Below, piece by piece: positions 1 through 47,791 of a DNA stretch of 47,791 nt. The stretch spans positions 10,381,948 through 10,429,738 of the forward strand of contig NC_068981.1 in NCBI RefSeq assembly GCF_001194135.2. The letters are read 5' to 3'. A program made the position numbers and the translations under genes. The DNA comes from Octopus bimaculoides (taxonomy: Eukaryota). How positions within the stretch are numbered: the first letter of the stretch is position 1; each line of letters opens with the position of its first letter. Under the pieces are notes generated by a model. That model did not search any database, was not told the DNA's origin, and saw nothing but the letters and a program-made list of their open reading frames with translations.

Positions 1-439
1 ATGTTCTTCATTTCTATGTTGTATGCTTATGCATAAACGTATTGTTACGGGTTGGCGTTAACCACACGATTAGTTGGTAGTGAAATATGCTACATGCCAT
101 GTTCTGATTTATGAGGGGGTTTTTTTTGTGTTTGTCTTTTTGTCATTTAACTAAAATTTCTTTTATGAACTACATGTGTGTTTTGAGTGGTTTTACTGGT
201 AACACTTAAATATCAAAATCGTAGAGAAAAAAAACCCGAGAACAATACGAAGAACTATGGAAAGATACATTTTAGGAATTTAATCAAAAGTACAAACTTA
301 TCAATGAGCAAACGATAGTTACGTAACGTCAGAGAAAAATATTAATAAAAGAGTTATTCAGGACATATGGCATGAACAAATGATTATCATCTATCCACAT
401 TTTAGTGGACAGAATAACAGTTGAAAGTATCGAGAAGAC

Positions 440-3400
440 TACGGGGACGACGATGGTGGTGAGTAGGATTTAACGTAGAATTTTTTTGTTATCAGCCAAG
501 GTTTTCTCTTATCTCATTTTGTTTAGTATAGGCTGTTATGTGAACTGTATTATTATACCGTTAAATCCATAATAATTCTTTTCTACTCTAGACACAGGGC
601 CCGAAATTTTTTTTGGTGGGGGGTGGGGCGCAGTCGATTAGATCGAAATCTATTAACATTTCTACAATCAAAATAAAAACAAGTATTTCTATCAATGTTA
701 TAAAAATTGTGACTAGAGACATAATTTGAGACAAAGTGAATGCACACGCTACAATAAAATCGTCTGATATAACTAGGAACATACTGGGACCTGCTCAACA
801 AGTTTGTGTTAGGTTGCATAATCGAGGTTCCTTTTCCCTTTCCTTAATACTTTTATAATTAGCACACCTAACGTCCATTAGAACACATATTGGCTCCGTT
901 CGAAATGGTTAAAATTATTTAAGTAGGGCTTAAATATAAACAAATCATATGCAATCGGTACGATAAAGTCATATTCATTGTGTCGTGTATGGTAGAACGA
1001 ATTACTAGATTTTTAAACTGCCAAAAAAAATCCACGTGAGAATTTACATAGCAACATGGTTCTGGTATGACTGCAAGCAAAAATACCACCCTTGTTCTTA
1101 GATATAAACGTAAGATATAAGGGACCATGTACACACCACCTCACTATAAAACAAAAGATCGTCAACAAATACCCATCCATAGAGGCGGGTAGTGAATGTT
1201 TCCATAGTAATCAAGTCCCGTCGGAAACGAGTCCACTAAAGAACATTTCAATAAGTAACTTAATAACAGACGATATTAAAATAGCAGACGATAGAACAAT
1301 TCAAAATCAAATGAACACAGACAACTACAAACAACTCTCAATAAACCTACATAAAACACACATAGAGTTCATAAAAAAGGAAACTTTAATTGAATAACAG
1401 AAAAATCTCATAGATCAGAATACACACTTCACTACAAGCTAACAGTCTGACCGGTCCCAACCCAACACAATATGTTCATTCATAAATATATCCAACGGGG
1501 AAATGAATAATTGAAGGTTATGAATGCATGTGTGGATATGTATATAATGTGCGCGCGTCTGTCTGCTTTTGTGTGTGAGCTGATTACATTTAATTTAAGT
1601 GTCCTACGCTAAAACATGAAAAGCAAACTATATATATATATATATATATAAAAGAAAAAATAAAATAAAATGATGTAATACATATAAAAGAAAATATTAA
1701 AACAAATATAAAAATATATGACATTTCTCTTTGCTGTTATAAAAAAATATTTACAATTACAGATTTTAAATAAATGTAAAGTATTTTCTTACTGTTGTTG
1801 AAATTGAGTGGAAATAAGTTTCAGAAATGAGGTGTCTTGCTTTTTATACAGCATTTGCAGGTCAGTAGCTCTCTGTCCTTTTCACTCTCTGTTTCATTCT
1901 CTTTCTCTTTCTCTTTCTCTCCCTCTCCCTCTGTCTTTCTCTCTCTTACACTCTCTCACCCAACCTCTCTCCTTCACACAGTATCTGTTTCTTTCTTTCT
2001 TTCTTTCTTTATTCCTCTATTTTTATCTTTTTACATAATTATATACTTGTATCAAACGGGTATAGATTATACGAAGAATGTGTGTGTGTGCGTGTGTGCG
2101 CGTATGTGAGTCTTTGTGTGTGTGTGTGTGTGTTTGTAATTACTGATAATTTTGTGTTTACAATTCATTTTTTTTATATATATATATACTTATGAATATT
2201 CACATCTCTTCATCTCCATCTCGCTCTGTCTTCTCTCCCTGTGTCCCACGTATCTATCTTATCATAATTTCTTTATTTCTTTAGGATCCCTTTATCTCCC
2301 TTTATCTATATCCCTCCATTTCAATATCTCTCCTATTATCGCCCAACAATGCCATTTATCGTATCTATAGAACTTGCTACTCGTATCTGGATGTTTCAAC
2401 CGTTAGTATGTCTTGCACGGTTAAAACATTTCAATATCGCAAACTAAGTCTACCTAATTGTATTTATATACAACGTTGACTGCATTACCTGCACACGTAA
2501 AGAGAACCATACTAACTTAACAATTTACGATGTCAATAACAATGGTGCTCTCAAGCCAAGGTACACAACAGATGTAGTAGGACAGGTTAAAAAAGGCGAA
2601 AGTAAATTGTCCGAAAAAGAAAATGAAAGTAAATTACGATAAAAAGCGAAAGGGACAACAAGGCATCCCACAATTTCATGTGAACAATGTGTGTTGAACG
2701 TACGTATATTTAATATGGTTGGCACTCCGTCGCTTACGACGACGAGGGTTCCAGTTGATCCGATCAACGGAACAGCCTGCTCGTGAAATTAACGTGCAAG
2801 TGGCTGAGCACTCCACAGACATGTGTACCCTTAACATAGTTCTCGGGAGATATTCAGCGTGACACAGAGTGTTACAAAGCTGGTCCTTTGAATTACAGGC
2901 ACAACAGAAACAGGAAGAAAGAGTGAGAGAAAGTTGTGGCGAAAGAGTACAGCAGGGTTCGCCACCATCCCCTGCCGGAGCCTCGTGGAGCTTTAGGTGT
3001 TTTCGCTCAATAAACACTCACAACGACCGGTCTGGGAATCGAAACCGCGATCCTATGACCGCGAGTCCGCTGCCCTAACCACTGGGCCATTGCGCCTCCA
3101 CTACACATATTTGATATAATATGAAAACAGTACATATATTTTACATAAATGAAAGCAATCACACTTATGTGCACAGCGGTCATTGATGCACGAAATCAGA
3201 TTCGTAAATAGTTTTTCACGATCCTTAAATTTCTTTCGCTACGCATGCTCATAAAAATATGTAAATAAATCATAACTCGTAAATTTTTGTTTTTCTTGAC
3301 TTTCATCCATCGTCCTTCGGTTGTCTCATCATTTCCTATTGCAACTCACTTTCATTTTTTTTAGGACATTTTACTTTTACTTTTTTTACGACGATAAATT

Positions 3401-4000
3401 GCATGTTAATTCGGGAGTACGCTAGGTTTGTAAAAATAACTGGGCATTTAATGGAATTGATTTCTGATATAGGCACAAGACCTGAATTTGTTGGGGGGAG
3501 AGAACAATCGATCATGTTGGTTCCAGTCTTTCACTGCTACTTTATAAAAATGACCTCAAAAATGATGGCCTGGAAACAGCGAAATTTGGACATACTCTTT
3601 TACTCATTTACTTGTTTCAGTCATTTGACTGTGTCCATGCTGGAGCACCGCCTTTAACTCCTTGCTAGAGTGGGCCATGGTGTTCCATATATGACTGAGA
3701 TGTGAATCACGATGTAAACGACTTCACCAGGTGGTGCCACATGGACTGGGCCTATACTGTCCGAAACCTAAGTTATATATTTTGCAATATATTCTTCACA
3801 TGAAGTACGCCAACGCTGCCGAACATAATGAAGGGGTACGCCAACGCCACATGGACATGATGAAGAGGTACTCCAGATGAAATGATGTGATTGAACTTTA
3901 TCCTGTCCCTGAAATTTCTCTTTCGTATCCAGATTTTAAAGAGATGATTTTCATTTAGGTTGCAGATCAAACGCTTACAATGGTTATATTTGAGTCAACA
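440..4000. repeat. Left arm of an old inverted segmental duplication
   Basis: Collinear inverted matches by eye: ~480-1150 with ~9700-8955, ~2200-2570 with ~8300-7940, ~3420-3440 with ~7920-7900, ~3445-3595 with ~6645-6495, ~3780-3990 with ~6430-6225. Confidence 0.85.
2718..3102 (-). mobile_element. tRNA-headed SINE, family A (~385 bp, AAC tail)
   Basis: Minus strand reads agtggaggcgcaatggcccagtggttagggcagcggactcgcggtcataggatcgcggtttcgattccc (A/B boxes); near-identical to 4911-5299 and 46495-46879. Confidence 0.9.
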
Positions 4001-4069
4001 ATATTCTCTCAATCTACGAAAACTTGTTAAATTTGCCCGATTTGATATTTTCTAAATCACGTGATCAAC

Positions 4070-4316
4070 TGACTGACCAGGCTATCAGATGTTGTTACAC
4101 ATCGCTGGTCACAATGCGCTTTTGATTGTTTTAGACTTCAAATGACGCCACTCCGCAGGTTAAGCGAGCAGACCAATATTCCCTTCTGATTGAAGGGAAA
4201 ATGGAGCAATGTGAAATGAAGTGTCTTGCTCAAGAACACAACGCATCAGGAAATCGAATCCACGATCTGGCGATCGCGAAAGTTACAGTCTAACCACTAG
4301 GCCACGCGCCTTCACA
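4070..4316 (-). mobile_element. tRNA-headed SINE, family E (gtgttcttgagcaagacacttcatttcac core)
   Basis: Minus strand begins gtgaaggcgcgtggcctagtggttagac; related degenerate copies at ~8520-8707(-), 27555-27832(+) and ~29850-29990(-). Confidence 0.7.
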
Positions 4317-4910
4317 ATTCACTAAATGGGTTACATATATCATAACTTGATACAGTGTATATTGTGTTATGATATGCAAATTAGTAGCCCCACTTCTCTG
4401 TAGCTACTGGATTTATTAAATATACAAATAGGTTGGCTGCTTGCTTTTCCCTGGGACTGGTCATAATGATGTAAACACTTCTGAAGAGAACACAATAAGT
4501 TTCAAAAATAGATTAATGCTGTTCACCATTTTTTCGATTTACGGTGACAGTTAAATTTGCCCTGTTTGTATATTTACTATAAAGGTTATATATAATATAT
4601 ATATTGGTTACAATTAGTTTTATTATCAGAGTAGAGTGTGGTTCGCTGAAGAGATATTCTAATACTGCTATGTGCTTTTGTCCTCACTTGTTGACGATGA
4701 AAATCAAATCCACACAAATCTGCACTTGTATATTGTCCAAAAATTCCGGTCATTTCATCTAATTGGTGTTATCAGCATTGTTGGTTGTTATAAAATTTTA
4801 CCAGAACTACTGGAAGTTCTGTCTACTAATTATACGGATAATCTGAATTAATAGAAATTTCTCTACTCATTATATTACGTACATGATACCCTGACGTGTT
4901 TGCATCTTAT

Positions 4911-5299
4911 TGTTGTTGTTGGCACTCCATCGCTTACGACGTCGAGGGTTCCAGTTGATCCAATCAACGGAACATCTTGCTCATGAAATTAACGTGCATA
5001 TTGCTGAGCACTCCACAAACACGTGTACCCTTAACGTAGTTCTCGGGGATATTCAGCGTGACACAGTGTGACAAGGCTGACCCTTTGAATTACAGGCACA
5101 ACAGAAACAGGAAGCAAGAGTGAGAGAAAGTTGTGGTGAAAGAGTACAGCCGGGTTCGCCACCATCCCCTGCCGGAGCCTCGTGAAGCTTTAGATGTTTT
5201 CACTCAATAAACACTCACAACGCTCGGTCTGGGAATCGAAACCGCGATCCTATAACCGCGAGTCCGCTGCCCTAACCACTGAGCCATTGCGCCTCCACT
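4911..5299 (-). mobile_element. tRNA-headed SINE, family A, with TSD
   Basis: Same sequence family; TSD ttgcatcttat at 4900-4910 and 5299-5309; (AAC)n tail. Confidence 0.93.
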
Positions 5300-5639
5300 T
5301 GCATCTTATATGCACAGCTTATAACCAAAACAAATTTCTAATTATTGATGTCAGCGATGATAACGATGATGATATCGATGAGGGGAAACATGCATCTCGG
5401 AAAACAGAATTTTCTCTAAATCTGAAAGTATTTCAAGTGCTTAAGCTGATGATGAAGTAAATGAAATGCATAAATGTTCATTGGTTCCACAGGACAATAT
5501 TACTGACAATGGGACAAATCAACTTGTTTTCACACAATATAATAGAAGAAATATGTTTGTTAAGGAGTACAGTTTAAGAGATCTGAACAGTGAATCATTT
5601 CTACTTTATTCTGGACTGATGTGTAGCACTGGCAAATAA

Positions 5640-6180
5640 CGAGATAGCTTCGGGTTACTCTTGGAAAGTATTCATGTAAAGTAACAGTCTTACTTTTGCA
5701 AAATGGCCAAGAAACAAACAAGCCCACGAGACATACCAAAAGTTCTTGTCTTTAGCAAGAGATTACTGAAGGGGAAGCTTATTATGCGGAATTTAAAGAA
5801 CATAACTCGGTGTTGGATCAACTAAATACAGAAGGAGGAAACATCGCCGAAACCTAAATACTTTCAACATTTAAGAAGAATTTTTCCAGTTTCTTTGTCA
5901 TGTGGAAATTATTGAGATGAATGTTTCAAAGAAATTATCCGAAACACGACTTTCAGTTCAAAGTAGTAAGAATTCGAAGTACAATAAAACTGTCTCGAGG
6001 ATTTCAATCTGAGGTTGGAATCAGCAACAGAAGTTTCAATGGATTAAAATGCCAAAGTTACCCAGACTTGCCCCAAGGTCCACAAGTTAGGACAACAGCA
6101 TGTTTCAGTATTATTATAACCATTCAGCGAACTGTAGTCTACTTTGTTGATAAAACACCGAGCGATCATATTATACGGAG
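5640..6180 (+). pseudogene. Possible very old LINE endonuclease remnant
   Basis: Only short cues (NYPKHD resembling IPKHN; locally higher complexity and GC); many stops. Confidence 0.3.
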
Positions 6181-6785
6181 CATTTAGTCCCAAATTAATG
6201 TCGGTGTTTGATCAGCTTCAACAAATCGTAAGCATTTTTGTGGTCTATAGCCAAAACGTAAAGCAAATCTTTAAAACCTGGATATGAAAGGGAAGAGAAA
6301 TTTCGGAAACAGGGTATAAGCTCAATCACACTATTAGGTACCGTTCAAGGGTCTCTTAAACTTTTTCAACCGGGGTACTCTTTGATCATCTCAGGCAGTG
6401 TTGACGTACCCCATGTGAAGAATGCATTGTTACATGGTTGGATACATGAAGTAATCAACAGTCATTATTTATCGTTCATTGAATTTAATTTTAGGAGTTC
6501 AAATTCCGCTGTAGTCAGATCTGATTTCCATCATTCTGGGGTCGTTATAGCAGTGAAGAAGTAGGGTCGATGTAATCGATTGTTCCTCACGCGAGAATTC
6601 GGACTTTGTGTGCCTATGCAAGAAATCAATTTCATTAAATTTAATGTTACATATTTAATGACATGAACTAGTTTGGTGCTTTCTAGTGAGTAAATGAATT
6701 TTAGACACAGTTTTAGAGGGACGCACCAACATATCACCCTTAATTAAGAATCTGTCATGAATTTTATTTTCGTTATAACATTACT

Positions 6786-7787
6786 CTTTCTTTACTTGTT
6801 TCAGTCATTTGACTGCGGGCATGCTGGAGCACCGCCTTTAGTCGAGTAAATCGACCCCAGGACTTATTCTTTGTAAGCCTAGTAATTATTCTATCAGTCA
6901 CTTTTGCCGAACCGCTATGTTACGGGGACGTAAACACACCAGCATCGGTTGTCAAGCGAAGTTGGGGGGACAACCAGACACACAAACACACACNNNNNNN
7001 NNNNNNNNNNNNNNNNNNNNNNNNNNNNNNNNNNNNNNNNNNNNNNNNNNNNNNNNNNNNNNNNNNNNNNNNNNNNNNNNNNNNNNNNNNNNNNNNNNNN
7101 NNNNNNNNNNNNNNNNNNNNNNNNNNNNNNNNNNNNNNNNNNNNNNNNNNNNNNNNNNNNNNNNNNNNNNNNNNNNNNNNNNNNNNNNNNNNNNNNNNNN
7201 NNNNNNNNNNNNNNNNNNNNNNNNNNNNNNNNNNNNNNNNNNNNNNNNNNNNNNNNNNNNNNNNNNNNNNNNNNNNNNNNNNNNNNNNNNNNNNNNNNNN
7301 NNNNNNNNNNNNNNNNNNNNNNNNNNNNNNNNNNNNNNNNNNNNNNNNNNNNNNNNNNNNNNNNNNNNNNNNNNNNNNNNNNNNNNNNNNNNNNNNNNNN
7401 NNNNNNNNNNNNNNNNNNNNNNNNNNNNNNNNNNNNNNNNNNNNNNNNNNNNNNNNNNNNNNNNNNNNNNNNNNNNNNNNNNNNNNNNNNNNNNNNNNNN
7501 NNNNNNNNNNNNNNNNNNNNNNNNNNNNNNNNNNNNNNNNNNNNNNNNNNNNNNNNNNNNNNNNNNNNNNNNNNNNNNNNNNNNNNNNNNNNNNNNNNNN
7601 NNNNNNNNNNNNATATATATATATATATACGACTGGCATCTTTCAGTCTCCGTCTACCAAATCCACTCACAAGGCTTTGGTCGGCCTGAGGCCATAGTAG
7701 AAGACACTTGCCCAAGGTGCCACGCAGTGGGACTGAACCCAGAACCATGTGACTGGTAAGCAAGCTACTTACCACACAGCCACTCCT
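6786..7787 (-). mobile_element. Composite SINE, family C/D (tRNA/CORE-like head + microsatellite hinge + tail ending gaaacaagta); gap inside
   Basis: Head motif ggcaccttgggcaagtgtcttctact (CORE-like); tail ggtgctccagcatg...cagtcaaatgactgaaacaagta; the N-gap at 6994-7612 falls in the CA/TA hinge. Confidence 0.85.
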
Positions 7788-8703
7788 AAAACACTCCTCA
7801 TTCACATTGCTATGTAGGTGGAAACATCAAAAATTTCTCCGCACAATTTTCAGACGCACGAGTTACATTTATTTGGTTGTAATTACGTCAAATATCCAAT
7901 GTTTTTGCAAACCTAGCGAACCCCGCTCAGATTCTGTTGCGTACCTCGGTTTGGGAAAACCCCTGTAATTGACATTGTAATTGCTGCATTAATACGATTC
8001 TCCTCGCGTTTGCAGGTATTACAATTGCTGTCTATATAAATAAAATTATGCATACTGAATTTGTGAACCGTTTTAGCTATGCAAAACAAACTAAAGTTTG
8101 AACATTCAGATATCAGTAGCACATTCTATGGATACGAAAATGGCTTTATATTGCAATAGTGTGAGAGATATTGAAATGGATGGATAGAGATAAGAAGAGA
8201 TAAAGGGGTACTAAAGAAATAAAGAAATTATGATAAAACAGATAAGTGGGATACATGGAGAGAAAAGGACAGAGATAGAGATGAAGAGATAAAGAGAGTC
8301 ATAAATAAAGGAAAATATACGGATTAAGGAGTTAGGATGGGTTTAGATGTTACTATCGACACTTAACAAGTACTTTATTTTATCAACTCCGAGGAATACA
8401 AAGTAATGTTCACCTTGGGGCCGGGGAGGGGTTGAACTCAGAATGCAAAGAGCTGGAAGAAATTTCGCTGGCATTTCGATACTCTAACAATTCTGCTGAC
8501 CCAAATGATCCGTTAAGTGGAACAGCCTGTTCGTGAAATTCTCATGTAAGTTGCTGAACATTCTATAGAAACGCGTGCCCTTAACCTAGTTTTCAAGGAT
8601 ATTCAGTGTCACACAGAATGTGATGAGGTGGGCCCTTTGAAATATACGTACTACTAAATCTTTGCAAACTGGGCTAACTGGAGCAACGTGAAATAAATTG
8701 TCT

Positions 8704-9334
8704 TGCTACAATAAAATCGTCTTATATAACTAGGAACATACTGGAACATGCTCAACAAGTTTTTGTTGGGTTGCGCAATCGAGGTTCCTTTTCCCTTTCC
8801 TTAATACCATCTGCACACCTAACGTGACTGAGGGTTCTCCATATTGGCTCCGTCCGGAGCGGTTCAAATCATTGAAGTATTACCTAAATATAACCGAAGC
8901 ATATGCATCAGGTNNNNNNNNNNATGGATACTCAGAAACGCGCGCGCGAGCGTTTATAGACAGGTGACGTGTATATAGTTCCTTATATCTCACAGTTATA
9001 CCTCAGAACAGGGGTGGTATTTTTGCTTGAAGTCATCCCAGAACCATGGATTTTTTGTTTTGGCAATTTCAAAATCTAGTTATATGTTCTACCGTACACG
9101 ACACAACGAATATGACTTCATCGTACCTGATGCATATGCTTCGGTTATATTTAGGTAATACTTCAATGATTTGAACCGCTCCGGACGGAGCCAATATGGA
9201 GAACCCTCAGTCACGTTAGGTGTGCAGATGGTATTAAGGAAAGGGAAAAGGAACCTCGATTGCGCAACCCAACAAAAACTTGTTGAGCATGTTCCAGTAT
9301 GTTCCTAGTTATATAAGACGATTTTATTGTAGCA
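8704..9334. repeat. 210-bp exact inverted copy flanking a 10-N gap
   Basis: 8704-8913 equals the reverse complement of 9125-9334 with no mismatch seen. Confidence 0.9.
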
Positions 9335-9716
9335 TGTCCATTCACTTTATCTCAAATTATGTCTCTAGTTAACATTACTGTAACAGTGATAGAAAAACTT
9401 TTTTATTTCGATTGTAGAAATGTTAATAGATTTCTTTACATGTTCTTTACATGTGCAATGTCGTCTTTGATAACGTTGATGAAGTTGTTAGATTTTTAAA
9501 TGTATTCGTTTTTGGTCATAATATATCATACAAATACCTTTGGATGCTTTTCATTATTGCAATTTTAACTTTATAATATATTCCATATCATAATACTGTT
9601 CACCAAACAAAACTAGATCGAAAAACCTTAGTTAATAATACAATTATCCTACGTTGAATTGCACTTGGTCTCATTATCGTCCACATTCTCCTTTTTTCCT
9701 TTATCATCTATTGTCA

Positions 9717-9859
9717 ACCCAGATCACAAGGTTCAGGGTTCAATCTCACTGCGTAGAACCTTGGGCTACTGTCTTCTATTATAGCCTCGGACAGATCAAA
9801 GAATTATAAGTTTATTTGGAAGATAGAAACTGAAAGAATCCCTTCGTGTGTACGTGTGT

Positions 9860-9922
<63 letters not shown>
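9717..9922 (+). mobile_element. Family C/D SINE head running into (GT)n and a gap
   Basis: ggttcagggttcaatctcactgcgtagaaccttggg...ctattatagcctcgg...gaaactgaaagaa, then (GT)n. Confidence 0.7.
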
Positions 9923-10759
9923 NNNNNNNNNNNNNNNNNNNNNNNNNNNNNNNNNNNNNNNNNNNNNNNNNNNNNNNNNNNNNNNNNNNNNNNNNNNNNN
10001 NNNNNNNNNNNNNNNNNNNNNNNNNNNNNNNNNNNNNNNNNNNNNNNNNNNNNNNNNNNNNNNNNNNNNNNNNNNNNNNNNNNNNNNNNNNNNNNNNNNN
10101 NNNNNNNNNNNNNNNNNNNNNNNNNNNNNNNNNNNNNNNNNNNNNNNNNNNNNNNNNNNNNNNNNNNNNNNNNNNNNNNNNNNNNNNNNNNNNNNNNNNN
10201 NNNNNNNNNNNNNNNNNNNNNNNNNNNNNNNNNNNNNNNNNNNNNNNNNNNNNNNNNNNNNNNNNNNNNNNNNNNNNNNNNNNNNNNNNNNNNNNNNNNN
10301 NNNNNNNNNNNNNNNNNNNNNNNNNNNNNNNNNNNNNNNNNNNNNNNNNNNNNNNNNNNNNNNNNNNNNNNNNNNNNNNNNNNNNNNNNNNNNNNNNNNN
10401 NNNNNNNNNNNNNNNNNNNNNNNNNNNNNNNNNNNNNNNNNNNNNNNNNNNNNNNNNNNNNNNNNNNNNNNNNNNNNNNNNNNNNNNNNNNNNNNNNNNN
10501 NNNNNNNNNNNNNNNNNNNNNNNNNNNNNNNNNNNNNNNNNNNNNNNNNNNNNNNNNNNNNNNNNNNNNNNNNNNNNNNNNNNNNNNNNNNNNNNNNNNN
10601 NNNNNNNNNNNNNNNNNNNNNNNNNNNNNNNNNNNNNNNNNNNNNNNNNNNNNNNNNNNNNNNNNNNNNNNNNNNNNNNNNCAACAACAGCAAAAATAAA
10701 TACATTAACTTTGTACTGAAAAGTGAAGAAGACAATATCCTACGTGTCGGAAGCTAGTT

Positions 10760-11025
10760 CCTCAGAAAGCATGCTCTTCCTTATGGCCTCCCATACACCC
10801 CCAAATCAGCCGGACTAGCATACCTCAAAGAAGATCTGGTTGTGAAATGTTCAGCATACCAAAAAAAGAAAAAAAAAAACAATGCATGCGTATGTTTCTC
10901 GAAGACTTGAAGAAGACAGTAACATTCCATGCTTTGTGTTGGCCTCAGTTTCTTTTCCAACTTATTAGTCTCCGGCCATGTTTCTGCTCGGTAGAGCATC
11001 GATGGTTCTGATATATAGGTCAGAC
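10760..11025 (-). pseudogene. RTE LINE C-terminal fragment
   Basis: PSMLYRAETWPETNKLEKKLRPTQSME resembles the RTE motif PxMLYGAETWxLTKKxEEKLRVTQRxME. Confidence 0.7.
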
Positions 11026-11554
11026 TTACTATACATCATGCATAGTTGAATTTTATTTCGTGCTATAACTCTAACAAAACTAACCTGTAAACCCCGAATT
11101 GTTTAGGCTTTCTTTAACTGAGTTCATTTACCTCTTAGAAGTTATGCGAAATAGATACAGTCGTAAGTTGCTATTATAGTATCGTGGCTAACTTTTGTGG
11201 GCTTTTTGTTGCATAGTCGTTAGTTGTGGTACTTTTCTTCTTCAGAATAAGTTTAACTTCCACTGTTTTACCTTCACTGCACACGTCATTTTACATTTAT
11301 TCCAGTCCATGAGCAACAACAGTGGGGATTACATCGTTTGAGAAACATTAGTGACGAAAATATTCACCAATTACATTTATCCTTTTCAATTGCAGTTAAA
11401 CATTTTTTTTATATTAAAGGAAACCAGGAGCTTCTCGCAAAATGTTTTTTTTTTNNNNNNNNNNNNNNNNNNNNNNNNNNNNNNNNNNNNNNNNNNNNNN
11501 NNNNNNNNNNNNNNNNNNNNNNNNNNNNNNNNNNNNNNNNNNNNNNNNNNNNNN

Positions 11555-11596
11555 TAGGTGAACCACGATAGGTGAACCGTGACAGGTGAACCACGA
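11555..11596. repeat. 14-bp tandem repeat x3 next to a gap
   Basis: taggtgaaccacga / taggtgaaccgtga / caggtgaaccacga. Confidence 0.8.
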
Positions 11597-11815
11597 TATG
11601 GCGTGGGGCTGCTGTACTTCGTCCGCCTTTTTGTTCTGAGTTCAAATTCTGCCGAGGCTCACTTTTCCATTCAGTCTTTCGGAGTCGATAAAATAAGTAC
11701 CAGTTGAGCACTGGAGTCGACTAACCTCCTTCCCCCAAATTGCTGGCCTTGTGCCAAAATTTGAAACCATCATTTATTCCAGCTCTAAGGTTACAAGCTG
11801 TCAGAATTGTTAACA

Positions 11816-12045
11816 GGGCGGCGAGCTCAGAAACGTTAGCACGCGGGGCGAAATGCTTAGCGATATTTCGTCTGTCTTTCCGTTCTGAGTTCAAATTCCG
11901 CCGAGGTCGACTTTGCCTTTCATTCTTTCGGGGTCGATAAATTAAGTACCAGTTACGCACTAGGATCGATATAATCGACTTAATCCGTTTGTCTGTCCTT
12001 GTTTGTCCCCTCTGTGTGTAGCCCCTTGTGGGCAGCAAAGAGATT
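11816..12045 (+). mobile_element. SINE family B with 13-bp TSD, nested in an older family-B copy
   Basis: TSD agaattgttaaca at 11803-11815 and 12046-12058; body ttctgagttcaaattccgccgaggtcgactttgcctttcat...gtcgataaattaagtacc. The host copy continues to ~12240; another relative lies at ~11600-11770. Confidence 0.9.
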
Positions 12046-12285
12046 AGAATTGTTAACAAGGTGAGTAAAATGCATAATGGTCTGTCGTCTGATTTTACGT
12101 TCTGAGTTCAAATTCCACCAAGGTTCACTTTCCTTTTCAGCCTTTTGGGATCGATGAAATAAGGAGTAGTTGAACACTGGAATCGATGCAACCGATTATT
12201 CCCTCTCACAAAAATCCAGACCCTGTGTCTGTAGTAAGGAGGATTATTTAGTACGAGACTAGAAAAGTAGACCGAAGCTATTTAA

Positions 12286-12530
12286 CCCATTCGTGCCGAA
12301 ATTTTTTCTAGAGAATGAAATTGCCTGAAAATTCACAGATATTATTTTGACCTAAATAACAACTGGAAAAAAAATTTCATTGAAATCCGTTTGATACAGA
12401 CTGCATACTCGTTAAGAACATGTTACATTCTTTGATACAGATCATACACAAATCACAATTTGCATCAAGTATTTGTTTTATACCCTTATAAATTAAGGGT
12501 CAGTTTAAACGGGCGATCGGCATGAATGGG
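12286..12530. mobile_element. piggyBac-type non-autonomous element (MITE)
   Basis: TTAA|CCCATTCGTGCCGA ... TCGGCATGAATGGG|TTAA: TTAA TSD, CCC/GGG ends, 14-bp TIR with 1 mismatch. Confidence 0.88.
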
Positions 12531-13129
12531 TTAAATAACACAAGATCAAATTCCCATAAACTAAACGTTCAATTCGTGAGCAAGAGTCACCCTCGTTCTA
12601 TTCTAAAATTATCATAAATCAGAACACAGCATACGTCATAATTAACCAGAAAATCATTGATTGAATAATCTCCGCCCACGAAAAAAAAAATGGTATTTGT
12701 GTCTTCATTCACATGAACATGAAAAATATAAAATCGTGGACGTTGTGTGAATGTGTGTGTGTAAATTAAAAGAAATTGGACGTGAATAAATTTTTAAGAA
12801 ATTGGATGTAGTGGATCTCCGTCGTTCGACGACAAGGATTTAGTTTCTCGAGCAACTGAATGACCTGCCCCTGATTTAACATAGACGTGGTTGAGTATTC
12901 CTCAGCGACGGGTACGCTTAAAGTAATTTTCAGACAAAAGTCAGATTGATCAATTCTTATTCTGTTGGATTCTTTTTCTGAACTGCTAGTTAATAGGGAC
13001 GAAAACAAACCAACACCGAGTGCCAAGTTGCGGGTGGGAAGCAAGCACAAAGACACGCGCATACATACATTCAAGGATGTGTGCATGCGCGCGAGCGCGT
13101 ATGTGCGTGTGTGTATAAAAACATACATG

Positions 13130-16100
13130 ATGATGGCCGTCCACTCGTGACCGAGGAAGTCCATTTCTGACCATCAAGAACATTGTGNNNNNNNNNNNNN
13201 NNNNNNNNNNNNNNNNNNNNNNNNNNNNNNNNNNNNNNNNNNNNNNNNNNNNNNNNNNNNNNNNNNNNNNNNNNNNNNNNNNNNNNNNNNNNNNNNNNNN
13301 NNNNNNNNNNNNNNNNNNNNNNNNNNNNNNNNNNNNNNNNNNNNNNNNNNNNNNNNNNNNNNNNNNNNNNNNNNNNNNNNNNNNNNNNNNNNNNNNNNNN
13401 NNNNNNNNNNNNNNNNNNNNNNNNNNNNNNNNNNNNNNNNNNNNNNNNNNNNNNNNNNNNNNNNNNNNNNNNNNNNNNNNNNNNNNNNNNNNNNNNNNNN
13501 NNNNNNNNNNNNNNNNNNNNNNNNNNNNNNNNNNNNNNNNNNNNNNNNNNNNNNNNNNNNNNNNNNNNNNNNNNNNNNNNNNNNNNNNNNNNNNNNNNNN
13601 NNNNNNNNNNNNNNNNNNNNNNNNNNNNNNNNNNNNNNNNNNNNNNNNNNNNNNNNNNNNNNNNNNNNNNNNNNNNNNNNNNNNNNNNNNNNNNNNNNNN
13701 NNNNNNNNNNNNNNNNNNNNNNNNNNNNNNNNNNNNNNNNNNNNNNNNNNNNNNNNNNNNNNNNNNNNNNNNNNNNNNNNNNNNNNNNNNNNNNNNNNNN
13801 NNNNNNNNNNNNNNNNNNNNNNNNNNNNNNNNNNNNNNNNNNNNNNNNNNNNNNNNNNNNNNNNNNNNNNNNNNNTATTTCCTCATCCAGGGAGCAAGAA
13901 CGGCTGAGTGTGCTACCCAGGTAGAGAAACTTGTCTACTACCTTCAGAATTGTTCCTTCAACCAAGATAGCTGGTTTCACATATGGATTTCCTGGTGCAG
14001 GCTGGAACATTACAACAGTCTTGTCCAGGCTAATGCTGAGTCCAAATGCTTTGCAAGAAGCAGAAATACGATTCATATGTATTTGCATGTCATCCACTGT
14101 ATGAGTTACTAAGTCACAGTCATCTGCATAAAGGAGGTCACGAATAAGAGACTGGCAAACTTTTGAATTAGCAGCAAATCGGTGCAGATTAAAGAGGTGG
14201 CCAGAAGATCGATATCTGACATATATTCCCAGAGAGCCAAACTTTGCAAAAGCATGAGTAAAGGCAGCAGCAAAGTACAAAGAAAAGAGAGTTGGGGCAA
14301 GGATGTCACTCTGCTTGACATCATTCTCCACAGGAATGGATCCCGCCATGTCACCACCAACATTGACCCAGGCCTCCATCTTATCATGAAATGATTTAAT
14401 TATAGATATAAGGTGATCCGGACAACCAAGTTTGCCAAGTATTTTTCAAAGAAAAATACTTGCCGTGAAAATCATATCCATTGTCCTTCTACCAGATCGG
14501 AAGGCACATTGAGATTTAGATAGGATATCATTTACGAGACACCCATTCAGATGGGTAAGAAGAATATTTGCCAGAACCTTGCCAGCAGCTGATAATAGAG
14601 CAATACCTCTGTAGTTACCACACATTGTTCTGGCTCCTTTTCCTTTATATAGAGGAAGAATAATTGCATCCTTCCAGTCCTTAGGGATTGCACCATCCCT
14701 CCAGACTGCACTAATAAGTTCATGAAGGGATTGTGTGATGTAATTACCACCAAATCNNNNNNNNNNTTGAGATTTAGATAGGATATCATTTACGAGACAC
14801 CCATTCAGATGGGTAAGAAGAATATTTGCCAGAACCTTGCCAGCAGCTGATAATAGAGCAATACCTCTGTAGTTACCACACATTGTTCTGGCTCCTTTTC
14901 CTTTATATAGAGGAAGAATAATTGCATCCTTCCAGTCCTTAGGGATTGCACCATCCCTCCAGACTGCACTAATAAGTTCATGAAGGGACTGTGTGATGTA
15001 ATTACCACCAAATCGCAAGACCTCAGCACAAATTCCATCCTTTCCAGGTGCCCTACCAAGATTCAATTTACTTATTGATGTCATTACTTCATCTATTGAG
15101 GGCGAGGAGTCTAAGAAGCCAATGATAGGTCTTTGTTGCATAGTATCAATCACTGTTTCATCCACAACTGACTCATGGTTTAGGAGTTCAGAGAAGTGTT
15201 CGATCCAGCGACCTGTGATTTCTGTTGATTTAATAAATAGAGTGGAAGAGTCCTTGGAAAGCAAAGGACCTGATGTGGTGCTCTTAGGCCCATAAACTTG
15301 CTTTAGAAGATAGTAAAGCTTCTTGCTGTCATTTGCATCAGCAGCAGCCTGAACATCACGAACAAGATCCTCCCACCAAGTGGTCTGCATCTTCCTGAGA
15401 GACCGCCGCAGTAGTGATTTTACACAGCTACAGTGGGCAAGTGCTAGATTTCGCTGCACAGCAGAAAGTCCTCTGTGTAGAAATACATTGTGGGCATGGC
15501 GCTTTACAACCAATAGTCGCTGAATTTCAGCATCATTTTCATCAAGCCAGTCTCTGTGTTTGACAGTAGCATATCCCAGTGTTTCAGCAACACATTGAAG
15601 AACCTGGTCTCGAAAATCTTCCCATGCTGTAGTATTTTCAATGTTGGACAAGCGAGTCTGAAGCTCTCTCCTCGACACAACATCATATATCTTGTGGACA
15701 TTCAGACGCCGAGGAATGCTGACTGGTCCTCTTCTCACTTTCACTCTAATCATCATTCGGAACTTTGCTCGCACCAGACTGTGGTCTGTCCAGTATTCCG
15801 ATCTATGAAAGGACTTGACATTACAAATGTCATAGATGTCACGCTTGCAGTTGATGACATAATCCAGCAAGGGCCAAAACTTAGACCTTGGATGCATCCA
15901 CGTTGTTGTGTGATCCCCTTTGTGCATAAAATGAGCGCTTGCGATGTAAAGTCCATGTTCATCGCAAAGCTCCAGCAGCATGAGACCATTGCTATTCATT
16001 TTCCCTACACCAAAACGTCCTAGAGAGTTCCATGTTTGCTGGTCTGTTGCAACCCTGGCATTGAAATCCCCCAGTAGAATGACTTTATCAGAATTGGAGA

Positions 16101-16870
16101 TTTTCCTAAGTATGGCTCTCAGCTGAGTATAAAAAATAGTTTTATCTCCAACAGNNNNNNNNNNTCCTAAGTATGGCTCTCAGCTGAGTATAAAAAATAG
16201 TTTTATCTCCAACAGAGATAGTCAAAGTAGGTGCTTAGGCACTTAGAGAAGCAAACCGCTCACCTTTCAGGTGCGTCCGCAGTGTCATTAGACATTCATT
16301 TATAGGAGCAGGAAGCTCCTCCAACTTCTTAAGGATATCAGATCGAACTGCAAAGCCAACACCAGCCTCTCTGCACTCCCCTTTCTGCCTCTCCTTTCTA
16401 AAAAAAGGTGTATCCACCTCCTACTTCCTCAAGCTGACCACCGCCTTCTATACGAGTCTCTGAAAGTGCAGCTATGTCAATGTTATAACGGTTCAGCTCG
16501 CGAGCAGCAAGTGCAGTACGTCTTTCAGGCCTACAATCACTTTTGTTATCCAACAGAATGCATACATTTCAACATGAAATGTTCAATTCCATCCAGATTT
16601 TGTAAATAAAAGTCTGATTTTCGAGCGCAGGGTGGACATCCGTCTGTCGCGCTAAACTGACCAGATATAGAAAGACAGGCAATTTTTGGTTCACCTTTTC
16701 TAGAACCTCCCTGGCCTCCGGATGAGCAGTGCCCTTTCCAAATGGAGCTGCTCAGACACCCATGCAGCAATCGAATCCTACTGCTGTCTTGGACGACAAG
16801 GAGACGACTTTATATCTAGCATGGGCCGCCAACGTGCAGGTCGCTGACTATATGCTTCCAACCCGTCAGG
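13130..16870 (-). mobile_element. RTE-clade LINE, near full length (APE endonuclease + RT), disrupted; 5' UTR may extend to ~17545
   Basis: EN motifs PERRTALAARELNRYNIDIAALSETR, EAGVGFAV, LDYVI, TDHSLV; RT motifs NYRGIALLS, QCAFRSGR, DLLYADD, VDKFLYLGS; 3' end ...ggacggccatcatcat at 13130-13150. Gap at 13188-13875. Confidence 0.93.
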
Positions 16871-17544
16871 TCTGCATGCTTCACGACCTTCCCATCGCCG
16901 CAGGACTTCCTAATAAAAATAAAATAGAATATATACTAAAAATATATAAATATATATTAAAAATAAAGATGCATATATACTAAAAATAAATATATGAGGG
17001 CACATATCGAGCAGAGGTCAGCAATGCCTGTGCAGAGTTTTAGGTCCAATAAGGCCTGCACACCTCATAGACCCTCTCCACTTTATTGACATTAACCAGA
17101 GACAAGCCAGAGAAAGATGTCTGGTGTTAATATGAGTCGCAGGCTAAGGGATGTGAGAGCGCCATGATCTCTAGCACAAACCAAAGATCCCCCAAAATGT
17201 CCAGTGCCATTCCCTGCATATCTGGTTTTATATCAGAGTGATCTTCTAGAGACTTGCTTCAACAGAAGCTGAGGGGTGCCTCACCCCCAGTGACCTTTCA
17301 GCACGCCGAACACCATCCCGAAATTTCTGCATACCCGTGCTATTACTAGATAGCCGTTGAGCCTGCACTAGGTTCATCCGACCTTTCAACAGGTCTTGTT
17401 TTTAATCCTGCTGGGTTTCTAGCAACCCTCCTCACCAGTATAGCCTGGTAGGGTGCCAGTTTAGTCGTCAGCAACCCGACCATGCAACAGATTGTACTGG
17501 ATTCCATGTTACCAATAGCACTTATGAGAGCCTCATAAGTGACC

Positions 17545-17715
17545 TGACATACACACACACATATACACACACACATACATACACACACATGCATACACAC
17601 ACATACATACACACACACACATATGTATATGTATATATATATGTATATATGTATATATATGTATATATATATGTGTCTGTGTGTGTCTGTGTGTCTGTGT
17701 GTCTGTGTGCGTGTG

Positions 17716-17750
<35 letters not shown>

Positions 17751-17752
17751 TA
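17545..17752. repeat. Compound CA/TA/GT microsatellite
   Basis: Direct reading. Other microsatellites at ~9845-9922, 21468-21515 (AAT), 29178-29275, 32660-32692, 33154-33189, 36597-36663, 40735-41400 and 45225-45282. Confidence 0.95.
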
Positions 17753-18587
17753 ATAGTTATCATCAAGCTAACATGGCAGTCCAGGAAAATAGGACGAATG
17801 CTGCCGNNNNNNNNNNNNNNNNNNNNNNNNNNNNNNNNNNNNNNNNNNNNNNNNNNNNNNNNNNNNNNNNNNNNNNNNNNNNNNNNNNNNNNNNNNNNNN
17901 NNNNNNNNNNNNNNNNNNNNNNNNNNNNNNNNNNNNNNNNNNNNNNNNNNNNNNNNNNNNNNNNNNNNNNNNNNNNNNNNNNNNNNNNNNNNNNNNNNNN
18001 NNNNNNNNNNNNNNNNNNNNNNNNNNNNNNNNNNNNNNNNNNNNNNNNNNNNNNNNNNNNNNNNNNNNNNNNNNNNNNNNNNNNNNNNNNNNNNNNNNNN
18101 NNNNNNNNNNNNNNNNNNNNNNNNNNNNNNNNNNNNNNNNNNNNNNNNNNNNNNNNNNNNNNNNNNNNNNNNNNNNNNNNNNNNNNNNNNNNNNNNNNNN
18201 NNNNNNNNNNNNNNNNNNNNNNNNNNNNNNNNNNNNNNNNNNNNNNNNNNNNNNNNNNNNNNNNNNNNNNNNNNNNNNNNNNNNNNNNNNNNNNNCAGAA
18301 AAAAAAAAAACAAGAAAGCGGATGAAATTTGCAAGAAAATATGCGCAATGTACTGGGAGGATGCTGTTGCAAAACAAGCGTACTAGGAGTGATTTTGAAG
18401 ATTTTTCCGCTGAAATTTTTCCTCGGAAAATGCACCTCGCTCTGGAACTGAGATTAGCAGCGACAAAATGAAGGGGTTAGTCATCACCAATCCCCCATTA
18501 TAGGACCAGAATGATCGCAAATCTTCTCCAAATATCCAAATATAGTGATGAAATGCCATCAGCATCAACTTGATTACATCAGCAAGC

Positions 18588-18986
18588 TCACATCAATTGA
18601 GTGAGGCTAACCTCGCCCGAGCGATTTCCATCTGTGATTCGTTACAAAAACGTGAGGTAAGCGTTGCTTTTTAGAAGAGATTGGTGACGAAACGAAAACT
18701 GAATCGTCTATAACAATGTAAAGCGCAAACGACCATGATGAAGCGCCGGGAACCACCACAAACAACCTTCAAAGCAGTACTTTAACTGAAGAAGGTTATG
18801 CTTTCAATTTGCTGTGATTGGAAGAGTGTTGTCTTTTACGAGTAACAATGGATATGCCCACAAGATAGCAAAAGAAACTAGAACGAAATGGAAATTATAT
18901 CATTAATTGAATAAATCGGTTGGTTTAAAACTTGTGTCTTACTTTCGCTTCAAAAAGGCCAAACGGACTTTTTAGCCAACCTGATA
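18588..18986 (+). mobile_element. Mariner transposon remnant (internal deletion, 3' TIR)
   Basis: HQLSEANLARAISICDSLQKR...KRLVT...IVYNNVKRKR...KKVMLSICCDWKSVVFYE matches mariner WVPHEL...ISICDSLLKR...GDEKWIVYNN...KKVMLSIWWD; ends ctttttagccaacctgata (mariner-like TIR). Confidence 0.85.
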
Positions 18987-19355
18987 TACAAACAAAAATT
19001 ATTATGTATTATCTACGTGTGTGTGTGTGTGTGTCTGTGTGTGTGTACGACATGCTTCCATTTTTCGCCGTTCAAATTCACTCAGAGGCATTGGTAGGCC
19101 TATGATTACAGGAGAACGAAATTTCGACTAAACCATTCAGGACGGCGTTCCAACATGGCTCCACTCAAAAAATTGATTGAAGTAAAATAAAAGAAACAAA
19201 CAAGCCGTGACACATCTAGAAAACGTATCTCAAAGACAAAGTGATACGTTATAAATAAAGACAGCTGAAGCCCATTCTATTTAATATTTAAATCAGGGAT
19301 TGGATAACATATAAATAGGATAACATACGTAAACAGAATAACAACCGTATATTGC

Positions 19356-19413
19356 TCCAAATGCAGTAAAACTCAATCCAAATGCAGTAAAACTCAATCC
19401 AAATGCAATAAAA
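19356..19413. repeat. 21-bp tandem repeat, ~2.7 copies
   Basis: Unit tccaaatgcagtaaaactcaa. Confidence 0.85.
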
Positions 19414-19774
19414 GTCCTAAAACTTCTGAGTATTACCAGTATGCTAGGTTTTTTCTTTTTTAATTAACCTTTACACAATTTTATTGTCGGCAGAGCAAAA
19501 CTATATTTTGTACTCAATTTTATGACAAGTGAAGTATGAAAATTTTGAGAAACATTTTGCTTTATTGAAAACAAGTGAATCAGCAAAATTTATGTTATAT
19601 AACAATAAATAACAAATAAAACTATTAAAATATATAGCGTCAGTATCATTCTTGTTTCTATTCAGAAAATGAAAAGGTTTTTTTTTTCTGCTTTTACATT
19701 GTAAATGTTTTTAAAGACCAGAATCACCTAACCATCAAGTAATACGAGATATTTTTTTTTCGAAGTATTCATAC

Positions 19775-20168
19775 AGGCACACGTGTGGCTATGTGGTTAA
19801 GAAGCTCGCTTTACAACTATGTGATTTGGGGCTCAGTCCTACTGCGTGGCACCTTAAGCAAATGCCTTCTATTCAGACCAATCAACCTACAGATTTCTGA
19901 GTGAGATCGGTTAACGAAAATTGTGAGGAAGCCCGTTATATATGCGAATGTATGCGTCACTGTGTTTGTCCACCACCACAGCTTAACAATAGGTGTTGGT
20001 GTATCTACGTCCCCGTAACTTAGCGGTTCGGCAAAAAAAAAACAATAGAATAAGTACCAGATTTCAAAAATAAATTGAATATTGGGGTCAATTTGTTCGA
20101 CTAAAACCCTTCAAGACGATGCCCCCAGAATGGCCGTAGCCCAATGACTGAAACAAGTAAAAGATAAA
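19775..20168 (+). mobile_element. Family C/D SINE, full length
   Basis: Head gtggctatgtggttaagaagctcgc...ggcaccttaagcaaatg; tail gtccccgtaacttagcggttcggcaaa...gactgaaacaagtaaaag. Confidence 0.85.
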
Positions 20169-20214
20169 AATAAATATAGTTCTATATTTAAGGGATGAGG
20201 AATTATGTACACTA

Positions 20215-20292
20215 TTTACATTATTTACATTTGACGGATATTTGTCCTCATCAAGATGAGGACAAATATCCGTCAAATGTAAATAATGTAAA
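20215..20292. repeat. Perfect palindrome: 38-bp arms, 2-nt spacer
   Basis: tttacattatttacatttgacggatatttgtcctcatc-aa-gatgaggacaaatatccgtcaaatgtaaataatgtaaa. Confidence 0.95.
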
Positions 20293-20584
20293 GATAAATA
20301 TCTTGTTTTGCTTTTTTTTTTTTCTTTTTTTTTAGTGAGGTTGTTTGTTTGTTTTCCTTTAAGAATGTTCATGAAACTTACACTCATGATGAGTTAATAA
20401 TTCATGATGTTACAAAAGGCAATTCATAAAAGCTAACGTTGACAATTCATATTTAAATCCTTTTTGAAATCAAGTTAGAAAACTAGAAATCTTCAAAAAT
20501 AATATTCTAAACGCTTACTTAATTCAATCATAACGACACGTTACCAGAAACTACCTTCCTGTGTTAACATATGAAATTCTTAGA

Positions 20585-20623
<39 letters not shown>

Positions 20624-21470
20624 GAGTTGCTAGTTATCTCACCCACAGGAACACAAGAGTAATTTTTAATTATGATAAAAGTGAAATTACATATCTTCTC
20701 CTGGGTCTCCTGTACGGCGTTCCAGTTTCGCCCACTTTATTTTTATTGTATACAACAGAACTGTTTGATTCTTTAAAAGAAATCGAGAAATTGTCGCATT
20801 CTGATGATGATCTCAATTTGCACACTTCGTTTGATATTATTGATAGCAACAGAAATAAGCGAGATACAGTTCAATATAGTCGAAGTTTGATCCAGCCAAA
20901 ACACCATTAATTCACTTCTATAATTCAAAGATTATCAATTATCAGCGTGATGAAATATTTTTAATGAATCAATTATGAATGTCGTAAGAGAAGCTATTAA
21001 AATTCTCGATATTTGATTACAATCATATTTGAAGTGTGAATCTCATCTAAAATATTCGTTGAAAATAATTACCTCATCATGGCACGCTATTGAAGCTAAT
21101 TTCTGTATCAAATAAACAACCACTCCTTAACATATAAACATTTGAGATTGAATAACAAAGGTGTTATCATTGCTCAGTTTTTATATGATAGCTTGGCATA
21201 AGGAGATACAAGCACGGTCTGCCGTCAATTTATGGAAACAATTCTGCATACAAATAGGGACAAATATTAGGTTATTTAAGGTTTAAAACTAAAATAGTTA
21301 CATGTGGTGTGCCCTGGCGGCAATTTATTGTAAGGGAGATAATTATTTCTAGCTCGATCATGCATAGATTAAAAGTTTGAATTTTAAACCGAAGATCTGT
21401 GGAATTCCATTTTTTTTTTTCTCTTAAAAAATTTATCGACCCAGAAAGGATGAAAGGCAAAGTCGACCTC

Positions 21471-21516
<46 letters not shown>

Positions 21517-22003
21517 GTTTCAAATTTTGCCACAAAGGCAGCAGTTTTGGGAAAGGGAATGAGTCGATTACATCGGTTCCCAGTGTTCAACTTGTACTTA
21601 TTTTGAAAGAATTATTTATAAAACTAGGTTTTAAGCATCAAATGGCGATGAAGTGATCCACCAGAATAATATAGTAATAAATAGGGTCCACAGATGAAAA
21701 AATGATTGAGTACCCCTGGGCTAGATCATATCTGTTAGTGATTGAACATCAGTCAGTTGAGTGACCCTTCTATAGATGCAACCCAGGATGTCTGCATATG
21801 CATAGTAGTTGCACAGTCCTTGATTTGGGATCAGTACATCACTGTGGGCCTCTCTTGGAACTTTGGAGAGTGTCAAAAATTGTTGAACACTGAAATAATG
21901 TCTGGCCTTCAAGAGGTCCTTGCTATATAAAAAGATCTGAGTTATGTTAAGATCCTAGCCATGTTCTAACAGCAGTCTTTGCAATGACACAGATGCCAAA
22001 CTA

Positions 22004-22134
22004 CAGGGGTGGGCAAAAGTAGATACACAGTTGCTTAATATGAGTGGAATGTTATTTTCATTTCTTTATTTCCTTTGTACTAAAGCTATTTCGCTCATAT
22101 TAAGCAACTGTATATCTACTTTTGCTTTGACCTG
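22004..22134. mobile_element. Tc1/mariner-type MITE
   Basis: TA|CAGGGG start; TIR core gcaaaagtagatacacagttgcttaatatgag mirrored with one mismatch. Confidence 0.8.
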
Positions 22135-24164
22135 CATATTGGCCTTGCTTTCTTTGATAACACACTGGTGATGTGAAAGGATACACTTGCATTCAAGGGT
22201 AACAATCAGCCCCTTCGGTCACTTTGTTCAATGTATTGGACAATTTTTCAGCATAAATTACAACAGAAATATAAATTATTATTGAGTCGCAGTTACCAAT
22301 TAATTGGACACCTCTAAAGTGCATACATAACCAAGACCACGTGATTCTGACTCAGTGTTTGCTCACAAGTCTTTGAAAATGGCTGCGTCTTCTCATAAAT
22401 CTCACAGATCTAAGTAAACTGGTATTTATTTATCCATGCCAAAAATTATGCGTATTGAATATTGAATTCTTTAAAAATTTACTTAGTATGTGTTATCTAC
22501 CTGTATTTTGGTATAAATAAAAAAATTAAAATTATAAAATAGTTTTTTTTTTTTAATCTGTGACTGAATGGTTAATCTTCCACAAAAACATAATCTTTCT
22601 CAGGTCTGCACTTTGGAGGTAAATTTTCTGAGTGCAGTAGTACCGATACTCAGACAATCAATGACAAATAAAAAGGTGTAATGAAATATATTTTTGAAAT
22701 GGTGGAACGATGAAGGTGTCAAGATATCGAGATAGGAGCATTGCAAGTTCGTAACCAGGTCTAGGTGTTCTGTGGAGTTTCCAAACAAAATATCCCATTA
22801 TCTTTTGGAAAAATTACTTGTCAAGAGAAAAGAGAGAATAGTCAAGACTGAAATGCCTTAGATTATGTCTGCTCAATCAGAGCTGATCTGGGGTTAAACA
22901 GCAACAGAACTAAATTATGGTCATTAAAAGCAGATATAATCCAAGAACATTACTTTTATAAACTATTATACAAAGAATGTATGCGTTATTCTTACTCTGG
23001 GCTTAATACCTTCAGGATAAATGCTGTTCTTAGTTCCGGTTCAAATTGTCCATGTTTTGCCTCCTGAACTGTCAGTCTAATTATCTTTCAGAACTTTAGT
23101 ATCAATGTTGCTGTGAGGGAAAAGATTTTCTTCCTTGATGTGGTTAGTGCAAAAGTCATTTGGTCCAAAAACCGAAGAGCAATTTTGTTGGGAACAAATG
23201 CAGTCGATCGAATTCGATCCCAGAATATAACTAGAAATGATTTTAAATCATCCTGGAGATATGTAAAGCAAAATATTTCCTTCTTTTAAACATATTACTC
23301 AGAATATGCGAAATAACTCTCCTCTGTGTAATTTAGTCCAACATACTTTCACGAAGCATATAATTAACAACAGATTTTAAGAAATATTGGAGGTTTGCCA
23401 TAGTTTGGAAGGTTTTGTTTTTGGTTTTTTTTCCACTTATTGAGTGTGGAGAAAGAGAGAGTGTCCATGATTTTGTAAGACCTCTAAGAACAATGAGACT
23501 GGCACTGATAATGCTCTGTTTAAATTGTGGTGGTAACTGCAAGCATAAACTGGGTGTTGAGAACATCGGCCCTATGGGCTCTCTGGAAATTCCGTCCGAT
23601 CCAAGACTTTCTCGAATGTGCTGGCTTATAAAGATTCAAGAAGAGCATTGATGGCATCAGTCTCACTGGTCTTGGAGGGTTTGTGTAAACCATGGGTATT
23701 CTTTCTCTAGACCCAGAAAGTAAAAACAACAAATGAAAGTAGTAATATCAGCATTTAATGACAACCCACACATCTCAAGACATAGAAACAACTTCAAGTA
23801 ATGTAATCAGATTCAAGAAGACAGCATGAAGAATCTTATCAAGCATTTCTTTCAAAAACTAAACACCAAATACCACAGAGATAAGACAGAAACACAACAC
23901 CAAATTTAACATGAAAATGCCTCACCAAATCACATAGGAATTCAAATTAATATACTCAACCACTACACCACCTAATACAAAAGAAATGCATGACAGCTTC
24001 AACAAACAAACAAAAAAGCAGTTGAAGCATTCTTAATGTCATTGAAATCAACAAAGCTTTCAACTATGTTCCCTGACAATCACCTGCATACTAAATGCTC
24101 AACATCTTCATAAGAACTAACACAAAATTCTGGCTATCAAACGATCTTTCAGCTCAACAAATTT

Positions 24165-24460
24165 ATCATCATCATCATCATCATCATCATCGTTTAACGT
24201 TCGCTTTCCATGCTAGCATGGGTTGGACGATTTGACTGAGGACTGGCATACCAGATGGCTGCACCAGGCTCCAATTTGATCTGGCAGAGTTTCTACAGTT
24301 GGATGCCCTTCCTAACGCCAACAACTCTGAGAGTATAGTGGGTGCTTTTACGTGCCACCGGCACGAGGGCCAGTCAGGCAGTACTGGCAACAGCCATGCT
24401 CAAGTGGTCTTTTTTACGTGCTACCTGCACAGGAGCCAGTCCAGCTGCACTGGCAACGAC
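24165..24460 (-). mobile_element. RTE 3'-end fragment
   Basis: (CAT)n followed by cgtttaacgttcgctttccatgctagcatggg...gatgcccttcctaacgccaac; reverse complement of ~32330-32550. Confidence 0.82.
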
Positions 24461-24574
24461 TTCACTATACTGTATAAAAAGAAAACATATGCTGAATTTT
24501 CAATTTCGCAAATAGAACACCACAAGAATATTTTCACCCCCACTTTTTAACTCTGTGCCTAGATAACCATCACA

Positions 24575-24925
24575 TGTGTTAAGGGCAACAATACTTGCCA
24601 CACCACAATTATCTAAATTAAGATAGAAGTATTCATTTATTACATGCAGAAGTTCATCAGGGCAGCATGGCGTACGAAAACCACACTGCTTGTCAGAAAA
24701 CAAACCAAATGATTCAGGATACAAGACAAAAACATGATCGATCAAGAACTTAAAGACCTTATAGATAATAGAGAGAGGATTCATTGGTTGATGGTTATGA
24801 AGATTAGAACGTTCATCCGAGTCTTTGAAATCATGAATAACAGGTAGGATGAGTTTGATCAGAACTGAAGTAAGTTCAGAACACTCTGGATTATCGTCAG
24901 AACCAATTGTTGTAGCAGGAAATTA
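24575..24925 (-). pseudogene. Degenerate CR1/L2/Jockey-group RT fragment
   Basis: ELTSVLIKL-ILPVIHDFKDSDERS-NHQPMNPLSIIYKVFKFLI-GLFSDKQCGFR-LNLDNCGVASIVALN follows RT domains 0-3 (RPISLLxxISKVFE, LFSDxQYGFR, ARAIALD). Confidence 0.72.
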
Positions 24926-25070
24926 CTTATGTCACCACAAATTAAGAAGTTATACTCAAGTTAAAGTAACATCATATATTTCGATGAAACAAAGCTAGAG
25001 TTAATGGAAAACAACTAAGTAAACAATTTTGCTTTGTCTTTAGATAGGATGATGTCTATATTACAATATT

Positions 25071-25290
25071 TATTTCTTTATTGCCCACAGGGGGCTAAAC
25101 ATAGAGGGAACAAACAAGGACGGACAAAGGGATTAAGTCGATTACATCGACCCAGTACGTATTTAATCGACCCCCGAAAGGATGAAAAGCAAAGTCGACC
25201 TCGGCGGAATTTGAACTCAGAACGTAAAGACGGACGAAATACCGCTAAGCATTTCGCCCGGCATGCTAACGATTCTGCCAGCTCGTCGCC
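25071..25290 (-). mobile_element. SINE family B with 15-bp TSD
   Basis: TSD ctatattacaatatt at 25056-25070 and 25291-25305. Confidence 0.92.
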
Positions 25291-26167
25291 CTATATTACA
25301 ATATTGCAATAACCAATAAGATGTTGTGCATGTATAGTAATGTTACAATCATGAAATTAGCATTAGCTTGTCTCACTCTTTCTCGTGGAACCCCTAGGAG
25401 CCTTTTGCGGAAGCCTAGGATTCTGGGGAACCCCAGTTGAGAAACGCTGAGTTAAGTGGATATAATAAAGCTGGATCAATGATCTATACATTGAACCTCG
25501 TCATTTGATCCTCTGTCGATCTGTCATAAACTAAGTCAATGGATCAGTGCTTTGAGTCACATCGGTTGATCAACAAACTATCAGTAATCAATCATGGTTG
25601 AGTCAAAGTTCAATAACAATAACAGCATGAACATCATCATCATCAACAACAACAACACACATGTATCATTAAAAATAATATTTAGGCTTTATTAGTTATT
25701 ATTTTCAACAAATTCTATTAAAATGATTGATAGGATCTTTTCAAAAAAGTAAATCTAAGTTTTTATTTTGTCTCTTCTTTTTCCTTTGGGAGAAGGGAAT
25801 CTGTATTCTTTAATTTTTCTTTTCGTGTTTCTTTCTCTGGGTCCATTTTTGCTTGCTTGCTTTTTTTTTTTCCCATAATTTAAACCATTTCAATTATTGT
25901 TAATTGGAGAAAATGAATAAGTGTTAATTAATCCAGGCTTATTAACAGTCATATAAATACAAGTTATTTCTCCTAAGTAAAATATTAATCATATAAATTA
26001 TGAAGAATAAAAATAACAACAACAAAAATTGAAAATGAAAATGTTACAAAAGGTTTTTTACATAATTAATAATAATTAATTAAAGAAAATTAGTAAAACC
26101 CTAAACGAAAAATATGCAACCATTCTAATATGTTTGATATCAGCACAGCTGTAAGACATTGCATATG

Positions 26168-26274
26168 TCAATGGCATTCATAGTCAATTACTAAGGGCTT
26201 TGAGTCTGGAAAGAATTCACTTTTGCTTGGTCGCAGTAATTCTTGGATATGTTGGACAATTAACTCAATGGCAA
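26168..26274 (-). CDS. UCK1/UCK2: UCK probable last coding exon ([35 protein letters not shown])
   Basis: Acceptor TTTGTTTTTCTAG|TT; the VAIxLIVQHIQ motif is certain. The stop at 26168-26170 assumes no use of the possible donor GTGAAT at 26220. Confidence 0.8.
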
Positions 26275-28685
26275 CTAGAAAAACAAAGAGAAAATAAATT
26301 CAAACAACAAACGATACATTCATTGCAGGTTCTGATTAATCGTTTCATTACTGTATCAATATAGAAATGAAATGAGATCATGTTTCATATTTCCCAGCAT
26401 GCAAGTGGAATTCTTCAGATCAAAATTTACAACTAAAAGATGGTAAGTTGACTTTGGAGGATCAAATATTCCAAGTGAAACACAAAAGAATTTGGAACAA
26501 TATTGATGGTGTTTGAATGTTTATACAATATACTATGTCAATATCATCATCATTATCATCATCATCATCATCATTTAATGTCTGTTCTCCTTGCTGGCAT
26601 AGTTTGGATGGTTTAACAAGAGCTGGCAAGCCAGAGGGTTGCACCAGGCTCCAGTCCTCTGTTTTGGCATGGTTTCTGTGGCTGGATACCCTCCTTAACT
26701 TGTATGCTGGAAAATACGGTAATATCTAGAGTAGTAACCAATTTGTATTATATCATGTGAGATATCTATTTGGGAAAAACCTTCTTGTATGTAAAAAGTG
26801 ATACCTAAATGAGGTATATAAGTGATAGTTATTTATTGTATGCCCTGTGTGATATCTATGTCAAGTAACCTACATATACTGTATACAATGCATGATATCT
26901 TGTTGATATAAAGTATGTATATATTATCATTTGTGATATAAAAGTGGTGTAACTTACACAGATACTATGACTGATATTTAGTTGATATAATTTACAAATA
27001 TTGTATGTAACATATGATATCTGACTGAAGTAACTTCCATGTTTTTATGTTACATATGATACCTAGGAAAGGTAAATAACATATATTGTATGTAATATGT
27101 GATATCTAGTGTGTATTTTATGTAATGAGTGATATCTAGATGTGATAATCTGTATATTATCATCATTATCATTTTAACATCTACTTATGGGTTGGACAGA
27201 ATTTGTTTCTACAGGTGCATTTCCTGTTACCAATCCTCACCTGTTTCCAGTTAAGGTAATAATAATTCCCCTTGGCCAGACATGTTTTCATGTTAGTCTG
27301 GAAGCAAAGAGCACTACATGCATAATGATATATGTAGTTATCACATGATGTCAAGGCAAGGAGACAGTAATGCACACACACACACACACACACACGTATA
27401 TATTTATCAATCAGTTTCCATCAACAAAGTCCATTCACAAGGCATTGGTCAACCCAGAGTTATAATAGAAGGCACTTGCCCCATGTGCTATCTAGTTGAG
27501 GCAACTTACATGTAGTGTATGCAGCCACTGTGTAAGGTAGCACTATCTGTTGTCTGAAGCCATGTGGCTGACAATTGTATGGTCATACATTCAATTCCCA
27601 GCAGCACATTGTATTCTTGAGCAAAACACTCTATTCTCTGTTGCTCCAGTCCACTCAGCTGGTAACAAGGAGTTATACTTGTAATTCAAACGACCAACGT
27701 CATCGCACTCTGTGCCACACTGAATCTTCCTGAGAACTACATTATGGGTACATGTATCTGTGGAGTACTCAGCCACTTGAATACTAATATCACAAGAAGT
27801 TAAACGCTGATGATGATGATGATGATGATGACTTGAAAGAAAGCATGCATACTCTAACTTCACTTTTCACCCTCTAATAATTATAATGTTTGGTCAAAAT
27901 ATTGTTTGTAGTAAAGATTGTTTGCCAACATAACATGGCAGTCCTGGTTTAGGACTAATGTTGCTGTAATTCAGCCCTAGGAGAAATCACCTTCAGCTGG
28001 CTATACGACACTCAGCAGAGTGGACTTAGTGCTTTTTACAGCTTTTTGAAAGTGGGAATTAAAATGAGGTGGAGACGATGTTTCCTGGGGCTAAATTACA
28101 GCAACATTAGTCCTAAACCAGGACTGCCATGTTATGTTGGCAAACAATCTTTACTACAAAGTACTGTTGCTGAATATCTCTCGTTGTGAGATTTAAAAAT
28201 AGTAATTTTCTAAAATATTGTTTATAGTACTTATTGAAAAAAAAAACTAATCTCCAGTTAATGTTTTGGATCTACAAGTAACAAGAAAACACTGTCGGAT
28301 CAAGTGAAAACAGAAATGACATGATAAGTGAAAACTAATATTGATCAGCAGTAATTAGATGGATAAATTAAACTAAAGTGACGGGTTATTTCATAATGTC
28401 AATAACAATTATACTAATTATACTCTTGGTATCGTTAAAAAATGTCAACAGAGGTTGATATTATATATTCTTTTATTCTATTATTCTTTTACTTGTTTCA
28501 GCCAATTGACTGCGGCCATGATGGAGCACCGCCTTTAGTCGAGCAAATCGACACCGAGGACTTATTCATTGTAGACCTAGTACTTATTCTATCGGTCTCT
28601 TTTGCCGAGCTGCTAAGTTTCGGGGATGTAAACACACCAGCATCAGTTGTTAAGCAATGTTGGGGGAACAAACACAGACACATAA

Positions 28686-28735
<50 letters not shown>

Positions 28736-29175
28736 GATGGGCTTCTTTCAGTTTCCGCCTACCAAATCTACTCACAAGGCTTTGACTGAGCCGAGGCTAT
28801 ATTAGAAGACACTTGCCCAAGGCGTCATGGAGTGGGACTGAACCAGGAACCATGTGGTTGGTAAGCAAGCTACTTACCACACAGCTATTCTTGCACCTGC
28901 TTACTACACAGCCACTCCTACACCTTGAAATGTATATATTTTTTATTGTGAATGGTTTTGTTAAGCAGCGCCAATTTTTACACTTCTGTAAATAATAATA
29001 ATAGTATTTTTATAAGCTTAAAGCTTATAGTGTTCATTGTGCAATGACTAAAGAAAATAGTCTAATAATGGGACATATGAGCACTCAACAAAAAAAGTAG
29101 GTTTTCCTGTACATATGGGACCCTTTAGTTATTGCGCAGTGATCGCTATAAGCTTTAAGCTCATAAAATACTAAT

Positions 29176-29251
<76 letters not shown>

Positions 29252-32200
29252 GCACACATATATATATACAAATGCACATATATATTTGCGCGCGCGTGTG
29301 TGTGTATAATTATGTATGTATATACACACATGTATTTCTTTTACCATTTATCTTTTATGCTTTATTTGTTTCAGTCATTAGCCTGTGGCCATGCTGGGGC
29401 ACCGCCTTGAAGAATTTCTAGTCAAATGTATAAGTGGGACAAAGACAGACAAATACAGAACATCTCAAAATAAATACAGTGACGAAAGGGTTAATGCAAA
29501 GAGTTTTACTTGCAACTGTCAGGACAGAAATGAACCTACTTGATTTTAAAATATTTCCAATTTATCAATGCTCAGACAACAATGAATAAATGAATATAAA
29601 CAATTCATGAAAAGAGATAAGCCACATATAAATACTTGATTAACAGTCACTGTGAGTGACATGCCTTGTTATGAGGAATAGCATCTGGGTGTAAAACACT
29701 AATGCAGAAGATATGTCCAACTATACTTAGGTTACGTCTGTCATGAGCAATAGGACGCATAAAGCCAGAGTGTAACTTGGTTTCCATGTTGACTGAGATT
29801 GCAACACTCCCCCTGAATGGGGGATCTAGTCCATCATATCAGCTAGTGCTGGAGCTCATTTACAGTCGTTGAGTGGAGTGGAACAACATGAAATGAAGTG
29901 GTTTTGCATGAGAACACAAAGCATTGCCCAAACCAGTAATGAAAATCATGTTCTTACGATTGTGAGTGTAACATCCTAACTATGATGTCAGGATGGAAAA
30001 CTAGTCATGAAATGATGTTAAAATGGTGAGGATAAAATGCTAAAGAAATGGGTTGTTGTTCTGAAATAATAAACAAGAATCACAAAGAGGACATTGAGGA
30101 AGAGAATGGATAGTCATTCTGAGATGGAAACAGGAACCATGGGGAAGTCATTGAGGAAATAGAAAGAATGATTGATCATTGCAAGATAATGAGTGGAACA
30201 TTGAATTAGGTCATTGGTGATGAATAAATATAATGAGAAAATGGCGAAGGAAAACATGATTTATATTGAAGAGATGATAGAAAATGGAACAGAGTTGGAG
30301 ACAAGAGAAAGAAAAAGAAGCTTAAATGTATAGGAGGAGGAGAAGCGAGGAGGGGGAGGAGAAGCGAGGAGGAGGAGGAGAAGCAAGGAGGAGTGAACAA
30401 AAGAGGCAAAGGGAAATGGCACAGTAGGGTAGGAGGGATTTAAAAAAGAAAGCACATGAAAGTAGGCAGAGCAAGGAAAAATGTGAGTGAGGAAGAGCTA
30501 ATAGAATAAAAGAGAAAGAGGAGTGAAAAGAAAGTGGAGTGTCAGAGCCAAAATGCCAAGAAAGATGAGAAGAAGAAGAAGGAAAGAAGAGAGAAAAAGA
30601 AGAAAAAAATATTAGAAGATGCAAAAGAGTAGAGGCAGAAGTACATACCTGTGTTATCTGCACCTCTTGGTATGATGACATCAGCATATTTCTTTGTCTA
30701 AAACACAAAACAAAGTTTTTAAAAATCATGAATGCAGGATGATACATAAGTCTGCAATTTCTAACATTAATTAAATGTTTTTTTTTTGTTTTGTTTTGGT
30801 TTTGGGGTAAAAAGCCATAATCTGTAGCATAAATGACAACAACAAAATACAATATTCTTTTCTACTCTAGGCACAAGGCCTGAAATTTTGGGGAAGGGGG
30901 AAGGGGTCAGTCGATTGGATCGACCCCGGTATGCAACTAGTACTTAATTTATTGACCCTGGTATGCAACTGGTACTTAATTCATCAACCCTGGTACGCAA
31001 CTGGTACTTAATTTATCGACCTCAAAAAGTTGAAAGTAAAGTCGACCTTGGCAGAATTTCAACTCAAAACATAGCAACGGGCAAAATTTCGCTAGACATT
31101 TTGTCCAGTGTGCTAACAATTCTGCCAGCTTGCTACATTGACAAACAAAATACAATAATGAAAATTTAATTTCATAATGAAAATAGATTTATTTTTATTA
31201 ATTTAAATTTAATTTGAGAAATAGTGATACATCAATATTATCTTTAAAGTACCAGTTACATACTGGGGTTGGTCTAATCGACTGTCCCCTCTCCAAAAAT
31301 TTCGGGCCTTGTGCTTAGAGTAGAAAAGAATATTTATGNNNNNNNNNNNNNNNNNNNNNNNNNNNNNNNNNNNNNNNNNNNNNNNNNNNNNNNNNNNNNN
31401 NNNNNNNNNNNNNNNNNNNNNNNNNNNNNNNNNNNNNNNNNNNNNNNNNNNNNNNNNNNNNNNNNNNNNNNNNNNNNNNNNNNNNNNNNNNNNNNNNNNN
31501 NNNNNNNNNNNNNNNNNNNNNNNNNNNNNNNNNNNNNNNNNNNNNNNNNNNNNNNNNNNNNNNNNNNNNNNNNNNNNNNNNNNNNNNNNNNNNNNNNNNN
31601 NNNNNNNNNNNNNNNNNNNNNNNNNNNNNNNNNNNNNNNNNNNNNNNNNNNNNNNNNNNNNNNNNNNNNNNNNNNNNNNNNNNNNNNNNNNNNNNNNNNN
31701 NNNNNNNNNNNNNNNNNNNNNATATTGTGCTTGAGAAGACCTGACAAGCCAAGTGAGACCATAGCCTGTGGCCTGTGCCAGTGGGTGTAACCAGCCTACT
31801 TATGAATACCCCTCATTCATTGGACAATAAATTTTACTTGCGAAGACCTACTGAGGCAAGCGAAATCAAAATCAAAATTGCTGACATGGCCAATGACAGT
31901 ACCACCTGATTAGCACTCATGCTCATGGAACGTTAAGAGCACATTCGAGTGTGGGGTGTAACCAGCCCACTTATGAGTACCCCTCATTCACTGGACAATG
32001 AACTTTGCTTGCAAGGACCCATTGAGGCAAGTGAAATCAAATCAAAATCACTGACATGGCCAATGACAGTACCACCTGATTGGCACTTGTGCCAGTGGAA
32101 CATTAAAAGCACATCCGAGCGTGATCGTTTCCAGAGCCATGGATTGGCTCCTGTGCCAGTGGCATGTAAAAAGCACCGTTCAAGTGTGATCGTTGCCAGC

Positions 32201-32656
32201 ATCACCTTACTGGCACATGTGCCAGTGGCACGTGAAAAGCAACATTCGAGTGTGGTCATTGCCAATGCCACAAGACTGGCTCCCGTGCAGGGTAGCATGT
32301 AAAAAACACCTTTTGAACGTGGTCGTTGCCAGAACCGCCTGAACACGCCCTTGTGCCAGTGGCACGTAAAAGCACCCACTACACTCTCTGAGTGATTGGC
32401 ATTAGGAAGGGCATCCAGCTGTAGAAACTTTGCCAGATCAGATTGAGCCTGGTGCAGCCTTCTGGCTCACCAGTCCTCAGTCAAATTGTCCAACCTATGC
32501 CAGCATGGAAAGCAGATGTTAAACGACGACGATGATGATGATGATGATGATTGGTCAGAATGAGATAACAAAGTCAAGGCTGTGAAGTGTTTTCAGGACA
32601 TTTCATTATAATGTCCTGAAAACTCTTCACAGCCTTGGCTTTGTTATCTCATCCTG

Positions 32657-32695
<39 letters not shown>

Positions 32696-32823
32696 TGCTA
32701 ATACAAGACCTACATTAGACTCTTCACTCATATCATTATCAAACCAAGAGTTTAACTGCAGTCTGTCCATAGCACTTACTTAGCGTTACCTGCCACTCTT
32801 TGTGTCTTCTAGATACCAATACT

Positions 32824-32854
<31 letters not shown>

Positions 32855-33149
32855 GATGTGAGTAGGGTGTTAAGAAACACCTACATTGCTAGAAATAAGA
32901 GGTAAAATGCTCTAATGCTGTAATTAACTCACATGAATGGAAATACATACACTAACAGGGATCTGAAGCATCTGAAAAATGCCAATCGACTCAGGTCCCT
33001 GTTAGTGTATATATTTCCATTCTTGTGAGTTAACTACAGCATTAGGGCATTTTAGCTCTTATTTCTAGCAATGTAGGTGTTTCTTAACACCCTAGTCACA
33101 TTTAATGACAATGATAATTCTCCTTTTTGGTGAAACATTGCAACCTGCT

Positions 33150-33192
<43 letters not shown>

Positions 33193-36100
33193 CATACCCT
33201 TGAAGAATGCATATATGGAACCACAGAATTTATTAATAGGCTAAGATGGCGTGCTTTCTTCTTTTATATGAAAAATAACTGAAAGGACAACAATAATATG
33301 AATGGAACTGACTCTCGTGACAGGAATAACTATTATAATCTCAAAACTTATAGGAATCCACCGTCCAACCCAACTCTTGCTAAATTTGAACATGACCTTA
33401 TGAATGTGATTAAGTGGTTGAAGTTCTCCAAATATACGAATCCTTTCCAGAAATTCCTGTCTGATAAGATATCTGCAATGAAATCATTTCCTGATCTGCA
33501 CGTCCTATCGGATAAAACTGGACACATTTATTCTGTACCGCCGAAGATTTATAATGACTTGATCCTGAAGGAGTTAAACTCTGGTCATAAGCATGCAAGC
33601 AAAAATGCTGTGGATAGAATTAATGACATTCACTTAGAAATCATCTCTGCTTTGGGCCTGCTTGACAGAACCCAGCCTTAGGCTCTAAAAACTCCCCATG
33701 CCCTCTTGAAGGATCATAAGTCTGATTTTTTATCAAATCCTTCGCGTAGGTCGATCTGCTCCACCAAATCTGACTTGGGTAGAATCAGTAAATATATTAT
33801 TGATCATATTATTCCCATCGTGAGGGATAAGGTTCAGCTTCCCTTATGGAAATTTACTGGAGATGTTATCCTATGGTTTGACTCCCTTAAGGATAAACCT
33901 AATTTAGATTTTATACAATTTGGTCTCTCGAACTATTATAATTCTATATCCCCTATATTGCTGAATAAAGCCCTGATTTTCACCTGCAAATTTGTGGATA
34001 TACCTAGTTCGGATATTGATGTGATATTAGCGGCAAGGGAGACCCTCATCTCCTATAACAAACATGATTGGCAGAGAATTGATTCCACCAATTTCTTCGA
34101 TATAACCATGGGGTCTTATGATTCTGCACAGGTGACTGACTTAGTGGGCCTATACCTCCTTTCACAGATTAAGAATTAGTTTTTCTCTCCTCACCAGGGG
34201 GACTGTATAGGGACGATGCACTTCTAGCTGTACATAGCCAGTCTAAAACTGCACTGAATAGATTGAGGAAATCTCTGAGAGGTTTCTTAAAGGATTTCTT
34301 TAATTTTAACATTATCTTTGATGTTAACTCAAGAGTGGTGAATTTCCTGGACATTACATTGTGTTTGGATATGGGTTTATACTACGCATTTCATAAGCCA
34401 AACAAATCCATTTCATATATCAATGTATCGTCCAATTACCCAAAATCCACTATAGATAGCATTGTTACCGCTATTTTGATCAGAATCTCTGATTTATCTG
34501 CAAATGAAGAGATTTTCGATCAACATGCGCCAGTGTACAACAACACTCTAAAATTAAGTGGTTTCAGAACTAAAATCTCACATATACCTAACATGAGATT
34601 TAAAAACAAGATGGCAGGTCTACCACCTAACCATGTCATGGTTGGTCAGGAAAGAAGCAATGCATTACCTGATTGCAACCAAAATAAGCCATTGGTTAGA
34701 AATGTATTTAAAGAGGTTATGAATAGGTATAAGAAGCAAAATAGTGGTAGTGAGGAGATAAGTAAAACCAAGAACTCACGTTTTAGAATAAGGGAAGTAA
34801 TATGATTCACCCCACCTTTTTCTCTTAGGGTAAGAAATTTTCCCAAGATGTTTTTTAGGATTCTGGAGGAGAACTTCCCAAAAGGTCATAAATACTACAG
34901 CATTTGCAATAAGTCATCTATGAAGTTCTCTTACTCAGTAATGCTAAATTTGGCCTCCATTATTGCATCCATAAATAGAAGCAAGTTAAATGGGCAAGTG
35001 CACTGGAGATGTTCTGATACAAACCCCGATCCTGGGCAGGGAGGTTCTGATACGCCTAAGGTTAGTGATGCCAACATGTTGCTCCCACCGGGTGTATCAA
35101 ACCCCATTAATGAGAGATGTGAAGGAGTGAATGTGGGAAACCTGACAAGTACTGTTAGTAGTAGAAATAAGGTTAGGGATGGCTCTGGGAAATCATGTAA
35201 TTGTAGAAACCCTGGATTATGCCCCCTTGATGGGGTCTGTCTAATTACTAATGCAATTTATAAATGCATTGTTAAGGATGAGGATAATTTAGATAAGTTT
35301 TATATAAGTAGTAAAGTAAATCTTAAGGCTAGGTATAGGGCCCACATGAGCTCGTTTTCAAATGAAAAATACTGTAGCTCTACCACACTTGCATCTTATA
35401 TACACAATGTAAAGAGGAATAAGAAGAGTTATTCTCTGGAATGGTCTGTTATTTCAAGAGCCCCTTACTTCAGAGTAAATATAAATAAGTGTAAGTTGTG
35501 TATAAAAGAATCCCTTGCCATACTTAAGACTTTTGGGCCAAAAACTTTGAATAGAGTTACTGAGCTGATTCCTTTTTGCAACCATAGGTTTTCGTCCACC
35601 TTTTTGAAAGTATATAGAAATAAAAGTAGATGTAATAAAATTGTTTAGCGTTATGGGGATTTAAAACTGGTGAGGTTGAATTTCTGTTAACTACAGCCAC
35701 CTGAGTGTTTAGCAATAGACATTTTTTTTAGAAAATTTGAACTGCTCTGTTGATGTTTTTTCTTTTAAATTATATAAGCTTTCCNNNNNNNNNNNNNNNN
35801 NNNNNNNNNNNNNNNNNNNNNNNNNNNNNNNNNNNNNNNNNNNNNNNNNNNNNNNNNNNNNNNNNNNNNNNNNNNNNNNNNNNNNNNNNNNNNNNNNNNN
35901 NNNNNNNNNNNNNNNNNNNNNNNNNNNNNNNNNNNNNNNNNNNNNNNNNNNNNNNNNNNNNNNNNNNNNNNNGAGGGAAATAAAATACTTTTTTCAAATA
36001 TTAAAAAAAATTTTTTTTTAATTTTTAAAAAATATTTTAATTGTCTGATAAAACTTTTTTAGTCAGTGGACATTTATTTTATTTTATTTTTACCTTTACT

Positions 36101-39100
36101 TATTTTATATTTGTCTATTAGGTTTTTTGGTAGTTTTTGAATTTTTAGCTGTTTATATTTAACTTTTTGATAGGCCATTCCTTTTGTATTCTATTTGATT
36201 ATATGTGATTTTATGTATTATTATTTATGTATTTATGTATTATTTATGTATTATTATTTATGTATTTGCGAAACATGGTGTTTTTTATATATGATTAAAT
36301 GTTTGAGGTGTGGTGTTGTATGTAAAGCCGTTGACCCAAATTTAATGTTTGTCCTATAACCAACACTTCTTTATATATATATATATGTCACTTTGAAGTG
36401 CTGAAGATATTCAAACCTGAGGCATTAGAATAATGTAGAAATAAGAATCAAATTTATGCAAATCTAGTTTGCATAAAAATTTATATTTATTCAGCCCTAG
36501 GCCCAATATGCATGGATTTCTCTAAAAGTATATTTAATACACCAAACATATTAAAAATATATAGAGTAATCAATACATATAAAAATATATAAATATATCA
36601 TCATCATCATCATCATCATTAAACAACGATTATGATGATAATGATGATGATGATGATGATGATATATATACATTAAAAATATATTGAAAAATAGATACAT
36701 ATATAGGTCGACTTACAGATTATAAAGTGAAATCATAAAAAGAGTTAAGAGTCTATAAGATAAAAAGTTTGGGTGTTACTAATCCAGTTAATACTCCTAC
36801 AGCCGTTTCTGGGGGTCCGGTTGTCCAGTCATAAAAAAGATATTTACATCTATTTTTGGACACCACCGCTATATGCAAAAGACCAGGGGTTGGAAGTATT
36901 TTTGAGTGGTTGGAAGAAAAGATACAATGCATGATATTTAAGGCTACTGATGGCTCTATAGGAGGGAAGTGTTTTATTTTTCTAAAAATGTTTAAATAGG
37001 TGTGGAAGTTGGCTCTCAACTCTATCCAGAATCATAATGCATAAATGCTGAGTAAAACCTATGTTTACAAGAGTAAATGGTATCAGAAAATTTATTTAAT
37101 ATTGAGTAGTTGTGTAGAAGGAGAATAATTAATGACTCTTTTAAGTATAGTTTACATATATAGTTTTATTATGGACCAAGCCATTGTATGTTTTGTGATT
37201 TAAGATCATGTATGTGCATGGCTAATGATGTCAAGAATTTGTATTTTGTCTTAGTGAAAGAATTTAAGTGAGCTCGATATCAATGCTTAAAATCTATGGT
37301 GCTGCCTATATAGATCTTTGCTTGGTGTTTACTTAGTGTTTCTACATGACATTTATGAACAACATTTTTATGCAGACAAAAGCCTTCAAGCAGGCATTCA
37401 TTGGGTATATGACAATTACAGGTTTTCCTTTTTTGTTCTACCAATTATATTGGTTGTGTTGTTGCTATTTCACAGAAGCACACTGTTCCTTCATTTTAAC
37501 CATAGCAAAAATAAACAAACAGGGGAGCAGCACTGCAAAACAAAGATGCACCATGTGGCAGTACAACAGCACCCAATGATTCTGGTCAACAGACTGATGC
37601 CTGAAGGTTGCATCAAGTGGATTCTTGCAGCAGAAGCCTGAACTGCAACAGGTTTGTCCCACAGAGAACATTTCTGGTTACTTTTGGGTACCCCATCGTA
37701 TGTTACAAAAGCATGGTCTAAAAATGACCAACTGTTGATCCATGTCATACTCTGATATGCATAACGTGCACTTCATTCTCTTCCAGACCAAGGTCAGCAA
37801 TTACAGATGAAAAGGAATCTTGAAAAAAATTAGTTCTAGATTGGTTTTTGGATGTCATCAGAATAATTTGGTAACGGTCTGGTTATTCTACAGATATTTG
37901 TTAAGTTGTAACCCACATGAAGGGTCAAGGACATTTTCATTGCAGATCTTTAAGTGCTTGTCAAAATACTTCACACATTGCACTTGTCTTGTTTCATTAT
38001 AATTTTCTACTGTTGGAGACAACCCCATCCTTAGGAAGTGGATACTATTAATGCAACAATATATTGTCAGTTCTCTGCTTGGCCCTAGTAAGAACTTTTT
38101 TTAATTTTTATTTATAGAATGACAGATCAGTCAGTTTGTATGAGTACACCTTTGCTGTGTCTTACCACCATCCTCAAACCTCAATGTCAGATATATATTT
38201 TGTATGTATACACACACACACACATATATATATATATACATATACATATATATATATATAGATATATGATAATAATATTTCTTATAAGCTTTAAGCTTAA
38301 AAGTGATCACCATATAATGGCTAAAGAAAATAGCTTAATATCGGGGCATATAAGCCCTCGATGGAAAAAAGTGGGTTTTCTGCACGCACCCACTTTTTTT
38401 CTGTCAAGGGTTTATATGCCCCAATATTAGACTGTTTTCTTTAGTCAATATATAGTGATCCCTTATAACCCTTATAAGCTTTAAGCTTATAAAATATTAT
38501 TATCATTTACATAATTGTCACTCATCACCACTGTTCAAATCATTGCAGAAAATATATATATATTGTATATGTGTGTGTGTATATATATATATGTATATGG
38601 AGTCATACCCAATGAGTGGTGCGGCAGCACCATAGGCAACTGCTACAAAAGTAAAGGTGATGCTTTAGATAGAAATAACTACAGGGGTATCAAACTAGAT
38701 CAGGTGATGAAAGTTACAAAGAGGGTCATAGCCCAACTAATTAGGGAAAGAGTTAGCCTAGATGAGATGCAGTTTGGTTTTGTGTCAGGTAGAATCACCA
38801 CTGATGCTATATTTCTGATAAGGCAACTGCAGGAGAAATACCAAGCCAAAGATAAACTTCTGTACTTAGCTTTTGGTGACTTGGAGAAAGCCTTTGCCAT
38901 GGACCCCAATCCCGTATCTGGTGGCCAATGTGGAAACTAGGGATTGACGAGTGGTTGGTGAAAGCTGTATAAGTCCTGTACAGGGATGCTGTCAATAAGG
39001 TGAGGGTTGGCAACAAGTATAGTGAAAAATTCCAGGTAGAAGTAGGGGTTCACCAAGGATCAGTCCTCAGTCCCTCTTATTCATCACAGTCCTCCAGGCA

Positions 39101-42100
39101 GTAACAGAAGAATTCAAGACAAGCTGCCCCTGGGAGTTCCTCTATGCTGATGACCTTGCTCTAATAGCCAAGTCACTACCAGAACTAGCAACGAAGTTTA
39201 GTGTGTGGAAGCAAGGACTAGAATCGAAGGGCCTTAGAGTCAACCTAGCAAAAACCAAAGTCCTAGTAAGTAGGAAGGCAGACAAATCACAAACCCCTTC
39301 AAGTAAATGGTCCTGCTCGATCTGTAGAAAAAGCATAGGTAGAGACTTCATAAGATGTACCCAGTGTAAACTATGGACACATAAGAGGTGCAGCAATATC
39401 ACAGGAAGGCTAACTAGGAAGATTATTTTTGTTTGTGGCAGATGCTCAGGAGCAATAAACACTGAAAATGTGCAGAGAACAACTTCTGCCACATTCCAAA
39501 GAGAAAAACTAGAAGTAGTTGATAGCTTCTGCTACCTAGGTGACCAAGTCTATAGTGGGGGTAGATGCTCTGAGAGCAGAGCTGCTAGAATACGAATAGC
39601 CTGGGCAAAGTTCAGAGAGCTCCTACCACTGCTGGCAATTAAGGGCCTCTCGTTCAGGGTGAAAGGTAGATTGTATGATGCATGTGTTTGAACTGCCATG
39701 CCACATGGCAGTAAAACATGGGCCATAACTGCTGAGGACATGTGTACGCTTGAAAGAAATGAAGCTAGTATGATCCGCTGGATGTGTAATGTCAGTGTGC
39801 ATACACAACAGAGTGTAAGGACCCTGAGGGAAAATTTTGACATAAGAAGCATCAAATGTAGAGTGCAAGAGAGATGACTGCACTGGTATGGTCATGTGTT
39901 ACGTATGGATGAAGACGGCTGTGTGAGGAAGTGCCACACCCTAACAGTGGAGGGAACCTGTGGAAGAGGTAGACACAGGAAGACATGGGATGAGGTGGTG
40001 AAGCATGACCTTCGAATATTGGACCTCACAGAGGTGACGACAAGAGACTGAAACCTTTGGAGATATGTTGTGACTGAGCAGACCTGACAACTAAAGTGAG
40101 ATCGCAGCCGTGGGCCGATGCCAGTGTTGCATGACTGGCCCATTTAAGAGGACCCTTGAGGCATCAGGTGATATGATATCCTTGAGAAGACCTGTTCAGT
40201 CAAGTAAGATTGAAATCATAGCCTTGGCTAGTGTTGCCTGACTGGCATCGACCATGCTCAGATGGTGCTTTTTTATGTGCCACTGGCACAGGAGCCAGTC
40301 AGGTGGCTTTTAAACGGGCCATTGGCATAATTATATTTCACCATCATTTTAATAACATCCACATTTCTATGTTCGCATGGATCCAACAGAGGCAGGTCTT
40401 CTGCAGCCAAAAGCCTTTCCTGTTGCCAACCCTGACCCATTTCCAAGTAAGAAAATATTTCTTCTTGATGGAACATGTTTCTCAAAGAAAAATTAAAATG
40501 AGTGATTCTGCTTGTATGATGGTGGAACTCATTTGTAACTATCACATGATGTCAACACAAGAAGATACAAACATGCACACATACACACACACACGCACGC
40601 ACGCACGCATGTACGTATGTATGTATGTATGTATGTATGTCTGTGTACGTGTGTGTATATATATAGCGTCTAGTAACACAATCTGTATCACGTCCTCACG
40701 TTGTTGTTTTTTTTGTCTTTTTTGAACCTATATATCTATATATATATATATATATATATATNNNNNNNNNNNNNNNNNNNNNNNNNNNNNNNNNNNNNNN
40801 NNNNNNNNNNNNNNNNNNNNNNNNNNNNNNNNNNNNNNNNNNNNNNNNNNNNNNNNNNNNNNNNNNNNNNNNNNNNNNNNNNNNNNNNNNNNNNNNNNNN
40901 NNNNNNNNNNNNNNNNNNNNNNNNNNNNNNNNNNNNNNNNNNNNNNNNNNNNNNNNNNNNNNNNNNNNNNNNNNNNNNNNNNNNNNNNNNNNNNNNNNNN
41001 NNNNNNNNNNNNNNNNNNNNNNNNNNNNNNNNNNNNNNNNNNNNNNNNNNNNNNNNNNNNNNNNNNNNNNNNNNNNNNNNNNNNNNNNNNNNNNNNNNNN
41101 NNNNNNNNNNNNNNNNNNNNNNNNNNNNNNNNNNNNNNNNNNNNNNNNNNNNNNNNNNNNNNNNNNNNNNNNNNNNNNNNNNNNNNNNNNNNNNNNNNNN
41201 NNNNNNNNNNNNNNNNNNNNNNNNNNNNNNNNNNNNNNNNNNNNNNNNNNNNNNNNNNNNNNNNNNNNNNNNNNNNNNNNNNNNNNNNNNNNNNNNNNNN
41301 NNNNNNNNNNNNNNNNNNNNNNNNNNNNNNNNNNNNNNNNNNNNNNNNNNNNNNNNNNNNNNNNNNNNNNNNNNNNNNATATATATATATATATATATAT
41401 CAGTCAGTTGTTCATAAGTCCAGGTTGTATTCCTACCTCTGGTACTAGAGAGGTTATGTGCCTCTGACCAGCAAGTCTCATGTGTCACCTATATTGCTCA
41501 GAACATTATAGGGCAAATCCAAGAGTAACTCTCTGACAGGCCATAACCAACAACTATATTAATTACGAGTGTGTGTGACTGATAGGCTTCATACAATTTC
41601 TTATTTCTTTATTGCCCACAAGGGGCTAAACATAGAGGGGACAAACAAGGACAGACAAAGGGATTAAGTCGATTACATCGACCCCAGTTCGTAACTGGTA
41701 CTTAATTTATCGACCCTGAAAGGGTGAAAGGCAAAGTCGACCTCAGCGGAATTTGAACTCAGAACGTAACGGCAGACAAAATACCGCCTAGCATTTCGCC
41801 CGGCGTGCTAACGATTCTGCCAGCTCGCCGCCTTATACAGTTTCTATTTACCAAATTCACTCATAAAACATTGATCAGCACCCAAAGTGCTGTACAGTGG
41901 CACTGAACTGTGCCACTGAACTGTCACAGTGGGGCTGAACCCAAAACCCTGCGGGTGCAGCTGCCAGAAGTTATGACTCAACACCCACCCGGCCCTTACT
42001 CGTTACCAAATAATTAGAAAAGAAAACAGGACTATCAACAAGATGCCTACTGAAAGAGAAGGAAAAATATCGAAGTACTTACTGGTAGACAGAATTCTTC

Positions 42101-44795
42101 AAATGCAGGTTTGACAAGTGATGTATATTGGTTGAGAATATGCTCAAGATCTCTGCCTCGCAGAACATCTCGATTAACTAGAAACAAGAAAAGAAGAAGA
42201 ACACATTGAGACCATCAGCATTAATTGTTAAACGATGATGATGATGATGATGATGAAATCAATAATAGATCAGGGTTAAAATGAAATCCTAATATCTCTG
42301 ATGTAATTTTATGAAAAGCACTAGAGTTGTGGGTAGTAAAATTTAGCTTTGAAGCAGAAGTGTTGTGATGAAATATTGTTTTCTAAATGCAAAATAATAC
42401 TTGCATATAAATGACTAAAGAATGTATAATTGCATTTTTTGGAATAGTTTCCAGCCTTGTACAGAATGAAGAGGAAGTTGAAGTCCACCAGAAGACGAAT
42501 ATTAAATATTTAGAATATGATGTGGCTTCAAGACACATAAATGCATTCTGCAATGATTAAAAAAGAAAGAAAAAAAAACTTGGTCACAGGATAATTGCAG
42601 GCTACTTTTGATGTATGGAAAATGGTAGGATATACCTCGTCTTGCTAACCGAGTATCTGCATCAGTGTCAACAAACAGTTTCATGTGAAATAGGTCACGG
42701 ATTTCTTTAAAATAAAATGTCAAAATTCCTTCTACGAAAATTACATCAGGCTGCTCCAAAAACACTCCGTTTTCTTCCCTGAATGGTAAAATTAAAAAAA
42801 TTAAAAAATGAATACACAAGAAATAATTAGAGGCTCTGAATTTAAGGTTATGGCAAATGGCCGAAAATAAGCTCTATTCATAATGTATAGTTAGGTGATT
42901 ATTTAATGTTGAACCAGCAGTGAAATGATTTAATTCGCTAATAGAGAAATATTCCTCCTACACATTTTAGCAACAAAAATACATGAAAAAACAGTAAAAT
43001 ATTAATAAGAAAGATATTTCAAGCTGAAAGGTTATGAAACGATATTAGTTCATTGAAAATTGTGTCTTTGTCTCTCAGAGCATTACTTCCTACATAATTA
43101 AATTTTTGCAAAGACTGCTTCGAAGGTTTAAGATGTTTTAGTCTACGATAAACAGAAAGTACTTTTGCACTGTTACCCCATAATTAGAATCAGACTAATC
43201 AACAAATTAAGATTTTCCAGACTGTGGGTGTTTATAATAATAGCTACTAAATAACATAGACTATTCGGGCAGAAAATCTTGTTATCATTGCAAAAGACAT
43301 AAAATATATAGTAGAAAAAAAGTAATCTTCATCAATATCATTTAACGTCCGTTGTCAATGCTGGCATGGGTTGGGTGGTTTGACCAGGGCTGGTAAGCTG
43401 GAAGGCTGCACCAGACTCCAATCTGATTTGACATGGTTTTCTACAGCTGGATGCCCTTTCTAATGCCAACCACTCAGAGAGTGTAATGGGTGTTTTTACA
43501 TGTCACTGGCACAGGTGCCATTTGCATGACACTGGTATCTGCCACATCTGCGATTTTGCTCAGCTTGATGGGTCTTCTTCTAAAGCATAACATAATGCCA
43601 AAGGTCTCAGACATTGCCTCTTTGAGGCCCAAAACTCGAAAGGAACTCAGCCACTTTGCTTCCGTGAGGCCCAGTGTTCGAAAGGAATGGTCCAACGTTC
43701 AAAAGGAAATCTCCAACTTAATTTCGAGGTTATGTTAGAACGCAAAACACAGCATTATTCACCTCAAGTCTTTATGAGAGATTCTCTCAAGGTAACACAG
43801 TATTCTGTGTCCAAACACAAGCACCATGTCAAGTTGAAGATCAAGATTACCTTTTGGTAGTATTACTGCTTCTGCTGTTATTAATTACTTTCTAATAGGT
43901 TGATGAAAATGTTTGTGTGCCGTATTAAGCATTATTTTAACACAGCATTACTTTTAAAATAATGCTTAACACAGTGCACAAACTTTTTCCTCAACCTAGT
44001 AATAGAAAAATATTTTACACACATATGTTAATCTATCATCATCCTCATCAACAACATTTAATGTCCACTTTTCAATGCTTACATGGATCGGACGGAGTTT
44101 GTTGAAGCAGATTTTCTATGGTTGGATAACGTTCCCGCTACCAACTCTTACCTGTTTCCGAGCAAGGTAATATTGCAATATTTCTCCAAAGCCAAACATG
44201 CTTTTCATGGAGGATTGGAAATGAACAACATCACTTGTATGACAGTGATGCTCATTAACCAGAATTATGTGAGGACAAGACAAGGCTGGTAAGCTGGAAG
44301 GCTGCACCAGACTCCAATCTGATTTGGCATGGTTTTCTACGGCTAGATGCCCTTCCTAACGTCAGTCACTCCGAGAATGTTATGGTGTTTTTACATGCCA
44401 CTGGCACAGGTGCCATTTGTATGACACACACACAAAATACACCCACACAACACACACACATATACATATATATAAAATAGGCTCTTTTCAATTTGCATTT
44501 ACCAAATCTACTCACAAGGCTGTGGTTGGCCTGAGGCTATAGTAGAAGACATTTGCCATATAGTGGGACTGAACCCAAAACCATGTGGTTGGGAAGCAAG
44601 CTTCTTACCACACAGCCACGCCTGCACCTATGAATAGTTAAAGCAAAATGCAATTTTAAAATCTGAAAAAAAAAAAAAAAGAAAAGGTGTTTACTTACTT
44701 TGTACATGAAATATAATTATATTTTGGGATCATGATAGGTTTAGAAGCAGCTAAATCCTTCATTGTCTGCAGCATTCTTTTATAGTCAAATGCAT
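26168..44795 (-). CDS. UCK1/UCK2: Uridine-cytidine kinase, spliced 3' portion (5 coding exons; N-terminal exons outside window)
   Basis: Joined translation (D)[145 protein letters not shown]... matches the metazoan UCK motifs DAFD, EGIL, FVDTDxDxRLxRR, [22 protein letters not shown] and VAIxLIVQHI. All intron phases are compatible. Confidence 0.96.
27170..27490 (-). mobile_element. SINE with family-C head, (CA)n hinge and an alternative RTE-like tail
   Basis: Head-side cagtttcc...cacaaggcattggtc...gaaggcacttgccc; tail ccaatcctcacctgtttcc...tatcacatgatgtcaag shared with ~40335-40570 and ~44050-44280. Confidence 0.65.
27555..27832 (+). mobile_element. Degenerate family-E SINE with family-A-like 3' part and (GAT)n tail
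   Basis: ttcttgagcaaaacact...gttgctccagtccactcagctgg core, then ctgaatcttcctgagaactac...ctcagccacttg as in family A, ending gttaaacgctgatgatgat. Confidence 0.65.
27905..28160. mobile_element. MITE with 67-bp perfect terminal inverted repeats
   Basis: 27905-27971 is the exact reverse complement of 28094-28160; similarity continues inward. A related TIR piece (taacatggcagtcc...aggac.aatg) lies at ~17769-17804. Confidence 0.88.
28485..28925 (-). mobile_element. Family C/D SINE, full length, intronic
   Basis: Same head, (CA)n hinge and tail as 6786-7787; short duplication of the 5' end at ~28880-28925. Confidence 0.88.
29003..29172. mobile_element. Fold-back element, AAGCTT-rich TIR family, copy 1
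   Basis: agtattttttataagcttaaagcttatagtgttcattgtgcaatgactaaag mirrored by ctttagttattgcgcagtgatcgctataagctttaagctcataaaatact. Confidence 0.8.
30210..30640. repeat. Polypurine (GA/GGA) low-complexity tract
   Basis: Almost all A/G on the + strand. A comparable CT-rich tract lies at ~1860-2040. Confidence 0.85.
30649..30697 (-). CDS. UCK1/UCK2: UCK internal exon, 49 nt ([16 protein letters not shown])
   Basis: Acceptor GTGTTTTAG|ACA, donor ACAG|GTATGT; near-invariant UCK motif. Confidence 0.95.
30855..31130 (-). mobile_element. Family-B-related SINE with an internal 32-bp triplication
   Basis: ttctactctaggcacaaggcctgaaatttt tail; three units gaccctggtatgcaactggtacttaatttatc at 30922-31017. 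Confidence 0.8.
31724..32550 (+). mobile_element. 3' UTR/end of the same RTE family, ending in (GAT)n
   Basis: cttgagaagacct motif shared with ~40180; internal subrepeats tgccagtggcacgtaaaagcac; terminus gcatggaaagcagatgttaaacgacgacgatgatgat. Confidence 0.8.
32551..32661. repeat. Hairpin: 43-bp core arms (2 mismatches), 7-nt loop
   Basis: atgagataacaaagtcaaggctgtgaagtgttttcaggacatt-tcattat-aatgtcctgaaaactcttcacagccttggctttgttatctcat (32560-32652), extendable ~9 bp further. Confidence 0.9.
32856..33101. repeat. Long hairpin: 111-bp arms, 24-nt loop, abutting the Penelope 5' end
   Basis: 32856-32966 is the reverse complement of 32991-33101 with about 7 substitutions. Confidence 0.92.
33105..35720 (+). 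mobile_element. Penelope-like element (RT + GIY-YIG), decayed, intronic and antisense to UCK
   Basis: N-terminal [12 protein letters not shown]; SDKTGHIY; [20 protein letters not shown]; GLYRDD at 34200-34217; VNFLDITL; I*FTPPFS; linker [16 protein letters not shown]; IY...YIS(G) with C-terminal CKLC. Two in-frame stops and one frameshift (~34180-34200). Confidence 0.92.
37320..37985 (+). pseudogene. Mutator-like (MULE) transposase fossil
   Basis: Frameshifted pieces in MULE order and spacing: [14 protein letters not shown](YM)..LFYQLY..LMPE..(VD)..[34 protein letters not shown], compared with HWYMDGTF..LFYQLY..LNPE..DFE..VFPNxxIxGCFFH..IQxLGL..TNNxVEGWH..HP. Confidence 0.55.
38266..38506. 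mobile_element. Fold-back element, AAGCTT-rich TIR family, copy 2
   Basis: ~110-120-bp imperfect arms around an ~11-nt loop (agtgggt-tttctgcacgc-acccact); homologous to 29003-29172. Confidence 0.82.
38599..40303 (+). mobile_element. 5'-truncated RTE-clade LINE with RT, PHD-like finger and part of the 3' UTR (intronic, antisense)
   Basis: [37 protein letters not shown]-like, [24 protein letters not shown] motifs; several CGA>TGA stops. Confidence 0.92.
41602..41832 (-). mobile_element. SINE family B inserted into a family-C SINE
   Basis: Near-identical to 25071-25290; probable TSD atacaatttct/atacagtttct at 41591-41601 and 41835-41845; family-C sequence resumes after it. Confidence 0.88.
42083..42177 (-). 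CDS. UCK1/UCK2: UCK internal exon, 95 nt ([32 protein letters not shown])
   Basis: Acceptor TTCTTTTCTTGTTTCTAG|TT, donor CCA|GTAAGT; too short for the ORF track, translated by hand. Confidence 0.95.
42636..42778 (-). CDS. UCK1/UCK2: UCK internal exon, 143 nt ([19 protein letters not shown]...DTRLARR)
   Basis: Acceptor TTTACCATTCAG|G, donor CGAG|GTATAT; contains the EGIL and [10 protein letters not shown] motifs. Confidence 0.96.
43337..43700 (-). mobile_element. RTE 3'-end fragment including ORF tail
   Basis: catttaacgtccgttgtcaatgctggcatggg...; minus-strand peptide FRTLGLTEA resembles the RTE ORF end near 40010. Further fragments at ~26545-26705, ~44275-44415 and ~47695-47791. Confidence 0.78.
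44420..44630 (-). mobile_element. Family C/D SINE head with hinge
   Basis: accaaatctactcacaaggc...ggctatagtagaagaca...gggactgaaccc...cttaccacacagccacgcctgcacct. Confidence 0.75.
44699..44795 (-). CDS. UCK1/UCK2: UCK internal exon, 97 nt (D/AFD...YNYISCT/K)
   Basis: Acceptor TTTTTCAG|AT, donor AA|GTAAGT; phase 1 in, phase 2 out. Confidence 0.93.
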
Positions 44796-45124
44796 CTGAA
44801 AAATACAAATAACATATAATTAACATAGCAACTGTGATGACCATGCGACATTTGAACAACTGATATCTGTTTGTGTTTACCATGAAACAAAACTATATCG
44901 TCAGACCTTAAACCAACCATTTTGAAAAGACATGACACAGTTCATAATGTATGCTAAAACAACAAACCCAATATGATGCACTTTTAATACAACAATGAAA
45001 TATTCTCCAAAGTAAATAGATACAATATATTTAACACATCAAATGGGTTTGGTGATGCAAACAGGAAAAATAGAATAATAGAATACAAAACATAATGTGT
45101 GTATATACATGTATATACATGGGG

Positions 45125-45226
45125 TTAATTTGCTTGACTAAAGCAGTGCTCCAACATGGTCGCAGTCAAATGACTGAAACATGCAATGGTGGGGAGGACA
45201 AACACAGACACAAATATATAAACGCA

Positions 45227-45240
<14 letters not shown>
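45125..45240 (+). mobile_element. Family C/D SINE tail fragments
   Basis: gcagtgctccaacatggtcgcagtcaaatgactgaaaca; similar short tail remnants at ~3605-3657, ~29365-29420 and ~47495-47640. Confidence 0.65.
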
Positions 45241-45282
<42 letters not shown>

Positions 45283-45285
<3 letters not shown>

Positions 45286-45758
45286 GGGTTGGACAAAATA
45301 ATGGAAACACCTAGCATCACAGCATCATAATTTTGAAATATCTATAAACCATCAAAAGCTTGTTTATTTTTATGTGTTGATTTATTATCAGTGGTGCTTA
45401 ATATGTTTTGCTAAAATTGCTGTTTCTTTTCAGATATCATTAGTAAAAGGTAATTAAAATTCATTAAAATGACAGATCTATCAGACTTTCAAACAGGTCA
45501 AATTGTTGGTGCTCATATGGCAGGTGCTAGCATAACGAAAACAGCCGAAATGTTTGGTGTATCAAGAAGTACTGTCTCGAAAGTAATGACAGCTTTTGAG
45601 AAAGAGGAAAAAAACCCTCCTCATTAAAACAAAACTCCGGAAGAAAACCAAAACTTTCAGATAGGGATCATCAGACTCTTACATGAATTGTTAGAAAGGA
45701 TCACATAAGTACAGCTCCCAAAATTACTGCAGAGCTTAATGACCATCTCGAGAACCCA
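45283..45758 (+). mobile_element. Tc1-like transposon 5' fragment
   Basis: TA|CAGGGGTTGGACAAAATAATGGAAACACC TIR; ORF from 45469 MTDLSDFQTGQIVGAHMAGASITKTAEMFGVSRSTVSKVM...NSGRKPKLSDRD (paired-like HTH + GRPR-like motif). Confidence 0.87.
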
Positions 45759-45764
45759 CTGGCA

Positions 45765-46400
45765 GCCAGTGGAGAATGCCTTTGCTGCCAGCAAAGGTAA
45801 AGGTACCCTGAACTTTTCTATCCAATTCTAACTCTGGTTATTATGCTTTCTAAGCATCCACCTCCACTGAAGAATGGAACCATGATCCAGCTATAGATCT
45901 TGTCCACACTTTTCAACAAGTCGTCTCATATAACCTCCCAGTTATCCAGCATGTTATTAAGTCTCTATCTTCATTTTGTCATATCTATCATCTAAAAGCT
46001 ATCTAAATTTATGTTTAGCTGCCTGATGTTTCATTTCCTTCTCCTTCGTTTCCCCAGACTGCATTTTTATGTCAGAATCTGCCTCACTCTTATTCTAAAG
46101 TCACTAATCCCTATTCCGTGATGTAGTGACATATTCTTCAACAAGGAAAGATTTACTTTTCATAACGATCAATCTATTTTCTTTCCTGGTGAGAATTACA
46201 TCTAGCTAGCTTGTGTGTTCACCTGATTGGTAGCTGGTCAAGTGGCTGATTGATTTCCAGAGGTTAGTTTTGCAGATGTTTAGTTCATTTGTGTCACTGA
46301 AATCCAAAATCCTCATGCTTCTTCACTCCTTGAATCATATCCATAGCCATAATGCCGCTGCCCAACATTTCACAAAAATCACCAACCAAGATAATGAAGT
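45765..46400 (-). pseudogene. Degenerate RTE endonuclease fragment
   Basis: Minus-strand pieces IILVGDF and LITYQSGEHTSQLDVILTRK resemble the APE motifs GDFN and TYxSGxxxSQIDYIL. Confidence 0.6.
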
Positions 46401-46494
46401 TTCAGTTATTTGTAACAGGGCCTCATAAAAACTGACCTTTTAGTCTCAATTATATCATGTAAACAGAGATAATAGTCATTGTTACTTTAGCCAT

Positions 46495-46879
46495 AGTGGA
46501 GGCGCAATGGCCCAGTGGTTAGGGCAGCGGACTCGTGGTCATAGGATCGCGGTTTCAATTCCCAGACCAGGCGTTGTGAGTGTTTATTGAGCGAAAACAC
46601 CTAAAGCTCCACGAGGCTCCGGCAGGGGATGGTGGTGAACCCTGCTGTACTCTTTCACCACAACTTTCTCTTACTTCCTGTTTCTGTTGTGCCTGTAATT
46701 CAAAGGGCCAGCCTTGTCACACTGTGTCACGCTGAATATCCCCTAGAACTACGTTAAGGGTACATGTGTCTATGGAATGCTCAGCCACTTGCGCGTTAAT
46801 TTCACGAGCAGGTTGTTCCATTGATCGGATCAACTGGAATTCTCGACGTCGTAAGCGACGGAGTGCCAACAACAACAAC
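46495..46879 (+). mobile_element. tRNA-headed SINE, family A, with 12-bp TSD (intronic, antisense to UCK)
   Basis: TSD tactttagccat at 46483-46494 and 46880-46891; tail aacaacaacaac. Confidence 0.93.
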
Positions 46880-47791
46880 TACTTTAGCCATGACTAATCA
46901 AAGCTTAATTCTCTACCCAGAAGAATAGTACTTATGCTTTTTGCCAGTGAGAAGTTAAACTGAGGCACCCCACTATTTCACCTCATTCACACAAAACACA
47001 TTTATTCACCTCCATTCGAGCATATCTGTAATCTCAACGTATTACGACTTTACCTGTATTTTCCAAAATGATTAAAAATGATAAAATAATATTAGTTACT
47101 GACTAACATCAGGGTTTTTCTTTACCTCACTCAATAATTATAACTAGTTACGTTTTTTTTAATACCTCACTCCTCATTATATATGTAAACATTAAACTTA
47201 ATTACAGAGTTCCATAGACTAGCTAGTGTCATTTTATTTCCAAACACTCTGTCTGGTTCTAAAGTTTAATTCTAGTTCTTAAACCAATAAGACAATTGTG
47301 ATGACATTAATGTTCATAACATGGCCTAAAAATAAACATTATTTTCATTGCAGTCAGGTTGACCTGACCTGGCAAAAACAGATCATGACAACCGTCTCCT
47401 GATGTTAAAAGTGCTTTATCTTCTTTACAATTTTACATTTACCAATGAAAGACAGCCTTGAAGCTCAAGGCAATATTTTTTATCTTTTGATCTCTTACTT
47501 GTTTCAGTCATTAGACTGTGGCCATGCTGGGGCACCACCTTAAAGGATTTTTAATCAAATGAATTGACCCCAGTATTTCTTATGGTCTCTTTTGCTAAAA
47601 TGCTAAGTTACATGAACGTGAATACACTAACACCAAACACACACACACATATATACATATGTGTATATATATATATATATATGGCACATAAGATGCACCA
47701 TTTTGAGCGTGGCCGTTGCCAGTACCGCCTGACTGGCCTCCGTAGGATTTTCGAGCGAGATCGTTGCCAGTGCCCCTGGACTGGCTTGTGC

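Follow-up and report, generated by a model that had tools for sequence, protein, structure and literature searches.

Cysteine at the His117-equivalent position of the short uridine-cytidine kinase of Octopus bimaculoides and other coleoid cephalopods

Gene structure and family membership

The window, that is, the whole 47,791-nucleotide stretch of Octopus bimaculoides DNA that was analysed, carries on its minus strand the five 3'-most coding exons of the gene annotated as Octopus UCK2; the P-loop-bearing N-terminal exons lie upstream, outside the window. Joined at canonical AG/GT borders, the five exons encode a peptide of 163 amino acids ending in a stop. The peptide matches O. bimaculoides XP_014776173.1 and O. 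vulgaris CAI9715810.1 at every residue (100% identity) and O. sinensis XP_029636961.1 at 99%; the three proteins are annotated as uridine-cytidine kinase 2.

The large beta-hairpin of the kinase is encoded by a 97-nt exon at 44699..44795 (minus strand), bordered by the acceptor AG at 44797-44796 and the donor GTAAGT at 44698-44693. Its minus-strand read, ttcAG/AT GCA TTT GAC TAT ... ATC CCA AAA TAT AAT TAT ATT TCA TGT ACA AA/GTAAGT, gives (D), 31 further residues and the AA of a split Lys codon, and is identical to residues 88-120 of O. bimaculoides UCK2. The canonical five-exon assembly and the identity to the octopus UCK2 proteins establish that this is a real exon and not a chance open reading frame. 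The following exon (143 nt, 42636..42778, minus strand) supplies the G of the split Lys codon, 47 residues and a final G, and holds the equivalents of Glu135, Ile137 and Arg166. The LID exon (95 nt, 42083..42177, minus strand) encodes (V) and 31 residues, with the equivalents of Arg169, Arg174, Arg176 and Gln184, and has a 1-residue deletion relative to most UCKs. A 49-nt exon (30649..30697, minus strand; 16 residues and a G) precedes the coding part of the last exon (26168..26274, minus strand; (V) and 34 residues), in which the reading frame ends with the stop TGA at 26170-26168, 35 residues past the kinase core. Since it ends without a UPRT domain, the octopus protein is, judged from its sequence, of the short UCK1/2 type. 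The assembly of the window includes 11 runs of N and at least one likely scaffolding duplication. A SINE-like element was also observed in the window, and a tRNA scan of the window, testing a tRNA origin of this element, found no tRNA.

The query for the family profile searches was the O. sinensis protein in full length, with 99% identity to the 163 residues of the window. The protein matched Pfam PF00485 (PRK) with an E-value of 3.6e-45 (154.6 bits against a cut-off of 22) and the NCBIfam uridine kinase profile NF004018 (219.5 bits against a cut-off of 180), scored 213.3 bits with TIGR00235 (udk), just below the cut-off of 220.3, and gave no match to PF14681 (UPRT-like). Full-length orthologues carry the P-loop (GxxxSGKS) as GGTASGKSS, with Lys33 and Ser34, and the equivalent of the catalytic base Asp62, both encoded by exons beyond the window. 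A multiple alignment revealed conservation of Lys33, Ser34, Asp62, Tyr65, Phe83, Asp84, Tyr112, Glu135, Ile137, Arg166, Arg169, Arg174, Arg176 and Gln184, including the ribose contacts Asp84 and Arg166 and the LID arginines Arg169, Arg174 and Arg176; the residues from Arg166 to Arg176 are encoded within the window. The base contact Tyr112, found in the octopus motif IPKY, is kept, as a preliminary description of this DNA had stated, and the position of Phe114 is occupied by Tyr, as in most protostomes. In the AlphaFold model (mean pLDDT 83.9, hairpin block 93) Cys118 lies at the turn between hairpin strands 108-114 and 119-127. The best PDB matches to the model were all human UCK2 (target-normalised TM 0.89-0.94), and superposition on 6n54_A gave a target-normalised TM of 0.93 and an rmsd of 1.6 Å at 64% identity. 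As the remaining catalytic machinery is intact, the octopus enzyme is most likely an active nucleoside kinase.

The His117 position in cephalopods and other animals

The preliminary description had placed a cysteine opposite His117 of human UCK2, and this was borne out by a gap-free phmmer alignment to human UCK2 PDB chains, in which the human motif IPVYDFVSHSR, correctly quoted in that description, pairs with the 11 corresponding octopus residues; the 2-residue offset of chain 1udw_A places octopus Cys118 on His117. The motif had been assigned to the hairpin exon, which holds for all but its final Lys; the codon of this Lys is split, with AA ending the exon at 44699 and the G coming from the next exon (42778). 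Codon reading, the ungapped and multiple alignments and the published equivalence (PMC5614712) identify the Cys118 codon TGT (44704..44706, minus strand, octopus numbering) with His117 of human UCK2 and Tyr93 of Thermus thermophilus UCK. Cys118 is a genuine state at the base-contacting position of the hairpin that is known to decide uridine acceptance. A lenient tblastn search of the window with the human, oyster, Solemya, Littorina and octopus exon peptides found one hairpin exon only, and an alternative or duplicated hairpin exon with His or Asn was rejected within the window.

Cysteine was present in 13 of 13 cephalopod sequences, from O. bimaculoides, O. vulgaris, O. sinensis, Argonauta hians and the Acanthosepion (Sepia) pharaonis cluster. 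This sample consists of coleoids (octopuses, an argonaut and the cuttlefish group); Nautilus and other basal cephalopods were sought among the Logan matches and none was identified. The protein of the Sepia cluster is indexed in 89 Logan sample blocks, and six intronless, transcript-like contigs of this cluster all read TCT TGT GCA; the TGT codon is transcribed in the cuttlefish-group cluster. Since every sampled coleoid has Cys118, the residue probably became fixed no later than in their common ancestor. Identity across the hairpin region is 78% within coleoids versus 38% to other molluscs, which points to purifying selection on the new state.

Comparison with other animals revealed that the column is not a conserved His lost uniquely by cephalopods. 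Among the 120 best matches together with the cephalopod cluster members, the residues at this position were His (66), Asn (49), Cys (13) and Ser (2), all 13 cysteines being cephalopod. The 150 cluster representatives carried His in 88 cases (59%), Asn in 31 (21%), Ser in nine, Tyr in six, Phe in five and Cys in two (about 1%). The position is evolutionarily labile in animals, with His, Asn, Ser and Cys all occurring, and in invertebrate UCKs Asn is roughly as frequent as His. The preliminary description had named a common occurrence of Cys among invertebrate UCKs as a finding that would speak against its reading; taken literally Cys is not common, being confined to cephalopods, but in spirit the point partly stands, in that His is often absent.

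In a neighbour-joining tree the mollusc UCK2-like sequences enclosed the cephalopod ones, which grouped together as a single clade, and no second short UCK from any cephalopod was present among the matches listed, down to about 60% identity. The earlier suggestion of a specialised paralogue found no sign in these data and was rejected as far as they go; the gene looks like an orthologue and is apparently the single short (UCK1/2-type) UCK of the octopus. The nearest relatives of the cephalopod protein in the tree, from bivalves and a limpet, carry Asn. The mollusc ancestor most likely had Asn, from which we infer that cephalopods probably replaced Asn by Cys, a matter of two nucleotide steps.

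Predicted specificity and rival explanations

His117 of human UCK2 (hsUCK2), the counterpart of Tyr93 in the T. thermophilus enzyme (ttCK), is a hydrogen-bond donor to uracil O4, and in ttCK the Tyr at this site restricts the enzyme to cytidine while His restores uridine activity (PMC5614712), in agreement with the preliminary description. Saturation mutagenesis of ttCK gave measurable uridine kinetics only with His and Gln, and the study singles out the Tyr93/His117 site as the sole determinant of uridine acceptance (PMC5614712). The kcat/KM of ttCK Y93C was 9.0e3 M-1 s-1 for cytidine versus 2.3e1 M-1 s-1 for uridine, a cytidine preference of about 390-fold, and that of Y93N was 8.7e3 versus 4.1e1, a preference of about 210-fold (PMC5614712, Table 3); the authors themselves admit no explanation for the size of the mutant effect (PMC5614712). 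For hsUCK2 H117Y the values were 4.7e4 (cytidine) and 9.6e2 (uridine), against 1.0e5 and 9.0e4 for the wild type (PMC5614712). A dual-specificity UCK in the sense of Tomoike et al. 2017 has His, or weakly Gln, at this column, binding uracil O4. The octopus enzyme has Cys there, a residue that is neither His nor Gln, as in the cytidine-restricted ttCK type. Enzyme kinetics for animal UCKs with Cys or Asn at the site were not found in the papers citing the two Tomoike studies, which concern cancer and biocatalysis.

In the light of the ttCK Y93C kinetics, an altered uridine/cytidine preference, as proposed in the preliminary description, is a reasonable prediction, and it is plausible that the octopus enzyme prefers cytidine; against this stands the scaffold of the precedent, which is bacterial and only about 41% identical to the octopus enzyme. 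Our preferred reading, to which we give a probability of roughly 60%, is that the octopus has an ordinary, single short UCK with a genuine, coleoid-wide Cys at a labile column, and that this enzyme is active and favours cytidine, uridine being salvaged elsewhere. By analogy with ttCK Y93C and Y93N and with human H117Y, it would most likely phosphorylate cytidine much better than uridine, and uridine salvage may be left to a His-bearing UCKL1, the form tallied here in insects, or to uridine phosphorylase together with UPRT. The 120 best matches to caddisfly UCKL1, all from insects, kept His in 120 of 120 cases, a pattern that suggests selection for His in enzymes that need to act on uridine. 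In the same insect species, or in close relatives of them, the short UCKs have Asn or Ser. A bolder version, which we advance tentatively and would sooner doubt than assert, is that coleoids possess a naturally cytidine-restricted UCK built on Cys, the first natural enzyme of the Cys type, that in most protostomes the short UCKs, with Asn, Ser or Cys at this column, are cytidine kinases misnamed on the strength of homology, and that uridine is handled by the His-retaining UCKL1. About 40% of UCK sequence clusters have no His at the His117 column.

The strongest challenge to the preferred reading is that the substitution was near-neutral and that dual uridine/cytidine activity is kept with Cys (and Asn), uracil O4 perhaps being contacted by way of a water or with the help of Tyr114. 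Among animals, changes between His and Asn have been frequent at this column, and Ser is found there too; this variation may just as well reflect a smaller role of the residue in the animal scaffold. Where a lineage has Asn or Cys, position 114 is in nearly every case Tyr, not Phe, and this Tyr could help to bind O4; and the Ser and Thr mutants of ttCK retain somewhat more uridine activity, credited by the authors to a bridging water (PMC5614712). However, in ttCK every residue tested other than His or Gln fell at least 98% short of the uridine efficiency of Y93H, human H117Y lost uridine efficiency likewise, and His is retained in UCKL1 throughout the insect matches described above. We regard near-neutrality as unlikely, though as a serious contender.

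It is improbable that the kinase has been neofunctionalised or specially regulated, with an active-site thiol that confers something new, such as activity sensitive to redox state or a taste for a modified pyrimidine nucleoside or analogue. Such a history would fit the rarity of Cys at this column beyond the cephalopods (2 of 150 cluster representatives) and a hairpin that changed greatly on the coleoid stem and has been conserved since. However, a second canonical short UCK, whose presence could have released this one for another task, is missing from the cephalopod matches listed, the other ligand contacts are all canonical, and the data indicate no particular new substrate. Explanations by an artefact or by later correction of the Cys (an error of sequencing or assembly, a pseudogene exon, a skipped alternative exon or an RNA edit to His), for which the gaps and likely duplication in the assembly might speak, are effectively refuted and were rejected by the same Cys in three Octopus species, Argonauta and Acanthosepion/Sepia, by TGT in the Sepia-cluster transcript contigs, by canonical splice sites and an intact reading frame, by the single copy of the hairpin exon in the window, by the two substitutions that separate CAT from TGT, and by a UGU codon that offers no adenosine for editing, the last two points having been made in the preliminary description.

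Comparison with known kinases

Human UCK2 (PDB 1UEJ, 1UDW, 6N53-55) shares its fold and length class with the octopus enzyme, both being without a UPRT domain, and the two are identical at all of the conserved residues enumerated above. They differ at His117, which is Cys in octopus, at Phe114, which is Tyr, in a one-residue LID deletion of the octopus protein (RDV-LRGRD), and in the rest of the hairpin sequence, which is strongly diverged. ttCK of T. thermophilus HB8 (TTHA0578; PDB 3ASZ) is likewise a natural member of the UCK family without His at the column, and is cytidine-specific; its natural residue is Tyr, whereas that of octopus is Cys. The Y93C mutant carries the same residue as the cephalopods, but is a laboratory mutant in a bacterial scaffold.

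The closest relatives of the octopus enzyme, by identity (65-73%) and by the tree, are the Asn-type short UCKs of bivalves, limpets, insects and myriapods, named 'uridine-cytidine kinase 2-like', for which literature searches found no enzymatic characterisation. Like the octopus enzyme they lack His, have Tyr at position 114 and show the YNY/YDY motif in the hairpin; in place of the coleoid Cys they have Asn. Should the mutagenesis rule carry over to animal enzymes, the cephalopod UCK would be a cytidine kinase, as would the Asn-type UCKs of bivalves and insects; pyrimidine salvage in cephalopods, bivalves and insects would then be reconstructed differently, and the expected labelling of RNA by uridine analogues (4-thiouridine, 5-ethynyluridine) in these animals would be affected. 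If it fails to transfer, the Cys would be a neutral lineage substitution. The octopus UCK also offers an easy natural test of the claim that one residue predicts specificity.

UCKL1 has a homologous kinase domain (PF00485), and differs from the octopus protein in the C-terminal UPRT-like domain (PF14681) that follows it. Beside these systems the octopus gene is an ordinary, already annotated salvage enzyme and a modest lineage variant, in which the new element is a natural Cys at the mutagenesis-defined site of uridine acceptance, present in every coleoid lineage sampled.

Exon structure and identity of the gene

The preliminary description placed a cysteine codon at the substrate-specificity site of a minus-strand uridine-cytidine kinase (UCK) gene, and this codon, TGT, was found exactly there, at 44706-44704 (-) within the hairpin exon (44795-44699, -), which reads ttcAG|AT GCA TTT GAC TAT ... 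CCA AAA TAT AAT TAT ATT TCA TGT ACA AA|GTAAGT. The exon closes with AA, the start of a Lys codon whose final G lies at 42778. Four downstream exons on the same strand were located by tblastn using a UCK2 probe and then the octopus protein, and their coordinates were confirmed by script: 42778-42636, 42177-42083 (the LID exon), 30697-30649 and the coding part of the last exon, 26274-26168, terminating in TGA. The five exons have AG/GT borders throughout and were spliced by script into a single open frame of 163 residues closed by this stop, the N-terminal 87 residues, P-loop included, falling outside the window. The protein ends soon after the kinase core, indicating a short enzyme of the UCK1/2 type as opposed to UCKL1 (uridine-cytidine kinase-like 1, with a kinase and a UPRT-like domain).

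Searching a large collection of proteins gave 'uridine-cytidine kinase 2 [Octopus sinensis]' (99% identical), an Argonauta hians protein (90%) and a third cluster (84%), one member of which is 'udk' from the cuttlefish Acanthosepion (Sepia) pharaonis. The O. sinensis cluster also contains O. bimaculoides XP_014776173.1 and O. vulgaris CAI9715810.1, each 100% identical to the window translation. The full-length octopus protein matched Pfam PF00485 (E 3.6e-45) and exceeded the cut-off of the NCBIfam uridine kinase model NF004018; by every test run the gene is a UCK family member, save for the dual-specificity His. A second annotated O. vulgaris isoform, CAI9715811.1 (P0121), carries a low-complexity tail in place of the last exon, matching the donor site at 30649; this tail resembles intron read-through and is probably an annotation artefact.

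Several repeats surround these exons. Retroelement debris, comprising ORFs that weakly match RVT_1 (reverse transcriptase) and one PHD/C1-like zinc-finger ORF, occurs downstream of the gene and in its large intron (13174-15999, -; 38515-38940, +; 39203-39691, +). Inside a reverse-transcriptase ORF, a 258-bp unit is present twice at 99% identity (14509-15014), flanking a 10-N gap (14757-14766) and doubling about 80 residues of the translation, which suggests an artefact of scaffolding or gap closing, not biology. Four same-strand ORFs (127, 157, 180 and 266 aa; 33298-35648, +) in the 11-kb intron that follows the LID exon had no Pfam match at E <= 0.001 and may represent an unclassified mobile element. 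A short ORF at 45469-45627 (+; MTDLSDFQTGQIVGAHMAGASITKTAEMFGVSRSTVSKVM...), in the intron preceding the hairpin exon, matches homeodomain-like and Sleeping-Beauty-type transposase HTH models, pointing to a Tc1/mariner-type transposon remnant. A dispersed repeat resembling a SINE (…GTGGTAAGAAGCTTGCTTCCCAACCACATGGTT…GGTTCAGTCCCACT…) lies at 44530-44650 (-), about 50 bp past the hairpin exon donor, with a second copy at 28848-28880 (-; 2 mismatches in 33 bases); ARAGORN identified no tRNA in the window. At 32073-32371 a 66-bp unit bearing the palindrome-like TGGCACATGTGCCAGTGGCAC is repeated in tandem, and an akin 'HLCQWH'-coding sequence recurs near 44380-44460.

Cysteine at the specificity site of coleoid enzymes

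The site is equivalent to His117 of human UCK2, as the preliminary description had proposed. A phmmer search against PDB sequences paired the octopus hairpin segment with human ipvydfvshsrkee free of gaps, and Cys118 corresponded to His117 after correction for two extra N-terminal residues of 1udw_A; crystal structures in turn equate His117 with Tyr93 of the Thermus thermophilus enzyme, ttCK (Tomoike et al. 2017, PMC5614712). An AlphaFold model built from a 40-sequence alignment (mean pLDDT 83.9; 93 across residues 111-120) put Cys118 in the turn that joins strands 108-114 and 119-127 of the large hairpin. Its best PDB matches were all human UCK2 (6n54_A: target-normalised TM 0.93, rmsd 1.6 A, 64% identity). 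In the multiple alignment, octopus and human UCK2 agree at Lys33, Ser34, Asp62, Tyr65, Phe83, Asp84, Glu135, Ile137, Arg166, Arg169, Arg174, Arg176 and Gln184, as well as at Tyr112, which had already been described as kept; roles of Asp62, Asp84, Arg166, Tyr112 and His117 are summarised in PMC9163393. Phe114 of human UCK2 is Tyr in octopus, likewise in nearly all protostome sequences examined. In the LID exon (42083-42177, -), Octopus species have a one-residue deletion relative to RDVQLRGRD of Argonauta, RDVQERGRD of the cuttlefish cluster and nearly all other UCKs; it is probably tolerated, since a similar deletion occurs in a fish UCK1. Octopus and Argonauta also have Leu in place of the usually conserved Glu preceding RGRD.

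Each of the 13 cephalopod sequences recovered had Cys; they represent three Octopus species, Argonauta and the Sepia cluster, including its members from Logan contigs. The Sepia-cluster protein P0125 was indexed in 89 collection blocks, in contigs of 1-3 kb that look like assembled transcripts because the 756-nt coding sequence was unbroken in each of six contigs read, all six having ...TAT AAC TAT ATT TCT TGT GCA AGG.... The TGT codon is thus common to both coleoid superorders and, in the Sepia cluster, transcribed. Sequencing error had been judged unlikely, and the recurrence of TGT in these contigs bears this out. With Cys in every cephalopod recovered and no second copy of the hairpin exon within the window by tblastn, error, pseudogene and editing origins were set aside. 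Two residues past the Cys, the octopus Lys codon AA|G is split across the intron (44699-44700 + 42778, -); most UCKs have Arg here, cuttlefish transcripts reading AGG, and A-to-I editing at the second codon position would turn Lys into Arg.

Variability of the column and direction of change

The premise that His is conserved at this column did not hold in invertebrates. Among the 120 best hits plus cephalopod cluster members, 66 had His, 49 Asn, 13 Cys (all cephalopod) and 2 Ser. Asn was found in bivalves (Solemya, oysters, scallops, clams), the limpet Patella, Gigantopelta, insects and a centipede, and His in vertebrates, caenogastropod and heterobranch snails, an annelid and a horseshoe crab. 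Of 150 cluster representatives (50% identity) found by an exhaustive HMMER scan, 88 had His, 31 Asn, 9 Ser, 6 Tyr, 5 Phe, 2 Cys and 9 some other residue; His is the majority (59%), far from invariant. Cys outside cephalopods is rare, at about 1% (two clusters), so the residue itself is unusual, although a non-His residue is less so than had been assumed. The two representatives are P0196 (…DVETCAH…) and P0272 (…SYAECRR…).

A specialised paralogue, the other proposal of the preliminary description, found no support. The coleoid UCKs formed one clade inside the mollusc UCK2-like group of a 124-sequence neighbour-joining tree, closest by distance to Asn-type scallops, Solemya, Patella and oysters, and no second short cephalopod UCK appeared in a hit list reaching down to about 60% identity, which fits a single orthologue better. 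By parsimony the ancestral mollusc state was likely Asn; on that reading, apogastropods would have changed Asn to His by one substitution, and coleoids Asn to Cys by two, via Ser or Tyr. In the hairpin region (47 residues), coleoids were 78% identical to one another and 38% identical to other molluscs, which shared 52% among themselves, as against 92%, 84% and 89% in the rest of the core, pointing to a hairpin remodelled on the coleoid stem and conserved afterwards.

Predicted substrate preference

The strongest evidence on the effect of Cys is published mutagenesis, not computation. Tyr93 of ttCK has been changed to all 19 other residues (Tomoike et al. 2017, PMC5614712, Table 3), and measurable uridine kinetics were obtained with His and, weakly, Gln only. 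The kcat/KM values (M-1 s-1) for cytidine and uridine were 9.0e3 and 2.3e1 in Y93C (cytidine preference about 390-fold), 8.7e3 and 4.1e1 in Y93N (about 210-fold), 1.2e4 and 7.2e2 in Y93Q (about 17-fold) and 3.8e4 and 2.6e4 in Y93H (about 1.5-fold); those of human UCK2 were 1.0e5 and 9.0e4 in the wild type (about 1.1-fold) and 4.7e4 and 9.6e2 in H117Y (about 49-fold) (PMC5614712). By the ttCK rule, the octopus enzyme is predicted to be active with a strong cytidine preference, at roughly even odds. The odds are no higher because the tested scaffold is bacterial and about 41% identical, because the authors of the mutagenesis could not account for how large the effect is (PMC5614712), and because the frequent His/Asn exchange in animals could reflect either dispensable uridine activity in the short UCK or a tolerant animal scaffold, to which tolerance Tyr114 could add. 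The proposed shift in uridine/cytidine preference is therefore plausible given the Y93C precedent, although its accompanying conserved-His premise and special paralogue fall away.

As regards dispensability, a full-length invertebrate UCKL1 query (a caddisfly protein) gave 120 listed matches, all from insects and all with His at the column (P0279-P0397), whereas the short UCKs of Pectinophora, Daktulosphaira and Bacillus rossius, and that of a sister Schistocerca species, carry Asn or Ser (P0027, P0051, P0073, P0079, P0103). This suggests a systematic difference between the two paralogues at the specificity residue and would fit a division of labour, or redundancy letting the residue of the short UCK drift; a like arrangement is plausible in cephalopods.

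To a specialist aware of the variability of the column, the cysteine is unsurprising; as a natural Cys-type UCK, the octopus enzyme offers a cheap and clean enzymological test. No paper was found on a natural Cys-type UCK or characterising an Asn-type animal UCK. The octopus enzyme groups with the Asn-type protostome UCKs, and by analogy its nearest functional counterpart would be the cytidine-restricted enzyme of Thermus, more precisely the Y93C mutant.
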